Origin: Candidatus Nomurabacteria bacterium
Lineage (GTDB): Bacteria; Patescibacteriota; Minisyncoccia; Phycocordibacterales; UBA9973
Direction: 5' to 3'
Assembly (NCBI GenBank): GCA_037139835.1
Contig: JBAXFQ010000002.1
Span: forward strand, 10,659 to 74,658
DNA: 64,000 bases
Shown here: piece after piece, positions 1-64,000 of the stretch
Layout: every line of letters starts with the position of its first letter
How positions within the stretch are numbered: position 1 is the first letter of the stretch
The notes under the pieces: generated by a model
What the model was told of the DNA's origin: nothing
The model's input: only the letters and a program-made list of their open reading frames with translations
The model's database searches: none
Program-made: the position numbers and the translations under genes

Positions 1-582
1 TTTGAATAGATAGTGGTCTATTCTATATATTTGTTCTTCTTTAAAATATTGTGAAAGTAATGCCTGTAGTTTTTGGGCACTATCTAGGTCGGTGCCAAAT
101 GGCTTTTCTATGAGGATACGGCTCCATCCTAGTTCATCACCACATGGAATGTTTAATTTAACTTCCGCTAAATTTTTAAATATTTGTTCATAAAAAGTAG
201 GTGGGACTGCTAAATAGTAAAGCTTGTTTGCACATACACTCCAGCTATTTTCTATTTCAGTTATGCGTTCGGATAGATTCTTGAATGCTTCTAGGTCTTC
301 GAAGGTTCCAGCCTTGTAAGAAAATAGTTTGAAAAATGATTCGAAATCTTTTTCTGCTATTTCTCCCTCTGAATTCTTCCTGACAGAATTCATTATCAAG
401 TCTTTTAATTCATCATTTGATAATTCTTGTCTCGAGAAGCCTATGATAGCTAGATTGGTCGGTAGCCTTCCATGAGTAAATAAATGCCAAAGAGAGGGGA
501 TTATCTTTTTTGTTGCCAAGTCTCCGGTTATACCAAACAATGTAAATATCGAAGGTATGTTGTTTATTTTTGTTTTAACCAT
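1..582 (-). CDS. zwf: glucose-6-phosphate 1-dehydrogenase, N-terminal part (gene runs off the window start)
   Basis: Reverse-strand translation from ATG (complement of 580-582) gives MVKTKINNIPSIFTLFGITGDLATKKIIPSLWHLF, the G6PD NADP-binding motif (GxxGDLAxKK); further in, ...RILIEKPFGT matches the G6PD EKPFG active-site motif. Not in the ORF track because it is truncated. Confidence 0.8.
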   Translation of the reverse strand, partial: MVKTKINNIPSIFTLFGITGDLATKKIIPSLWHLFTHGRLPTNLAIIGFSRQELSNDELKDLIMNSVRKNSEGEIAEKDFESFFKLFSYKAGTFEDLEAFKNLSERITEIENSWSVCANKLYYLAVPPTFYEQIFKNLAEVKLNIPCGDELGWSRILIEKPFGTDLDSAQKLQALLSQYFKEEQIYRIDHYLFK

Positions 583-685
583 ATTTGAAAATATTTTAAA
601 CTTTAATATATTAAGACCCTAATTATATCAAAATATTATGAATAAAGCATGAAGGGGAAGTATTGTTATATTAGCCATATATAAA

Positions 686-728
686 AATAAACACCCTGAA
701 CAAATAAATTTGTTCAGGGTGTTTTGAA
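686..728 (-). terminator. rho-independent terminator hairpin (14-bp stem ACACCCTGAACAAA/TTTGTTCAGGGTGT) downstream of minus-strand ORF 768..956
   Basis: Perfect inverted repeat followed by a T-rich run on the minus strand. Confidence 0.6.
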
Positions 729-767
729 AGCCTTTTAAAGCCTATTTTGTTTACTTATGCCTTTAAA

Positions 768-956
768 TTAATCTTTTTTGAAGCCTGTAATCTTAGTTCT
801 ACTTTTTCTTAGTTCAATTTTTCTGATTAGAAATTCTATGTTCTTTTCTAATTGATTAATTTTATTGCCCCGTTTAATTATTTTTAGGTAATTAAAAAGA
901 AGAGCTAAGTTTAAAACTGAAATAATGATAATTGAATAAATTAAAAATGTGTTCAT
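768..956 (-). CDS. small hydrophobic hypothetical protein (62 aa)
   Basis: ORF track; single predicted TM segment; has its own terminator. Confidence 0.3.
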   Translation of the reverse strand: MNTFLIYSIIIISVLNLALLFNYLKIIKRGNKINQLEKNIEFLIRKIELRKSRTKITGFKKD

Positions 957-1101
957 TTTATTTTATTTTTTTTGTGTATCTTTGAGACTTCTTTTTTAAA
1001 AGGGAAGTATCATTGATTAATTCTCAACATAAGCATGCTAAAGAACAAGTGTATTATATTTCTATAATACATCAAGACTTTAGTATGAATAGCACTTATT
1101 G

Positions 1102-1677
1102 TCAAGAAATAGATTTTAATTTATCCAACAATTCCTTTAAATCAGCGGCTAGGGGACTAAGGGGCCATTTATTTAAAATGGCGTTTATCATCTTTATATG
1201 TGAATCTATTATCTTTTCCTTCGGAGCGTGGAATTTTTTAAATATTTCTTCACCTTCTTTTTTATAGTCAACAAGTGTCTCAGATACATTGGCTATGATA
1301 TCTGCTGACTTTAATAAGAGGGAATCATGGGAGAAAGTTTTTACATGTTCTAATGCTTCAGCTTTTCTTTCTTTCCAAGACAAAGACTTATCTTGTTCTG
1401 TGACACTAAGGACAAGATTATATACATTCTCTCCGAATCTTTCGACAATCATCTCTTTTGAGACTTTCTTTTCATCAATACTGTCTTCAATAGTATCATG
1501 GAGTATTCCAGCCACTATTACATCCTCTTTTGAACCTGCTGCCGCAAGGATAAGGCCGACTGTGAGTGGGTGGGTGATATAAGGCACATCTTTACCTTTC
1601 CTTTTCTGCTTCTGGTAAATTTCATGAGTTTTAATCGCGAATCTAATCGCATGTTGTATTTTTTGAGTGTATATCAT
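1102..1677 (-). CDS. HD-domain phosphohydrolase, RelA/SpoT-like (p)ppGpp hydrolase (small alarmone hydrolase type)
   Basis: YITHPLTVGLILAAAG...VAGILHDTIEDS matches the HD motifs of the RelA/SpoT N-terminal hydrolase domain. Confidence 0.6.
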   Translation of the reverse strand: MIYTQKIQHAIRFAIKTHEIYQKQKRKGKDVPYITHPLTVGLILAAAGSKEDVIVAGILHDTIEDSIDEKKVSKEMIVERFGENVYNLVLSVTEQDKSLSWKERKAEALEHVKTFSHDSLLLKSADIIANVSETLVDYKKEGEEIFKKFHAPKEKIIDSHIKMINAILNKWPLSPLAADLKELLDKLKSIS

Positions 1678-2053
1678 ATGTATTATTATACTAATTTTTA
1701 ATTTAATAATACTCTTTGAGCTTTAATTGCTGACTAGGCAAAATAAAAAGCGACTAAGAGTTTTAATCAAGCATCGACTTGCTTAATGAAATCTCCCAAT
1801 CGCCTTTGGCAATCAGTCATGATAAGGTATTTGGTTCACCGCAGATTTCCCAGTTTATCTACCTGATTTTACTCAGGAACCTCACATGGTCTACAACTGG
1901 TAGACTACAGTATTGTTTTGAAGAACAACACACATATTATAGCATGGGTATCTATATGTGACAAATTTAGAATTACTATTTAAATTAAGCCTTAAGTGGT
2001 ATAATTTTGTTAGTTTATACTTATCAAGAGAATAGTTAAAATTCAATAGAACT

Positions 2054-3121
2054 ATGAAAAAAGAAATTGAAATAAAAAGTAAATCTTCAAATAGTAATTT
2101 ACATAAGGCAAATAAGGATAAAAAGGATGAGTTTTACACTCAGCTTATTGATATTGAAAAGGAGCTCAAAAACTATAAAGAACAATTTCGTAATAAAGTA
2201 GTATATTGCAATTGTGATGATCCTTTTGAGAGCAATTTCTTTAAATACTTTGCAAATAATTTTAATGCTCTTGGTTTAAAAAGACTTATTGCTACAAGTT
2301 ATAAGCCTTCACCTATTGCTAATACCCAACTAGAACTATTTGGAGATGATAAAACTTTAAAACCAATAAAAGGACGTCCTAAAACAAATGCTAATAAATT
2401 AATTATAAATGAAGTCAAAGATCTTGATGGTGACGGTGCGTTTGATTTGCGTGATGTTGCTGAACAACTTAAGATAAATAAAAATAATGAATGGTCACCA
2501 ATGGAAGGAGATGGAGATTTTAGAAGTGAAGAAAGTATAGAACTGTTAAAACAAGCAGATATTATAGTAACTAACCCTCCTTTTTCATTATTTAGAGAAT
2601 ATATCACACAACTTACAGAATATAATAAAAAATTTTTGATTATTGGAAATACAAATGCTCTAACTTATAAAGAAATTTTTAAATTAGTTAAAGATGACAA
2701 CCTTCGAACTGGTTATACAAATTTTAATGTCGGGATGTTTTTTGAAGTTCCTGATGATTGGCAAAAGTATCATCACATAGATGAGCACGGGAAAAAAATT
2801 GCTCGGGTTTCTACTTCATGTTGGTTTACAAATCTTGAAGTAGAAAAACATAAACAAGATATTATTCTTTATAAAAAATATGATCAAAATATTTATCTTA
2901 AGTATGATAATTATAATGGTATAGAAGTTCCAAAAGTTCAGGAGATACCAATGGATTATAAAGGTATTATGGGAGTACCAATTACTTTTGTTGACAAGTA
3001 TAACCCAGATCAATTTGAGATAATAAAATTTAGAAAAGGAGATGATGAAAAAGATTTATCTATAAATGGAGGGTATCCATATTTTAGAATTTTAATTAAA
3101 AATAAAAAACCACAAAAATAA
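2054..3121 (+). CDS. N6-adenine DNA methyltransferase, EcoRI-methylase family
   Basis: N-terminus LHKANKDKKDEFYTQLIDIEKEL...VVYCNCDDPFESNFFKYFA closely resembles the M.EcoRI N-terminus as I recall it; catalytic NPPF motif (IIVTNPPFSLF); extended -10 TGgTATAAT at ~1994-2002. Confidence 0.8.
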   Translation: MKKEIEIKSKSSNSNLHKANKDKKDEFYTQLIDIEKELKNYKEQFRNKVVYCNCDDPFESNFFKYFANNFNALGLKRLIATSYKPSPIANTQLELFGDDKTLKPIKGRPKTNANKLIINEVKDLDGDGAFDLRDVAEQLKINKNNEWSPMEGDGDFRSEESIELLKQADIIVTNPPFSLFREYITQLTEYNKKFLIIGNTNALTYKEIFKLVKDDNLRTGYTNFNVGMFFEVPDDWQKYHHIDEHGKKIARVSTSCWFTNLEVEKHKQDIILYKKYDQNIYLKYDNYNGIEVPKVQEIPMDYKGIMGVPITFVDKYNPDQFEIIKFRKGDDEKDLSINGGYPYFRILIKNKKPQK

Positions 3122-3122
3122 T

Positions 3123-4226
3123 ATGAAAATAGATTTAAATAAAATAAAAATTGTTGATGTTGTAAAAGATTATAAAGATAGTGCTGAAGAAGGAATATCT
3201 GCTTTTGGTGGTAAGTTAGATATTCGTCCTAAATATCAAAGAGAGTTTGTATATAGTGGAAAGCAAAGAGATGAAGTAATAAAAACTATTAAAAATGGTT
3301 TTCCTCTAAATGTTATGTATTGGGTTAAGAAAGAAGACGGTAATTTCGAAGTACTTGATGGGCAGCAAAGAACCATAAGTATTGCTCAATATGTCAATGG
3401 AGATTTCTCTATCGAATTCAATGGTAGAACTGCAATGTTTCATAATTTAACCAAAGAAGAGCAAAATCAGATTATGAATTATGAACTTATGATTTATCAC
3501 TGCGAAGGAACTGAAAAGGAAAAACTTGATTGGTTCAAAATAATTAATATAGCAGGAGAAAAATTAACAGATCAGGAGCTTAGAAATGCTGTTTATACTG
3601 GACCATGGCTTTCTGATGCAAAATTAAAGTTTAGTAAAACAAATTGTGCTGCATATTTACTATCAAATGATGGTGGACAACTAATAACTGGTTCACCAAT
3701 AAGACAGGAATATTTGGAAACTGCACTATTGTGGATAAATAATGAGGAAATAGAAGATTATATGTCTAAACATCAGCATGATAAAAATGCAGACAAACTA
3801 TGGCAATATTTTCAAAATGTAATTCATTGGATACGAGAAGTTTTTCCTAATTATCGTAAAGAGATGTCGAGTGTTAGTTGGGGTGAGCTTTATAATGCAC
3901 TTAAGGATAAAAAACTTGATTCAAAAAAAATAGAAAAAGAAATTAAAGAATTAATGCAAGAAGAAGATGTAACAAAAAAATCTGGCATTTATCCGTATGT
4001 GCTTACTCGAAAAGAGAGATATCTTTCTATTCGAGCATTTACACCAAACATGAAAAGAGAAGCATACGAAAGACAAGGTGGCATTTGTGTTGCCTGTAAA
4101 AAAGAATTTTCAATTGGAGATATGGAAGCTGATCATATAAAACCATGGCACGAAGGAGGTAGGACTATTGCCGAAAATTGTCAGATGCTTTGCAAAGAAG
4201 ATAATAGAACTAAATCTGGAAAATAG
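3123..4226 (+). CDS. ParB-like DUF262 domain + C-terminal HNH endonuclease (GmrSD-like two-domain nuclease)
   Basis: DUF262 signature DGQQRT (FEVLDGQQRTISIAQY); C-terminal His-Me/HNH motif CVACKKEF...ADHIKPWHEGG...NCQMLCKEDN; start 1 nt after the MTase stop (operon). Confidence 0.75.
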   Translation: MKIDLNKIKIVDVVKDYKDSAEEGISAFGGKLDIRPKYQREFVYSGKQRDEVIKTIKNGFPLNVMYWVKKEDGNFEVLDGQQRTISIAQYVNGDFSIEFNGRTAMFHNLTKEEQNQIMNYELMIYHCEGTEKEKLDWFKIINIAGEKLTDQELRNAVYTGPWLSDAKLKFSKTNCAAYLLSNDGGQLITGSPIRQEYLETALLWINNEEIEDYMSKHQHDKNADKLWQYFQNVIHWIREVFPNYRKEMSSVSWGELYNALKDKKLDSKKIEKEIKELMQEEDVTKKSGIYPYVLTRKERYLSIRAFTPNMKREAYERQGGICVACKKEFSIGDMEADHIKPWHEGGRTIAENCQMLCKEDNRTKSGK

Positions 4227-4260
4227 TATTTATATAAAGATGAATGTTGAATAATAAATT

Positions 4261-4310
4261 CAAAAAATGCCTCATAAGTGAATTATCACTTATGAGGCAT
4301 TTGATATTTA
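4261..4310. terminator. bidirectional rho-independent terminator (14-bp perfect stem ATGCCTCATAAGTG / CACTTATGAGGCAT)
   Basis: Perfect hairpin flanked by an A-run on the left and a T-run on the right, between convergent genes. Confidence 0.75.
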
Positions 4311-4318
4311 AAATTAAA

Positions 4319-4720
4319 TTAATTTTTGCGTTTATCTATTTTTATTGATAATTGCATTTCTTTTACTATAGAGTCCATACTTCTATTTATTTTTTTGATA
4401 TCATAGAGTATTTGATCCTTAGTTTCTACTGTATCCCTTTTTAGGAATTTTGATGTAAATTGCTTTACATCAGGATAAAATGTGGGAATTAAGGAATCGA
4501 CTTTGGTCAATTTAGAATTTTCTAGTGAATATAGACGAGCATCAATTCTCTTGAATTTTTCAACATAGATAACCATTATAATAGATTGGCTAATAGTTAA
4601 AATCAATAATGATAAATAAATTACATCAATAAAAGAAATTTTCATAATTTTTTGGATTATTTTTTGAGCATTATTCGCTATCTTTAATCTAAAACATAAA
4701 AACAGACGAATGCCTTTCAC
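4319..4720 (-). CDS. hypothetical membrane protein (133 aa)
   Basis: ORF track; one hydrophobic segment; no recognisable motif. Confidence 0.3.
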   Translation of the reverse strand: MKGIRLFLCFRLKIANNAQKIIQKIMKISFIDVIYLSLLILTISQSIIMVIYVEKFKRIDARLYSLENSKLTKVDSLIPTFYPDVKQFTSKFLKRDTVETKDQILYDIKKINRSMDSIVKEMQLSIKIDKRKN

Positions 4721-4771
4721 ATAAATGTGAGAGGACTTGATTCGAAGGTAGTCTAAATTATTCGATATCTT

Positions 4772-4800
4772 TTGTCAACAATCAGTTTATGTGTTATACT
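4772..4800 (+). promoter_or_regulatory. near-consensus sigma70-type promoter TTGTCA-N17-TATACT driving the ORF-free island
   Basis: -35 TTGTCA at 4772-4777, 17-nt spacer, -10 TATACT at 4795-4800. Confidence 0.5.
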
Positions 4801-5215
4801 GCGCTCAAGTTGATCTTTCGAGAGAGACCCATAAACCTTAAGGGAATTTAAATTCTTTTAAGAATAAAAATCAATTAACTAACATGGGAAACTATGGAAA
4901 AGCTAAAGTTAAACTAACTCCTCTAACCTTATTGGTTATATACAGGGGTTCAGTCATTACTTGGGCTGAATATGTTGAAATACGAGATTCTTTCTAGAAA
5001 GAATCTTATGTTTTATTTGACTCTACGATAGTAGACGAGACAGCGAGGCGCAAAAAAGCTGACATATAGGAAAGCAAAATCTAGATAACGGTAAGATCAC
5101 ACTACTAGGATTTTGCGGGTCGTGATTAAATAAATTAATTACATTCATATTTTTTTAAAATATAATTATTAATTAATTTTAAAGGCTGCAAAAATGATTT
5201 TTCTTTTTGCAGCAC

Positions 5216-5264
5216 CCGTAACAAAATGTGTATTTTGTCTGACGAGTCGGAAACGACGAAACGG
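5216..5264 (+). ncRNA. hammerhead ribozyme motif (type III topology; predicted cleavage after GUA between 5220 and 5221)
   Basis: Stem III CCGU(5216-5219)/ACGG(5261-5264); H17 = A5220; stem I hairpin ACAAAAU-GUGU-AUUUUGU (5221-5238); core CUGACGA (5239-5245, fits CUGANGA); stem II GUCG-GAAA-CGAC (5246-5257); GAA (5258-5260). Confidence 0.6.
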
Positions 5265-5317
5265 AGGAGGTGAGGCTACCAAAAGATTCTCTTTAAAAAA
5301 GAGATAATAAATTTTTA

Positions 5318-5758
5318 ATGAAAACATATAAAATATTAATATTAGAAGATGACTTTGAGGCTGTGAGTAAAATCATGGCTAAATTGTATGCATTGGAAGG
5401 TAGCTTTCCATCGATGGATTTTGATGTAACGGTTCTTTCTAGTTCAGAGTCTGTAGTGAAGCTCATCAATCCTCAAGATGCAGGTGCCTATGATGTGATA
5501 CTCCTAGATAGAGAGTGCAAGCTAGGTGGCTCTTTCCACGTCCTTGATATTGAAAAGTTTGGTGCCAATAAGATAATATCTATATCTACTACGCAGGCTT
5601 GGAATGAAGAAGCCAGAGCAAGGGGAGTCACAAGAGTCGTACCGAAAGTTTTCAATGATATGGACGCATTTGCTAGAAAATTAATGATAGAGATAAGAGA
5701 AGTCCTAACTGGAAATAATCCTTCACAATATCAAACCCGACGTTCTAGTAGTTTATAA
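5318..5758 (+). CDS. stand-alone response-regulator receiver (CheY-like) domain protein
   Basis: KILILEDDFE... acidic pocket and ...YDVILLDRE (phospho-acceptor Asp context); no output domain; no adjacent histidine kinase. Confidence 0.6.
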   Translation: MKTYKILILEDDFEAVSKIMAKLYALEGSFPSMDFDVTVLSSSESVVKLINPQDAGAYDVILLDRECKLGGSFHVLDIEKFGANKIISISTTQAWNEEARARGVTRVVPKVFNDMDAFARKLMIEIREVLTGNNPSQYQTRRSSSL

Positions 5759-5866
5759 TTATAGTTTTCTCTTTTTTACTGTGAAAATTCTCCCTATGCA
5801 AAAAGGGTTGTACCATTTTTTTTATGAATTAGAATAGCTAGCAGGATTTTTAAATAATGGTCTATT

Positions 5867-6619
5867 ATGTATAATAAACGAATGCATAGCAAAAAAATAA
5901 TTATAATTTTATACTGTATTTTTATTTTGTGTGGCGCCTTGTCTTTGGTTTATATTCCAGATGCATCAAAATATTCTTATGGCTCAATTTTTGCATTGTT
6001 CATAATATCTCTACCTTTGTTTTATACACTTTATTTTAGATTTGGAATAAATACATTCATTAAATTAATTTTTTCTCTATCTTTATTTGCATTGCTCATA
6101 GAATATGTAGGGCTTGTCACAGGTTGGCCGTATGGAGAATTCTTATATACTGGGAATCTCGGTTATAAATTGTTTGGAATACTGCCATGGACTGTCGGAC
6201 TTTCCTGGACACCGCTTGTCGTCGGGTCTGTTGCTATGGTCTATCCTGTCACACAAAGAAAAGTATTACGAATCATATTGCCTGTAATAGTGTTGGTTGT
6301 TTTTGATCTGCTTCTTGATCCAGTAGCTGTTAATTTGGGTATGTGGTCATATTTACATGGTGGGGCATATTACAGCGTGCCTATTCAAAACTTTTTTGGT
6401 TGGATATTTTCTGGTTTGATTGGATCATTAATATGTTTTTATATTTTAAATAAATCTGATAATAAAATTTTTAATTTAGGATATAGTCTTCTTATTAATA
6501 TTATTTTTTGGTCTATCGTAGCTTGGGGTTTAGGATTGTATATACCTTTAATTTTCGGAATTTTTCTTATTATGTGTTTTACTGTGATATACTTTAAAAA
6601 TAATGAAAGATTTTCTTAA
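5867..6619 (+). CDS. polytopic membrane protein, carotenoid-cluster associated (candidate lycopene-cyclase-domain / carotenoid hydratase-like protein)
   Basis: About 7 hydrophobic segments; 3' end overlaps the start of the UbiA-family gene (translational coupling); function inferred from context only. Alternative start ATG 5882 (the 5867 ATG sits inside a TGTATAAT-like -10). Confidence 0.35.
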   Translation: MYNKRMHSKKIIIILYCIFILCGALSLVYIPDASKYSYGSIFALFIISLPLFYTLYFRFGINTFIKLIFSLSLFALLIEYVGLVTGWPYGEFLYTGNLGYKLFGILPWTVGLSWTPLVVGSVAMVYPVTQRKVLRIILPVIVLVVFDLLLDPVAVNLGMWSYLHGGAYYSVPIQNFFGWIFSGLIGSLICFYILNKSDNKIFNLGYSLLINIIFWSIVAWGLGLYIPLIFGIFLIMCFTVIYFKNNERFS

Positions 6620-7433
6620 GATAAGTCGCCCAAGGTTTTGGGTTTATGTAGCGGGACCCTTTTGGCTTTGTGGAGCTATATTTTACCCGTTGGGTGTAAA
6701 TATTACCCCGATGCTCATTTTTTTACTTTACTTTACCTTTCCGGCGAATATTTTAATATATGGAATCAATGATTTATATGATCGTGCAACCGACACTCTC
6801 AATACTAAAAAGACTTCATATGAGCAGGTTTTAGATAAAAAGTATGATAAAAAATTGATCTGGATTATCATACTTACAAATATACCTTTTTTGATTTATG
6901 GTTTTTTTGTTTTGCCAACAGCGTCATTTATATGCCTATTATTATTTGTAGTTTTATCTTGGCAGTATTCTGCAACTCCATTAAGAGCCAAAGCTGTCCC
7001 ATTTTTAGATAGCTTTGTCAGTGGTCTTTTATATATAGTGCCAGCCGGTGTTTCTTGGGCCCTTATTACAAATTCTTATCCACCATTCTTGCCAATGTTG
7101 GCTGGCTTTTTATGGTCTTACTCTATGCATTTGTATTCTGCTGTGCCTGATATCAATGCAGATAAAATGGCAGGTATCCAAACGGGAGCGACACTCTTAG
7201 GTAAAAATACCACGCTTATTTTATGTGGTGTTTTATATGCAGTGTCTTCCTTGATAGCTTATTTTTATATTGGGTTTTTTGCAATTATTGCTGGGTTGGG
7301 ATATTTGTATTTAATATTTATTTCCATCAAAAAAAGTAAACCAGAAGAAGTTCTCGTTATATATAAAATATTTCCATTTTTAAATACATTAGTTGGTGGA
7401 ATTCTTTTCGCGATTCTATTTTTTCTGCATTAA
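6603..7433 (+). CDS. UbiA-family aromatic/isoprenoid prenyltransferase (candidate lycopene elongase-like)
   Basis: UbiA superfamily Asp-rich motif NDLYDRATD and second motif DINAD; polytopic membrane protein; adjacent to crtI/crtB/polyprenyl synthase. Confidence 0.6.
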   Translation: MKDFLKISRPRFWVYVAGPFWLCGAIFYPLGVNITPMLIFLLYFTFPANILIYGINDLYDRATDTLNTKKTSYEQVLDKKYDKKLIWIIILTNIPFLIYGFFVLPTASFICLLLFVVLSWQYSATPLRAKAVPFLDSFVSGLLYIVPAGVSWALITNSYPPFLPMLAGFLWSYSMHLYSAVPDINADKMAGIQTGATLLGKNTTLILCGVLYAVSSLIAYFYIGFFAIIAGLGYLYLIFISIKKSKPEEVLVIYKIFPFLNTLVGGILFAILFFLH

Positions 7434-8945
7434 TTATAGACTCTTTAGAGGATGAACATCTTCATTTTTTGTAATACGTTTATAGACTAATTCTGCTGAG
7501 ATTATGCATATAGGCATACCTATACCTGGGTTTGTACCTGCTCCGACATAAAATAAATTTTTTATTGTTTTATGAATATTGTTTGGTCTAAATAGTGCAG
7601 TTTGATTTATCGTATGAGCAAGACCTAGGGCTGTGCCTTTATAAGCATTGTAGTCTATTTCAAAATTTTTAATAGAATAAGTCTTTTTAAAAATTATTCT
7701 ATCTCTAATATTATTTACACCTGCATAATTTTCAATTTCTGATAATACTTTTTCTGTGTATTCCTTTTCGAAATTATCATCATATGTAAGGCCTGGGGCT
7801 ATAGGTACTAAGACGAACAAATTTTCACAGTCAGCAGGCGCAATATTCTTATCGCTTTTTGATGGAGCACTTATATAAATAGATGGATCATCGGGCCATT
7901 TAGGATTATGAAATATCTGATCAAAGCCTTTACTCCAGTCTTTTGAAAAAATTAAATTATGATGTTCTAAGCTAGGTATTTTATCTTTTATACCTAGATA
8001 AAGTATAAATGCACTAGGGGCAAGCATTCGACTATCCCAATATTTTTCGCTGTGCTCTTGGTATGGTGCTTTTAATAAATGTTGATCAGTGTATGTAATA
8101 TCTGCATTTGAAATAACAATATCAGCGAAAATTTTTTCATCATTGTTTGTCAATCTTATGCCTTTGGCGATGTTATCTTCTACGATAATCTCACTTACTG
8201 GCGAATTTTTCATTATTTTTACGCCATTTTTAATTGCAATTTTTTCCATTGCCTCTGGTAGTTTCCAGACACCTCCATCGGGGTACCATACTCCTAGTCC
8301 AAAATCTACATAATTCATCATGCTATATATACCAGGGCAGTCGCCAGGAGCAGTCCCTAGTAACACCATTTGATATTGCAAGACTTTTTGCAATATCTCA
8401 CTTTTGAAGCGAGACTCGATTATTTGCTTTTGCTTTTTTAGAAGTGGTAATTTCCATCCAACTTTAGCGACACTCCAAGTTAGAAAATCAAAAATAGAAT
8501 TATAATTTTTAAACATGAATTCATTATATGCAATACTGTATTGTAATTTTAATTTATCTAAAAATTTTACCAATACCTGTCCGCTACCTGGTTCTATTTT
8601 TTCAAATGTTTCTTTATTTTTATCTATATCACCAAAAAAATCATAATGTGATTTGTCACTTTTTAGGAAAACACGGTATGAAGGGGACAGCTTTTTTAAA
8701 GTATAATAATCACTGATTTTTTCACCCATAAGTTCAAAGAAATGTTCGAATACTTCAGGCATCATATACCAGCTTGGGCCCATGTCGAAGATAAAACCAT
8801 TTTGTTCAAATACTCTGGCCCGACCACCGACTGATTCATTCTTTTCAACAATCGTTACATCGTAGCCCTTTTTTGCAAGCATACAAGCCGAGGCCAAGCC
8901 TCCGATACCCGCACCAATAATGATTATAGATTCTTTTTTATTCAT
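7434..8945 (-). CDS. crtI: phytoene desaturase family FAD-dependent oxidoreductase (CrtI/CrtN-like)
   Basis: N-terminal FAD fold IIIGAGIGGLASACMLAKKGYDVTIVEKNESVGGRA; ~500 aa, typical of the CrtI family. Confidence 0.8.
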   Translation of the reverse strand: MNKKESIIIIGAGIGGLASACMLAKKGYDVTIVEKNESVGGRARVFEQNGFIFDMGPSWYMMPEVFEHFFELMGEKISDYYTLKKLSPSYRVFLKSDKSHYDFFGDIDKNKETFEKIEPGSGQVLVKFLDKLKLQYSIAYNEFMFKNYNSIFDFLTWSVAKVGWKLPLLKKQKQIIESRFKSEILQKVLQYQMVLLGTAPGDCPGIYSMMNYVDFGLGVWYPDGGVWKLPEAMEKIAIKNGVKIMKNSPVSEIIVEDNIAKGIRLTNNDEKIFADIVISNADITYTDQHLLKAPYQEHSEKYWDSRMLAPSAFILYLGIKDKIPSLEHHNLIFSKDWSKGFDQIFHNPKWPDDPSIYISAPSKSDKNIAPADCENLFVLVPIAPGLTYDDNFEKEYTEKVLSEIENYAGVNNIRDRIIFKKTYSIKNFEIDYNAYKGTALGLAHTINQTALFRPNNIHKTIKNLFYVGAGTNPGIGMPICIISAELVYKRITKNEDVHPLKSL

Positions 8946-8949
8946 AAGA

Positions 8950-9792
8950 TTAAAAATATTTAATTATAATATAGATCTTTCTAAGTATTGAAACTCGCAC
9001 TCTTTCCTTGAATATTCTTTCGGGCTTCTTCTTTATTTTTTCCATTATTTCTTTATACAAATAAAGGGCTATACGTACCGCCCGCCTCCCTGATTTATTT
9101 AACATTGGTATACCTTTTAGTGCTTCATTGTATAAAATTTCGTTTCTTTCAATTTCATACAGTACTAGTTTTTTCATTTGTTCGCTCATTACTTCATTAT
9201 GAAAATCAGCTTCTGTCATGTTGTATCTTTTTATATCATCTTGAGGTATGTATATGCGCCCACGAGCTAGGTCTTCCTTTATGTCACGTAAAAAGTTTGT
9301 AAGCTGAAATGCTTCCGCTAATGCTTTTGCATAGATTAAAGCCCCATCATTAAAGCCGATTATACAGGACATCATATAACCCACAACAGTAGCTGAACCG
9401 TACATGTATTTCTCAAGTTCACTGTAATTTGCATAACGATTTTTATTCGTATCTTGAAGCATTGAGTCTAGAAATATATCACTGTACTCAAAAGGTATCT
9501 TGCAGTCATTCCAGAGTACTGCATTGGCTCTAAGTACTGGGTTCACATCAGTTGATCCATTATATGCCTTTTCCCATTCATTCTTCCACGCTAAAATTTT
9601 TTGTCTTGCTATATTTGAATCTTTCTCTTCGGTATCAACTATTTCATCAGGATAGCGCACAAATGCATATAATACCCAAGTCCGTTCTCTCAAATTTTTT
9701 GGGAAAAAATATGTAGAAATAAAATACGATGTACCATATGAACGAGTCATATTTTTGCAAATTTGTATATCATTTGATTGGATTTTTTCCAT
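8950..9792 (-). CDS. crtB: phytoene/squalene (dehydrosqualene) synthase family
   Basis: YAFVRYPDEIVD (first Asp-rich motif) and DLARGRIYIP (second motif) of trans-isoprenyl diphosphate synthase head-to-head enzymes. Confidence 0.8.
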   Translation of the reverse strand: MEKIQSNDIQICKNMTRSYGTSYFISTYFFPKNLRERTWVLYAFVRYPDEIVDTEEKDSNIARQKILAWKNEWEKAYNGSTDVNPVLRANAVLWNDCKIPFEYSDIFLDSMLQDTNKNRYANYSELEKYMYGSATVVGYMMSCIIGFNDGALIYAKALAEAFQLTNFLRDIKEDLARGRIYIPQDDIKRYNMTEADFHNEVMSEQMKKLVLYEIERNEILYNEALKGIPMLNKSGRRAVRIALYLYKEIMEKIKKKPERIFKERVRVSILRKIYIIIKYF

Positions 9793-10833
9793 TTAGTATT
9801 TTCTTTTTGTTACTATTGAAAGTAAGTTTATAATTTTTTCTAAGTATTCCTTTTTTAAATTAGATTTTGAGATAGCGTCCAGAGCAATACTTTCTTTCTG
9901 TTTAATAAAATTTTCCGCAAAATTAAAAGCTCCAGTATGCTTTAGAAATAAATTTATTTCCTCTTGGTTATTTATGTTTTTGTTTCCAAACCATTTAGCC
10001 CAAGTCTCATTTTCTTCCATTGTTGCATTTTCATCAATGTATATACTTATCATAGTATGTACTCCGTTTTTCATATCACCCAAGGGGTTCTTTTTAAGTG
10101 TCACTACATCTTTTGTGAAATCAAAAATATCATCTTGCATTTGAAATAGTAAGCCTACAGAATCACCGAAATCCGTAATCCATGAAAAATCTTTAATTTC
10201 ACCTTTGGCTAGTATCGCTCCCAACATTAAAGGGTGGGTGAAAGTATACCTAGCAGTTTTTAAGAGCATCTTATTCTCGGCATTAATCATAGTTACTGAT
10301 TTATCAATAGGATCATATACATCAATCATTTGGCCAATTATTACCTCTTCTGTAAGTAAATGAATAATATTCCAAGATTCCTGCGTTTGATTGCATTTAC
10401 TGAATTCTTTGTATGCCCAAGAAAAAACAAGGTCACCTAATAGTATCGCTATCGACTGACTTATTTGTTTTGCTGTTTCTTTATTTGTTTTAGAATCTAG
10501 GTCCTGTTCTATGTATTTATGTACAGAGGTGGCTCCATGTCGTGTATCTGATGCATCCATGATATCGTCATGAATCAGTGCCATTAAGTGAATTAGCTCT
10601 ATACCTATTAAAGTATTTTTTATGTCATGCCAGTTTTTACCAGAATATATACTATATGTCAGCGCAGTATTGTATGGTCGTATTCTCTTGCCGTTCGAGC
10701 CAATTGTAAGTAAATATTTTAAATAATCTGTACTTGGGTGTAATTTAAGTCTAGAATTTGAATCTGATATTAGCATTTTTAGCTCATTTTCAAATATAAT
10801 ATCAAATTCTACTTTAAAATCATTTATATTCAT
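9793..10833 (-). CDS. polyprenyl diphosphate synthase (GGPP/FPP synthase type)
   Basis: FARM LIHDDIMDASDTRHG and SARM FQMQDDIFDF. Confidence 0.8.
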   Translation of the reverse strand: MNINDFKVEFDIIFENELKMLISDSNSRLKLHPSTDYLKYLLTIGSNGKRIRPYNTALTYSIYSGKNWHDIKNTLIGIELIHLMALIHDDIMDASDTRHGATSVHKYIEQDLDSKTNKETAKQISQSIAILLGDLVFSWAYKEFSKCNQTQESWNIIHLLTEEVIIGQMIDVYDPIDKSVTMINAENKMLLKTARYTFTHPLMLGAILAKGEIKDFSWITDFGDSVGLLFQMQDDIFDFTKDVVTLKKNPLGDMKNGVHTMISIYIDENATMEENETWAKWFGNKNINNQEEINLFLKHTGAFNFAENFIKQKESIALDAISKSNLKKEYLEKIINLLSIVTKRKY

Positions 10834-11000
10834 ATATAGTTTGATAATAACACAATTTTACACAATTAAAAAAGCAGAATCTTCACTCACAAGGCTGCAT
10901 GATTACTCATTCGACTTTATATGAATTTAAAGTCTTATTCATAATTAATAAAATTTATCATGAATATGACATTTAGCTATATTTCTGTTATATTCTATCT

Positions 11001-12113
11001 ATGTCACTATCAATCGGAATCGTAGGTCTACCAAACGTCGGGAAGTCGACACTTTTTAACGCTCTTACAAAGAAGGGTGTGCCTTGCGAGAACTACCCAT
11101 TTTGTACGATAGATCCTTCTGTAGGTGTCGTGGCTGTTCCTGACGATCGTATATGGAAGCTCTCAGAATTCTCGAAATCTGCCAAGACTATTCCTGCCGC
11201 TATTGAATTCGTAGATATTGCCGGACTCGTAAAAGGAGCATCGGAGGGTGAAGGACTTGGAAATAAATTCTTGGCCAACATTCGTGAAGTGGATGCAATC
11301 CTTGAAATGGTCAGAATCTTTCCACTCAAGAATGATAAAGGCGATGAGATATTACATGTCATGGGCGATATTGATCCACTTCGTGATATAGAAATAATTA
11401 ATTTAGAATTAATCCTTGCCGACTTAGAAACAGCTGTAAAAAGGAAGAACAATATCGCTCGAGAAATCAGACGTGGAGATAAAGAATTTATCCTAGAAGA
11501 AGAAGCTTTAAATAAAATTATTCCGACACTTGAAGCTGGCAAGCTTGCCAACACTATAGACTTCAATGAAAAAGAATTAGAGAAAGTAAAACAACTTGGT
11601 CTTTTGACTATGAAGCCATTTATATATGGACTCAATAAAAGAGCTGGAGCTGAAAATCTAGATACTTCAAATCCAGAAATTTTTAAAGAGCTCACAGACT
11701 ATATTGAAAGCATGGGTTCAAGATATGTGGTGATAGATGCAAAGATTGAACATGAACTTATGGACTTTGAAGGAGAAGAGAAGGAAATGTTCCGAAAAGA
11801 ACTTGGAGGGGATGATGATGGTATAAATAGTCTTATAACCGAAGGGTATAAGCTCCTAGGTCTAGATACTTACTTTACGACCGGAGAGGATGAGACGAGA
11901 GCTTGGACAATAAAAAAGGGAAGTACTGCACCTGTCGCTGGTATGGCTATACATACAGACTTCAAAGATAAATTTATAAGAGCTGAAGTAGTTTTCTGGA
12001 AAGATTTACTAGACTCAGGTAGCTATGCTGAAGCTCGCTCAAAAGGAAAAGTCCGAACAGAAGGAAAGGAATATATAGTGAAGAATGGAGATGTCGTAGA
12101 ATTCAAAATTTAA
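11001..12113 (+). CDS. ychF: ribosome-binding ATPase YchF (Obg-family)
   Basis: GIVGLPNVGKSTLFNALT P-loop; C-terminal TGS-like region; length 370 aa. Confidence 0.9.
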   Translation: MSLSIGIVGLPNVGKSTLFNALTKKGVPCENYPFCTIDPSVGVVAVPDDRIWKLSEFSKSAKTIPAAIEFVDIAGLVKGASEGEGLGNKFLANIREVDAILEMVRIFPLKNDKGDEILHVMGDIDPLRDIEIINLELILADLETAVKRKNNIAREIRRGDKEFILEEEALNKIIPTLEAGKLANTIDFNEKELEKVKQLGLLTMKPFIYGLNKRAGAENLDTSNPEIFKELTDYIESMGSRYVVIDAKIEHELMDFEGEEKEMFRKELGGDDDGINSLITEGYKLLGLDTYFTTGEDETRAWTIKKGSTAPVAGMAIHTDFKDKFIRAEVVFWKDLLDSGSYAEARSKGKVRTEGKEYIVKNGDVVEFKI

Positions 12114-12205
12114 TAATTTTGAATTCGGAGATCCTGAGTACTCGAAGGGTCAGTAGATTCCAAAATTTAATAATTTTGAATTCGGAGATCCTGAGTACTA
12201 GAAGG
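12096..12205 (+). repeat. tandem duplication (2 x 53 nt, period 57) of a terminator-like hairpin GAATTCAAAATT-TAAT-AATTTTGAATTC spanning the ychF stop codon
   Basis: Copies at 12096-12148 and 12153-12205 differ at about 2 positions; each holds a 12-bp perfect stem. Confidence 0.8.
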
Positions 12206-12226
12206 ATTAAATAAGATTTAATTTGT

Positions 12227-12670
12227 ATGATTGATCAAAATATTTTTAATAGAAATTTGGATTTCATCGGAGTAAAAGGAATGGTATTTATTGATGGTAA
12301 AATCATAGTTATCCGAAGAGATAATAATACTAAAATCTTTCCTCTTCGCATTGACTTGCCTGGTGGAGGAAGAGAAAAAGGAGAGTCCCCATTTGAGACT
12401 TTCAAAAGAGAGTTAAAAGAAGAATTAAGTATAGATATAAATGAAGAAGACATTCTCTTTGCTTATTTATATGGCGATGAAACATATAAAGAGCATCTAG
12501 CTTATTTCATGGTTACAAAAAATTTAAATATTAAAAAAGAATATGTTGTTTTGGGTAATGAAGGGCTCGAATTTAAATTTATTAGTCCAGAAGAATTTAT
12601 TGATTTAGATGATAGTATAATACACTTACAATCGGAGGTGAAAAAATATTTAAACAGTATTAAAAAATGA
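12227..12670 (+). CDS. NUDIX hydrolase
   Basis: Nudix box GGGREKGESPFETFKRELKEELS (GX5EX7REUXEEXGU). Confidence 0.75.
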   Translation: MIDQNIFNRNLDFIGVKGMVFIDGKIIVIRRDNNTKIFPLRIDLPGGGREKGESPFETFKRELKEELSIDINEEDILFAYLYGDETYKEHLAYFMVTKNLNIKKEYVVLGNEGLEFKFISPEEFIDLDDSIIHLQSEVKKYLNSIKK

Positions 12671-12710
12671 AAACCGACTGCATGGGAGCAATCGGTTTTT
12701 AATTTTTTAC
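12670..12710 (+). terminator. rho-independent terminator after the NUDIX gene
   Basis: AAAACCGACTG...CAATCGGTTTTTAATTTTTT hairpin plus T-run. Confidence 0.55.
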
Positions 12711-12720
12711 GTCACAATAT

Positions 12721-13125
12721 TTAAACTGTTTGACTTTCAAATGAATATTCTTCAACTCTCCAGTTTAAAACATCATCGACGTTTACTTTGAAAACAAACA
12801 AGTTTTCAGAGTCTTTGTCATGTATGCATATATGACAAAACTCACAGATGTCTGTAGTGTCAGGAGTAATATATTTGTTGCTCCTAATCTTTTCCTTAAA
12901 TGGTGCTATTAAAATGGCATCACCTAGGGTTGTTTCTTTTCTGGGGTGTTTTAGCTTCACCCTTGTCCCGTCCCAGTACCAAAGGTATACATCTTGGTTT
13001 TGAGAAAAAATTTGGTCAAAATTAATGATTGATTTTCTTTCAAACCTAAATTTTACTTTAAGTTTTTTAGCCAATTCAGCTAGGTCCAATGGACCTGATA
13101 GAAGATTTACTGCTCCAGAAGACAT
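12721..13125 (-). CDS. hypothetical protein (134 aa)
   Basis: ORF track; several Cys/His (CEFCHICIH) suggest possible metal binding; no family recognised. Confidence 0.35.
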   Translation of the reverse strand: MSSGAVNLLSGPLDLAELAKKLKVKFRFERKSIINFDQIFSQNQDVYLWYWDGTRVKLKHPRKETTLGDAILIAPFKEKIRSNKYITPDTTDICEFCHICIHDKDSENLFVFKVNVDDVLNWRVEEYSFESQTV

Positions 13126-13234
13126 AATTTAATATTTTAAATGAATAATCAATTTTTTGTATTATAACATAATTTATTAAAAAATCAAATTTAATCTATT
13201 TGTCATATATTTATCTTATGGTATAAATTAGTTT

Positions 13235-13810
13235 ATGCACGATAGTTATCAAAAAGCAGAAAATATTTTAAAAAATGATGGAGTTGTGGTATTACCGACG
13301 GATACTTTGTATGGCTTGATGGCAAGTGTATATTCTAAAAAAGCCGTAGAAAAAATTTTTAAAATAAAAGAAAGGGATAAGAGCAAGGCCTTGATAGTGC
13401 TCATATCTTCATTAAAAGATTTGGCTGTTTTTGGAATAAAGATAGAAAAAGAACAGGCCAAAATTTTGGAAAAATTTTGGCCTGGAAAAGTAAGCGTCTT
13501 ATTATCTTGTAAAAGTTCTAAATATAAATATATACACAGAGGAACTGGCGAAATTGCTTTTAGGATGATAGGCTCTAGAAATAAAAATTTATACAATTTA
13601 TTGGAAAAAGTAGGTCCAATTGTTGCTCCAAGCGCCAATAAAGAAGGAGGAAAGCCATCCGAGGCAGTTATGGATGCCAGAGAATATTTTGGTGATTTAG
13701 TCGATCTATATATAAATGGTGGTAAAAAAATAGGGGAACCTTCAACTATTATTAGGCTCAAAAATGATGGGTTCGAGGTATTGCGACAAGGTAAAGTTTT
13801 TTTGGTATAA
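13235..13810 (+). CDS. tsaC: L-threonylcarbamoyladenylate synthase (YrdC/Sua5 family, TsaC)
   Basis: GVVVLPTDTLYGLMASV...SKALIVLI matches the YrdC-domain N-terminal signature; ~190 aa single domain. Confidence 0.8.
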   Translation: MHDSYQKAENILKNDGVVVLPTDTLYGLMASVYSKKAVEKIFKIKERDKSKALIVLISSLKDLAVFGIKIEKEQAKILEKFWPGKVSVLLSCKSSKYKYIHRGTGEIAFRMIGSRNKNLYNLLEKVGPIVAPSANKEGGKPSEAVMDAREYFGDLVDLYINGGKKIGEPSTIIRLKNDGFEVLRQGKVFLV

Positions 13811-13820
13811 TACACCCATT

Positions 13821-14369
13821 ATGGAACCAAATATAAATAATCCAAAACAATCAAATTTTGTGAAGATATCTATTATTATTGCTATTGTTATTGTTATGAA
13901 TATGTTTTTTAATTATGCGGTTTCTCTTGTCTATAAAGAGCCTGTTTTTGATGCATATGTAAAGCCTACACAGGTTGTAGAAACAATAAAGACAAAAGAT
14001 CAATGTATCTCTGTCGGAGGACAATGGAGTGAAAATGCATATCCAAGTCCTGATATAAAAGGAAAGACAGAAGTTCAAGGTTATTGTGATCAGAATTATA
14101 CTAAACAATTAAATTATGATGCTGCTCGAAAAGTATACGAGAAGAAAGTATTCATCACTCTTATCGTTCTCGGTATTATATCTCTTATCGCTGGTGGATT
14201 CATCACTATATCTATCCTATCTATTGCTTTTGCTTGGGGAGGAGTACTCTCACTTATAATCGCTTCTATGCGTTACTGGTCTCAGGCTGACAATTTAGCA
14301 AAAGTCGTAATACTTGCTCTGGCATTAGGAATTCTGATCTGGCTAGCAATAAAGAAATTTAATAAATAG
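13821..14369 (+). CDS. hypothetical membrane protein
   Basis: Start moved to ATG 13821 (MEPNINN...) to avoid overlap with tsaC; two predicted TM segments. Confidence 0.4.
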   Translation: MEPNINNPKQSNFVKISIIIAIVIVMNMFFNYAVSLVYKEPVFDAYVKPTQVVETIKTKDQCISVGGQWSENAYPSPDIKGKTEVQGYCDQNYTKQLNYDAARKVYEKKVFITLIVLGIISLIAGGFITISILSIAFAWGGVLSLIIASMRYWSQADNLAKVVILALALGILIWLAIKKFNK

Positions 14370-14383
14370 ACAAAAGAATACTA

Positions 14384-16963
14384 ATGAAAAACTATGATCA
14401 TAAGAAAATAGAAAAGAAATGGCAAAAAGAATGGGAAAAGAATGATGTTTATAAAACATTAAATCCTGGTAAGACTAAGAAGATGTACGTACTAGATATG
14501 TTTCCATATCCTTCTGGTGTGGGGCTTCATGTCGGACATCCACGTGGATACATAGGAAGTGATATCTATGCTCGTATGAAAAAGATGGAAGGCTACAATG
14601 TACTTCATCCTATGGGTTATGATGCTTTCGGTCTACCAGCTGAGCAGTACGCACTCCAACATAAGATTCATCCAAGAAAAGCTGTAGAAGAAAATGTTAA
14701 AACTTTTAAACATCAACTTTCTATTATAGGTATGTCGTATGATTGGTCTAAAGAAGTAAATACTACAGACCCTAAATATTATAAGTGGACACAGTGGATC
14801 TTTTTAGAGATATACAATTCTTGGTATGACAAGACAAAGAATAAAGCTCGTAAGATAGATGAGCTAATATCCATTTTTGAAAAAAGCGGTAATGGCAAAG
14901 TTCACGCAGCTTGTAATATGAATACAGAAATTTTTACTGCTAAAGAATGGAAGATTTTTTCAAAACTAGAAAAGCAGTCAGTCTTAATGAAATACAGACT
15001 TGCATATGAAGGACATAGTGAAGTGAATTGGTGTAAAGAGTTGGGCACTGTCTTGGCCAATGATGAGATAGTCACAGATGATAAAGGAAATATTGTTTCT
15101 GAGAGAGGTGGCTATCCTGTAGAGAAGAAGTCAATGCGTCAGTGGTTCATGCGTATTACAGCCTATGCTGATAGGCTTCTTTCTGGTTTAGATACTCTTT
15201 CATGGAGTGATTCTATTAAAGAAATTCAAAAGAATTGGATTGGCAAAAGTGAGGGATCATTGGTTAAATTTTCCGTAAAAGATAATTTTGAAAAAATAGA
15301 AGTTTTCACAACTCGTATCGACACTATCTTCTCTGGAACATTTTTAGTTATTGCTCCTGAACATATTTTTATACAAAAAAATAAAAGTATTATTACTAAT
15401 TATTCAGAAGTTGAAAAATATCTAGAAGAAGTAAAAAATAAAACAGACGAGGATAGAATGAATAAGGATAATAAAACAGGAGTAGAATTAAAAGGTATAA
15501 GTGTAATTAATCCAGCCACAAATAAAGAAATGCCAGTATGGGTAGCTGACTTCGTATTGGGATCTTATGGTACAGGAGCTGTGTTTGCAGATGCCCATGA
15601 CAAAAGAGACTTCGATATGGCCAAAAAATATAATATACCATTGTCTGTATCTATTAAGCCTGATAACGACGCTCTATTTGAAAGAGTTAAAAATCTAGAA
15701 GAATGTTTTGAAGGAAAGGGTATTTTATTTAATTCTGGTGAATTCGATGGTATGACTTCAGATGAAGCAAGATCAAAAATTACAGAATGGCTTTCTACTA
15801 AAAATTTAGCATCTAAAACTATTAAATACAAAATGCGAGATGCCATCTTTGCTCGTCAGAGATACTGGGGTGAACCGATACCACTTAAGCATGATAAAGA
15901 TGGATTGATCACAGATTTAAAATTAAAAAATCTTCCTTTAGAATTACCAAATGTTAAATCATACGAGCCTATAGGTACAGGTGAGTCACCACTTGCTGGA
16001 GTTAAATCATGGATAAAGGAGGGATACGAGACAAATACAATGCCGGGTTGGGCAGGTAGTTCTTGGTATTTCTTGCGCTACATGGATCCAACAAATGGAA
16101 AAGTTTTTGCCGCAAAGAAAAATATAGATTATTGGAATACCGTAGATATGTATGTAGGAGGAGCTGAGCATGCAACTGGCCATCTACTCTATTCACGCTT
16201 TTGGAATAATTTTTTGTATGACATGGATTATGTACCCTTTAGAGAACCTTTTAAGAGACTAAAGAATCAGGGTATGATTTTAGCTACAGATGGACGCAAG
16301 ATGAGTAAGAGATGGAATAATGTTATCAATCCAGATGATATCGTAGATAATTATGGAGCAGATACTCTCCGAGTCTATGAGATGTTTATGGGTCCATTTG
16401 ATCAGAGTTTACCTTGGTCTACTGAAAGTATTATCGGTTCTAGAAGATTTATCGATAAAGTTTGTAGACTTAAAGAAAAAACCGTTGAAATAAAAAGTGA
16501 CTTAGAACTCGAAAAAGTTCTCCACAAAACGATAAAAAAGGTTACAGAAGATATAGAGTCTATGAGTTTCAATACTGCTATTTCTTCTATGATGATCTTA
16601 GTAAATGAGATGGAAAAAGCAGGGAATATACCAGTAAAAGATTTTAAAATGTTTCTCCAAATTCTTGCTCCATTTGCACCTCATATAACAGAAGAACTTT
16701 GGTGTAATCTTGGAGAGAAGAAGTCGATACATAGAAGTCTATGGCCAAAGTGGGATAAAAAGAAGGTAGTAGACGATACTATCAAGATAGCAGTTCAAGT
16801 AGGGGGTAAAGTTCGAGGTGAAATCATAGTGGATAAGGATATTACAGAAGACCAGATAAAAGAGTTGGTTTTGAAGGAAAAATTTGTAATTCCTTGGGTT
16901 GAAAATAAAATTATTAAAAGAATTATTTATGTGAAGGGTAGGATTGTGAATATCGTTATCTAG
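14384..16963 (+). CDS. leuS: leucyl-tRNA synthetase
   Basis: Class I motifs HVGHPRGY (HIGH) and RKMSKRWNN (KMSKS); 859 aa. Confidence 0.95.
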   Translation: MKNYDHKKIEKKWQKEWEKNDVYKTLNPGKTKKMYVLDMFPYPSGVGLHVGHPRGYIGSDIYARMKKMEGYNVLHPMGYDAFGLPAEQYALQHKIHPRKAVEENVKTFKHQLSIIGMSYDWSKEVNTTDPKYYKWTQWIFLEIYNSWYDKTKNKARKIDELISIFEKSGNGKVHAACNMNTEIFTAKEWKIFSKLEKQSVLMKYRLAYEGHSEVNWCKELGTVLANDEIVTDDKGNIVSERGGYPVEKKSMRQWFMRITAYADRLLSGLDTLSWSDSIKEIQKNWIGKSEGSLVKFSVKDNFEKIEVFTTRIDTIFSGTFLVIAPEHIFIQKNKSIITNYSEVEKYLEEVKNKTDEDRMNKDNKTGVELKGISVINPATNKEMPVWVADFVLGSYGTGAVFADAHDKRDFDMAKKYNIPLSVSIKPDNDALFERVKNLEECFEGKGILFNSGEFDGMTSDEARSKITEWLSTKNLASKTIKYKMRDAIFARQRYWGEPIPLKHDKDGLITDLKLKNLPLELPNVKSYEPIGTGESPLAGVKSWIKEGYETNTMPGWAGSSWYFLRYMDPTNGKVFAAKKNIDYWNTVDMYVGGAEHATGHLLYSRFWNNFLYDMDYVPFREPFKRLKNQGMILATDGRKMSKRWNNVINPDDIVDNYGADTLRVYEMFMGPFDQSLPWSTESIIGSRRFIDKVCRLKEKTVEIKSDLELEKVLHKTIKKVTEDIESMSFNTAISSMMILVNEMEKAGNIPVKDFKMFLQILAPFAPHITEELWCNLGEKKSIHRSLWPKWDKKKVVDDTIKIAVQVGGKVRGEIIVDKDITEDQIKELVLKEKFVIPWVENKIIKRIIYVKGRIVNIVI

Positions 16964-17016
16964 TTATATTTGATTATATCGTGTATAATAAATTAATATT
17001 AATATATTACAAAAAT

Positions 17017-19389
17017 ATGGAAACAAAAAGAATAGAATTTTTTAATAAGTTGTCGTTTATCACATTACTAGCCACAATATTTCTCTCATTATTTTTCTTC
17101 ATACCTTATGTCCCTGTGACCCTTGAAGCAAGTAAGGGGTTCCTGCTTTCTATAGGAACTACACTTTCTGTCTTCTTCTGGCTGATAGCAAGACTTGGAG
17201 AAGGAAAATTTGTCTTTCCAAAAGATAGATTGATATTGGCTGCAGCTGTGATACCGCTAGTATTTTTGATATCCTCATTCTTTTCTTCTTCTATGTATGT
17301 CTCTTTGTTTGGTAATGGTTTTGAGATGGGGACATTTGGATCGATGCTCATATTGTTCATTCTCTTCTTTTTGTCGACTATGTATTTCAATACGGAGAAG
17401 CGTTTGTGGTACTTTTTTGGAGTTTTATTCTTGGGTGGTTTAATTCTTTCTGTATTTGAATTATTCAATATTTTCGTAGGATTCGATAGATTCTTTCCAG
17501 GATTTTTACAAGGTCTTTCATCTGGAAACCTTGTAGGTAGTTGGAACAATTTCGCATTAATTTTTGGACTTATTATATTGTTATCTCTATTTACTTTAGA
17601 TTTCTTGAAGTCAAAAGGGATTTTTCTTATCGTTCAATATTTCTTGTTGGTTACTGGTTTATTTTTCCTAATAATTATAAATATACCTTTAGTATGGCTT
17701 TTAGTAGGTGTATTTTCAATTATAATTTTCGTTTACAGTGTTTCTATTCAGCATGCTGGAGTTAGGGTAGTTCACGGAGGAGGAGAAGAAAAAAGATTCC
17801 CTTTCGCTTCACTTATTGTTGTTTTTGTCTGCTTAACGTTCTTACTTGGAAGTAATTCTTTGAATGTTTTGATTTCTAAATATGTAAATCTTTCTGCACC
17901 AGAAGTCAGACCTTCATTGTTGGCAACAGGACAAATCGCAGTTAAATCAATCAAGCACAATCCTTTCTTTGGAACTGGTCCTAATACTTTTTCAATAGCC
18001 TGGGCACAATGGCAACCAAAAGAAATTGCGAATACTATGTTCTGGAATTCTGATTTTACCAATGGATTTAGTACATTCTTCACATTTATCGTCACTACTG
18101 GTATTTTAGGTTTCCTTGCTTGGGTCGCATTCTTTTCTATTCTAGTAATCAGAGGTACTCAGTCTCTACGAGTTGCCCTTAAAGATCCTCTTTCAAATTA
18201 CTTTATTTTGTCGACGTTCATGATTTCACTTTATTGTTGGATAACCTTCATTATATATACACCAAATATATTAATGCTGATGTTAGCATTTGCTTCGAGT
18301 GGTATACTTATCGGTATCTTAGTATATAGACATGTAATACCAGTAAAAGAAATTTCATTCTTAAATGATCCTAGAAATAGTTTCTTTGCAATTCTTTCTT
18401 TAATGGTATTAATGATAGTTACTTTGTCAGTATCATATTTGTATGTAGAAAAGTTTACTTCAGTTATATACTTCTCAAAGGGATTAAATGTCAGTAGTAA
18501 TATGGATTCATTGGTTCATTCTGAGAAAATGCTTAATAATGCGATTTCTTTAGATAAGAATGATATTTACTATCGTACTTTGTCTCAGGTTTATGTAGCA
18601 GAGATAGGTCTTATGGTAAATGATGACAAAATATCACAAGATACTTTAAAATCAAATCTTCAGCAATTGATAAATTATGCTCAGAATTCAGCATCTTTAG
18701 CTGTCAGTCAAAATCCTAAGCAATATCTTAACTACTTCAATTTAGGGAATGTTTATGCCTCTTTAGTTCCTCTTTCTGTTGATGGAAGTTACGAAAGTGC
18801 AAATGTTTCTTATAATCACGCAAAGGATCTATCTCCAAATAATCCTTCTATAATTCTAGCTAAAGCACAATTAGAATTCTCAAAAAAGAATAATGATGCT
18901 GCTAGAAAATTAATACAACAATCTTTAGACCTTAAGTTAAATTATACAGATGCGTTATTCTTGTTAGCTCAGATTGAGACAAATGAAGGTAATCCTTCAG
19001 CTGCTATTAAACAAATGGAGAAAGCAGCACAATTGGCTCCAAATGATTCAAATATATTCTTTAGATTAGGTTTATTGCGTTACAATAATAACGATTATAC
19101 AAATGCAGTTGGTGCTTTTGAGCAGGCAGTTATGATAAATAATAATTATCTAGATGCTCATTATTTACTAGGATTAGCTTATCAAAAAGCAGGAAGAAAT
19201 TCAGATGCATTAATCCAATTTAAGATGTTAAATAAAGTTCTACCAGGTAACCCAGACATTAAAAAAGCGATAGACTCTATTTCAAGTGGAGCTAGTGATA
19301 CAGTTCCTGAGGTTGTTCCTTCAACAGGAACAGATGTTAGTAAAACAGCTTTAGAAAAAAATACTAAACTACCAACTCCAAAACAATAG
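17017..19389 (+). CDS. O-antigen ligase-like polytopic membrane protein with C-terminal TPR repeats
   Basis: About 12 TM segments followed by soluble TPR-like repeats (...YYLGLAYQKAGRNSDALIQF...); start placed at ATG 17017 (track shows an upstream GTG). Confidence 0.55.
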   Translation: METKRIEFFNKLSFITLLATIFLSLFFFIPYVPVTLEASKGFLLSIGTTLSVFFWLIARLGEGKFVFPKDRLILAAAVIPLVFLISSFFSSSMYVSLFGNGFEMGTFGSMLILFILFFLSTMYFNTEKRLWYFFGVLFLGGLILSVFELFNIFVGFDRFFPGFLQGLSSGNLVGSWNNFALIFGLIILLSLFTLDFLKSKGIFLIVQYFLLVTGLFFLIIINIPLVWLLVGVFSIIIFVYSVSIQHAGVRVVHGGGEEKRFPFASLIVVFVCLTFLLGSNSLNVLISKYVNLSAPEVRPSLLATGQIAVKSIKHNPFFGTGPNTFSIAWAQWQPKEIANTMFWNSDFTNGFSTFFTFIVTTGILGFLAWVAFFSILVIRGTQSLRVALKDPLSNYFILSTFMISLYCWITFIIYTPNILMLMLAFASSGILIGILVYRHVIPVKEISFLNDPRNSFFAILSLMVLMIVTLSVSYLYVEKFTSVIYFSKGLNVSSNMDSLVHSEKMLNNAISLDKNDIYYRTLSQVYVAEIGLMVNDDKISQDTLKSNLQQLINYAQNSASLAVSQNPKQYLNYFNLGNVYASLVPLSVDGSYESANVSYNHAKDLSPNNPSIILAKAQLEFSKKNNDAARKLIQQSLDLKLNYTDALFLLAQIETNEGNPSAAIKQMEKAAQLAPNDSNIFFRLGLLRYNNNDYTNAVGAFEQAVMINNNYLDAHYLLGLAYQKAGRNSDALIQFKMLNKVLPGNPDIKKAIDSISSGASDTVPEVVPSTGTDVSKTALEKNTKLPTPKQ

Positions 19390-19398
19390 AATTTAATA

Positions 19399-21084
19399 AT
19401 GCCAAAGAAGATTCTTACATTCTTTAATAGAGAATTTAACGGAATAAACGAAGCCGCCTTATTACTTGGCGGTTTCGCTTTTTTGTCTCAATTACTTGGT
19501 TTAATAAGAGATAGAATGCTGGCAAGTGCCATCGGTCCAGGAAGGGTTTTGGATATATACTATGCTGCTTTTCGAGTTCCAGATTTCCTTTATATATCTA
19601 TTGCGTCACTGGCTTCCGTTACTGTTCTTTTGCCATTTTTAATGGATAGAATAAAGAGAGATAATGATAATACAAGTGCTCGTCATTTTTTAAATAATGT
19701 ATTTAGTGCTTATATGGTTTTTATGGTAGTGATAAGTTTTTTGGTTGCAGTATTGATGCCATATCTAGCTCACTATATAGCACCTGGTTTTAATAATGCT
19801 GAGATTGCTTCTCTTGTCATGACTAGTCGTATAATGTTGCTTTCTCCTATATTTATAGGGTTATCAAATCTTATAGGTTCTGTCACTCAATTGTTCAGAA
19901 ATTTCTTTATATTTTCTCTCTCTCCAATTTTTTATAATATAGGTATTTTGACCGGTATCATTTATTTTTATCCTATTTTTGGAGTGTATGGTTTAGCTAT
20001 GGGGGTTATATTGGGAGCTATTATGCACCTCATGGTTCAAGTTCCTATTGTAGTAAAACATAAGCTTTTTCCTAAATTTATTCCAAAAATAAACTGGAAA
20101 GAAATCTTTCAAGTTATGAAGTTATCCTTGCCTAGAACTTTAGCTCTTTCTTGTAATAGCCTTGCTCTGCTGGTAATAATAGCTATGGCTTCTACTTTAA
20201 AAGCAGGATCTATATCGCTTTTTACTTTTTCATTTAACTTACAGTCTGTTCCAGTTGGTATTATCGGTATTTCTTATTCAGTCGCAGCTTTTCCAGTTCT
20301 CGCTCGGTCATTCTCTTTGAATGAGATGGATAAATTTGTCGGACACATCATAGGTGCAGCTAAACAAATTATTTTCTGGTCTTTGCCAATTATAGTTTTG
20401 ATTATAGTTTTGCGTGCCCAGATAGTCCGAGTTATTTTAGGTTCCGGTACTTTTTCATGGGCAGATACAAGATTGACCGCTGCTGCTAGTGCACTATTTA
20501 TAATCTCTCTAGTTACTCAGAGTTTAGTTTTATTGTTTGTCAGAGGATACTATGCCGCAGCTAAAACAAAAACACCTCTTGCTGTAAACATGCTATCTTC
20601 TTTTCTGGTCATTTTTTTCACTTATATTTTATTGTATGTTTTCAGATGTTATCCTCAAATCTTAAATGTATTAGAGTCTGTCTTAAGAGTAAGGGACGTA
20701 CCAGGTACTATAATGCTTGCTTTGCCTGTCGCTTATACATTGGGTTCTCTTGTTAATTTCTTTTTAATTTGGATTTTATTTAAAAAAGACTTTTTGATGA
20801 AAGGTCAGTCTATGCTTTATAAGACTTTCTATCAAAGTTTATTTGGTTCGGTTACTATGGGTCTTTTTGCTTATATTTCTTTAAATTTTCTAAGTAAAAT
20901 TTTTAATTTAGATACATTTTTAGGTGTCTTTTTACAGGGTTTTGTTTCTGGAATTATCGGAATATTCTTTGGTGTTCTTGTATTAATCTTATTTAAGAAT
21001 GAAGAGTTCATCAGTATAATTAGAACATTGAGTCATAAATTGTCTGATAAGAATATTACTGTTCCTGAGCAAGGAGAACTATAA
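19399..21084 (+). CDS. murJ: lipid II flippase MurJ (MviN)
   Basis: N-terminal LLGLIRDRMLASAIGPGRVLDIYYAAFRVPDFL typical of MurJ; 14-TM architecture. Confidence 0.85.
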   Translation: MPKKILTFFNREFNGINEAALLLGGFAFLSQLLGLIRDRMLASAIGPGRVLDIYYAAFRVPDFLYISIASLASVTVLLPFLMDRIKRDNDNTSARHFLNNVFSAYMVFMVVISFLVAVLMPYLAHYIAPGFNNAEIASLVMTSRIMLLSPIFIGLSNLIGSVTQLFRNFFIFSLSPIFYNIGILTGIIYFYPIFGVYGLAMGVILGAIMHLMVQVPIVVKHKLFPKFIPKINWKEIFQVMKLSLPRTLALSCNSLALLVIIAMASTLKAGSISLFTFSFNLQSVPVGIIGISYSVAAFPVLARSFSLNEMDKFVGHIIGAAKQIIFWSLPIIVLIIVLRAQIVRVILGSGTFSWADTRLTAAASALFIISLVTQSLVLLFVRGYYAAAKTKTPLAVNMLSSFLVIFFTYILLYVFRCYPQILNVLESVLRVRDVPGTIMLALPVAYTLGSLVNFFLIWILFKKDFLMKGQSMLYKTFYQSLFGSVTMGLFAYISLNFLSKIFNLDTFLGVFLQGFVSGIIGIFFGVLVLILFKNEEFISIIRTLSHKLSDKNITVPEQGEL

Positions 21085-21151
21085 TTTTTTATATTTAATA
21101 TAACCAAAATGCCTCCTTTGAAATTAAGGCTTTTTTTGTTAGTATAGACTC

Positions 21152-22975
21152 ATGGATATTAAATCTATAAGAAATTTCTCAATAATTGCACATATAGATC
21201 ACGGTAAAAGTACTCTGGCTGACCGTATGCTTGAAGTGACGGGTACTATAGAAAAACGAAAAATGAAGGATCAAGTTCTAGACTCAATGGAGCTTGAGAG
21301 AGAAAGAGGTATCACTATCAAAATGCAGCCTGTTCGAATGGAATATGCTTTAAATAATGAAAAGTATATTTTAAACCTGATTGATACACCTGGGCACATA
21401 GACTTCTCTTATGAGGTATCTCGTGCATTAAAAGCCGTAGAAGGCTCTATATTGCTCGTAGATGCGACTCAAGGTGTTCAGGCTCAGACACTTACAACTC
21501 TACAGATGGCTCGTGATTCAGGCCTTGTAATAATACCAGTTCTTTCTAAGGTAGATTCTCCTTTAGCTATGGTGGATGAAGTAAAAATGGAAGTAGCTGT
21601 ACTCTTAGATATTGACCCGGATTCGATACTTTTGGTTTCTGGGAAAACAGGTCAGGGTGTCTCTTTTTTGTTAGATGAAATAATTAAGAGAATTCCTTCT
21701 CCTAAAGAGCCATCCCTCGAGATTGCTAAAAATGATGGAGCTCGTGCTCTAGTTTTTGATTTCAAATATGATAATCATAGGGGAGTCATAGTTTATGTTC
21801 GAGTAGTTGAAGGAGAATTCAAAAAAGGTGAATCCTTATTATTCGCAGTATCTTCAGAGAAATTTATATGTTTAGAAGTTGGAACATTCTCACCAGAAGA
21901 AGAGCCTAAAGAGAAAATAGGAACAGGAGAGATTGGCTATATCGTTACAGGTATTAAGAAGCCCGGTATTGCTTCAGTGGGAGATACTATCACTTATACA
22001 AAGAAACCTGCACATGCTCTACCAGGATATATGAATCCAAAGCCAGTGGTTTGGGCTTCTGTTTATCCGGAAAGCCAGGATGATTTTCCAAACCTGAAAC
22101 AGGCTTTAAGTCGCCTAAGATTGTCCGATTCTTCATTTTCTTACGAAGAGGAGTCTTCTGGATCTCTCGGAAGAGGTTATAGATGTGGATTCTTGGGAAT
22201 GCTACACTTAGAGATAATAGCAGAGAGATTAAACAGAGAATTTGATCTAGAACTTATCGTTACTATGCCTTCTATAACCTATAAAGTAGAGCTAAGGAAT
22301 GGTAAATCAGAAACTATATATTCTCCACATCTTTTCCCAGATGATGGTAATGTTTTAAAAATTTTCGAACCATGGGTAAATGTAAAGATTATCACTCCTT
22401 CTCTTTACACTAGTTATTTGATGCCTTTCTTGTATGAACATGAGGCTACAATAAAAAGTACTGATAATTTTGGAGACAATAGATCTTCTATTGATTTAGA
22501 GATGCCATTACGAGAATTGATGCGCAACTTTTTTGATGATATGAAAAGTCTTACTTCGGGGTATGCATCTATATCATATGAGATAGGAGAGTACAAAGAG
22601 GCTGATGTAGTGCGTATGGATATAATAGTTGCCAACGAGGTCATGCCAGCTTTTTCTCGTGTAGTCTCCAGGAGAAGAGTTGAAGACGAAGCAAAGTATC
22701 AAGTTGAAAAATTACAAAAGATTATTCCAAGACAACAATTTGCTTTTAAGATTCAAGCTAAGGCACTAGGTAGGATCATCTCATCTGAAGCGGTTTCTGC
22801 TTTCCGAAAAGATGTTCTAATGCATGGAAGTAAAGTAGTTGGAGGAGGGGATGTGAGTCGTAAAAAGAAGTTACTCGAGAAACAAAAGAAAGGTAAAAAG
22901 AGAATGCAATCAAGTGCAAAAATAAACATCTCTCACGAGGTGTTCCTAAAGATGATGCGTAGTAGTAATGATTAA
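21152..22975 (+). CDS. lepA: elongation factor 4 (LepA)
   Basis: IRNFSIIAHIDHGKSTLADRML GTP-binding motif; ~600 aa; LepA-specific C-terminal region. Confidence 0.95.
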   Translation: MDIKSIRNFSIIAHIDHGKSTLADRMLEVTGTIEKRKMKDQVLDSMELERERGITIKMQPVRMEYALNNEKYILNLIDTPGHIDFSYEVSRALKAVEGSILLVDATQGVQAQTLTTLQMARDSGLVIIPVLSKVDSPLAMVDEVKMEVAVLLDIDPDSILLVSGKTGQGVSFLLDEIIKRIPSPKEPSLEIAKNDGARALVFDFKYDNHRGVIVYVRVVEGEFKKGESLLFAVSSEKFICLEVGTFSPEEEPKEKIGTGEIGYIVTGIKKPGIASVGDTITYTKKPAHALPGYMNPKPVVWASVYPESQDDFPNLKQALSRLRLSDSSFSYEEESSGSLGRGYRCGFLGMLHLEIIAERLNREFDLELIVTMPSITYKVELRNGKSETIYSPHLFPDDGNVLKIFEPWVNVKIITPSLYTSYLMPFLYEHEATIKSTDNFGDNRSSIDLEMPLRELMRNFFDDMKSLTSGYASISYEIGEYKEADVVRMDIIVANEVMPAFSRVVSRRRVEDEAKYQVEKLQKIIPRQQFAFKIQAKALGRIISSEAVSAFRKDVLMHGSKVVGGGDVSRKKKLLEKQKKGKKRMQSSAKINISHEVFLKMMRSSND

Positions 22976-23120
22976 TCTAAAGCTTTCTATTTAAATAAAA
23001 TAGGCATATAAAGCAATATCATACTAACGATGACTAGTATTGAGATTATAGCAAAAACTCTTTCTATTTTTTTCTTATTTTTTTGACCGAAAAACATGAT
23101 ATAATAATAGCACTAAATAT

Positions 23121-23499
23121 GGCCGAATTCAATAAGAAAAATAAGTATAATTTTTGGCACTCACCTTTGGTGTTGTTATTGCTTTTTTGTGTTTTAGTCT
23201 TATTTGCATATAATATGATTGGTCTATCTACAAAAGAAAGAGAGACAGCAAAGAAAAAGGATTTAATTTTATCAAATATTGAGACTCTTAGAACTAGGGA
23301 AAAAAGCCTCAATTCAGATATTGAGAAGCTGAAGACTGATGAAGGTGTTGAGGAAACAATTAGAGATAAATATCAGGTAGTAAGACCAGATGAGAAGATG
23401 GTTACTATTGTAGATGAAGAAAAAAATGAAGCACCAGCTGTCGAAGTGGAAAGTAAGCATGGTTTTTTTGAGTGGTTAAAGGATATGTTTAATAAATAA
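23121..23499 (+). CDS. septum formation initiator family protein (FtsB/DivIC-like)
   Basis: Single TM + coiled coil + C-terminal IRDKYQVVRPDEKMV resembling the FtsB/DivIC motif; start chosen at MAEFNKK (23121). Confidence 0.5.
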
Positions 23500-23503
23500 A
23501 AAA

Positions 23504-23574
23504 GCGGTCGTAGTTTAGTGGTAGAACTGGTGCTTCCCAAGCATCGGGTGCGGGTTCGATTCCCGCCGACCGCA
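23504..23574 (+). tRNA. tRNA-Gly (anticodon CCC), 71 nt, CCA not encoded
   Basis: Cloverleaf: acceptor GCGGTCG/CGACCGC, anticodon arm GGTGC-TTCCCAA-GCATC, T-arm GCGGG-TTCGATT-CCCGC, 4-nt variable loop. Confidence 0.85.
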
Positions 23575-23740
23575 CATACAAAAATATCTTATATAAGATA
23601 TTTTTGTATGTGCGGGAGAGCAAGAGAACTGCTTCTCTTGCGTGCGGAAATCGAAAGACTTTTCTGTAATTTGTTTACAAATTCAGAAAAGTACCTGGCT
23701 ATGTAATAGCCGATAAGCGTACTCGCGGTCCCGACCACAC
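23570..23740 (+). repeat. tRNA-Gly-associated downstream module: perfect 46-bp palindrome (23570-23615) overlapping the last 5 nt of the tRNA, GC hairpin, antisense T-arm copy, long hairpin, GTAA-loop hairpin, conserved box CGATAAGCGTACTCGCGGTC, acceptor-3'-end copy
   Basis: Arms CCGCACATACAAAAATATCTTAT / ATAAGATATTTTTGTATGTGCGG; GCGGAAATCGAAAG is the inverse complement of the T-arm; CCGACCACACA mimics the tRNA 3' end CCGACCGCACA; homologous to the module after tRNA-Arg. Confidence 0.7.
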
Positions 23741-23856
23741 ATTGACTTAAATCTAGTTTTATTGACTTGTAAATATTTCATGTCAAGATGTTGCTTATTT
23801 TTTTAATATGATATACTAAAAATAGTTTTGAATTATTAATTAATTAAAAAATATTT

Positions 23857-24096
23857 ATGAGTAAAGTAACAGTTTATAGCACACCTACATGTCATTTTTG
23901 TCATATGGCAAAAGATTTTTTTAAAGAGAAAAATGTAGAGTTTGTTGATTATAATGTTTCAACTGATCTAGAAAAAAGAAAAGAAATGATGGATAAAAGT
24001 GGTCAGATGGGAGTACCAGTTATAGTTATAGATGATAAGATAATTGTTGGTTTTAATAAACCTCAAATTGTTGAAAAGCTAGGTATTAAAGAGTAG
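23857..24096 (+). CDS. glutaredoxin-like protein (NrdH/Grx family)
   Basis: CxxC active site YSTPTCHFCHMAK; 79 aa thioredoxin fold. Confidence 0.75.
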   Translation: MSKVTVYSTPTCHFCHMAKDFFKEKNVEFVDYNVSTDLEKRKEMMDKSGQMGVPVIVIDDKIIVGFNKPQIVEKLGIKE

Positions 24097-24123
24097 TTTT
24101 TTGTAAGATAATAGGTTATTATA

Positions 24124-24150
24124 AAAGCACCTTCATTGGTGCTTTTATTT
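24124..24150 (+). terminator. rho-independent terminator AAAAGCACC-ttcatt-GGTGCTTTTATTTT
   Basis: Perfect 7-bp GC-containing stem plus T-tract, directly before tRNA-Arg. Confidence 0.7.
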
Positions 24151-24151
24151 T

Positions 24152-24223
24152 GCCCTCGTAGTTCAATGGATAGAACAGTCCCGTCCTAAGGGATAGATGT
24201 CAGTTCGATTCTGGCCGGGGGCA
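24152..24223 (+). tRNA. tRNA-Arg (anticodon CCU), 72 nt, CCA not encoded
   Basis: Acceptor GCCCTCG/CGGGGGC, D-arm GTTC-AATGGATA-GAAC, anticodon arm GTCCC-GTCCTAA-GGGAT, T-arm GTCAG-TTCGATT-CTGGC. Confidence 0.8.
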
Positions 24224-24440
24224 CACACTCAAAAATATCTTTTTAAAGATATTTTTGAGTGTGTGCCCCGAACAAGCAAACTTCTTTGCTTGTGTGCCAG
24301 AATCGAAGACCTTGAGCTTGGATTTTAAAATTATTATTTTAAAATACGCGAAAGGTGTACTGAACCTGTAAGGTTCGATAAGCGTAACCGTGGTCGGCCG
24401 GGGGCACCAATTATATACTCGCGGTCTGGCCGGGGGCACC
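24218..24440 (+). repeat. tRNA-Arg-associated downstream module: near-perfect palindrome (arms ~24218-24243 / 24246-24269) overlapping the tRNA 3' end, GC hairpin, antisense T-arm copy (GCCAGAATCGAA), GTAA-loop hairpin, box CGATAAGCGTAACCGTGGTC, two acceptor-3'-end copies (GGCCGGGGGCACC at ~24396-24408 and 24428-24440)
   Basis: Same architecture and shared boxes (AAAAATATCTT...AAGATATTTTT centre; GAATCGAAGAC; CGATAAGCGTA; TACTCGCGGTC) as the tRNA-Gly module. Confidence 0.7.
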
Positions 24441-24477
24441 TTTTATTTTTCATTTAAATATGATAAAGTATACCCAA

Positions 24478-24782
24478 TGGATGAAGATATAAAAAAGCTT
24501 TTAAGTGATGATTTGGCTGTAAATAAGGCTAATAATGAGATGCTTAAGAAGCTTGTTCTTTACCAGAAATGGAATCAGATTTATAAAATTGTTTATTGGT
24601 CTATTATAATTCTTTCAGTCTTAGGTGCATTTTATTTTGTTCAACCTTATTTAGGAAGTATATTTGGTATATACAATGGAGGAGTAGGTGCGACAGATAT
24701 AAATAAAATTAGTAATGTAAATAAAAGCTTAGGAGAGAAGAGTCAAATACAGAAATTAATAGATGCATATCAAGGAAATTAA
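24478..24782 (+). CDS. hypothetical small membrane protein (101 aa)
   Basis: Start placed at ATG 24478 (MDEDIKK...), downstream of the tRNA-associated repeats that the track ORF overlaps; one TM segment. Confidence 0.4.
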
Positions 24783-24788
24783 ATGTCT

Positions 24789-24861
24789 GCCTAGATAGCT
24801 CAGTTGGTAGAGCGCTCCCCTGAAGAGGGATAGGTCCCCAGTTCAAATCTGGGTCTAGGCA
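24789..24861 (+). tRNA. tRNA-Phe (anticodon GAA), 73 nt, CCA not encoded
   Basis: Acceptor GCCTAGA/TCTAGGC and T-arm CCCAG-TTCAAAT-CTGGG perfect; anticodon loop CTGAAGA (U33-GAA-G37); one C-T mismatch at the top of the anticodon stem. Confidence 0.7.
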
Positions 24862-24871
24862 CAAAAAATAA

Positions 24872-24900
24872 AAAACCCGCAATTGCGGGTTTTTTATTTA
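24872..24900. terminator. bidirectional terminator AAAACCCGC-aatt-GCGGGTTTTTTATTT
   Basis: Perfect GC stem plus T-run; serves tRNA-Phe (+) and the Hsp20 gene (-). Confidence 0.75.
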
Positions 24901-24904
24901 TTTT

Positions 24905-25405
24905 TTATATTGATTTAACTTTCAATTTTGTCTCTCTATTTTTATCTATCTTTGGAAGTTTTATTATTAGAAGACCGTGTTTTTCTATAGCTTCAGCTTC
25001 TTCTAAGTTCACTTCTTCAGGTAATGATATTGATCTTGAGAATGTTCCCCAGTAAAGTTCTTGAACAAAATAATTTTCTTTATCTATTGACTGATTCTCT
25101 TCTCTTTTTCCTTTTATTGAAATGGAATCTCTTGTTATGTTTATTGATAGGTTGTCTGGGTGTACACCTGCTATCATCGTCTGAACAATAATCTCATTTT
25201 CTGTTTGGTACACATCTAGACTTAATTCTGCTTCTTGTTCTTCTTCCCATTTAGACTCAGATTCTCCATCTGATAATCCTTCTATATCTCTACCTTGTAA
25301 ATTTAACTTATTTACTGTATTGACAGCTATGTCTGTAGCTTCCTCCTCGTCTTCTAATCTAATACTTCCTGTAAGGCGCTCTAAAAACGATCTCTTTTTA
25401 ATCAT
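24905..25405 (-). CDS. Hsp20/alpha-crystallin family small heat-shock protein
   Basis: C-terminal alpha-crystallin domain ...WGTFSRSISLPEEVNLEEAEAIEKHGLLIIKLPK. Confidence 0.85.
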   Translation of the reverse strand: MIKKRSFLERLTGSIRLEDEEEATDIAVNTVNKLNLQGRDIEGLSDGESESKWEEEQEAELSLDVYQTENEIIVQTMIAGVHPDNLSINITRDSISIKGKREENQSIDKENYFVQELYWGTFSRSISLPEEVNLEEAEAIEKHGLLIIKLPKIDKNRETKLKVKSI

Positions 25406-25412
25406 ATATAAT

Positions 25413-26123
25413 TTATGAGACAGGTTCTACTTGTCCCATACGTTTTAATTTCTCAAATATAAGTATATTAATAATCGCGACGACCCAAAGGAATCCAAAC
25501 ACAGAAAGAAAATTTTCACCGCTTCCTTTCATTATAAAAAAATTAAAGACACTATGCAAGACAATTGCAAAAGAAATTCCAATTATAAGATAGAATGTTC
25601 TGTTTTGTCTCAAATAAAAAGATAGACCAAGGGCACTACCGATCATCGAACTCGCTATAGCATGCAGTAGGGTAGAGCCAAGGAAACGAAGATTTCCAGT
25701 AAGCATACCAACTATTGTATTGTTTGCACTCATAGGCTTTATAAGATAGAGTACATTTTCAAAAGCAGCGAATCCTAATGCTGTCGCTATAAAATACATA
25801 GGGTAGTCTATAGGTTTTCTTATTATATTATTACCGAAAATAATGAATGAAACCCCTATCATTTTTAATACTTCTTCGATTCCTGCCCATACTATTATTT
25901 GAGTTGTATTGCCACTTATGAATCCCATCGTGAACTTTTCTAGCCACATCGCTATTAGTACTATTATTCCTCCTAATATGAAAGATATCACTATTAGACC
26001 TATCGGTTCTGGTTCATCTCTATCTTCTTCGTACATCCAAAACCATAACCACAAGATAGCAGGTAATGCTCCTCCTAATAATGCATAAATGATTGTTTTT
26101 GGATTATTGACTAGTTGATTCAT
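25413..26123 (-). CDS. PrsW-family intramembrane metalloprotease-like protein
   Basis: Polytopic; motifs AGIEEVLKMIG, GFAAFENVLYL and HSVFNF resemble the conserved PrsW EExxK / FxxxEN / HxxxN motifs. Confidence 0.5.
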   Translation of the reverse strand: MNQLVNNPKTIIYALLGGALPAILWLWFWMYEEDRDEPEPIGLIVISFILGGIIVLIAMWLEKFTMGFISGNTTQIIVWAGIEEVLKMIGVSFIIFGNNIIRKPIDYPMYFIATALGFAAFENVLYLIKPMSANNTIVGMLTGNLRFLGSTLLHAIASSMIGSALGLSFYLRQNRTFYLIIGISFAIVLHSVFNFFIMKGSGENFLSVFGFLWVVAIINILIFEKLKRMGQVEPVS

Positions 26124-26138
26124 TATATATATTTTTGT

Positions 26139-28322
26139 TTATGCTGGCCATTTTTCTACTATTAATAATTTCTTATTTTCTATAGGAATTATACCCCAAA
26201 TCTCTTCAGTTACGAAAGGCATAAATGGGTGAAGGATTTTGAGTATTTTAGTTAAAGTATCAAGTAAGAATTGAGCTCTTGAATTTTTGTCAGCATCAGT
26301 TCCATTTAGGAATATTTCTTTACTTTCTTCTATAATAACATCTGCAAAGCGAGACCATGTGTATTGATATATTTTTTCACCAACTAGATAGAATTTATAT
26401 TCTTCCATTTCTTTTGTTATGTCTTTGATTAATTCATCTCTTTCTTTTATTAATATATCTTCTCTTTCAGTATAAGAAGGGAAATTCTCTTCGTATTTAA
26501 AGTTTTCGGTGCTACTTAATACAAAGCGAGTTATATTCCAAAGTTTATTGGCGTAGTTTTTGTAAGCTCTTATTTTATCTTCCGACATTTTACTGTCATT
26601 ACCTGGTCCTGTTCCTATGATAAGTGACATACGTACTGAGTCTGTTCCATACTTTGAAGTTAGTTCTAGGGGGTCAAGAGAGTTACCAAGTGACTTACTC
26701 ATTTTTCGCCCCTGTGGGTCTCTGACAAGTCCATGAAGATAAACATTTTTGAATGGTACAACTCCTAGTATATAAGTACTCATGAGTATCATTCTGGCAA
26801 CCCAGAAGAATATGATATCGTAAGCTGTCTCAAGCATATTTGTAGGATGGTATGTTTGAAAGTCTGCTGCATTCAAGTCTGGCCAGCCTAGAGTAGAGAA
26901 AGTCCAAAGACCTGAAGAGAACCAAGTATCTAGAGTATCTTCGTCTTGAGACCATCCTGCTTCTGTCGGTGCTTCAAGTCCACAAAATATTTCTTCTCCT
27001 TTATACCAAACAGGGATTCGATGCCCGTACCATATTTGTCTAGAAATACACCAGTCACGAAGATTTAAAATCCAATTGTAATATACCTTCTCGAATCGGT
27101 CGGGAATTATATTTATATTTTTGCTTTGTACTGCTTCTAGCATTAATTCTTTAAGACTTTTATTTCCTCTCTCTGAAATGGGTTTATTTACATTTATAAA
27201 CCATTGAAGTTTAGGAAGAGGCTCTATTATTCCACCAGTACGCTCAGCAGTAGAGATATTCTGGGTAACTTCTTCTTCTTTTTCTAATAAACCTTCACTG
27301 CTTAACCATTCTACTATTGCAAGCCTTGCGTCTGTTGTTTTCTTGCCTAGAATTCTTTCATCTCCGACTGTCATTTTTGCAAATTCATTTATAACCTGCT
27401 TTGTAGGAAGGTTGTGTCTCATGGCAATTTCTGCATCTATCTGACTATGTGCAGGAGTAACTCCTAAGGCTCCAGTCCCGAATTCTTTTTCGACAGCTTC
27501 GTCAGCAATTATTTTAATCTCTAATTTTACTCCACAGAAATTTTCTATTATATATGTTTTCCCGACATAATCTTTATATCTTTCATCTGTAGGGTTTACG
27601 GCTACTGCGACGTCTCCGACTTTAGTTTCTGGTCTAGTCGTCGAAATAGATATAGGGAAGTCAGAGCTATATTTAAAAGTATAGAATTTAGCTTTTCTTT
27701 CTTCGTAAACTATTTCATCGTCTGATATAACTGTTTGTCCCTTTGGATCCCAGTTTACTATGCGATGACCTCTATATATAATCCCATCATCATACATTTT
27801 CTTGAATGCAGTTCTTACAGCAAAATTTCTTTTTGCATCTAGAGTATAAGCTTCTCTGGACCAATCCAAAGATGCACCCATCTTTTTAGATTGACTTACG
27901 ATAGTGTCATGACTTTCTTGGGCGAACTTTTCAACTCTCTTAAGAAATTCTTCTCTTCCTAAATCTGTTTTTCTTTTACCTTCTTCTTTTTCTAGTATTT
28001 TTTCAACTTTAGATTGAGTTGCTATTGCTGCATGATCTGTACCTGGGAGCCAAAGAGTTCTTTTTCCTTGCATACGAGCAAAACGAATCATAATATCTTC
28101 TATTGTTAGAGTCGCCGCATGGCCTAAGTGTAGAGTCCCTGTGACATTTGGAGGGGGAAGAACCATAGAGAAAGTTTCTGCATTTTTATCAGCTATGCCT
28201 TTTTCTATACAGACATCAGGATTAAAGAATCCACTTTCTTCCCATAGTTTATAAATGCGATCCTCTGTTTCCTTTGGATCGTATGGTTTCAATAATTTAG
28301 GGTCTATATTCGGTTCAATCAT
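26139..28322 (-). CDS. valS: valyl-tRNA synthetase (short form lacking the C-terminal coiled coil)
   Basis: PPPNVTGTLHLGHAAT (HIGH region) and RKMSKSLGNSLDP (KMSKS). Confidence 0.9.
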   Translation of the reverse strand: MIEPNIDPKLLKPYDPKETEDRIYKLWEESGFFNPDVCIEKGIADKNAETFSMVLPPPNVTGTLHLGHAATLTIEDIMIRFARMQGKRTLWLPGTDHAAIATQSKVEKILEKEEGKRKTDLGREEFLKRVEKFAQESHDTIVSQSKKMGASLDWSREAYTLDAKRNFAVRTAFKKMYDDGIIYRGHRIVNWDPKGQTVISDDEIVYEERKAKFYTFKYSSDFPISISTTRPETKVGDVAVAVNPTDERYKDYVGKTYIIENFCGVKLEIKIIADEAVEKEFGTGALGVTPAHSQIDAEIAMRHNLPTKQVINEFAKMTVGDERILGKKTTDARLAIVEWLSSEGLLEKEEEVTQNISTAERTGGIIEPLPKLQWFINVNKPISERGNKSLKELMLEAVQSKNINIIPDRFEKVYYNWILNLRDWCISRQIWYGHRIPVWYKGEEIFCGLEAPTEAGWSQDEDTLDTWFSSGLWTFSTLGWPDLNAADFQTYHPTNMLETAYDIIFFWVARMILMSTYILGVVPFKNVYLHGLVRDPQGRKMSKSLGNSLDPLELTSKYGTDSVRMSLIIGTGPGNDSKMSEDKIRAYKNYANKLWNITRFVLSSTENFKYEENFPSYTEREDILIKERDELIKDITKEMEEYKFYLVGEKIYQYTWSRFADVIIEESKEIFLNGTDADKNSRAQFLLDTLTKILKILHPFMPFVTEEIWGIIPIENKKLLIVEKWPA

Positions 28323-28484
28323 GTATAAAATATAGCACTTTTTAAATAATTATTCAAAAATTGGTAAAATAAAAATAGTCTCTGAAAAATGCCTTGGGAG
28401 GCTGTCGAGCCGAGCACGAGGAATTTTTCAGCAGAAAAATATCCGTGGATTTTGAAGAGAACTATTTTTATGAAGCCTATTTTA

Positions 28485-29777
28485 TTAGAGCGATAAATTT
28501 CCCTGAGCTTTTATGGAATTTATATTTTTTGCAAACTTTTTGTTTTTGGCTTGGAAGTATCCAGCGATGGCTATCATGAGTGCATTGTCGCCAGTGAGAG
28601 TTTTGGAAGGGAAGTGAATTTTAACTTTGAGTTTATTTTCTTTTATTTTTTCAGTCATAGTTTTTTGTAAGTATGAATTCGCTGAGACTCCACCTCCGAC
28701 AATTAAGGTTTGTATTTTGTATTCTTTTATAGCTTTGATAGTTTTATGAACTAGAGTTTCTACAACTGCATCTTCGAATTCTCTAGCAATTTTTTGTTTG
28801 ATATTTATATCTTCTAAAACATTTGAATTTTGAATTTTTAAGTCACGTATCAAGTAAAGTACTGCTGTCTTTAATCCAGAGAATGAAAAATCATAATCCT
28901 TAGAATGAATCATAGGACGGGGGAGAGTGATATCAAGAATCTCACTCGATATATTATTTCCGTCAGCACGCAATAAAACCTTGCTAGATTTTTTGCTAGT
29001 GCTCGGCTCGACAGCCTGTGCAATGCTTCCTGGAACAATATATTCTCGCTCTATTTTTGCTAGCCTTGATATTTCTGGTCCGCCAGGGTAAGGAAGACCC
29101 ATCATGCGAGCCACTTTGTCGAAAGCCTCGCCTGCAGCATCGTCACGAGTTTGTCCTATATTTTTATATTTCATCCAATCTTTGACTAAGACTAGCTCAG
29201 TATGTCCACCTGAGACGAGGAGTGAAAGCATCGGGAACATTTTATCTTCTATCTCAATTGTGAAGTTTTTTGTTTTCTTTGGAAATATAGAAAAGACATG
29301 ACCTTCCATATGATTTACGGGAACTATAGGTATATCCCAATAAATACTTAGTGCTTTTGCAAAGCTGATACCTACCCAAAGTGCTGGCTCAAGTCCTGGT
29401 CCAGTCGTTACGGCTATAGCATCTATGTTTGGCTTTTTAATAAAAGGCATTATACTCATCCATCTGTCTTGTATTTCATTTTCTCTGTCTAGTAATTTAT
29501 TTATTTTATTTTCTAGCTTTGCGTCTGACTGAGCAGTTTTATTTACTTTATACATCTTTGCTTCCTTGAATGTTTTTTCTAGGACTCCTATTATATTTTT
29601 TCCATGTTCTCTTTTAGCCATCATTGGGAAAACTCCTCCATATTGTATATGAAGAGCTATCTGAGAAGAGACTTCATTACCTAGAATTTTGAATTTTATT
29701 TTTTTGCCTTCGTTTTTAACCTCGATTATTGAGATAGCTGTCTCATCACAAGAGGTTTCAATTGCTAAAATTTTCAT
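28485..29777 (-). CDS. tsaD: tRNA N6-adenosine threonylcarbamoyltransferase TsaD (Kae1/YgjD family), with ~35-aa internal insertion
   Basis: MKILAIETSCDETAISII N-terminus; ...GLPYPGGPEI...PRPM...DFSFSGLKTAV conserved blocks; extra segment EREYIVPGSIAQAVEPSTSKKSSKVLLRADGNNISSEILDITL between them; 430 aa vs ~340 usual. Confidence 0.9.
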   Translation of the reverse strand: MKILAIETSCDETAISIIEVKNEGKKIKFKILGNEVSSQIALHIQYGGVFPMMAKREHGKNIIGVLEKTFKEAKMYKVNKTAQSDAKLENKINKLLDRENEIQDRWMSIMPFIKKPNIDAIAVTTGPGLEPALWVGISFAKALSIYWDIPIVPVNHMEGHVFSIFPKKTKNFTIEIEDKMFPMLSLLVSGGHTELVLVKDWMKYKNIGQTRDDAAGEAFDKVARMMGLPYPGGPEISRLAKIEREYIVPGSIAQAVEPSTSKKSSKVLLRADGNNISSEILDITLPRPMIHSKDYDFSFSGLKTAVLYLIRDLKIQNSNVLEDINIKQKIAREFEDAVVETLVHKTIKAIKEYKIQTLIVGGGVSANSYLQKTMTEKIKENKLKVKIHFPSKTLTGDNALMIAIAGYFQAKNKKFAKNINSIKAQGNLSL

Positions 29778-29834
29778 ATTTGCACTATAACATAAGGGTT
29801 TTTATTTGACTACCATTTATGTTAGAATGAATTT

Positions 29835-30413
29835 ATGAACAAAAAGCATATTATAACTATTGCAGGTTCGCTTGGAAGTGGTAAATCTTCCACCGCTAAA
29901 AGAGTCGCAGAAATACTATGTTACACTCACTATTCTACAGGAGACTTTATGCGTTCTATTGCAGATAAAAGAGGCGTCTCTCTTGGAGAATTAAATGTCA
30001 TAGGAGAGATAGATACTTCTATAGATAAAGAACTTGATGATATAAATATAGAAATAGGTAATATGGAAAATGTCGTTCTTGATTCTCGCTTAGGTTTTCA
30101 TTTTATACCAAATGCTTTTAAAGTTTTTCTTGAACTTGATCCTGAAACTGCCTCAGAAAGAATTTTAAAAGATAAAGAAAATAATCCAAATCGAAGTAAG
30201 GAAGCCTCTGGTTCTTTTGATACAAAAGAAAGTATTTTAGAGAAGACTGCTAATCGTCTGTCGAGTGAGCGAAAACGCTATAGGGATTTATATGGTATAG
30301 AAGACCATACTTCACCGGATAACTTCGATATAGTTATAAGCACAAAAGAAATACTACTTGAAGAAGTTTCTAAAAAGGTCGTCCTAGAATACAATAATTG
30401 GCTTAATAAATAA
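29835..30413 (+). CDS. cmk: cytidylate kinase-like nucleoside monophosphate kinase
   Basis: P-loop ITIAGSLGSGKSSTAKRVAE; size and LID-like region consistent with CMP kinase. Confidence 0.65.
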   Translation: MNKKHIITIAGSLGSGKSSTAKRVAEILCYTHYSTGDFMRSIADKRGVSLGELNVIGEIDTSIDKELDDINIEIGNMENVVLDSRLGFHFIPNAFKVFLELDPETASERILKDKENNPNRSKEASGSFDTKESILEKTANRLSSERKRYRDLYGIEDHTSPDNFDIVISTKEILLEEVSKKVVLEYNNWLNK

Positions 30414-30419
30414 AATAAT

Positions 30420-31817
30420 ATGAAAATATTAAACGACATACTCAATGATATAGTGATCCTAGAAACTCATGGCAATATCGATGCTGGAGTTTCTTCTGTT
30501 TCGTTAAATTCTAAAATGATAGAGCCACATTCATTATTTGTAGCTCTTTCTGGTAATGTAGTAGACGGTCATATTTTTATAGATGAAGTAATCGAAAAAG
30601 GGGCTACGACGATAGTATACGAGCATGAACCTAAAGAATTTAAACATGGCATTAATTATATAAAAGTTGCAGATTCTCATAGTGCTATCGGTATTATCGC
30701 AAGTAATTTCTATGACAATCCTTCTCATAAGATGAAGTTAGTCGGCGTGACTGGTACAAGTGGTAAGACGACTACTGCGACTCTACTTCATCAATTATTT
30801 AGAGATTTAGGTCATAAAGTAGGAATGATAGGAACTGTTGTAAATAAAGTAAACGACAAGTCTTATGAAGCTCACCGTACTACCCCAGATGCTGTAACCT
30901 TGAATGAACTTTTAGCAGAGATGGTAGATGATGGATGTGAATATTGTTTTATGGAAGTTTCTTCTCATTCCGTCTCAGAGAAAAGAATTGCAGGTCTTCA
31001 TTTTGTGGGAGGAATATTTACCAATCTAACACTAGATCATTTAGATTACCATAAGACAATGGATGACTATTGTGATGCCAAGAAAGGCTTTTTTGATATT
31101 ATACCTGCAGCAGGTTTCGCTATTTCAAATATAGACGATGAGAGGGGTCAGTATATGCTCTCTACTACCAAGGCGCATACTTATACTTTTAGTTTGAAGA
31201 AAGATGCTGATTTCAATGAACGATTTGAGTCAAAGTTGATAGGAGAATTCAATGCTTATAATTTACTTGGTATCTATGCAGCAGCAGTTTTACTTGGAGA
31301 AGATAAAGGAAAAATTAAAGAAGCATTTAAAAATCTAGAAGCAGTACCTGGCAGGTTCCAGTATTATAAATCTGAAAATGGAGTTACTGGTATCGTTGAC
31401 TATGCTCACAAGCCAGATGCACTTTTGAATGTTTTAAAAACAGCAAATGAAATGAAGGGTAGTGGCAGAGTGATAGCAGTAGTCGGTTGTGGTGGTGATA
31501 GAGATAGAAGTAAGAGACCTATAATGGCCAAAATTGGTTATGATATGAGTGATATTCTTATACTTACATCGGACAATCCTCGCACAGAAAAACCTGAAGA
31601 CATAATAGAAGAAATGATGAAAGGAATAGAAGGGCTACCAAATGAAAAGGTTTACATTCTTCTTGATCGCCGTGAAGCTATATCACAAGCGTGCCTGGAA
31701 GCATTACCAGGAGATATCATTCTGATCGCAGGTAAGGGTCATGAGACTTACCAGGAAGTAAATGGTGTTCAAACTCACTTTGATGATTTAGAAGAATTGC
31801 AAAAATATTTGAAGTAG
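30420..31817 (+). CDS. murE: UDP-N-acetylmuramoyl-L-alanyl-D-glutamate--2,6-diaminopimelate (or L-Lys) ligase MurE
   Basis: VGVTGTSGKTTTATLL ATP-binding motif; MurE-specific DNPR motif (TSDNPRTEKPEDI). Confidence 0.9.
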   Translation: MKILNDILNDIVILETHGNIDAGVSSVSLNSKMIEPHSLFVALSGNVVDGHIFIDEVIEKGATTIVYEHEPKEFKHGINYIKVADSHSAIGIIASNFYDNPSHKMKLVGVTGTSGKTTTATLLHQLFRDLGHKVGMIGTVVNKVNDKSYEAHRTTPDAVTLNELLAEMVDDGCEYCFMEVSSHSVSEKRIAGLHFVGGIFTNLTLDHLDYHKTMDDYCDAKKGFFDIIPAAGFAISNIDDERGQYMLSTTKAHTYTFSLKKDADFNERFESKLIGEFNAYNLLGIYAAAVLLGEDKGKIKEAFKNLEAVPGRFQYYKSENGVTGIVDYAHKPDALLNVLKTANEMKGSGRVIAVVGCGGDRDRSKRPIMAKIGYDMSDILILTSDNPRTEKPEDIIEEMMKGIEGLPNEKVYILLDRREAISQACLEALPGDIILIAGKGHETYQEVNGVQTHFDDLEELQKYLK

Positions 31818-31843
31818 AATAATTTACTTTGTAATAAAATAAA

Positions 31844-33181
31844 ATGACAAATTATAAAAAATTTTTTAAAGATAAGAAGATTACTATAATGGGGTTAGGC
31901 CTTTTGGGAAGAGGAATCGGCTACACTAAATTCTTTGCAGAATGTGGTGCAGATTTGATAGTGACTGACTTAAAGACAGAAGAGCAACTCGCAACATCGG
32001 TAAAAGTTCTGGAAAAATTTTCTAATATCAAATTTGTTTTAGGCGAGCATAGACTGGAAGATTTTAAGGGTAGAGATATGGTTATGAAGGCTGCAGGTGT
32101 GCCACTCGATTCTATTTATATAGAAGAGGCAAGAAAGAATAATATTCCTATTGAGATGGATGTCTCACTTTTTGCCAAGTGTGCTCCTGAGGTTATGATA
32201 ATAGGGGTGACAGGTACAAGAGGTAAGTCTATGACCACAACGCTAATATACGAGATATTGAAAGCCAATGATAAATTTCTTAAGAAGAATGTTTATGTCG
32301 GAGGTAATCTTCGCGGAGTAGCAACATTGCCTTTACTTAAAAAAGTCAAAGCAGGAGACATTTTAGTCTGTGAGCTAGATTCTTGGCAGTTGCAAGGGTT
32401 CGGTGAAGCAAGTATTTCTCCTCATATATCAGTATTTACAACATTTATGCCTGATCATATGAATTACTATAAAGATAGTATGGAAAGATATTTTGAAGAT
32501 AAGGCTAATATTTTTAAATATCAAAACAAGGAGGATATTCTAGTCGTTCGTCCGGGAATGAAGAACTTTATAAATAAAAAAGATTTGAAAAGTAAGTTAT
32601 TGGTAGTTAACCCGAAGATTGTTTCTGATTGGAAGTTTAGTACTCCAGGTAGTCACCAGAGAGAGAATCTAGCTTGTGCTGTAAAAGTTGCTGAAGTTCT
32701 AGGTATTCCAGAAACAAAAATAAAGAAAGCTGTATCTTCTTTTAAAGATCTAGAAGGTCGTCTTCAGCTTTTGAGAGTCTATAAAGGTATCAAAATTTAT
32801 AATGACAATAACGCTACTACTCCAGAAGCTACTATATCTGGCATAGAAGCCTTGAAAGGTACCAAAAAGAATATTATTTTAATATGTGGAGGTGCAGACA
32901 AAAAACTTTCTTTAGATGATTTTGTCAAAGTTGTAAACAAGAATTGTAAGGCCATTGTGATGATACCTGGTACTGGAACTACAAATCTAATTACAAATTA
33001 CAAATTACAAATGAATAATGAAGTTGGTAAGGATTTAAATGATATTATAAAGACTGCACTGAGTCTAGCTTCACGCGGAGATACAGTACTTTTTTCTCCA
33101 GCTTTTGCATCATTTGGAATGTTTAATAATGAATACGAAAGAAATGATTTATTCATGAAGATAATTAAAAGATTGAAATAA
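31844..33181 (+). CDS. murD: UDP-N-acetylmuramoylalanine--D-glutamate ligase MurD
   Basis: IIGVTGTRGKSMTTTLIYEIL; Mur ligase central and C-terminal domains. Confidence 0.9.
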   Translation: MTNYKKFFKDKKITIMGLGLLGRGIGYTKFFAECGADLIVTDLKTEEQLATSVKVLEKFSNIKFVLGEHRLEDFKGRDMVMKAAGVPLDSIYIEEARKNNIPIEMDVSLFAKCAPEVMIIGVTGTRGKSMTTTLIYEILKANDKFLKKNVYVGGNLRGVATLPLLKKVKAGDILVCELDSWQLQGFGEASISPHISVFTTFMPDHMNYYKDSMERYFEDKANIFKYQNKEDILVVRPGMKNFINKKDLKSKLLVVNPKIVSDWKFSTPGSHQRENLACAVKVAEVLGIPETKIKKAVSSFKDLEGRLQLLRVYKGIKIYNDNNATTPEATISGIEALKGTKKNIILICGGADKKLSLDDFVKVVNKNCKAIVMIPGTGTTNLITNYKLQMNNEVGKDLNDIIKTALSLASRGDTVLFSPAFASFGMFNNEYERNDLFMKIIKRLK

Positions 33182-33184
33182 TAT

Positions 33185-33793
33185 ATGAATAAAAAACAAA
33201 TTATTTTTATAGGAGGTGGTAATTCATTTGAGAAAAAAGGAGATTTTTATGAGTATCTTAGGTCCTATCAGATAGATTTGAATAGTAAAGATGAAAAATG
33301 GAATGATTTATTGGCAAAAGAATTAGGAGATGGATATGAATTAATTAAGCCAGTGATGCCATCAAAAGACGAAGCTGATTATAATGCTTGGAAAATATGG
33401 TTCGAAAAGCATTTTAGTTTTATTTATGATGAGAATCCTATTCTAATAGGGTATTCTCTTGGAGGGACTTTTCTTTTAAAATATTTATCTGAAAATAAAT
33501 TTATTAAAAATATTTCACAGCTTCATCTTATCGGACCTTTTGTTGAAAACGACGAATCTCTTTCAAAGTTAATGAGTTTTGAATTTGATATTAGTAAGAT
33601 TAATACTATTTCTAATTTGTGTGATGAAATGCATCTCTGGTATTCAGAGGATGATTATATTGTCCCATACAGAAATTCAGAACTTGTGAAGAGAAATTTA
33701 CCAGAGATTGAGTCTCATGTTTTTAATAATAGAGGCCATTTCTTCCAGTCATCATTTCCTGAATTGTTAGAAGTTATAAATAACGCAAAGTAA
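33185..33793 (+). CDS. serine hydrolase, YdeN/RBBP9-like alpha/beta hydrolase
   Basis: Nucleophile elbow GYSLGG; ~200 aa; resembles the Ser_hydrolase family. Confidence 0.5.
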   Translation: MNKKQIIFIGGGNSFEKKGDFYEYLRSYQIDLNSKDEKWNDLLAKELGDGYELIKPVMPSKDEADYNAWKIWFEKHFSFIYDENPILIGYSLGGTFLLKYLSENKFIKNISQLHLIGPFVENDESLSKLMSFEFDISKINTISNLCDEMHLWYSEDDYIVPYRNSELVKRNLPEIESHVFNNRGHFFQSSFPELLEVINNAK

Positions 33794-33794
33794 T

Positions 33795-34580
33795 ATGGAA
33801 AAGTTTTCATTTAAAAATAAAAAAGATTTAGAAATAGTGGGAGAATTACATATTCCTAAATATCCAATCGGACTTGTTTATATTGAACATGGATCTGGTG
33901 GGCACAAAGGTCAAGTGTCTATAGTTGCTACTGTTGATACTTTTTACAAGAATAATTATATAGTTATTAATTTTGATGCTACAAATTCTATCGGAGAAAG
34001 TGGGGGTAAGTATGAAGATGCAACAATGCAACTTCATTATGAAGATTTAGTCGATGTTATTGAATGGTCAAAAAGCCAATCCTGGTATCAGGAACCGTTT
34101 ACGTTATCTGGATCAAGCTTAGGTGGATACTCTGTAATAAGATATGCAGAAGAATATCCTGATTTGGTTAGAGCCGTAGTTGCTAAAGCCCCTGTAGTGT
34201 CTGGAAAATTGTTTATTGAAACTTATGAAAAGTTTAATCCAGAAATTTTAAAAAATTGGAAAGAAACAGGTTGGTTAGAAAGAGAAAGTGTGTCTAAACC
34301 TGGTTTAGTAAAAAGATTACCATGGTCATATATGGAAGAACAGTTAAGTCATGACCTCATACCAGGTGTTTCAAAATTAATTATGCCAGTACTTATAGTT
34401 GTTGGTGAAAATGATATAACTTGCCCATTGAATGTCCAAAAAATATTTTTTAATTTATTACCTAAAAATAAAGATAATGAATTAATGATTATAAAAGGAG
34501 CACCACATACTTTCAAAGACGAGAATCATATTATTGAATTTAAAAATATATTAGATAAATGGTTAAAGAAATTAAAATAA
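33795..34580 (+). CDS. alpha/beta-fold hydrolase
   Basis: GxSxG motif LSGSSLGGYSV; downstream Asp/His candidates (GENDITCP...APHTF). Confidence 0.6.
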   Translation: MEKFSFKNKKDLEIVGELHIPKYPIGLVYIEHGSGGHKGQVSIVATVDTFYKNNYIVINFDATNSIGESGGKYEDATMQLHYEDLVDVIEWSKSQSWYQEPFTLSGSSLGGYSVIRYAEEYPDLVRAVVAKAPVVSGKLFIETYEKFNPEILKNWKETGWLERESVSKPGLVKRLPWSYMEEQLSHDLIPGVSKLIMPVLIVVGENDITCPLNVQKIFFNLLPKNKDNELMIIKGAPHTFKDENHIIEFKNILDKWLKKLK

Positions 34581-34584
34581 ATTT

Positions 34585-34824
34585 ATGAAAAAATTAGAAA
34601 TAGGAGCAATATATAAGCATTATAAGGGGACTAAGGTAAAAGTTCTAGGTGAAGCTATACATAGTGAGACAATTGAGCCTATGGTTATTTATATGCATTT
34701 AGAGGATAGTGCAACTTGGGTCCGTCCAAAGAAAATGTTTCTAGAAAATATCCTTATAAAAGGTAAGAAGGTTGAAAGATTTCAGAAAATTAAACAAGGT
34801 ATTTTAATAAAGCCTAAGAAATAA
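34585..34824 (+). CDS. DUF1653-like small protein
   Basis: IYKHYKGTKVKVLGEAIHSETIEPMVIYMHLED resembles the DUF1653 signature (YRHYKG...H.ET). Confidence 0.45.
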   Translation: MKKLEIGAIYKHYKGTKVKVLGEAIHSETIEPMVIYMHLEDSATWVRPKKMFLENILIKGKKVERFQKIKQGILIKPKK

Positions 34825-34828
34825 ACAT

Positions 34829-36157
34829 ATGGATATAGATTTATCAAAAATAAAAAATGTTCACTTTATAGGTATTGGGGGTATAGGGGTTTCAGCTGTG
34901 GCTCGGATGATGGTTTTTGCCGATGCAAATGTGACCGGCCAAGATATGCAAGAGGGTGAAATAGTCAATGAACTCAAGAAACTTGGGGTTTCTATAACGA
35001 TAGGGCAGTCTTTTGAGAATATTCCAGATGATACAGAATTAGTTGTTTATACTGTTGCTATCGAGACTTATGATAAAGAACTTTTTGATAAACTAAAGAA
35101 TGAAAAAAGATTTGCAATCCGTTCTTATCCAGAGATGTTAGGCATAATAAGTAGTGACAAGTATACGATTGCTGTATGTGGAACTCACGGTAAGACAACG
35201 ACGACAGGTATGATAGCGGAGATTTTGAGAGGTGCTGATTATGACCCGACAGTTATAGTTGGTAGCTTACTAAAAGATACTGATGGGTCCCGAACAAATT
35301 TTATCGGAGGGAAGAGCAATTATTTTGTAGTTGAAGCTTGTGAGTATCGTAGATCTTTTTTAAAGATTAATCCAAATATTTTAGTGATTACAAATATAGA
35401 TGAGGATCATTTAGATTATTATAGAGATATTGAAGATATAAAAAATGCCTTCCGTGCTATGGCTATGAAAGTTCCAGAGGATGGATTTGTAATTTGTAAT
35501 CCTTCAGATAAAAATATAGCAGATGTTATTAAAGATATAAAAGCAAAAGTAATTAATTGGCATGAATATTATAATAATGAATTAAAATTAAAAATTCCAG
35601 GAATTCACAACAAGAAAGATGCAGCAGCGGCTATATCAGCAGGAGTTTCAGTAGGAATTTCTAAAGAAAAAGTAGAAGCAAATGTTTGTAATTTCCCTGG
35701 CACTTGGAGAAGGTTTGAATTTAAAGGACAACTTCCAAATGGTGTTTTAGTCTATGATGATTATGCTCATCATCCTTTGGAGATTACCTCTACTTTGCAA
35801 GGTTTTAGAGAATTATATTCTAAGGAAGACGGCTGGAATATTACGGTAGTTTTTCAACCTCATTTATTTTCAAGAACTAAGTTGCTGTTGAATGATTTTG
35901 CTCAAAGTTTTAAAGATGCAGATCAGGTTATGCTTTTACCTATATATTATGCTCGAGAGGTGGACGACGGTACTATATCTTCAGAAATTCTAGAATTTGA
36001 GATCAATAAATATAGTGATAATGCAGAATCTTTTAAGGATTTCAGTAAATTAGAGAAAAATATACTTATAAGACTTGAGAAAATGGGAGGCAAGGATGTT
36101 GTTGTTACTATGGGTGCGGGAGAAGCCTTTAAAATAGGTGATTTTATATTGAAATAA
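34829..36157 (+). CDS. murC: UDP-N-acetylmuramate--L-alanine ligase MurC
   Basis: HFIGIGGIGVSAVARMM and IAVCGTHGKTTTTGMIAEIL. Confidence 0.9.
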   Translation: MDIDLSKIKNVHFIGIGGIGVSAVARMMVFADANVTGQDMQEGEIVNELKKLGVSITIGQSFENIPDDTELVVYTVAIETYDKELFDKLKNEKRFAIRSYPEMLGIISSDKYTIAVCGTHGKTTTTGMIAEILRGADYDPTVIVGSLLKDTDGSRTNFIGGKSNYFVVEACEYRRSFLKINPNILVITNIDEDHLDYYRDIEDIKNAFRAMAMKVPEDGFVICNPSDKNIADVIKDIKAKVINWHEYYNNELKLKIPGIHNKKDAAAAISAGVSVGISKEKVEANVCNFPGTWRRFEFKGQLPNGVLVYDDYAHHPLEITSTLQGFRELYSKEDGWNITVVFQPHLFSRTKLLLNDFAQSFKDADQVMLLPIYYAREVDDGTISSEILEFEINKYSDNAESFKDFSKLEKNILIRLEKMGGKDVVVTMGAGEAFKIGDFILK

Positions 36158-36187
36158 AATATCATAATTATGATATAATATTAGTAT

Positions 36188-36919
36188 ATGGAAAAACAAA
36201 ATAAATTTTTAATATTTTTGAATTCAAGAATTTTTGTAGGCTTAGGTATAATAGCTGCGGCATTTATCGGTGCTTATACTTTTTATCAAATTCGTTCTCT
36301 GGATAATACCTTAACAGTGACAGGAAGTACGACAAAGCAAGTCACATCGGACCATGTTAAATGGGTTGGTGCTCTAAATAGAGTAGTAAAGGCAAGTACA
36401 CTTAAAACTGGTTATTCCGATCTAGCTCGTGATCTTGTTTTTGTAAAAGAATTTTTGAAAGAGAAGAATATTCCGGACAATCAGATCGTCGTTTCTCCTA
36501 TTTTCATGGATCAGAACTATGATCAGCCTCAAGGTTCAGAGAGAAGCTATACTCTTCGTCAAACAATAGATATAAATTCAAGTGATGTAAATGCAATTGC
36601 TGACGTTGCTAAAAATATACAACCTTTAATTGAGAAAGGAGTTATCTTCTCTACTCAGTCTCTAGAGTTTACATATACAAAACTTCCACAAGAGAGAGTT
36701 GCTATGCTTGCTGATGCAGTAAAGGATGCCAAGTCTCGTGCAGCTAGTTTAGCTGAGTCGAGCGGAAAGACCGTTGGACAGCTGAAGAATGCTTCTTCTG
36801 GTGTCGTGCAGGTTATGTCTGCAAACTCAAACGAAGTTTCAGACTATGGCTCTTATGACACATCAAAAGTAGAGAAAAACATAATGATGACAGTCAAAGC
36901 TACATTCACTCTCAAATAA
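36188..36919 (+). CDS. SIMPL-domain (DUF541) protein
   Basis: N-terminal TM anchor; overall composition and ~240-aa length resemble SIMPL/26-kDa periplasmic immunogenic protein family. Confidence 0.6.
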   Translation: MEKQNKFLIFLNSRIFVGLGIIAAAFIGAYTFYQIRSLDNTLTVTGSTTKQVTSDHVKWVGALNRVVKASTLKTGYSDLARDLVFVKEFLKEKNIPDNQIVVSPIFMDQNYDQPQGSERSYTLRQTIDINSSDVNAIADVAKNIQPLIEKGVIFSTQSLEFTYTKLPQERVAMLADAVKDAKSRAASLAESSGKTVGQLKNASSGVVQVMSANSNEVSDYGSYDTSKVEKNIMMTVKATFTLK

Positions 36920-36930
36920 ATAAATACGAT

Positions 36931-37794
36931 ATGAAAAAATATTTTGTACTTTTTATTTTATTTTACATAGCATTTATTCCATCAGCTGGTGCCACAGTTA
37001 TAACTACTACTGGTTTTATACCAGGTCAGATTTGGTATAGCAAGGACACTATAGCTGAGGGTGATACAGTAAAAATATATACAGCTATTTGGAATAATAG
37101 TACATCTCCTTTGTCTGCAAAGGTTGAATTTTATGATCAAAATGTAATTTTAGGGACAAGAGACGTAGTATTACCTTCACAACAATTGATGGATGCATCT
37201 GTGACTTGGAAAGTAACAGCAGGAGATCATTCTATCTCTGCCAAGATTATTTCTCCTAGTGTGACAGTCAGTGGAAAGAAAGAAATAGTTACAGTCAATA
37301 ATGTTTTGACCTCAGTTGATCGTAAATTCGTACCAGTCGTTTTAAATACGATAGAGGGTCAACCTGCTACTTCTACTGATATTTTAAAAAGTCAGATCGA
37401 TAAAGCTACTGCATCTATAGATGGTATAATACCTAATTCTATAAGTGAGCCTGTTTCTAAAAATGTTAATTCAATAGACAGTTTTAGAATAGATACACTG
37501 GCAAGTATTGCAAATACAAAATCAGAAGCAGAAAAGACAATTACAGAATTAAATAAATCTGATTCAAACAATAAAAGTGCTTCTGCTGGAGGAAAAGTTC
37601 TAGCAGTTAAAAATGTTGCAGAAAAAGGTAAAAGTATAGATAGTGCGACAGAAAAACCGATAGCTTATATAAAATTATTTTTATTTTCAGTTTTATCTTT
37701 CATTTTTAGTAGTAAGATAGTCTTCTATTTTTTAATTATTTTGATAATGTTCTTTATAATTAGAGGTATATACCGTAAAGTAAAGAATAGATAA
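36931..37794 (+). CDS. hypothetical secreted protein with C-terminal TM anchor
   Basis: Signal peptide (…AFIPSAGA/TV), Ser/Thr-rich body, C-terminal hydrophobic helix followed by basic RKVKNR. Confidence 0.4.
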   Translation: MKKYFVLFILFYIAFIPSAGATVITTTGFIPGQIWYSKDTIAEGDTVKIYTAIWNNSTSPLSAKVEFYDQNVILGTRDVVLPSQQLMDASVTWKVTAGDHSISAKIISPSVTVSGKKEIVTVNNVLTSVDRKFVPVVLNTIEGQPATSTDILKSQIDKATASIDGIIPNSISEPVSKNVNSIDSFRIDTLASIANTKSEAEKTITELNKSDSNNKSASAGGKVLAVKNVAEKGKSIDSATEKPIAYIKLFLFSVLSFIFSSKIVFYFLIILIMFFIIRGIYRKVKNR

Positions 37795-37838
37795 TAATGT
37801 TTGTCAAATTAGGCTCTTATCTAGTATACTAAACGAGT

Positions 37839-38120
37839 ATGAAGAGGGTCATTTTTGATATATTTTTGTTTATATTTGTTTTTGTTTTGCCCTGGTGGAT
37901 ATCACTTTTATGGGCTATTATTGGACTTTTTGTCTTTAAAAATTACTATGAGTTTTTGATTTCAAGTATTATTTTTTATGTCATATCCACAACGAGAGAA
38001 TATACTTTTTTTAACAGCTCATTATTATTTTATTTTGGTGTAATAATTTTTTACTTAATATCTCAATATATCCGTTGTCATATTATTTTATATAAAAATG
38101 AAATTTCATATAAATCATAA
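37839..38120 (+). CDS. small hydrophobic hypothetical protein
   Basis: ORF track; 3 predicted TM segments. Confidence 0.3.
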   Translation: MKRVIFDIFLFIFVFVLPWWISLLWAIIGLFVFKNYYEFLISSIIFYVISTTREYTFFNSSLLFYFGVIIFYLISQYIRCHIILYKNEISYKS

Positions 38121-39795
38121 ATACATAAAAAGAGACATTGCTCCGGATGAGATATTTCTGGATTCAAAGAATTTGCCGTGCTTCAATACACAGCAATTTG
38201 AAGGGCGTCTCGAAAAAGCTATACCTAAAAGATCGATTTTCTTTTTAGGTGTATTTTTCTTTGCTTGTACTAGTCTATTTATTTACAAGCTTGGTTACCT
38301 TCAAATAGTTAAAGGAGAAGCTTATTTTAAAAAAAGTGAAAACAATACTCTTATGAAGCAGCCTATCTTTGCGGATAGGGGTCTTATTTATGATCGTAAT
38401 GATGTATTACTTGCTTGGAATAATTGGAATAAAGAAGATTTAAATAAATTTTCATCCCCAACTAGGTCTTATTTTTCTGATCCAGGTTTTAGTTTACTTT
38501 TGGGTTATGTTAGTTCTCCAGCTAAAGATTCTCAGGGAAACTATTGGCAGGATACTTTTATAGGTAAGGATGGTATTGAAAAGTCTTATAATAAAAATCT
38601 TACAGGTATAAATGGTGTCCGAATAACAGAAACTGATGTTAAGGGTGTTGTTCAGTCTGAAAATGTTGTAACACCTCCTAAGGCAGGTGAAAATATAAAA
38701 TTATCTATCGATAGTAGAATACAAAAAAAGATGTATGACTCCATAGTTTCTATGGCACAGAATGCTTCGTTTTCAGGTGGTGCAGGAGTTTTGATGGATA
38801 TTAAAACAGGTGAGATTCTTTCTATGACCAGTTATCCTGAGTATAATTCAAACACAATATCAAAAGGAGAAGATAAGGCTACTATAAATGGGTACTTTAC
38901 AGACAAAAGAAAAGTTTTCTTGAATCGTCCTGTTTCAGGTCTGTATGCTCCGGGTTCTATCGTTAAGCCTTTTTTGGGATATGGAGCCTTGGCAGAAAAT
39001 GTGATAACACCTTTTAAACAAATATTAGCAAATGGTTCTATCTCTATACCGAATCCATATTTCCCAGATAAAAAAACAATATTTAAAGATCATGGTTCTT
39101 TTGGATATGTAGATATTAAAAAGGCAATCGCAATTTCTTCTGACGTTTATTTTTATGAAGTAGGGGGAGGTTTTGAAAGTCAAAAAGGTTTAGGTATATT
39201 AAACATAGATAAATATGCAAAGATGTTCGGTATAGCAGATAAAACAAATATAGATGTAGGTGGAGAAAAAAGTGGTGTTGTTCCAACTCCAGACTGGAAG
39301 TCTAAAACCTTTAAGGGTGAAATATGGAGAATAGGAGATACTTATAACACAGCTATAGGACAGTATGGTTTTCATGTTACACCTTTATCGATGGCAAGAG
39401 CAGTATCAGGTATTGCATCAATGGGAATTATACCTACTCCTCATCTAAGGTTTAATGATAAAATTATAGAATCTAAAGTAACTACATTTCCAGTAAATAA
39501 AGATTTAATGAAAGTTATACAAGACGGTATGCGTATGGCTGTGACAGAGGGGACAGCGACGGCCCTTAATCTACCACTAGTTAAAGTTGCTGCAAAATCA
39601 GGTACAGCTCAGATTGGACTCGGAAATACAAATACAAACTCATGGATAGTTGGATTTTTCCCTTATGATAATCCAAGATATTCTTTTGCTATTTTGATGG
39701 AAAGGGGGCCAAAGGCGGCATCAGGAAATGCTACGAGAGTTATGAGCGAAGTAGTAGACTACATGAGTGTATATACACCAGAATATTTTAAATAA
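38098..39795 (+). CDS. mrdA: penicillin-binding protein 2-type peptidoglycan D,D-transpeptidase
   Basis: Transpeptidase motifs SIVKPF (SxxK), SSD (SxN-like), KSGTA (KTG-type); located away from the dcw cluster, which carries its own ftsI. Confidence 0.8.
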   Translation: MKFHINHKYIKRDIAPDEIFLDSKNLPCFNTQQFEGRLEKAIPKRSIFFLGVFFFACTSLFIYKLGYLQIVKGEAYFKKSENNTLMKQPIFADRGLIYDRNDVLLAWNNWNKEDLNKFSSPTRSYFSDPGFSLLLGYVSSPAKDSQGNYWQDTFIGKDGIEKSYNKNLTGINGVRITETDVKGVVQSENVVTPPKAGENIKLSIDSRIQKKMYDSIVSMAQNASFSGGAGVLMDIKTGEILSMTSYPEYNSNTISKGEDKATINGYFTDKRKVFLNRPVSGLYAPGSIVKPFLGYGALAENVITPFKQILANGSISIPNPYFPDKKTIFKDHGSFGYVDIKKAIAISSDVYFYEVGGGFESQKGLGILNIDKYAKMFGIADKTNIDVGGEKSGVVPTPDWKSKTFKGEIWRIGDTYNTAIGQYGFHVTPLSMARAVSGIASMGIIPTPHLRFNDKIIESKVTTFPVNKDLMKVIQDGMRMAVTEGTATALNLPLVKVAAKSGTAQIGLGNTNTNSWIVGFFPYDNPRYSFAILMERGPKAASGNATRVMSEVVDYMSVYTPEYFK

Positions 39796-39800
39796 ATTCT

Positions 39801-39829
39801 TTGACTTATTACCTTAAAATTGCTACAAT
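39801..39829 (+). promoter_or_regulatory. sigma70-type promoter TTGACT-N17-TACAAT upstream of greA
   Basis: Consensus-like hexamers with 17-nt spacer. Confidence 0.45.
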
Positions 39830-39959
39830 CTGTCGATTATAGAATCAAAATTGTGAGACATTGATCCTTTGGTTTATTAATAAAAAAGCTTTAAAAATAA
39901 GGATAAATTATTAGAAATTAATAAAAAATAGAATTAATAAACTATTTTTCAATACAGAT

Positions 39960-40424
39960 ATGGAAGAAAAAAATTATATAACAGAAGAGAAGAAACAAGC
40001 TCTAATAGAAGAGCAGAAATTTCTCAAAACTGTCAAAAGAAAGGAAATATTAGAAGCTTTAGAATCTGCAAAAGCTTTGGGTGATTTGTCTGAAAATGCA
40101 GAATATCATCAAGCTCGTGAGGATCAAGGTAAGACAGAAGATCGCATAAATCAGATTGAATATATGCTTCAGTCTTCGGTAGTTGTCAAAAAGCATCAAA
40201 GTTCAAAAGTTGAAATTGGTACTTGTGTAGTAGTTAAGAAAGATGGAGCTAAAGAAACAACTACATACAGTATCGTAGGAGCAGAAGAAGCAGATATGAC
40301 TCAAAATAAAATTTCAAATAAGTCACCCCTTGGTGAAGCTCTCTTTGGAAAGAAGAAAGGTGATGTTGTTTCTATAAACACTCCTAAAGGACTAGCCAAA
40401 TACACTCTAGTTGATATACAATAG
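39960..40424 (+). CDS. greA: transcription elongation factor GreA
   Basis: GDLSENAEYHQAREDQG and C-terminal FKBP-like domain. Confidence 0.9.
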   Translation: MEEKNYITEEKKQALIEEQKFLKTVKRKEILEALESAKALGDLSENAEYHQAREDQGKTEDRINQIEYMLQSSVVVKKHQSSKVEIGTCVVVKKDGAKETTTYSIVGAEEADMTQNKISNKSPLGEALFGKKKGDVVSINTPKGLAKYTLVDIQ

Positions 40425-41916
40425 AGCTATGGCATCTATAGAAGAATTGCGCACTGCGCGACTATCAAAAATTAATAAATTAAAAGAAGTGGGTATGAAT
40501 CCATATCCTGCTTTTGTTCCACGTGATTATTCAATAAAAGAAGTAAAAGATTCTTTTGAAAAATTAGTTCAATTATCAGAAGAGAAAAATATTTCTATTG
40601 CAGGTAGAGTTATGATTGTTCGAGGGCAAGGCTCGATATTGTTTATTGTATTGCAAGATGGAGAATCTAAGCTTCAAGCGGTGTTAAAAAAGGATGAATT
40701 AAAAGAAGAAGTTTTTAACTTATTTGTAGACACTATAGATAATGGTGATTTTATATCTGTGACTGGATCACTTTTTACAACTCAAAGAGGGGAACAAAGT
40801 ATTTTAATAAAAGATTGGACTATGGCTACAAAGGCACTACTTCCTCTTCCTGATAAATGGCATGGTTTACAAGATGTAGAAGAAACTTATAGAAAAAGAT
40901 ATTTAGATATATTGATGGACAAAGAAGTATATGATAGGTTTGTATTGCGTTCTAAAATAGTTAAATTTATCAGAAATTATTTTGATAATAAAAACTTTTT
41001 AGAAATAGAAACTCCAATACTTCAAAATGAAGCTGGAGGTGCTATGGCTAAAACTTTCAACACTCACCACGATGATTATGATATGGATATGGTCCTTCGT
41101 ATTGCATTGGAATTAGAGCATAAAATGCTTATGGTAGGTGGATATGAGAGAGTATATGAGATAGGTAAGAATTTTAGGAATGAAGGAACTGATCCGACTC
41201 ATCTACAGGAATTTACTATGCTTGAGTGGTACGCTGCTTATCAAACACTAGAGACAAATATGAAATGGACTGAGGATTTGATTAAGTCCATTGCCACTGA
41301 TTTATTAAATAAAAATATATTTAAAGTTTACGACAATGAAGGTAACGGTGTAGATGTAGATTTGAGTGTAGATTGGCCTCGGATTAGTTTTGGGGAATTA
41401 TTACAAAAAGACGCAAATATAAATATTGAAACTATTACTTTAGAAGAAGCAAGAATAGAAGCCTTGAAATGGGGAGTTAAAGAGGATGATGTTAAAAAAC
41501 TTGGAAGAGGAAATTTACTTGATAAAATATATAAAAAATCTTCCAGAGGAAAGATTATTAATCCTACTTTTGTGACAGATTTTCCTGGTGATTTGAAACC
41601 ATTGGCGCAACAAAACGAGAATAGTACCGCTAAGGTGTGCCAGCTAATCATAGCAGGGGCTGAGATAACGAATCAATACGCTGAACTTGTAAATCCTATA
41701 ATACAAAGAGAATTATTAGTATCTCAATCTAAAGCAAAGGAGGGTGGTGATGAAGAAGCTATGGATGTCAGTGAAGGATTTTTGACCGCTATGGAGCATG
41801 GAATGCCTCCTATGACAGGCTTTGGTATGGGTATCGATCGTTTGGTTGCTATATTTACAGAACAGAAGAATCTTCGTGATATTGTATTTTTCCCTATAAT
41901 GAAACCAAAAGAGTAA
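40411..41916 (+). CDS. lysS: lysyl-tRNA synthetase, class II
   Basis: FRNEGTDPTHLQEFTMLEWY (motif 2) and GFGMGIDRLVAIF (motif 3); alternative non-overlapping start ATG 40429 (MASIEEL). Confidence 0.95.
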   Translation: MIYNRAMASIEELRTARLSKINKLKEVGMNPYPAFVPRDYSIKEVKDSFEKLVQLSEEKNISIAGRVMIVRGQGSILFIVLQDGESKLQAVLKKDELKEEVFNLFVDTIDNGDFISVTGSLFTTQRGEQSILIKDWTMATKALLPLPDKWHGLQDVEETYRKRYLDILMDKEVYDRFVLRSKIVKFIRNYFDNKNFLEIETPILQNEAGGAMAKTFNTHHDDYDMDMVLRIALELEHKMLMVGGYERVYEIGKNFRNEGTDPTHLQEFTMLEWYAAYQTLETNMKWTEDLIKSIATDLLNKNIFKVYDNEGNGVDVDLSVDWPRISFGELLQKDANINIETITLEEARIEALKWGVKEDDVKKLGRGNLLDKIYKKSSRGKIINPTFVTDFPGDLKPLAQQNENSTAKVCQLIIAGAEITNQYAELVNPIIQRELLVSQSKAKEGGDEEAMDVSEGFLTAMEHGMPPMTGFGMGIDRLVAIFTEQKNLRDIVFFPIMKPKE

Positions 41917-41937
41917 TTACATAATTATAACTGGTAT

Positions 41938-41978
41938 ACAAAACCCCGAAGCTTCGCTTCGGGTTTTGTATTTTTAAT
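41938..41978 (+). terminator. rho-independent terminator AAAACCCCGAAGC-ttc-GCTTCGGGTTTTGTATTTTT
   Basis: GC-rich stem-loop with T-tract after lysS. Confidence 0.75.
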
Positions 41979-42059
41979 ATTTGGTTTGACTATAAATATA
42001 TATAATGGTAATTTACTGTTAAATAACGATATTTTAAATGTTTAACTAAAACTATATAT

Positions 42060-42500
42060 GTGATGAAAAAAATCTTATTTTTTCCTTTTATTTTTATGAC
42101 TTTTGTCGCTGTGGCTCAGAAAGTAAAAAAAATTGAGCTAATCCATGAAGATCAAGCATTTAAGAATGCTAAGATTTTTTATGGGACAAATAATATTAAA
42201 ATCAATGATTTCCATCTAAATGATGTTTATGTTGGACAGTATTATGTAACGCATGAAAAGGTAAAAGAGGGATTTGCATTGGCAGACAAATTGATTACTA
42301 CATCCATTAACAAACTGTCTAAGGATAAACCAAATGTGATTTATACTGACCGGGGACAGATTGTAATAAATTGGTATCAAAAGAAATGGAATATCACATT
42401 TGATAAATACGATGATCCAAACTCTGTATCAAGTAGTTTTAATGGAGTTAGAATTTTTTCTTTAAAGTTAAATTCATTAATTAAATCTAACAAAAGATGA
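42060..42500 (+). CDS. hypothetical secreted protein
   Basis: Signal peptide MMKKILFFPFIFMTFVAVAQ; overlaps next ORF by ATGA. Confidence 0.35.
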   Translation: MMKKILFFPFIFMTFVAVAQKVKKIELIHEDQAFKNAKIFYGTNNIKINDFHLNDVYVGQYYVTHEKVKEGFALADKLITTSINKLSKDKPNVIYTDRGQIVINWYQKKWNITFDKYDDPNSVSSSFNGVRIFSLKLNSLIKSNKR

Positions 42501-42790
42501 GAACATATCAGCCGTTGTACCTTAAGGTCGTGTTATCGATTTTGAAAAAGATCGAATTTAAATTAGCTAAAAAAGGGGATTACTATTTTATTGATTCAAT
42601 TCCTTTCGATGAGATTGTTGAAGAAGATGAAGTGTGTAATTCTTTGATGTTGGAAAGTTTTGATGCATTTTTTGAAATCGATAATTTATTTTTGATCAAT
42701 TGTGGCTTTTACATACGAGATCATGATCTTCCAATATTTATTTTTCGTATGGGGTTAGGAAAATGCGATATAATTTTCACTGGGGGATGA
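42497..42790 (+). pseudogene. hypothetical protein, possibly interrupted by a frameshift at a G5 tract (42782-42786); reading frame appears to continue to ~42957
   Basis: After the stop at 42788-42790 the next frame encodes a further 52 non-low-complexity residues (DDLISEDLLKFKNVLPEDIEDESWIDILSVFIKSINYIIDNNLRIEYTPRVN) up to TAA at ~42955-42957. Confidence 0.3.
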
Positions 42791-42948
42791 TTTAATATCT
42801 GAAGACCTTCTGAAATTTAAAAATGTTTTACCAGAAGACATAGAGGATGAGTCTTGGATTGATATACTTTCAGTTTTTATCAAAAGCATAAATTATATTA
42901 TTGATAATAACCTAAGAATTGAGTATACACCAAGAGTAAACTAATTTA

Positions 42949-42992
42949 AAAAAGGCTTAAGTTTCTTAACTTAAGCCTTTTTTTATATGCCT
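42949..42992 (+). terminator. rho-independent terminator (10-bp stem GGCTTAAGTT/AACTTAAGCC) with T-run
   Basis: AAAAAGGCTTAAGTT-tctt-AACTTAAGCCTTTTTTT. Confidence 0.75.
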
Positions 42993-43022
42993 AAAATTTC
43001 ATTTAGTTATCCACAGTTTTGA

Positions 43023-43089
43023 GTGGGAAGGCTTGTTTGTTTTGTGGGATGAAGTGGTGTATAATATAACCAAGTGGGATACGGTGGGA
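43023..43089 (+). promoter_or_regulatory. mraZ promoter with MraZ-box direct repeats (GTGGGA at 43023, 43044, 43074, 43084; degenerate GTGGTG at 43054) in 10-bp phasing around a TATAAT -10 (43060-43065)
   Basis: E. coli MraZ is reported to bind a series of TGGGN direct repeats with 10-bp spacing in its own promoter; the same pattern is seen here directly. Confidence 0.6.
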
Positions 43090-43132
43090 TAAAATATATT
43101 TATCAATTATAACCTTATTTCATAATATTATT

Positions 43133-43567
43133 ATGTTGATTGGAGAATACACACATACATTAGATGATAAGAATCGAATGTCATTACCTGTTAAATTCCG
43201 AAAGGAGATGGGGAAGAGTGTTGTTGTTGCTCCTGGACTAGATAATTGTCTTTCAATTTTCACAACAAAAGAGTGGCAAAAAGTTTCAGAAAAGTTATCA
43301 GATTCTTCAATGCTAGCAAGTGATAATAGAAGTTTTTCGAGATTTATGTTTGGTCAGGCTGTGGTTGCCGATGTGGATGCAAACGGCCGAATACTGATCC
43401 CGGAAAATTTAAAAATAAGATCCAATCTTTCTACAAAAGTAGTTGTTATTGGAGTTCAAAATCGCGCAGAAATCTGGAATGAAAAAGCCTGGAATGATTA
43501 CAAGAAGTTGGTTGAAACACAGGCTGACGCCCTTGCTGATAAATTAGGGCAGATAGGAGTTCTTTAA
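43133..43567 (+). CDS. mraZ: transcriptional regulator MraZ
   Basis: Tandem MraZ half-domains; N-terminus LIGEYTHTLDDKNRMSLPVKFR with DxxxR motif. Confidence 0.9.
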   Translation: MLIGEYTHTLDDKNRMSLPVKFRKEMGKSVVVAPGLDNCLSIFTTKEWQKVSEKLSDSSMLASDNRSFSRFMFGQAVVADVDANGRILIPENLKIRSNLSTKVVVIGVQNRAEIWNEKAWNDYKKLVETQADALADKLGQIGVL

Positions 43568-43568
43568 T

Positions 43569-44462
43569 ATGAAACATATACCTGTATTAAAAGCTGAATC
43601 TATAGATGGTCTTTCTATTAAAAAAGGAGACATCATAATAGATGGCACGCTAGGTGGTGGAGGACATACTTTTGAGATGATAAAGCGTTACGGTTCTAGT
43701 ATAAAGATTATTGGTTTGGACCTTGATTTTGATGCTAAGGAACGGGCAGAGAAGCTAATCGGCAAGACCCCTTCTGACTTTATTTTTATCAATTCTGGTT
43801 TTCAGGATATTGATAAGGTTTTAAAGGGTTTAGGAATAGACCAAGTAGATGGAATTTTGCTTGATTTAGGGATAAGTTCATTTCAGCTTGAAGTTGCTGG
43901 CAGAGGATTCTCTTTCTTGAAAGATGAACCACTACTAATGACTATGAAGAAAGAACCTACAGATGAAGACCTAACAGCAAAAGAAATAGTTAATACATGG
44001 GAAGAAGAAAGTATTGCTGATATTATTTATGGTTTTGGAGAAGAGAAATATTCAAGAAAGATTGCAAAGAAAATAGTAGAAAGCCGAAAAGAAAAAGATA
44101 TAGAAACAACATTTGATTTAGTAAAGATTATCGATCAAGCAGTTGGAAAGAATTATAAAGGCATGAGGATACATCCTTCAACTAGAACTTTCCAAGCTTT
44201 GAGAATTGCTACCAATAGTGAACTATCAAATTTAGAGCAGGTAATAGAAAAAGGTTTTAATTGTTTAAAAATAGGAGGTCATATGTCAGTTATCACTTTC
44301 CACAGTTTAGAGGACAGAATAGTCAAAAGAGCATTTGTAAGCTTAAAACAAGAAGGAAAAGCTCTGATGGTAAATAAGAAACCGATAATACCAACCGACG
44401 ATGAGCTCATGAATAATCCTCGCTCTCGTAGTGCAAAGTTAAGGTTATTAGAAAAAATTTAA
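43569..44462 (+). CDS. rsmH: 16S rRNA (cytosine1402-N4)-methyltransferase RsmH
   Basis: HIPVL..., DGTLGGGGH SAM-binding motif; conserved position after mraZ. Confidence 0.9.
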   Translation: MKHIPVLKAESIDGLSIKKGDIIIDGTLGGGGHTFEMIKRYGSSIKIIGLDLDFDAKERAEKLIGKTPSDFIFINSGFQDIDKVLKGLGIDQVDGILLDLGISSFQLEVAGRGFSFLKDEPLLMTMKKEPTDEDLTAKEIVNTWEEESIADIIYGFGEEKYSRKIAKKIVESRKEKDIETTFDLVKIIDQAVGKNYKGMRIHPSTRTFQALRIATNSELSNLEQVIEKGFNCLKIGGHMSVITFHSLEDRIVKRAFVSLKQEGKALMVNKKPIIPTDDELMNNPRSRSAKLRLLEKI

Positions 44463-44486
44463 TTATTAATAATAAGAATCAAATAT

Positions 44487-44810
44487 ATGAGCAAAACAAA
44501 AGCAATAACAAAAGATATAGTAGACAATACTAATACACAAAGAATTATATTTAAAATCCTTGTTGGTTCTTTGTTATTACTTTCTGCTGCTTATATTTAT
44601 ATTATTGGATCTATCACTTTCAATGTAGTTGCTCGTAAGTCTCTAGAAAATACAGCTAAAGGATTAGGTAATAATATAAGTCAATTAGAATTAACCTATT
44701 TAAATAATTTAAATGATGTAAATAAAGCCAAGGCTACATCTTTAGGATTTGTAGAAACAAAGTCAAATATTTTCGCTTCTCGTAATATTACTCATGTTGC
44801 TATTCGCTAA
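44487..44810 (+). CDS. ftsL: small bitopic membrane protein, positional FtsL candidate
   Basis: Single TM plus short coiled region, between rsmH and ftsI as in dcw clusters; assignment by position only. Confidence 0.4.
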   Translation: MSKTKAITKDIVDNTNTQRIIFKILVGSLLLLSAAYIYIIGSITFNVVARKSLENTAKGLGNNISQLELTYLNNLNDVNKAKATSLGFVETKSNIFASRNITHVAIR

Positions 44811-46519
44811 TGAACCTAACATCGTTTCAATCTAGAATAAGGATAGTTTCCGTGCTAATTTTTGCATTTGCTATAATTTTAATTTCTAAATTATTTTTTC
44901 TCCAAATACTTCATAAAAATTTATATACAGGAAAGGCTGATAGACAATACGCTACTCCAGCAAGTAATATCTTTGAACGGGGTTCTATATTCTTTACTAA
45001 AAAGGATAGTACACTTGTAGCAGCAGGTACTGTCTCTTCTGGATTTAAAGTTGCAATAAAAGCAAAAGATATAAAAGATGTAGATAGTACTTATGCAGCA
45101 TTAAAACCTTATATAGAAATGGATTATGATACTTTTGTGTCTAAAGCAAATAAGAAAAATGATCCATATGAAGAGATAGCAACTCATCTCACGAAAGAAC
45201 AAATCACAGAGATAGATAATTTAAAACTTCCTGGAGTTTCTATTTTTAAAGACAATTGGAGATTTTATCCAGGGGGAAGTTTGGCTTCACATACTCTTGG
45301 TTTTCTTGCTTACAAAGGAGATGATAGAGTAGGACAATATGGCCTAGAACGTTACTACAATGATGTATTATCTAAACCAAAAGATGAAGCTTATGTTAAC
45401 TTTTTTGCAGAAGTATTTTCAGGAATAAAAGATTCTGTAACAAATAGTCAAAAACAGGGTGATATAGTAACAACTATTGAACCGTCTGTGGAGTCTACAT
45501 TAGAGACAGAACTAAGGTCTGCCTTTGAAAAGTGGGGAGCGGATGAAGCAGGAGGAATAATAATGAACCCTCAGACAGGAGAGATATATGCTATTACGGG
45601 ATCTCCAAATTTTGATTTAAATAAGTTTGGAGAGGTACATGATTCGAGTGTGTACAGAAATATAATGGTAGAAGATGTTTTAGAATTTGGTTCTGTTATC
45701 AAGCCTTTGGTTATGTCTGCAGCAATAGATGCTGGGGCAGTAACACCAGAAACTACATATTTAGATAAAGGAATGGTTACTGTTAATAAAAAAAATATAT
45801 TTAATTTTGATAAAAAAGGACGAGGAGTTGTAAATATGCAGACAGTTCTAGATCAGTCGTTAAATACCGGAATGGTTTTTGCAGAGAGTAAATTGGGTAA
45901 TGATAAATTCCGTACTTATATGAAGTCATATGGTATTGGACAGAAAACAGGTATAGATCTTCCAAATGAGACTTCTGGTCTTATTAAAAATCTAGAAAGT
46001 CCTCGTGATATTGAATACGCAAATGCTTCTTTTGGACAGGGAATAGCTCTGACTCCTGTAGAAGCGGTACGATCCTTCTCTGTGATAGCAAATGGAGGAA
46101 ATATGATAACACCCCATCTTGTAAAGCAAATAAGGTATGATGATGGGAGTTCTAGTCTCAAAGACTATCCAGTAGTAAGTTCTGGTATAATAAAGAAAGA
46201 GACCTCCGTTACAATCAGTAGAATGCTCACGCATGTATTTGAGGCTTATGACGCAGGAACTTTAAAATTTGATCATTATAGTGTAGCGGCAAAGACTGGA
46301 ACAGCTCAGGTTGCTATGGAAAATGGAAAAGGTTATTATGCAGATCGACATACACACTCATTTTTCGGATATTTTCCAGCGTATGATCCTCAGTTTATCG
46401 TGTTTATGTTCCTAAAAAATCCTAAAAATGTTAACTATGCTTCACAGACACTTATTCCACCATTCGTAAATATAACAAAATTTTTATTAAATTATTATAA
46501 TGTTCCTCCAGATAGATAA
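44810..46519 (+). CDS. ftsI: peptidoglycan D,D-transpeptidase FtsI (PBP3-type)
   Basis: SVIKP (SxxK), SLNTG (SxN), KTGTA (KTG) motifs; dcw position. Confidence 0.85.
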   Translation: MNLTSFQSRIRIVSVLIFAFAIILISKLFFLQILHKNLYTGKADRQYATPASNIFERGSIFFTKKDSTLVAAGTVSSGFKVAIKAKDIKDVDSTYAALKPYIEMDYDTFVSKANKKNDPYEEIATHLTKEQITEIDNLKLPGVSIFKDNWRFYPGGSLASHTLGFLAYKGDDRVGQYGLERYYNDVLSKPKDEAYVNFFAEVFSGIKDSVTNSQKQGDIVTTIEPSVESTLETELRSAFEKWGADEAGGIIMNPQTGEIYAITGSPNFDLNKFGEVHDSSVYRNIMVEDVLEFGSVIKPLVMSAAIDAGAVTPETTYLDKGMVTVNKKNIFNFDKKGRGVVNMQTVLDQSLNTGMVFAESKLGNDKFRTYMKSYGIGQKTGIDLPNETSGLIKNLESPRDIEYANASFGQGIALTPVEAVRSFSVIANGGNMITPHLVKQIRYDDGSSSLKDYPVVSSGIIKKETSVTISRMLTHVFEAYDAGTLKFDHYSVAAKTGTAQVAMENGKGYYADRHTHSFFGYFPAYDPQFIVFMFLKNPKNVNYASQTLIPPFVNITKFLLNYYNVPPDR

Positions 46520-46524
46520 AAAAT

Positions 46525-47826
46525 ATGAAAGATATATTCAAAAAAATAATAGTAACGATAGTCACATGGCAAGCAAGACTCGTCATTAAAAAATACAAAC
46601 CCAAGATTATAGCCATTACTGGTTCTGTGGGTAAAACTTCTACTAAGGATGCTATATTTACGATTCTCTCTAAATTTAAAAAAGTTAGAAAAAGTGAGAA
46701 GAGTTTCAATAGTGAGATAGGTCTACCTTTAACTATATTAGGATGTCCAAATGGATGGAGTAATCCCATCACCTGGCTTGAAAATATCATAAAAGGATTT
46801 GGTTTGATTTTATTTAAAAATTCTTATCCTGAATATTTAGTGCTTGAAGTTGGAGTAGGTAAGCCTGGTGATATTAAAAATAATGTAGCACCTTGGCTTT
46901 CTCCTGATATTGTAGTTATAACTCGTTTTCCTGATAAACCAGTACATGTTGAATTCTTTGGTAGTGTTGAAAGTATTATAGAGGAGAAAAGTGCATTAGC
47001 TTATGCATTGAAACCAGATGGAGTTTTGATATTAAATCATGATGATGATAAAGTCTATGCTGTTCACAATAAGGCAAACCGTCGAACAGTTTCTTATGGT
47101 ATGAATAATAATGCTACTTATAGAGCAACTTACCCAGTTTATATAAATACAGATGTAAACGGTGTAGAGACAACTAGAGGTATCAGTTTTAAGTTAGAGC
47201 ATGATGGACATACATTTCCGGTTATTTTGCCAAATATTGTAGGGATGCATTATGTCGGTTCAGCGTTAGCAGCACTTGCTTGTGCTTTAGAAGTGGGCTG
47301 TGATCTTTTGATGTCTTTGAATTATATAAGTGAATATAACACACCACCAGGAAGACTTTCAGTACTAAACGGAATCAATGGGTCAAATATAATTGATGAT
47401 ACTTATAACTCTTCTCCTGTTGCTGCAGCTGCAGCTATTGAAGTCTTAAAAGAGATGAAAGGAAAGAGGAAGATTGCGGTTCTAGGTGACATGCTTGAAT
47501 TAGGTAAATATACAGAGGAAGAACATCACAACTTGGGGAAAGAAGTTTCCAAAATTGCAAATATTTTAGTTGTAGTAGGCTTGAGATCTAAATTTATAGC
47601 TGAAGGTGCTTTAGAGGATGGATTTAAACAGAAAAATCTTTATATTTTTGACTCTTCAGAAACGGCAGCAAAATTTTTAGAAGGTATAATAGAGAAGGGG
47701 GATCTGATATTAGTGAAGGGATCACAGGGTGTTCGCTTAGAGAAAGTAGTGGCTAGTATCATGGAAGATAAAGACAATAGATATAAGCTTCTTTGTAGAC
47801 AGGAAAAAGAGTGGCAGAGCAGATAA
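46525..47826 (+). CDS. murF: UDP-N-acetylmuramoyl-tripeptide--D-alanyl-D-alanine ligase MurF
   Basis: IIAITGSVGKTSTKD; Mur ligase domains; follows ftsI. Confidence 0.85.
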   Translation: MKDIFKKIIVTIVTWQARLVIKKYKPKIIAITGSVGKTSTKDAIFTILSKFKKVRKSEKSFNSEIGLPLTILGCPNGWSNPITWLENIIKGFGLILFKNSYPEYLVLEVGVGKPGDIKNNVAPWLSPDIVVITRFPDKPVHVEFFGSVESIIEEKSALAYALKPDGVLILNHDDDKVYAVHNKANRRTVSYGMNNNATYRATYPVYINTDVNGVETTRGISFKLEHDGHTFPVILPNIVGMHYVGSALAALACALEVGCDLLMSLNYISEYNTPPGRLSVLNGINGSNIIDDTYNSSPVAAAAAIEVLKEMKGKRKIAVLGDMLELGKYTEEEHHNLGKEVSKIANILVVVGLRSKFIAEGALEDGFKQKNLYIFDSSETAAKFLEGIIEKGDLILVKGSQGVRLEKVVASIMEDKDNRYKLLCRQEKEWQSR

Positions 47827-47991
47827 AATTACGTATTTGACTTTGATTCCTAAAAATGTAAATATATAAATATGTTAGATATTAACAAAAATCAAAATTT
47901 AAATAAAAGCTTCTGGGGAAGTTTCTATTTCTATACTTTCAATTTGAAGGTTGATTTTTGTTAATAAAACTACTCCCATTAATTTATTACT

Positions 47992-48024
47992 AAAAACCAG
48001 CTTTCAAAAAAAGCTGGTTTTTAG
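47992..48024 (+). terminator. rho-independent terminator AACCAGCTTT-caaaa-AAAGCTGGTTTTT
   Basis: 10-bp perfect stem plus T-run ~170 nt after murF. Confidence 0.7.
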
Positions 48025-48083
48025 TTCTTTGTGCTAAAAGTTCTTTCAAAAATAAAATAAAAATAAATTTAAATCTATTAATT

Positions 48084-48248
48084 ATGAAAACTACGAAAAG
48101 AATTAATGGTTACCTTTATAGTGTAGATTCAGACGTTAAGTCAGAATCAGAGATTGTGGATCAAGAAGAGTTAACTGCTGAAGAACTCTTAGTTTCAGAA
48201 GGTCTTTCTTCTGAAGAGATAAGAAGGAAAATTATAGAAGCAGAATAA
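48084..48248 (+). CDS. small acidic hypothetical protein (54 aa)
   Basis: ATG...TAA ORF (MKTTKRINGYLYSVDSDVKSESEIVDQEELTAEELLVSEGLSSEEIRRKIIEAE) bracketed by two terminators; below the ORF-track size cut-off. Confidence 0.3.
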   Translation: MKTTKRINGYLYSVDSDVKSESEIVDQEELTAEELLVSEGLSSEEIRRKIIEAE

Positions 48249-48278
48249 TCTTCTTTAAAATGCCTAATAGGCGCAAAC

Positions 48279-48308
48279 AAAAAGCCGTACGACTAGTACG
48301 GCTTTTTA
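48279..48308. terminator. bidirectional terminator AAAAAGCCGTAC-gacta-GTACGGCTTTTT
   Basis: Perfect stem flanked by A-run and T-run; between the 54-aa ORF (+) and the YceI gene (-). Confidence 0.75.
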
Positions 48309-48318
48309 TTATTTTGTA

Positions 48319-48840
48319 TTAAGCTTCCTTTATTTCTAAGAATGCCTCGATGACTACTTGATCTCCTATGAGAACACCTCCAGTCTCAAGTGCTACATTC
48401 CAGACTAGTCCGAAGTCGCTACGATTTATCTTTCCAAATAATTCAACTCCTATAACTTTCTCGCTCTCCATGCCTTTAGCTAGGTCACTTAGAGAAGCTT
48501 TCAATTCAACTTCTTTAGTTATATCTTTTATCGTTAAATTACCTTTTATACTTAGTTCATTCTTTACTCTTTTAACAGAAGTAGAAACGAAGGACATAGT
48601 AGGAAACTTTGCTGAGTCAAAAAAATCAGCACTCATAAGATGTTCATTCCTATCTTTGTTGTTCGTACTGATACTATTTGTATTAGTTGTAAAATTGATA
48701 GTCCCTCCGTCTAATGTGTCATCTTTTGCTGATATATTACCTTCAAAATCAGTAAATATACCTCGTATTGTTGATATCATTAAATGTCTAACCTTGAACG
48801 CTACTTCTGCATGAGCAGTATCTATTTTCCATGTATTCAT
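48319..48840 (-). CDS. YceI-family (polyisoprenoid-binding) protein
   Basis: MNTWKIDTAHAEVAFKVRHLMISTIRGIFTDFEG matches the YceI-like domain N-terminal signature. Confidence 0.75.
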   Translation of the reverse strand: MNTWKIDTAHAEVAFKVRHLMISTIRGIFTDFEGNISAKDDTLDGGTINFTTNTNSISTNNKDRNEHLMSADFFDSAKFPTMSFVSTSVKRVKNELSIKGNLTIKDITKEVELKASLSDLAKGMESEKVIGVELFGKINRSDFGLVWNVALETGGVLIGDQVVIEAFLEIKEA

Positions 48841-48936
48841 GTTTTTTTTATTACAATCAACTTACTGACATTGCATGCTTGTAGTCAATATATTGATTAT
48901 TTTTAATTATCTTTAATATTCTTAATATACACTAGT

Positions 48937-48961
48937 TACTTTACAAAGTAAAGTACTTTAC
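48937..48961 (+). promoter_or_regulatory. candidate operator: TACTTTAC-aaa-GTAAAGTACTTTAC (three half-sites; 14-nt perfect palindrome 48948-48961) overlapping the -35 of the HxlR-family regulator promoter, divergent from the YceI gene
   Basis: Inverted-repeat half-sites seen directly; -35 TTTACA (48958-48963) and extended -10 TGATACTAT (~48977-48985). Confidence 0.5.
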
Positions 48962-48993
48962 ATTATACAGCACAAATGATACTATCTGTCTAT

Positions 48994-49281
48994 ATGAATA
49001 AAACAATACATACAAATTGCCCTATAGCTAAAACAGCCCAGCTACTATCTGACTCTTGGACTATGCTTATTATTCGTGATTTATTGGGCAATAGTATGCG
49101 TTTTTGTGAAATAGAGACTTCTCTTGATGGTATTAGTAGCCGCACCTTGGCTTTAAAGTTGAAACGTTTAGAAGAGGAGAAGATAATAAAAAAATCAGAA
49201 TTATACTATTCACTTACAGCTCAGGGGAAAAAATTAAAAAAAGTTATAGATGCTATGGAATCTTGGGGTAAGACATTATAA
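48994..49281 (+). CDS. HxlR-family winged-helix transcriptional regulator
   Basis: CPIAKTAQLLSDSWTMLIIRDLLGNSMRFCEIETSLDGISSRTLALKLKRLEEEKII; start moved to ATG 48994 (track start 48976 lies inside the predicted -10). Confidence 0.75.
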   Translation: MNKTIHTNCPIAKTAQLLSDSWTMLIIRDLLGNSMRFCEIETSLDGISSRTLALKLKRLEEEKIIKKSELYYSLTAQGKKLKKVIDAMESWGKTL

Positions 49282-49298
49282 TTTTAAATATAAAATAT

Positions 49299-50096
49299 AT
49301 GAATAAATATAAAATGCCAGTTATCTTTGTTGGGCACGGTAGTCCTATGAATGCAATAGAAGATAACGAATTTACAAAGAATTTTAAAAAAGTAGCTAAG
49401 GGTATACCAAAGCCGAAGGCTATCATTTGCATATCAGCACATTGGGTTACAGAGGGTACTAAAGTAACAGCTATGGAAAAGCCTAAAACCATTCATGACT
49501 TTTATGGATTTCCTGAAGAGTTATATAATATAGAATATCCTGCTGTTGGAAGCTTGAAATTAGCTGAAGAGATAAAGAGCTTGCTTTCAGATACTACAGT
49601 TGAGTCAGATTATAGCTGGGGTCTTGATCATGGTACTTGGTCTGTACTTAGACACATGTATCCTGATGCGGATGTACCTGTAGTTCAGATAAGTCTAGAT
49701 TATAATAAATCATCTAAAGAACATTTTGATTTAGCCAAAAATCTTTCAAAACTTCGTGAAGAAGGAATTTTGATAATAGGGAGTGGGGATATAGTTCACA
49801 ACTTGAGAGAAATAGACTTTAAAAATATTGAAACTCATGATTATGGATATGATTGGGCAAAAAGGATACAGAAAGATATAAATAAGGATATACTCGAAGA
49901 CCATTTTGAGAATATATATAATTATGATGATAAGAATAGTGATTATAATCTAGCTATACCTACGCCAGAACATTTTTGGCCGCTTCTGTATGTACTAGGC
50001 TTAAAAGAAGAGTCAGATAATATAGAAATATGGAATGATATACTTGTTGGAGGATCTCTAAGTATGACCTCTATAACTGCTTCAAATTCCAAATAA
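49299..50096 (+). CDS. class III extradiol ring-cleavage dioxygenase (YgiD/DOPA 4,5-dioxygenase-like)
   Basis: PVIFVGHGSPMNA...ISAHW...LDHGTWSVL conserved His ligand context. Confidence 0.75.
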   Translation: MNKYKMPVIFVGHGSPMNAIEDNEFTKNFKKVAKGIPKPKAIICISAHWVTEGTKVTAMEKPKTIHDFYGFPEELYNIEYPAVGSLKLAEEIKSLLSDTTVESDYSWGLDHGTWSVLRHMYPDADVPVVQISLDYNKSSKEHFDLAKNLSKLREEGILIIGSGDIVHNLREIDFKNIETHDYGYDWAKRIQKDINKDILEDHFENIYNYDDKNSDYNLAIPTPEHFWPLLYVLGLKEESDNIEIWNDILVGGSLSMTSITASNSK

Positions 50097-50217
50097 TTTT
50101 TTGGTATTTTTACGATATATGACCAAATAGATGAATATTGACACTACTATGCAATAGTTGTATATTTCATCTATATTTGTCCTTTATATACTTAAATATT
50201 CTTAAAAAAAATTAATT

Positions 50218-50976
50218 ATGAAAAAAATCAATTTAATTTTATTGTTTGTTTTTGGGTTGTTCTTAGTTATTCTTAATGGATGTAAAAAAGATAAGGAAAC
50301 AAGAGTTTTTGTTGCTTCGGGACATCCAGCCTGGGCACCTATTATGTATCAAGAGGGTAATCAGATTATTGGAGCTGGCCCTGAGATTGCAGATATGATC
50401 TTTAAAGAGCTTGATTTAAAAGTTTTATTTCCGTATGAAGGCCTCTGGGATGTTGTTCAAGCAAAAACTAAGAGTGGAGAAATTGACATGATTGTAGCTG
50501 CGTATAAGACAGCTGAAAGGGAGACTTATATGGATTATTCTGTGATCTATACAGTTGATCCAGTATCTATCTTTGTTAAAAAAGGAAAAACTTTCCCGTT
50601 TGTTAACTGGAATGAACTTTTGAGTAAAAAGGGAGTTGTAACTACTGGTGATAGCTATGGTCAGGCTTTTGATCAATATATCAAAAATAGTCTATCTGTT
50701 GCCTCTGTAACTACTCCTGATGAAGCCTTCAATCTTCTCCTTACTGACCAGGCAGATTATTTTGTTTATGCATACTATTCTGGAACTAATTACTTAACAA
50801 GTAAGAATTTGAATAGTCAAATAGAAGTTTTATCGAACTACGTTAGTTCTGAAAACTTTTATATGTGTATTTCAAAAAAATCACCACTTTTAGTATATCT
50901 TCCAAAAATTAATTCAATTCTTGAAAGATACAAGAATGATGGGACTATCGATCGAGTGATCCAAAAGTATAAATAA
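50218..50976 (+). CDS. lipoprotein, ABC-transporter substrate-binding protein family 3 (amino-acid type)
   Basis: Lipobox LNGC; periplasmic-binding fold length; no cognate permease/ATPase adjacent. Confidence 0.55.
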   Translation: MKKINLILLFVFGLFLVILNGCKKDKETRVFVASGHPAWAPIMYQEGNQIIGAGPEIADMIFKELDLKVLFPYEGLWDVVQAKTKSGEIDMIVAAYKTAERETYMDYSVIYTVDPVSIFVKKGKTFPFVNWNELLSKKGVVTTGDSYGQAFDQYIKNSLSVASVTTPDEAFNLLLTDQADYFVYAYYSGTNYLTSKNLNSQIEVLSNYVSSENFYMCISKKSPLLVYLPKINSILERYKNDGTIDRVIQKYK

Positions 50977-50994
50977 ATTTAAAGTTTATTTATT

Positions 50995-51027
50995 AAAAAA
51001 CGGCAGAAGTTCTGTCGTTTTTTTATT
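50995..51027 (+). terminator. rho-independent terminator AAAAACGGCAGA-agt-TCTGTCGTTTTTTT
   Basis: Stem with one G-T pair plus 7-T run. Confidence 0.65.
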
Positions 51028-51069
51028 TATATTAATTTTGTTTAACTTAAATATTAATTCTGATACAAT

Positions 51070-51507
51070 GTGTATATGATAAAAGAAGGAACAAAAATAA
51101 TAGATTTTAGTCTTGTTGATCAAGACAAAGTAGTACACAAATTATCAGATTATTCTACAGGTCGCGTGCTTTTGTATTTTTACCCCAAAGATGATACTCC
51201 TGGATGTACAAAAGAAGCATGTATGATAACAGAAGTTTATGATGATTTTATAAAGGCAGGAATCACTGTTCTAGGTGTATCCTCTGATTCACCAGAGAGT
51301 CATAAGAAATTTAAAGAAAAATATAATTTACCTTTTACTCTTTTGTCAGATACAGACAAAAAGGTTATTAAGGATTATGGAGCTTCTTCTTTATTATTCA
51401 CCAAAAGAATTTCATATCTTATAGATAAAGGGGTAATAATCAAAGTTTATCCGAAAGTTGACCCTGCAACTCATGCGATAGAAATATTAAAAGAAATAGG
51501 AATATAA
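51070..51507 (+). CDS. bcp: thiol peroxidase / peroxiredoxin Bcp
   Basis: FYPKDDTPGCTKEAC peroxidatic Cys motif. Confidence 0.8.
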   Translation: MYMIKEGTKIIDFSLVDQDKVVHKLSDYSTGRVLLYFYPKDDTPGCTKEACMITEVYDDFIKAGITVLGVSSDSPESHKKFKEKYNLPFTLLSDTDKKVIKDYGASSLLFTKRISYLIDKGVIIKVYPKVDPATHAIEILKEIGI

Positions 51508-51565
51508 TACCAAATAAAAACTCCCGAACGGGAATTTTAATTATATTTTATAATCAAGTTCGATA

Positions 51566-51650
51566 AAATTAGAATTAGATTGTAAGGGGCATAAGGGGAT
51601 TTTGATGAAAAAAATAATCACTTGACAAAATATTTCTATGTGATATGATA
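51566..51650 (+). repeat. copy 1 of repeated promoter module (AAATTAGAATTAGATTGTAAGGGGCATAAGGGGATTT + TTGACA-N17-TATGAT at 51622-51650)
   Basis: Homologous to copies at 52550, 53424, 54310 and 55231. Confidence 0.7.
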
Positions 51651-51962
51651 TTAACCGAGTAGTCTAGTATGTTTCAAACTTTCATTTTGAAATTAGCCCG
51701 AGACAAAAGGCTGGTATTCGTTTCAAAAAACTCATGGCGATGAGAAAAGCAGAGATCGCCATCTCTGAGAGAAACATGAATACAGAACGATAAAATATCT
51801 TTTAATAAATTTTGTAATAAAAAAATTCTAATTTAAAGCACCGTCATAATTTTGGCGGTGTATTTATTTTTATTTAAAATATATAAGTATTTTAAAAATT
51901 AACTAGACAAAACGAGATATTTGGGGTAATGTGGAGAAAATTCACAATTAAAAATTAACACG

Positions 51963-52469
51963 ATGAAAAAGGTTTATTTTTTTAGTCTATTGATTACTGG
52001 AATTCTATACGGGAATGTTGGTAGGGCTCAGTGTATAGAGAAGTTGATTTTATCTACAACATTAGATGAAATTTCTGATGTTATTGATAATAATGTCTCT
52101 TGTATAAAAGAGACATTAAATAATCAAAAATATGAAAAGTTTAAATTTAAGATAAATTATTTATATAAAACTTCTTATATTTGGGTTTATCATAAAAATC
52201 CGGAGAAAGAAAGATTGTTTAATAAATTTTATCAAACCTATGGATATTTATATCCTAGTCTGTTATCCATTAAACCAACTTCTGGCATCTTTTATGATGC
52301 TCTAAATGAAATGATTGCTAGCGACCCTAAGTACTTTTCTCAAATTCAGAAAACAAATATTCCACTCAAATATATACAGTGGATGAGAGTCAAAGGTTTG
52401 AAAGAAAAATTTGGTGAAGCAAGCGTCATCCGGTTAATGCAATCTGCTTCTAAAATTATTGATATGTAG
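51963..52469 (+). CDS. hypothetical secreted protein (168 aa)
   Basis: Signal peptide MKKVYFFSLLITGILYGNVGRAQC; ~300-nt leader after module copy 1. Confidence 0.35.
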   Translation: MKKVYFFSLLITGILYGNVGRAQCIEKLILSTTLDEISDVIDNNVSCIKETLNNQKYEKFKFKINYLYKTSYIWVYHKNPEKERLFNKFYQTYGYLYPSLLSIKPTSGIFYDALNEMIASDPKYFSQIQKTNIPLKYIQWMRVKGLKEKFGEASVIRLMQSASKIIDM

Positions 52470-52507
52470 TTTAGACAATAAATTTTTTAAAAAGAAAGGA
52501 GAATAGG

Positions 52508-52662
52508 ATACTCTGCAGACATAATCTGTGGAGTATTTTTTTAATCTATGACCCTAGGGGGCAAAATTAGAACTAAATTGTAGGGAAGATAAGGAGGATT
52601 TGGGATTTTGAGATTAAACAATAATTTTAACTATTGACATGAAATATTAGCAGTTGTATAAA
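52508..52662 (+). repeat. copy 2 of repeated module: terminator hairpin ATACTCTGCAGACATAATCTGTGGAGTA + T7 (52508-52542), GACCCTAGGGGG box, AAATTGTAGGGAAGATAAGGAGGATTT, TTGACA-N17-TATAAA (52634-52662)
   Basis: Near-identical to copy 5 at 55187-55283. Confidence 0.75.
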
Positions 52663-52809
52663 TACAATATATATAGCTCTTTGAAAACGAATATTTTTTT
52701 CGTCGTCAGACATAAGGTTTTGATACTTTATGCCTGGCGATGATGAACATTTCCAGGTCTGTGCTAATGTTGGCATAGAAATCGACGGTGATCGTCGAAA
52801 GGAGACAAT

Positions 52810-53352
52810 ATGTTACTTAATTTTTTTGATGGTGATTATGATTTTACGGGTGAAGGTATCTTTTTAATGGCTATTATTATGTTGGTTTTTTTTCTAAATT
52901 ATTTTTATTTTAAACCCAAAAAAATAATTGAAGAAATCGCTTTGAAAAAAAGTAAAGAAGAATGGAAACTAAAAAATGATGAATTGAACAGAATTAATAT
53001 TGAAAATGAAAAGAATCAATTTGCACTTTATAAGTTTGGTGTAAAATTGGGTACAAATTTACAAAGTAATAATTATGCTTACGACGAAATTATTCGCATT
53101 GTAAATTTAATAGCCATAAATGTATCACAGTTGTGCGTAGAACAAGACAAAATAAATAGAAGTGATTCTAAGATTTGGGAAAAAAAATGCATCGACGAAC
53201 AATTGAAAGAAATAAAAACTAAATGGGCTGAGATGAGAGAATCTGCTGTTTATATTAAATCTGATTTAATTAATCATTTGCCACATTTCAGTGAATATGA
53301 ACCATTGAAGAGTTACAATGCAGAGAATAATCTCAGAAAAAAATCTATATAA
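52810..53352 (+). CDS. hypothetical membrane-anchored protein (180 aa)
   Basis: N-terminal TM, charged coiled-coil-like remainder. Confidence 0.35.
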   Translation: MLLNFFDGDYDFTGEGIFLMAIIMLVFFLNYFYFKPKKIIEEIALKKSKEEWKLKNDELNRINIENEKNQFALYKFGVKLGTNLQSNNYAYDEIIRIVNLIAINVSQLCVEQDKINRSDSKIWEKKCIDEQLKEIKTKWAEMRESAVYIKSDLINHLPHFSEYEPLKSYNAENNLRKKSI

Positions 53353-53423
53353 TTTTAAAAATTATATTAACTGAAAGTTAAATTAAAGAGGTCATTTGAA
53401 TTTTATTCAATGACCTTTTTTAT

Positions 53424-53518
53424 GGCCCAGTGGGTTGGAGTCGGAACCAGATTGTAGGGAATATGATATATTTTTTAAATTAATAGTTATTGACAAAATA
53501 ATATAAATATGTTATTTT
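53424..53518 (+). repeat. copy 3 of repeated module (GGCCCAGTGGG box, GGAACCAGATTGTAGGGAATATGATATATTTT, TTGACA at 53490-53495)
   Basis: Second AGGGGAT half-site degenerate in this copy. Confidence 0.6.
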
Positions 53519-53621
53519 AGAAGGTAATTATGGATCTTTAAATATTCTGTTTTTTAATATTTGGTGGATGATCTCTGTCTCTTGATTGGAGGTTGAGATA
53601 ATTCACTAAAAATAAAAAAAC

Positions 53622-54248
53622 ATGAAAAAAATTTTAGTTGTTGGTGGAACAGGCTTTATTGGTGTAGCTATTACCAATAAATTGAAAGCTAAATATTTTA
53701 GTTTTAATGTTATCAGTGTGGGGCATTCAGAACTTGATGTCACAAATTTAGATAGCATATCTAAATTTTATATTAATAATGTTAATAATGAAATATTCGA
53801 TGGAATTATATATTCTGTTGGTAATTGCCCTCCATATGGATTTATAGAGGAAGTAAAAAATCCATTATTAAATCTTGATCCTAGTAAGTTAAATGATGAT
53901 TTCGATCTTCATGTAACTGGACTCTTAAGGGTAATTCAAATGATGAAAAATAATCTTAGCTCAAGTGCGAAGATAGTCGTCATTAGTTCCGGTATTACAA
54001 TGGTTACGGATGAGACTTGCCCTCCAACTCTTTTTGCTGGTCATTATGCTACTGTTAAGTCTGCTCAAGACGAACTTGTAAAATGGCTTAATCGAGATCA
54101 ATTTTTTCTAAAAAAAGGAATTTCGGTTAAAAGCTTAAAGTTGAGGTCTATAGATACACCATTCCACTGGAAAGAACCAGTTGAACTTAAATCGCCATTT
54201 ATGATGTCTCTGGATGATGCATCGGAAATGATTCTAAAAGAATTATAA
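53622..54248 (+). CDS. NAD(P)-binding Rossmann-fold protein (short-chain dehydrogenase / NmrA-like)
   Basis: KILVVGGTGFIGVAI dinucleotide-binding motif. Confidence 0.55.
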   Translation: MKKILVVGGTGFIGVAITNKLKAKYFSFNVISVGHSELDVTNLDSISKFYINNVNNEIFDGIIYSVGNCPPYGFIEEVKNPLLNLDPSKLNDDFDLHVTGLLRVIQMMKNNLSSSAKIVVISSGITMVTDETCPPTLFAGHYATVKSAQDELVKWLNRDQFFLKKGISVKSLKLRSIDTPFHWKEPVELKSPFMMSLDDASEMILKEL

Positions 54249-54309
54249 AATTATTAAGGAAGCCAATACAAATTCGTATTGGTTTTTTTATTTGTATGCT
54301 GATTTAGAA

Positions 54310-54391
54310 AAATTGGAACCAGGTACTAGGAATATAAGGGGATTTAAGTTATTTAAATATTATTGACAAAGTAGCGTAAATATGCTATTAT
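54310..54391 (+). repeat. copy 4 of repeated module (AATTGGAACCAGGTACTAGGAATATAAGGGGATTT + TTGACA-N17-TATTAT at 54363-54391)
   Basis: Promoter hexamers and spacing seen directly. Confidence 0.7.
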
Positions 54392-54436
54392 TTGAAAGTA
54401 AAATTGTTATTCGAAATCATTTTAATTTAATATGTT

Positions 54437-55150
54437 ATGAAAAACCTGTTTCTGTTGTTTGTTTTATCGTTCTCATTTATTAGTAGTATTTATTCTCAAA
54501 CAGTGACTTTGGTCACTACCACAAACGGTATTGCTCCCATCCCAGCTTTTACTTTGGGTGAGCCGGCAACACTTGTGTTTTTAAACACAAACCTGAGTAA
54601 GCATTTTAGCTTTTCTCCGGATATTGCTTTTTCAACAAAAGATGGCAGCTTTTGGTTTTCAGATTTGTGGTTGAGATATCACACAGAACTGGATTCAGCA
54701 AATAAGTGGAATATGATTGTGGGAGTGGATTACCCCTCATTCATCGGAGGATCCTCAAAAAATGCTAGTGGAAAAAAGATTTCTACGACTTCTATCTATC
54801 CTACTGGCCAATTTTGTTTAGAAAGAAAAATAGGAGTGAATAATTTATTGGTTTTAGACTATTGGTATTTAAAAGCTACTGATATGTCTACCGGTATAAA
54901 GGGAAGTTATCTTAGTTTGTCTTTTTACTACAATAAACCTTTAAAAGATTTTTCTTTTGGATTACATCCAAATCTTTTCTATCTGAATTATTCAGACGGC
55001 ACCAAGGGATTTGTAGGAGCCTTGGATGTAAGGTTTTCTCATAACAAATCCGGATTATTTATTGCTAGTCAGGGGATGTCTCCCTTGGGAGCAGAAAGAG
55101 TAAAATCTGGTTGGAACTTGTCTGTGGGAATTACCAGAAAAATGTTTTAA
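54437..55150 (+). CDS. hypothetical secreted protein (237 aa)
   Basis: Signal peptide; C-terminal ...WNLSVGITRKMF ends with Phe after alternating hydrophobic residues (beta-barrel-like terminal signature; weak). Confidence 0.35.
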   Translation: MKNLFLLFVLSFSFISSIYSQTVTLVTTTNGIAPIPAFTLGEPATLVFLNTNLSKHFSFSPDIAFSTKDGSFWFSDLWLRYHTELDSANKWNMIVGVDYPSFIGGSSKNASGKKISTTSIYPTGQFCLERKIGVNNLLVLDYWYLKATDMSTGIKGSYLSLSFYYNKPLKDFSFGLHPNLFYLNYSDGTKGFVGALDVRFSHNKSGLFIASQGMSPLGAERVKSGWNLSVGITRKMF

Positions 55151-55186
55151 CTGTATTAATTAAAATTTTAAAATGAAAGAAAAATA

Positions 55187-55283
55187 ATACTCTGCAGATA
55201 TAAAATCTGTGGAGTATTTTTTTTGTCTGTGACCCAAGTGGGACAAAATTGGAACCAGATTGTAGGGGATATAAGGGAATTTA
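55187..55283 (+). repeat. copy 5 of repeated module: terminator hairpin ATACTCTGCAGATATAAAATCTGTGGAGTA + T run (55187-55224), GACCCAAGTGGG box, AAAATTGGAACCAGATTGTAGGGGATATAAGGGAATTT (55245-55283); no promoter hexamers follow
   Basis: Best consensus copy: tandem AGGGGAT...AGGGAAT half-sites 10 bp apart. Confidence 0.75.
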
Positions 55284-55298
55284 GTTTATAAACTAAAG

Positions 55299-55616
55299 TT
55301 AATTAAAACTGTTACCGAATGCTATTCCAGAAATAATAAAAACTAAAATGACGGATATTATTAAAATATAATTAATTGTATTATATATTTTTTTATTTTC
55401 TGAAAATATGGAAATTATTGATATTATTATTATAAATGATAAAAATGGAAAAACTATTGGTCCGTCTCCTTTATTAAATGTAAATCCATGGCTTATATAA
55501 GCCATAGTTTGCAGCCCTGAAATAATTATAAAAATAGAAGGTATGATCATTTTCCCAAAACTTTTCTTACTAACGGTTGTTTGTTGTTTAATATCTTTAT
55601 TTTGTAAATTTTCCAT
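55299..55616 (-). CDS. small polytopic membrane hypothetical protein (105 aa)
   Basis: ORF track; 3 hydrophobic segments. Confidence 0.3.
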   Translation of the reverse strand: MENLQNKDIKQQTTVSKKSFGKMIIPSIFIIISGLQTMAYISHGFTFNKGDGPIVFPFLSFIIIISIISIFSENKKIYNTINYILIISVILVFIISGIAFGNSFN

Positions 55617-55700
55617 ATAAACATTGTATCAGATTTCAAATCATAAATATATCCCGTGGGTTACAAAAAAGATACTTATAAAATAAGCTCAAAAAATTTG

Positions 55701-55772
55701 TGACCTTACGGGGAATCGGACCCCGATTACCGCCTTGAGAAGGCGATGTCCTAACCGTTAGACGATAAGGCC
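55701..55772 (-). tRNA. tRNA-Glu (anticodon CUC), CCA not encoded
   Basis: Reverse complement GGCCTTA-TC-GTCT-AACGGTTA-GGAC-A-TCGCC-TTCTCAA-GGCGG-TAAT-CGGGG-TCCGATT-CCCCG-TAAGGTC-A; closely parallels E. coli tRNA-Glu (GGCGGUAAC-AGGGG-UUCGAAU-CCCCU); T-loop has C at position 55. Confidence 0.75.
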
Positions 55773-55824
55773 AAACTTAAATACTATTACAAAATACCAG
55801 AAAATAAGCTTTTTTACAAGAAAA

Positions 55825-55853
55825 TAGCCCGCTAATTTCTAAGCGGGCTATCG
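55825..55853 (-). terminator. terminator hairpin ATAGCCCGC-taatttctaa-GCGGGCTAT downstream of minus-strand ORF 55858..56112
   Basis: 9-bp GC-rich stem; T-rich on the minus strand after the hairpin. Confidence 0.5.
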
Positions 55854-55857
55854 GTCT

Positions 55858-56112
55858 TTAGTGTACATCACAGCCGACATAAAAGTCTTCCATTGTTAGT
55901 CTTGATTTGATCTTTTTCATGTGATCATAAACCCATTGATCTAAATCATCAATTGAATTAAAAACATCGATGTCAGTTGGTATTTTTTCGATTTCCTGTT
56001 TAATTTTATTTGAAGACAAAAAAGCGTCTTTGTATTGCTCTTCTGTTATTTCTTCTTCAAATAAAAAAAACTCTTCTTGCAAAGATAAATTTTTTATAAA
56101 TTTATTTTCCAT
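55858..56112 (-). CDS. hypothetical acidic protein (84 aa)
   Basis: ORF track; followed by terminator. Confidence 0.3.
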   Translation of the reverse strand: MENKFIKNLSLQEEFFLFEEEITEEQYKDAFLSSNKIKQEIEKIPTDIDVFNSIDDLDQWVYDHMKKIKSRLTMEDFYVGCDVH

Positions 56113-56317
56113 ATCGTGATAAATTTAAGTTTGAAATTATAATACCATTTTTATTTATAAAGTCAAAACTATTTATCATAGATAATTAATCTATGTGTAT
56201 AAGTATTTGACAATATTTTGTATTATTATATAATTTTATCGAATTGATCTAGTCGGTTTTTGGTGGATTTAAGGAGATATCATATGTCTTTTTAAACTCA
56301 CCAAAAACTAACATGCC

Positions 56318-56509
56318 ATGAAAAATTTCTTTAAAATGATTATTTCCTTCCTTCCAGCAATTTGTTTTATAATGGTATATTCTTCGATAGGATCTATCGC
56401 TATAAACATAGTGAACCACAATCATTCAGGTATAATTAACTCCTTTATTCTCGGAGTTGTATTTATTGCTATTATGAAAATAGCTTCAAGAAGTTTAAAT
56501 GCAAATTGA
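56318..56509 (+). CDS. small membrane hypothetical protein (63 aa)
   Basis: ORF track; preceded by TTGACA-N18-TATAAT at ~56207-56236. Confidence 0.25.
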   Translation: MKNFFKMIISFLPAICFIMVYSSIGSIAINIVNHNHSGIINSFILGVVFIAIMKIASRSLNAN

Positions 56510-56582
56510 TTTATAATTAACAGCCAGATAATTTATTTTATATAAATTTATCTGGCTGTTTTTTTTGTGCTATAATCGAAAA

Positions 56583-57275
56583 ATGGAATCAAAAATAGGG
56601 ACTTTGTATATAATTGCTACGCCGATAGGGAACTTGGAGGATATTACTTTACGGGCGCTACGTATACTAAAAGAAGTAGATACTATTTTATGCGAAGATA
56701 CGAGGACTACTAGAGTCTTACTAAATAAATATGAAATAAAGACTAAAACTATGAGCTATAACGCACATGCAACAGAAGGGAAAGAATCAGTCATTATCAA
56801 AATGCTAGGAGAAGGGAAGGATTTGGCCTTAGTTTCTGATGCAGGAACTCCTACTATCTCTGATCCAGGAGTGATGCTAGTTGCAAATGTAAAGAAGGAA
56901 TTTGGTGAAGATATAAAAGTCGTTCCTATACCAGGACCAAGTGCGCTCATAGCAGCACTTTCAGCTAGTGGTGTTTCTTCTGCAGAGTTTACTTTCCTAG
57001 GTTTCTTACCACACAAGAAAGGAAGAGAAACTTTGTTTAAAGAAATTTCTAATAGTAAAAGAGTTGTAGTTTTCTATGAATCTACTCATCGTATAATGAA
57101 GACTCTCTCGTCTCTCGTAGAATATGCTCCGACATTTAAGGTAGTAATAGGAAGAGAGATCACAAAGCAATTTGAAGAATTCGTAGAAGGTACTCCAGAA
57201 GAAGTTTTGTCATATTTTACAGTAAATGATGATAAACATAGAGGAGAATTTGTCGTCATTGTGGAGCCTAAATAA
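56583..57275 (+). CDS. rsmI: 16S rRNA (cytidine1402-2'-O)-methyltransferase RsmI
   Basis: GTLYIIATPIGNLEDITLRALRILKEVDTILCEDTRTT (tetrapyrrole-methylase-fold RsmI N-terminus); start moved to ATG 56583 (track start sits in a TATAAT). Confidence 0.85.
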   Translation: MESKIGTLYIIATPIGNLEDITLRALRILKEVDTILCEDTRTTRVLLNKYEIKTKTMSYNAHATEGKESVIIKMLGEGKDLALVSDAGTPTISDPGVMLVANVKKEFGEDIKVVPIPGPSALIAALSASGVSSAEFTFLGFLPHKKGRETLFKEISNSKRVVVFYESTHRIMKTLSSLVEYAPTFKVVIGREITKQFEEFVEGTPEEVLSYFTVNDDKHRGEFVVIVEPK

Positions 57276-57293
57276 ATACGCTATAATAAAAGG

Positions 57294-57509
57294 ATGAGAA
57301 AAGAAAGAACATTACTTATACTTGGTATTTTTGTGGCTCTTTTGCCATATATGGGTTTCTATGAGAGCTGGAGAAAGATATTGTTTATGATATTAGGATT
57401 GAGTATTGTTTATATATCTTACTTATTTTATATAGAAGCTAAAGCTCGTTTAGATAAAGAAGACAACAAGATAAAATCATTTATAGATAATATAAAAAGC
57501 GGAGAATAA
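57294..57509 (+). CDS. small membrane hypothetical protein (71 aa)
   Basis: Two TM segments; translationally coupled to next gene. Confidence 0.3.
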   Translation: MRKERTLLILGIFVALLPYMGFYESWRKILFMILGLSIVYISYLFYIEAKARLDKEDNKIKSFIDNIKSGE

Positions 57510-57510
57510 T

Positions 57511-58743
57511 ATGCAGAACAAAAAATCAGTCAAGTTATCTATTTTTATAGTACTCGCATTGTCCATATGCGGGTTATTTGTTTATTTTGCATTACCATTT
57601 TTTAAGAACCAGATTGAATATAATAGTGATATAAAAGTAGTTGCTTCCGATGGTACGACACCAGTCCCAGCACATGAAGTAAATGATATTTTGCCATTAA
57701 CTGCTCCTACGGAAGTTCCTGTCGTGAGTCCTATCATAGTTACACATATACAAACACCTTCAAAAGTTAAAGCTGCCTATATATCTGCTTGGGTGGCAGG
57801 AGCTCCTAAGTATCGTGATCCTGTAGTCAAAATGATAGATGAGACAGAGTTGAATTCTATTGTTATAGATGTGAAGGATTCAACAGGTAGAGTCAGTTTT
57901 GATATGCCAGTTCCTGAAATTCAAAAAGAAGGAAGTATCGAAAAAAGAATTAAAAATATTCGCGAACTAACAGATATGCTACACAAGAAGAATATCTATA
58001 TCATAGGTCGTGTCGCTGTGTTCCAAGATCCTTACATGACAAAGAAGCATCCTGAATGGTCTATAACCAAGAAAAGTGATGGAGGAGTATGGAAAGACCG
58101 CAAAGGTTTATCATTCCTAGATCCAGCTAAAAAAGAAGTTCAGGACTATGTGGTGAGTGTGGCAAAGGGAGCATATGAAGAAGGCTTCGATGAGATAAAC
58201 TTTGATTACATTCGTTATCCATCAGATGGTAATATGAAAGATATCAATTATCATTTGAAGACTGGTGAGACTAGATCAGATAATATAGAAAAGTTTTTTA
58301 AATATTTATCGACAGAAGTCAAAAAAGAAAAGAATATCCCTATGTCAGCAGATCTGTTTGGTCTAACTACAGAAGCGACGGATGATATGGGAATAGGGCA
58401 AGTCTGGGAAAAGGCATTACCTTATTTTGATTTCCTTTGTCCCATGGTTTATCCATCTCATTATCCTCCTGGTCAAATGGGATTTAAAAATCCAGCAGAC
58501 CACCCTTATGAGATAATAAATCAAGCGATGCTGAGTGCCATAGCAAAGACTGATAAAGTTGCTGGAGATAAGAACAAGATCCGACCATGGTTGCAAGACT
58601 TTGATATGGGGGCCACTTATACAAAAGAATTAATACAAAAAGAATTTAAGGCAGTTTATGATAATAGTCTAAATTCTTGGATGTTGTGGGACCCAGCCAA
58701 TAAATATACTCCTTCTGCTTTAGAACTTGAAACAAATCAATAA
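57511..58743 (+). CDS. membrane-anchored putative glycoside-hydrolase-like (TIM-barrel, DUF4015-like) protein
   Basis: N-terminal TM; weak resemblance to GH-like families; low certainty. Confidence 0.35.
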   Translation: MQNKKSVKLSIFIVLALSICGLFVYFALPFFKNQIEYNSDIKVVASDGTTPVPAHEVNDILPLTAPTEVPVVSPIIVTHIQTPSKVKAAYISAWVAGAPKYRDPVVKMIDETELNSIVIDVKDSTGRVSFDMPVPEIQKEGSIEKRIKNIRELTDMLHKKNIYIIGRVAVFQDPYMTKKHPEWSITKKSDGGVWKDRKGLSFLDPAKKEVQDYVVSVAKGAYEEGFDEINFDYIRYPSDGNMKDINYHLKTGETRSDNIEKFFKYLSTEVKKEKNIPMSADLFGLTTEATDDMGIGQVWEKALPYFDFLCPMVYPSHYPPGQMGFKNPADHPYEIINQAMLSAIAKTDKVAGDKNKIRPWLQDFDMGATYTKELIQKEFKAVYDNSLNSWMLWDPANKYTPSALELETNQ

Positions 58744-58764
58744 TTCTGTAATAATAAAAAAACA

Positions 58765-59985
58765 ATGAAAATAAACTATAAGAAAACCGGGTATGTTTTA
58801 GCATCAATAATTTTATCGTTAGTTATACTTGCTGTAGGAGTATATATAGGATATTCTCATCGTCCTGAGATAGATAAGATAACTTCTGTAACCAATAAAA
58901 CTCCTAATTTTGAGACTACGGCTGATTTTACTCCATTTTGGAAAGCATGGAATTTATTGAAAGAAAAGTCTATATATTCAGATAAATTGACTGATCAGAA
59001 CCTTGTTTGGGGTGCTATAAAAGGTCTTGCAGGCACTACAGGAGACCCATATACGACTTTCTTCAGCCCAGACGACAATAAGCTCTTCAAGGATGAGATA
59101 AAGGGCTCTTTTGGTGGTATAGGAGCTGAAGTTGGAATTAAAGATAATGTTTTGACTATAATTGCTCCATTGAAGAATACTCCAGCTTGGAAGGCTGGAA
59201 TAAAAAGTGGTGATAAGATTCTAAAGATAGATAAGACTGCTACCAATGACTTATCTGTAGATGAAGCTATAAATATAATGCGCGGAGAGAAAGGTACAAC
59301 TGTAGTTCTTACTATTCTAAGAGAAGGCGAAAGTGCCACAAGAGAAATAAAAATAGTTAGAGATACAATTGATATACCGACGATAGATACAGAAAATTTA
59401 CCAGGAGGTATATCAGTAATTAAGTTTTATAGTTTCTCTGAAAATTCTGATAATTTATTTGCCAAAGCTTTAAATGAATTTATAAAGTCTGGAAATCATA
59501 AACTTATTCTTGACCTTAGAGGTAATCCAGGAGGTTATCTAGAAGTTGCAGTCAATATAGCATCTTGGTTTGTAGACGAAGGAAAAGTGATAGTTAGTGA
59601 AGATTTTGGTGGTACTCACAAAGCTCAAGATTACCGAAGTCATGGTCCAAGATTATTTAATGATAAATTACAGTTTGTTGTTCTTGTGGACGGAGGTTCA
59701 GCTTCCGCCTCAGAGATCCTAGCTGGTGCATTAAGAGAGCATAAGATAGCAACACTTATAGGAGAGACTACTTTTGGAAAGGGGTCGGTTCAAGAACTTG
59801 TAGACGTTACTCCTGCTACATCATTAAAGGTTACAGTAGCTAGGTGGCTCACTCCAAATGGTATATCAATATCAAAAGCTGGTCTTGAACCAGATATAAA
59901 GGTTCCATTCACAGTAAAAGATTTTGAATCTAAAAAGGATCCACAAATGGATAAAGCAGTAGAAGTATTGAAAGCTAAAGAATAA
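58765..59985 (+). CDS. carboxyl-terminal processing protease (S41 family, CtpA-like)
   Basis: PDZ region GGIGAEVG...; catalytic Ser context LVDGGSASASEILAGAL; Lys in TTFGKGSVQ. Confidence 0.85.
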   Translation: MKINYKKTGYVLASIILSLVILAVGVYIGYSHRPEIDKITSVTNKTPNFETTADFTPFWKAWNLLKEKSIYSDKLTDQNLVWGAIKGLAGTTGDPYTTFFSPDDNKLFKDEIKGSFGGIGAEVGIKDNVLTIIAPLKNTPAWKAGIKSGDKILKIDKTATNDLSVDEAINIMRGEKGTTVVLTILREGESATREIKIVRDTIDIPTIDTENLPGGISVIKFYSFSENSDNLFAKALNEFIKSGNHKLILDLRGNPGGYLEVAVNIASWFVDEGKVIVSEDFGGTHKAQDYRSHGPRLFNDKLQFVVLVDGGSASASEILAGALREHKIATLIGETTFGKGSVQELVDVTPATSLKVTVARWLTPNGISISKAGLEPDIKVPFTVKDFESKKDPQMDKAVEVLKAKE

Positions 59986-60060
59986 GATTAAATTTGCATA
60001 GGTCTGACCTATGCAAATTTTGTAATTGCAGGTAATAAATTAAAATGATATATTAAAAAT

Positions 60061-60498
60061 ATGAAGATAATACTAACAACAGATGTCCCTAAATTGGGTA
60101 ATAGATATGAGATTAAAGATTTAAAAGACGGATATGCCAACGTGCTCATATCAAAAGGTGTGGCATTGCTTGCAAGTCCTCAGGCTCTTTCTAGCTTGGC
60201 AGCAAAGAAAGCTCAATCAGAAAAGAAAAAGGAAGAAGAGATGAAGATTTTTGAGTCTATGATTTCTACTATAGACAACAAGAAGATTGAAGTAAAAGTT
60301 AAAGCAAATGAAAAAGGTCATTTATTCAAATCTGTGTCTGCTCGAGACATAGTCTCTGCTATCAAAGATATGACAGGCGTAGAGATAGAAGAGTCTGCTG
60401 TAGTAATGAATCATATAAAAGAAGTAGGAACTCATATGGTGGAGATAAAAAAGGGTAATAGAAAAGGGAAGTGTGAAGTGATAGTAAAAGCAAATTAG
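60061..60498 (+). CDS. rplI: 50S ribosomal protein L9
   Basis: MKIILTTDVPKLGNRYEIKDLKDGYANVLISKGVAL. Confidence 0.9.
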   Translation: MKIILTTDVPKLGNRYEIKDLKDGYANVLISKGVALLASPQALSSLAAKKAQSEKKKEEEMKIFESMISTIDNKKIEVKVKANEKGHLFKSVSARDIVSAIKDMTGVEIEESAVVMNHIKEVGTHMVEIKKGNRKGKCEVIVKAN

Positions 60499-60503
60499 AA
60501 ATT

Positions 60504-60532
60504 AAAAAATCCTCATTGCTGAGGATTTTTTA
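60504..60532. terminator. bidirectional terminator AAAAAATCCTC-attgct-GAGGATTTTTT between rplI (+) and rpmA (-)
   Basis: Perfect 7-bp stem flanked by A6 and T6. Confidence 0.75.
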
Positions 60533-60534
60533 AT

Positions 60535-60813
60535 TTACTTTTCTATTACGTGAACTATTTTCTTGACTGATGATGTTCTGTTGAAGTTTGTCTTTCTTTT
60601 AGTTCCAAATTTGATTGTTCCAGGTTTTAGAGCAAAAAGAGTATGGTCTTTACCTAGTCCTACATTGTTACCAGCAAGTATCTTTGTACCTCTTTGGCGA
60701 ATGATTATAGATCCTGCTTTTGCAGTTTCTCCAGCATAAAGCTTAGTACCTAGATACTTTGGATTTGAGTCTGTTAAATTTTTAGCCGATCCGCCGGCTT
60801 TTCTATGTGCCAT
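60535..60813 (-). CDS. rpmA: 50S ribosomal protein L27
   Basis: [29 protein letters not shown]...IIIRQRGTK. Confidence 0.9.
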
Positions 60814-60918
60814 ATAATAAGTTAATAGTTAAAAGTTTATAGTTTAAAGTAGGATAATGGCCTAAAATTACTATATAATCTAGTAAACTAACGAAAATTG
60901 ATTTATAATTAAACTCAT

Positions 60919-61320
60919 ATGAGTATAAATGATTTTATGGATAAAATCAAGGGTAAAATAGGCCTTGACGTTTATACACTTATATGTCTTTGTATAATAG
61001 TTATAGTGAGTGTTGCTTCCTTTGGTTTAGGTAGGCTTTCGGTTTTAAATACTATCGATAAATCGAATTCAAAATTAGGAAACGATAATACGAGTCTTGT
61101 CAAAGGGGAGATAGGGAATAGTAATATAGTAGAGAATGATACAGTAGTAGACTCATCTTTATCTAAGAAAAGAATGTATGTCGCTTCAAAAAATGGTAAA
61201 CTATATTATAGTTTAGGATGTAGCGGAGCAAAAAGAATATCAGCCAAGAATGAAATATGGTTTGCTACAACGAGTGAAGCAGAGAAGGCAGGATTTACAT
61301 TATCAGCATCATGTAAATAA
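60919..61320 (+). CDS. hypothetical membrane-anchored protein with C-terminal Cys-pair domain
   Basis: N-terminal TM; C-terminal ...YYSLGCSGAKRISAKNEIWFATTSEAEKAGFTLSASCK; family not recognised with confidence. Confidence 0.35.
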   Translation: MSINDFMDKIKGKIGLDVYTLICLCIIVIVSVASFGLGRLSVLNTIDKSNSKLGNDNTSLVKGEIGNSNIVENDTVVDSSLSKKRMYVASKNGKLYYSLGCSGAKRISAKNEIWFATTSEAEKAGFTLSASCK

Positions 61321-61328
61321 TTTTTTTA

Positions 61329-62267
61329 ATGAAATATACAAATCAAGTAATTTTTATAATAATACTTATAGCCTTAGTCTATGTTATCGGTACAGACTAT
61401 AAGTCGATATATTCTAAAACTCTTTCTTTTATTCAAGGTAAGTCAGGTATTACTAGTATACAAAGCAAGATGAATGATGCCATCAATTCTGTTAATGGTA
61501 CAAATAATAGTAGTAATATTGATACTACAAAAAATGCAGTTGTACCTGGAGCTCTTGTTGTTTCTGATAATTATCTAACTTCTAATACAAAGAATATAAA
61601 ACTAACTAAAGAAAAAGTAATAGAAATAACAAACAAAGAAAGATCTCTCAATGGGAATCTTCCTCCATTAAAAGAAAATTCAAAACTAGATTTTTCAGCC
61701 GAGAAAAAATTACAAGATATGTTTACTAAAGGGTACTTCGAACATGTCTCACCAGATGGCGTAGGAGTAGCAGATCTTGGGACTCAGGTTGGCTATGAAT
61801 ATATCATAATAGGTGAAAATCTAGCATTGGGAAATTTTAAGGATGATCAGTCTCTCGTCGATGCTTGGATGGCTAGTCCAGGACATAGAGCAAATATATT
61901 AAATAATAAATATTCTGATATAGGTGTCTCTATTGGTAAAGGTACATACAAGGGAGAAAGTGTTTGGATGGCTGTACAGCATTTTGCATTACCAAAATCA
62001 GCTTGCCCTAAAATTGATGAAGTCTTAAGAGGTATGATAGATATAGAACAAAAGAATATGAAGCAAATGGAAGTAGAATTAGGGTCTAGAAAAGTGATGA
62101 TAGATAGTGGAGCCATATCAGGAGGGGCTACAACAATGGGTCAAATAAATGATTACAATGTATTAGTTTCTGAATATAATAAATTAATTTTAGATATTAA
62201 AAATAAAACAAATATTTACAATGCAGAAGTTAGAGATTTCAATAATTGTATAGCAAGTGTAAACTAG
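61329..62267 (+). CDS. CAP/SCP-domain secreted protein (YkwD-like)
   Basis: GYFEHVSPDG...AWMASPGHRANIL matches CAP superfamily motifs. Confidence 0.7.
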   Translation: MKYTNQVIFIIILIALVYVIGTDYKSIYSKTLSFIQGKSGITSIQSKMNDAINSVNGTNNSSNIDTTKNAVVPGALVVSDNYLTSNTKNIKLTKEKVIEITNKERSLNGNLPPLKENSKLDFSAEKKLQDMFTKGYFEHVSPDGVGVADLGTQVGYEYIIIGENLALGNFKDDQSLVDAWMASPGHRANILNNKYSDIGVSIGKGTYKGESVWMAVQHFALPKSACPKIDEVLRGMIDIEQKNMKQMEVELGSRKVMIDSGAISGGATTMGQINDYNVLVSEYNKLILDIKNKTNIYNAEVRDFNNCIASVN

Positions 62268-62635
62268 TATATAAAATATATAGGGAAGTAGTATTAGGGG
62301 GCCTTAAAGGGCCCTTTATTAGTAGGGCTTATTTTATATAAGAGTGTCGTACAATATATCTTTTACGACACTATATCCTAAAACTTAAGCTGGAGTATAA
62401 TACTCCAGCTCCCGTAAACCGGTGGTTAGTTTCTTTTCTTTTGATGTTTCTTTTGCTTTTTCATTCCCTCGCAGTTTCGTCCATGTTTTGGATTGCCTTT
62501 TTGCTCTTCTTTCGCTTGCATAAGAAAATTTTTAGTTATTAAAAAAAGAAAAATTTACACTCTAGAAAACTCCAAAAAAGAAGTAATCTATTTGTTGAAT
62601 ATATTACTCCTTTTTATTTATTTTGCAATATTATT

Positions 62636-63910
62636 TTATCCTACGAATGTGAGTGCGACACCCTTACTACTTGCACGTCCTGTTCTACCGATTCTGTGAA
62701 TATATGTATCGTAAGTTTGTGGAATCTCGTAGTTGATGACGTGAGTCACTTCAGGTATATCTAGACCTCTAGCTGCTACGTCTGTAGCGACCATTATATT
62801 GATCTCATCGTTTCTAAAACGTAGTAAAGTACGCTGACGGTCATTGTGACGTTTATCACCATGAATTGACCCTGCCTTGTACCCTCTTTTGTTTAATTCA
62901 ACAGAAAGTTTTTCTACTGAATGCTTCATTTCAGAAAAAATTAAAACTTTTTTAAATTCATTTTCTTTATCAAGAAGCTGACATAGTACATCGATTTTAT
63001 CTGTTCCTTTAGCTATCCTTATGACATCTTGTTCGACATTTTTTGAAGTCTCACGAGTTTTTACCATAACTTTTACAGGATCATTTGCAAATCTTTCTAT
63101 CAATTTCTCGATTGGTTTTGGTAATGTTGCAGAGAAGAAAAATCCTTGTCTGTCTGGAGAAGTTTTCTCTAATAAGAATGTTATATCATCTATGAATCCC
63201 ATATCAAGCATTCTGTCTGCTTCATCTAATACGACAGATCGTGTTCCTGGTAGATTGATCTCTCCACGTTTTACTAAGTCTAGAAGTCTTCCTGGTGTAC
63301 CTATGACAACATTACATTCACGACGTAGATTTCTTATCTGAGCTTGTATAGGAGCTCCTCCTACGCAGACTACTCCAAATATTTTCATTCCACGAACAAA
63401 GTCATTGAATTCAGTTTCTATTTGGATAGCTAATTCTCGTGTTGGGGCTATTATGATGGCTGTCTCATCCCTATTATTGATTATTTTATTTATTATAGGT
63501 ATGAGAAATGCTGCAGTTTTGCCTGTTCCAGTATCTGCTATTCCTAGGATGTCCCTTCCTTCAAGTGCATGAGAGATCGACTTGTCTTGAATAGGACTTG
63601 GGTAAATATAATTCTTATTTGCGATAGCAAGTTTAAGTTTTGCGTCTATTTTAAAATCAGCAAAAGTATGATTTGGAATATATATTTCTTCCTTTTCTAC
63701 TACTGTTGATTTACTTATGAATCTAGAAACGTCAATCCTCTCAAAAGATGACTTTCTTTTATTTCTACCTCCACTATTTCTACTTCCTCCACCTCTACTG
63801 AAGTTACTTCGACCTGAAGAAAAACCTCCTCGGATAGGACCTGCAGATCTACCTCCACTCGAATAATTAGGGGCTCTATTTGAGCCTCTTTGTTTTGTAT
63901 TATTATACAT
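62636..63910 (-). CDS. DEAD-box ATP-dependent RNA helicase with Gly/Arg/Ser-rich N-terminal extension
   Basis: Motifs ADTGTGKTAAF (I), PTRELA (Ia), VLDEADRMLD (II, DEAD), SAT (III), HRIGRTGRA (VI); N-terminal ~70 aa RGG/SR-rich; start at 63910 (MYNNTKQ) preferred over 63958. Confidence 0.85.
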   Translation of the reverse strand: MYNNTKQRGSNRAPNYSSGGRSAGPIRGGFSSGRSNFSRGGGSRNSGGRNKRKSSFERIDVSRFISKSTVVEKEEIYIPNHTFADFKIDAKLKLAIANKNYIYPSPIQDKSISHALEGRDILGIADTGTGKTAAFLIPIINKIINNRDETAIIIAPTRELAIQIETEFNDFVRGMKIFGVVCVGGAPIQAQIRNLRRECNVVIGTPGRLLDLVKRGEINLPGTRSVVLDEADRMLDMGFIDDITFLLEKTSPDRQGFFFSATLPKPIEKLIERFANDPVKVMVKTRETSKNVEQDVIRIAKGTDKIDVLCQLLDKENEFKKVLIFSEMKHSVEKLSVELNKRGYKAGSIHGDKRHNDRQRTLLRFRNDEINIMVATDVAARGLDIPEVTHVINYEIPQTYDTYIHRIGRTGRASSKGVALTFVG

Positions 63911-64000
63911 ATTTATTTCTTTGCGTGTTTCAAAATTAAAATTGAAACACTCATACACACAAGGAGTTTTTCAATATAGTATGATATTATCACCTATATA

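Follow-up and report, generated by a model that had tools for sequence, protein, structure and literature searches.

Why should a row of five small genes in a bacterium with a tiny, reduced genome (Paceibacteria, CPR; Patescibacteria) be interspersed with five copies of the same short repeat? The array lies in the window, by which we mean the whole 64-kb stretch of DNA that was analysed, and occupies the gap between a peroxiredoxin gene (51070–51507) and the 3' end of a tRNA-Glu(CTC) gene (55700–55772, minus strand; ARAGORN; Rfam 57 bits) that faces the array and is similar to the repeat. An initial annotation, which overlooked this tRNA gene, the key to the structure, had read the repeat as an operator through which one regulator would control a regulon of accessory genes; we find that the repeat is real and that the genes are accessory, portable units, but that the shared operator and the regulon are not supported.

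We searched the window with a profile of the ~55-nt element, which matched at five places between 51545 and 55283, all on the plus strand and nowhere else in the 64 kb, in agreement with the five copies originally counted; long sub-patterns of the element gave zero matches in shuffled sequence. Copy 1 (51545–51603; profile match and alignments), the furthest from the tRNA, has a degenerate tRNA-like left half without GTGACCC; copy 2 (52541–52601; profile match and alignment) is of the type TATGACCCTAGGGGG...; copy 3 (53417–53468; profile match and alignment) has a degenerate right block; copy 4 (54299–54347; profile match) has a decayed left half and an intact right block, ATATAAGGGGATTT; and copy 5 (55222–55283; profile match) is the best preserved (TGTGACCCAAGTGGGACAAAATTGGAACCAGATTGTAGGGGATATAAGGGAATTT) and has no promoter after it. 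The left end of the element, (AATC)TGTGACCC, is the antisense of the last bases of tRNA-Glu and is followed by a decayed pseudo-T-arm. The right end is a conserved non-tRNA block, (G)AATATAAGGGGATTT, the most conserved part of the element, which survives intact even where the tRNA-like half of an old copy has decayed. When copy 4 was compared by eye with its counterpart in the related array L089, the left halves were ~60% identical and the flanks ~93–95%. The GACCC(T/A)AG(G/T)GGG box described earlier is clear in the full copies 2 and 5, but it is degenerate in copy 3 and missing from copies 1 and 4; likewise, AGGGGAT-N3-AGGGGAT holds as a consensus, but both half-sites are perfect in no copy of the window (copy 5 reads AGGGGATATAAGGGAAT). 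Folding of both consensus variants as DNA, on both strands, gave z-scores of −0.5 to +1.6 and no attC-like fold, RNAalifold returned zero consensus pairs from 20 element copies, no GTTRRRY core is visible in the element alignment, and the element has no terminal inverted repeats.

Between the copies the units follow a regular order of element, promoter, gene and terminator (plus strand unless stated). In unit 1, a sigma-70-type promoter (51622–51649; TTGACA-16-TATGAT with TG before the −10) precedes a putative structured transcript or leader of ~200 nt (51656–51872; fold z-score −2.9; no match in Rfam), and the transcript is predicted to terminate at its own hairpin (51838–51861) ahead of cassette gene 1 (51963–52469; 168 aa), which has a signal-peptide-like N-terminus and no Pfam family and whose orthologue (81% identical) holds the distal-most position of the L003 array. 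Unit 1 ends in a terminator hairpin at 52505–52539 (ATACTCTGCAGA...TCTGTGGAGTAT plus T-run). The promoter of unit 2 (52634–52662; TTGACA-17-TATAAA) was read from the sequence, the scan rule having missed it because the last −10 base is A; it is followed by a 5' leader (52668–52809; fold z-score −5.6, with 0/200 shuffles as stable), whose predicted fold pairs the Shine-Dalgarno AAGGAG with GCUCUUU near the 5' end, and by cassette gene 2 (52810–53352; 180 aa; N-terminal transmembrane helix, no Pfam family). Unit 3 consists of a promoter (53490–53518; TTGACA-17-TATTTT, with TG), cassette gene 3 (53622–54248; 208 aa), with a weak match to short-chain dehydrogenase/NAD-binding Rossmann proteins (adh_short 3e-05, below the Pfam cut-off), and a terminator hairpin (54255–54290). 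Unit 4 has a promoter (54363–54391; TTGACA-17-TATTAT, with TG), cassette gene 4 (54437–55150; 237 aa; signal peptide, no Pfam family) and a terminator hairpin (55186–55218) homologous to that of unit 1. Cassette gene 5 (55299–55616, minus strand; 105 aa) encodes a multi-pass membrane protein and is preceded by a module (55617–55699, minus strand) whose extended −10 (TGATACAAT) lies just upstream of the ATG, at a distance of a few bases; this module is conserved before minus-strand cassette genes in L010, L086 and L087, and tentatively contains an inverted partial element (GTAACCCACGGGATA...TTTGAAATCTGAT) of weak likeness to the element (p = 0.007 to 0.34). The terminator hairpins with T-runs of the full copies, and the TTGACA-type promoters after copies 1–4 with none after copy 5, were found as first described. 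Taken as a whole, promoter-like sites show no enrichment here (57 observed versus 54 expected), and only the top scorers stand out. Our results also support the earlier view of a lineage-restricted accessory island made of portable one-gene units, each with its own promoter and terminator.

The origin of the element emerged from comparison with tRNA genes. Its left ~35 nt are copied, with divergence, from the tRNA-Glu 3' end in antisense and keep the orientation of the gene, and TGTGACCC is exactly common to many element copies and the tRNA-Glu gene; past the first ~35 nt the likeness is weak. In end-to-end alignment with the 3'-terminal 55 nt of tRNA-Glu, taken in antisense, the consensus element scored 12.5–15.5 (shuffles: 3.2 ± 1.5; p ≤ 0.0002), and the top 15 scores among 118 tRNA ends tested were all antisense ends of tRNA-Glu. 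Conversely, of 59 tRNAs the profile matched tRNA-Glu only, and it did so in register with the 3' terminus. Across 1.35 Mb of related sequence from 97 sources, each match with E < 1e-3 was located beyond the 3' end of a tRNA-Glu gene (CTC or TTC), in antisense orientation, and this was so in all of the contigs that reach a tRNA (9/9). At the level of sequence, these comparisons establish that the repeat comes from tRNA-Glu, in the orientation of the gene, and is linked to tRNA-Glu exclusively. The L090 array is separated from tRNA-Glu by a tRNA-Cys gene and, unless this gene is itself cargo, the insertion point there is not simply the tRNA-Glu end.

Alignments among related genomes reveal an empty site, close strains that differ cassette by cassette and whose breakpoints fall inside the repeat, and re-use of cassettes. 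In the relative L011 the peroxiredoxin gene and tRNA-Glu are 130 bp apart with an empty gap, and the distance from MurF to tRNA-Glu varies between 0.5 and 8 kb across relatives. Mis-assembly is excluded because the same array recurs in two independent assemblies, L001 and L002. Strain L089 is near-identical to the window strain (RsmI 95%; peroxiredoxin 94%); its array is without units 1 and 2, has units 3 and 4 (gene 3 94% identical), and carries four different units instead of unit 5. The window and L089 share 106 identical nt through TTTTGTCTGTGACCC and then diverge, their identity stopping exactly after TGTGACCC in copy 5 of the window. At the first junction of L089, a left side like that of copy 1 seems to be joined to a right side like that of copy 3; the crossover point of this apparent chimera could not be placed. 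Homology of the L090 237-aa cassette extends from within the upstream element to the downstream GTRACYC, and a two-gene cassette common to L003 and L083/L087 ends ≤8 nt before AATCTGTGACCC; clean breakpoints number only two. Altogether, the ~35 units in ~10 arrays measure 0.4–1.6 kb and hold 1–3 genes each; the cassettes are mostly single-ORF, each ending in the repeat, some are inverted, and their content differs between strains. Four cassettes are found again in different arrays, where they occupy other positions and adjoin other tRNA-Glu isoacceptor genes; ~40 other ORFs of the arrays are unique. Their cargo is mixed (SDR-like proteins, methyltransferases, NUDIX, a P-loop kinase, an ArsP permease, and secreted or membrane proteins of unknown function). 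The cassette of the 237-aa gene is also present in the arrays of L089 and L090, and a search of 5.8 billion proteins gave 17 homologues of its product. Distant homologues occupy ordinary chromosomal synteny without the element, which suggests that this gene was captured into a cassette.

It thus seems that this bacterium maintains, at a tRNA gene, a site that collects genes much as an integron does. We consider it probable that promoter-bearing cassettes of one to three genes were inserted serially and site-specifically at tRNA-Glu by a trans-acting recombinase, and we propose the tRNA-Glu gene as both the attachment site and the source of the repeat. A recombinase encoded elsewhere in the genome would insert circular cassettes into the tRNA-Glu 3' end, each cassette bringing an att-like site, one to three genes, a terminator and, in most cases, a sigma-70 promoter of its own. 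The crossover would fall at GTGACCC or immediately after it, and insertion would regenerate the tRNA and displace the earlier junction outward as a pseudo-tRNA repeat, so that the newest cassettes would lie by the tRNA and the oldest by the peroxiredoxin gene. Site-specific rather than homologous recombination, the circular intermediate, the enzyme acting in trans and the direction of array growth are the parts of this scheme that we infer from the pattern. Several points count against the scheme. A domain search of the island, its flanks and the other unannotated ORFs of the 64-kb window found no integrase or recombinase, the remaining window genes being read as housekeeping from their translations alone, and none was found adjoining the ~10 arrays (including L003, L007, L010, L089 and L090). 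Deletion between direct repeats by homologous recombination could give some of the same patterns, the inverted cassettes are not predicted by a strictly directional recombination, and the empty site comes from the relative L011, neither an excised circle nor an empty/occupied pair within one population being seen among the sequences compared.

An unlikely alternative is that the units are scars of larger integrase-bearing elements (prophages or genomic islands) that inserted serially at tRNA-Glu and were each deleted down to one gene, with no dedicated cassette system. Partial tRNA repeats left behind by serial integration at tRNA genes are well documented in systems such as tycheposons (bioRxiv 10.1101/2020.12.28.424599), and the tRNA origin and position of the repeat would fit, as would the decay of old internal copies in their tRNA-like half. 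However, the ~35 units of the ~10 arrays contain no remnant of an integrase, replication or phage gene. The regular build of these units also speaks against scars, as do the recurrence of intact small cassettes elsewhere with the same borders and the absence of element copies from viral contigs in three scans. Moreover, the element is near-identical across contigs whose cassettes are unrelated, and the conservation of its non-tRNA block ATATAAGGGGATTT over unrelated cassettes and genomes suggests one element family under constraint and not independent scars.

Ranking below scars, and quite doubtful in our judgement, is the original proposal of a cis-regulatory site, in which tandem AGGGGAT-like half-sites would bind a common regulator that co-regulates the island genes, and the repeats would have multiplied as copies of a promoter module. 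It is favoured by the persistence of the right block through the decay of the tRNA-like half, and by the promoters themselves: 13 of the 28 non-redundant element copies from the window and its relatives are followed by a TTGACA promoter, at 17–47 nt, and these distances cluster near 18, 28, 36 and 47 nt, in loosely helical phase (Rayleigh p ~0.02, a hand estimate uncorrected for orthologous copies). The other 15 copies lack a consensus −35 (TTGACA) within 75 nt, and in many cases the next gene is convergent, several of these copies facing its 3' end; the block GAATATAAGGGGAT is equally conserved with and without a promoter. Because about half of the copies are promoterless and the spacing to the −35 varies, a shared operator is unsupported. 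Nor would such an operator account for a left half that derives from tRNA-Glu, for linkage to tRNA-Glu alone or for the cassette borders within the element. No regulator gene travels with the arrays, and an HxlR-type regulator gene 2.3 kb upstream (48976–49281) shows no link to the element. The right-hand block may nevertheless have a secondary regulatory role. A generic dispersed repeat (REP- or MITE-like), or growth by local tandem duplication or unequal crossing-over with no outside insertion, is highly improbable: the repeats are direct and closely spaced and the deletion that separates the window from L089 needs homologous recombination only, but copies lie only in arrays beside tRNA-Glu, both in the window and in the 1.35 Mb of related sequence, and not everywhere, as in the REP-like outcome that the initial annotation had set against itself; the element has neither terminal inverted repeats nor a stable fold; distant homologues of the 237-aa protein sit in ordinary synteny without it; and duplication cannot account for neighbouring inter-repeat genes that are mutually unrelated.

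Returning to serial cassette insertion at tRNA-Glu, we tentatively put forward a broader possibility, that Paceibacteria possess an undescribed gene-capture platform, an integron analogue of independent origin in which a trans-encoded recombinase acting at a ~55-bp tRNA-Glu-derived site inserts, excises and shuffles self-expressed cassettes of one to three genes at tRNA-Glu genes. Such a platform would be a main route of accessory-gene turnover in reduced genomes.

A separate covarying structured element, element X, flanks tRNA-Gly and tRNA-Arg; it lies beside tRNA genes and within some arrays, and its arms copy the 3' end of the adjoining tRNA. It may be part of the same tRNA-end-directed machinery.

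Several known systems resemble the array in part. CIMEs and Xer-dependent modules (IMEX, pdif) are non-autonomous, have att-type sites, use a recombinase supplied in trans and can accumulate in tandem; CIMEs use the attL/attR of a known ICE, and Xer modules use 28-bp dif-like XerC/D sites. They would share non-autonomous units with att-type borders with our array, but differ in unit size and in the promoter-gene-terminator build, and neither sites of these kinds nor a helper element were seen here. Like tRNA-targeted integrative elements, the array sits at the 3' end of a tRNA gene, is bounded by direct repeats copied from that end in the gene's orientation, and has an empty site in a relative. 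Tycheposons of Prochlorococcus carry a tyrosine or large serine recombinase, usually replication genes, and kilobases of cargo (bioRxiv 10.1101/2020.12.28.424599). As in their islands, a hypervariable region at a tRNA 3' end has partial tRNA copies between units, newer units presumably displace older ones outward, and a streamlined host genome gains niche-gene cargo. Here, in contrast, the units are far smaller and recombinase-free, and the repeat is a conserved family with a non-tRNA block, beyond a mere tRNA fragment. Unlike integrons and CALINs, the array has no intI or attI; its repeat is neither an imperfect palindrome nor folds as single-stranded DNA, as attC does; its cassettes bring their own promoters and terminators, whereas integron cassettes are generally promoterless and rely on Pc; and its anchor is a tRNA gene from which the site derives. 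It does share with them mostly single-gene cassettes between short, conserved, recombination-site-like repeats, content that varies in close strains, the same cassette in different arrays, diverse unannotated cargo and one array end as the presumed entry point. If our reading is true, the array would represent a variant of tRNA-targeted integration with an integron-like output.

We located five copies of one ~55-nt element in the window by repeat searches, pattern searches and profile searches built from the copies, all of them on the plus strand (profile-search coordinates: copy 1, 51545-51603; copy 2, 52541-52601; copy 3, 53417-53468; copy 4, 54299-54347; copy 5, 55222-55283), and these searches returned no further copy elsewhere in the 64 kb. 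The array, which was found in two independent assemblies, occupies exactly the gap between the peroxiredoxin gene at its far border (51070-51507) and the 3' end of a minus-strand tRNA-Glu(CTC) gene that faces it (55700-55772), a gene overlooked in the initial annotation. That annotation had read the copies as a promoter and terminator module with a tandem AGGGGAT operator for a shared regulon; on balance, we find it rather more probable that the region is a cassette array anchored at tRNA-Glu, its units (usually a promoter, one to three genes and a terminator) lying between the copies, and that this largely replaces the operator reading.

When 22 copies were aligned (window plus relatives), the consensus was TGTGACCCAAGTGGGACAAAATTGGAACCAGATTGTAGGGAATATAAGGGGATTT, with a variant form TGTGACCCTAGGGGGTTGGAATTGG...; the site is short and well defined, running from TGTGACCC through a pseudo-T-arm to ATATAAGGGGATTT. 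The start of the element matches the antisense 3' end of tRNA-Glu (GTGACCCTACCGGGAATCGAACCCGGATTACC...). When 118 tRNA ends from 59 tRNAs were compared with it, the best 15 scores all belonged to antisense tRNA-Glu, and end-to-end alignment to the antisense tRNA-Glu 3' end scored 12.5-15.5 against a shuffle null of 3.2 ± 1.5 (p <= 0.0002). The element profile likewise matched tRNA-Glu only, in register with its 3' terminus; single copies aligned to tRNA-Glu at p ~0.005-0.01, with the reverse orientation at null level. The best-conserved part of the element is its right-hand block, (G)AATATAAGGGGATTT, in which the tRNA resemblance is weak.

One degenerate-pattern metagenome scan yielded seven contigs, and a protein-guided look-up one more array. 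Across 1.35 Mb from 97 sources, all profile matches at E < 1e-3 lay antisense to a tRNA-Glu gene (CTC or TTC), on its 3' side; the linkage held in 9/9 contigs in which a tRNA is reached, and the two tRNA-less contigs are fragments of 1.5-1.8 kb. Copy number per array was one to seven, with spacings of 0.4-1.6 kb. Synteny comparison revealed a conserved backbone, in which the dcw cluster as far as MurF flanks a variable interval on one side and tRNA-Glu, RsmI and genes further downstream flank it on the other; the interval measures 0.5 kb (relative L009) to 8 kb (the window). In another relative (L011), only 130 bp separate the peroxiredoxin gene from tRNA-Glu, and this gap is an empty site. 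The relatives of the neighbouring RsmI gene all belong to Patescibacteria (Paceibacteria / Parcubacteria group). In relative L090, the last cassette and tRNA-Glu(TTC) have a tRNA-Cys gene between them (11960-12031), which directly abuts the start of a 315-aa minus-strand gene; this would mean either that cassettes can carry tRNA genes as cargo or that insertion in this genome takes place downstream of a tRNA-Glu / tRNA-Cys pair.

We compared the window with a near-identical strain (L089; RsmI 95% and peroxiredoxin 94% identical). From peroxiredoxin to tRNA-Glu, the window carries a leader RNA with a 168-aa gene, a 180-aa gene, an SDR-like gene of 208 aa, a 237-aa gene and a 105-aa minus-strand gene, and L089 carries the SDR-like 208-aa gene, the 237-aa gene, a 298-aa methyltransferase-like gene, a 178-aa minus-strand gene and a 357-aa gene. 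At the junction 3' of the 237-aa gene, the two sequences are the same for 106 nt through TTTTGTCTGTGACCC and mismatch from the next base onward, and the first junction of L089 is chimera-like, its left side resembling window copy 1 and its right side window copy 3. The 237-aa cassette is also present in the tRNA-Glu(TTC) array of L090, where homology starts inside the upstream element, covers promoter, gene and terminator, and reaches the downstream GTRACYC; its protein family has 17 members among 5.8 billion proteins, the distant ones lying in ordinary conserved synteny without the element. A two-gene cassette that is tRNA-proximal in L003 is at least the fourth unit in L087, and the cassette ends <= 8 nt before AATCTGTGACCC. 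About 40 other cassette ORFs are unique. The cargo comprises the SDR-like protein, methyltransferases, a NUDIX protein, a P-loop kinase, an ArsP/thioredoxin/rhodanese trio and many family-less secreted or membrane proteins.

The model best supported by these observations is serial site-specific insertion at the tRNA-Glu 3' end, in which crossover would occur at or just after GTGACCC, each insertion would regenerate the tRNA and a pseudo-tRNA repeat would stay at the far side of each unit. Pfam searches of the window, the array flanks and the cassette ORFs found no integrase, and ~35 units with their flanks held no integrase, replication or phage genes. Since no recombinase gene lies in units or flanks, a candidate recombinase would have to act in trans. 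Homologous recombination between the repeats can explain deletions, but neither the unrelated genes between the repeats nor the fixed breakpoints. Caveats on the insertion model are that clean breakpoints number only two, that some cassettes are inverted and that L090 carries the tRNA-Cys gene. A Maf-like gene in L003 (5321-5638, minus strand) is truncated at its 3' end where a 110-aa cassette starts, suggesting that cassettes do not always insert or rearrange cleanly. Three scans of viral contigs with different parts of the element gave no match and revealed no phage or satellite donor; an exact three-copy pattern had no match among GTDB genome representatives, meaning that the source species is missing from the representatives or carries differing copies.

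As to the shared regulon, the promoter part of the initial annotation held: hairpins with T-runs were confirmed at 52505-52539 and 55186-55218, as were TTGACA promoters after copies 1-4 and their absence after copy 5. The double AGGGGAT site exists as a consensus but in no single copy. A shared operator is not supported by the wider set, in which TTGACA follows 13/28 non-redundant copies at 17-47 nt and is absent within 75 nt of the other 15/28, several of which directly meet a convergent gene at its 3' end; conservation of the right block does not differ between the two groups. Element-to-promoter distances cluster loosely near 18, 28, 36 and 47 nt, and because this gives a weak hint of helical phasing, we grant a secondary role in regulation a small probability. 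Folding ruled out an attC-like or RNA-element reading, as neither the DNA nor the RNA form of the element folds stably and the alignment fold showed neither structure nor covariation; an inverted GGGTCAC partner upstream of every copy, which would make an attC-like palindrome, was also rejected as a general feature, being seen at few junctions only. A generic intergenic repeat, raised in the initial annotation against its own proposal, is inconsistent with the confinement of the copies to the array.

Some units carry structured leaders. The 5' leader of the 180-aa gene (52668-52812) folds with z = -5.6 (equally stable shuffles, 0/200) and pairs the Shine-Dalgarno with GCUCUUU near its 5' end; this leader may be a translational control element. 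The conserved leader motif GYTCTTTRAAA 3' of promoters, which pairs with the Shine-Dalgarno in unit 2, is not enriched in the window (5 seen vs 2.4 expected). The copy 1 promoter leads into a ~200-nt structured transcript (51656-51872, z = -2.9) with its own terminator before the 168-aa gene and a possible 19-codon ORF (51737-51796); it may represent a small RNA, or what is left of a cassette whose gene was lost. Rfam returned tRNAs only, for the whole window at gathering thresholds and for the island at E <= 10, with no match to the element or the leaders, that of the 180-aa gene included.

Inverted cassettes have their own conserved upstream module, GCTTATTTTATA...AACCCAnnGGGATAT...TTTGGAAnCTGATATAAT (window 55617-55699; L010 8845-8929; L087, oriented, 1649-1737 and 3042-3148; L086, oriented, ~820-917). 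With only 6-10 nt from its extended -10 to the ATG, the module suggests leaderless mRNAs for these minus-strand genes. The module may tentatively be viewed as an inverted, diverged partial element, to which its similarity is statistically weak.

A second element, X (~130-190 nt), lies in the window downstream of tRNA-Gly (23610-23741; in its wider extent, 23576-23741) and tRNA-Arg (24263-24406; in its wider extent, 24225-24450), and in relatives downstream of tRNA-Glu or of element copies (L090 6798-6944, 9667-9813, 10789-10923 and 12061-12207; L003 6906-7038; L025 5754-5898). The order is tRNA, a perfect palindrome of ~36-40 nt, an antisense tRNA 3'-end copy split by a hairpin, three conserved hairpins, GATAAGCGTACTCGCGG and a sense tRNA 3'-end copy; the arms (5' antisense, 3' sense) change with the neighbouring tRNA (Gly, Arg or Glu), and the X after tRNA-Arg contains a nested extra copy ending in CCA. 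Covariation is strong: a covariance model found nine strong copies, in which 92.6% of cells pair (vs ~44% with partners slid), a percentage somewhat inflated by the fitting of the alignment to the model, and 18/32 pairs show compensatory changes; Rfam has no match for X. At some junctions (L011 9742-9795; L003 7030-7090; L090 10920-10965 and 12200-12257), an inverted copy of the tRNA-Glu 3' end, or of the element copy, precedes the original by ~35-43 nt (TTAGGGTCAC ... GTGACCCTAA), with a hairpin in the middle; the pair makes up a single long palindrome, tRNA acceptor end included, which is the outer arm of X. X may represent a new ncRNA linked to tRNAs, or else a mini integrative element, and may be connected with the cassette system.

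Elsewhere in the window, a carotenoid-type cluster, unusual in a CPR genome, was assigned from reading of translations alone (5867-10833; lycopene-cyclase-like membrane protein, UbiA-type prenyltransferase, CrtI-like desaturase, phytoene synthase and polyprenyl synthetase). At 2054-4226, an EcoRI-type adenine methyltransferase (Pfam 3.9e-130) adjoins a GmrSD_N + HNH nuclease gene, probably as a restriction-modification or modification-dependent defence pair.

CPR/Patescibacteria have tiny genomes with few recognisable mobile elements, and their gain and loss of accessory genes is poorly understood. Self-expressed mini-cassettes at a tRNA, with contents that vary among near-identical strains, would offer a concrete mechanism of accessory-gene turnover that can be tested, and an independent evolutionary solution resembling integrons. 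The short, defined site allows mining of metagenomes for arrays, a catalogue of the cassette pool and a search for the recombinase by co-occurrence. For annotation, the array accounts for the assembly breaks here and for pseudo-tRNA fragments in these genomes.

The literature searched contained no direct report of CPR cassette arrays at tRNA genes. Tycheposon islands follow the same logic of serial tRNA insertion, with the tRNA regenerated and a pseudo-tRNA repeat left (bioRxiv 10.1101/2020.12.28.424599), whereas the units here are very small and regular, the element has a conserved non-tRNA block and none of the ~35 units encodes integrase, replication or phage functions. The match to tRNA-targeted islands extends to position and repeat origin but not to the integrase-bearing units of that family. 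Integron and CALIN arrays work alike, although here there is no intI and no folding attC, and the cassettes have their own promoters. We place the array with tRNA-targeted integration, as a form of its own whose output is integron-like.
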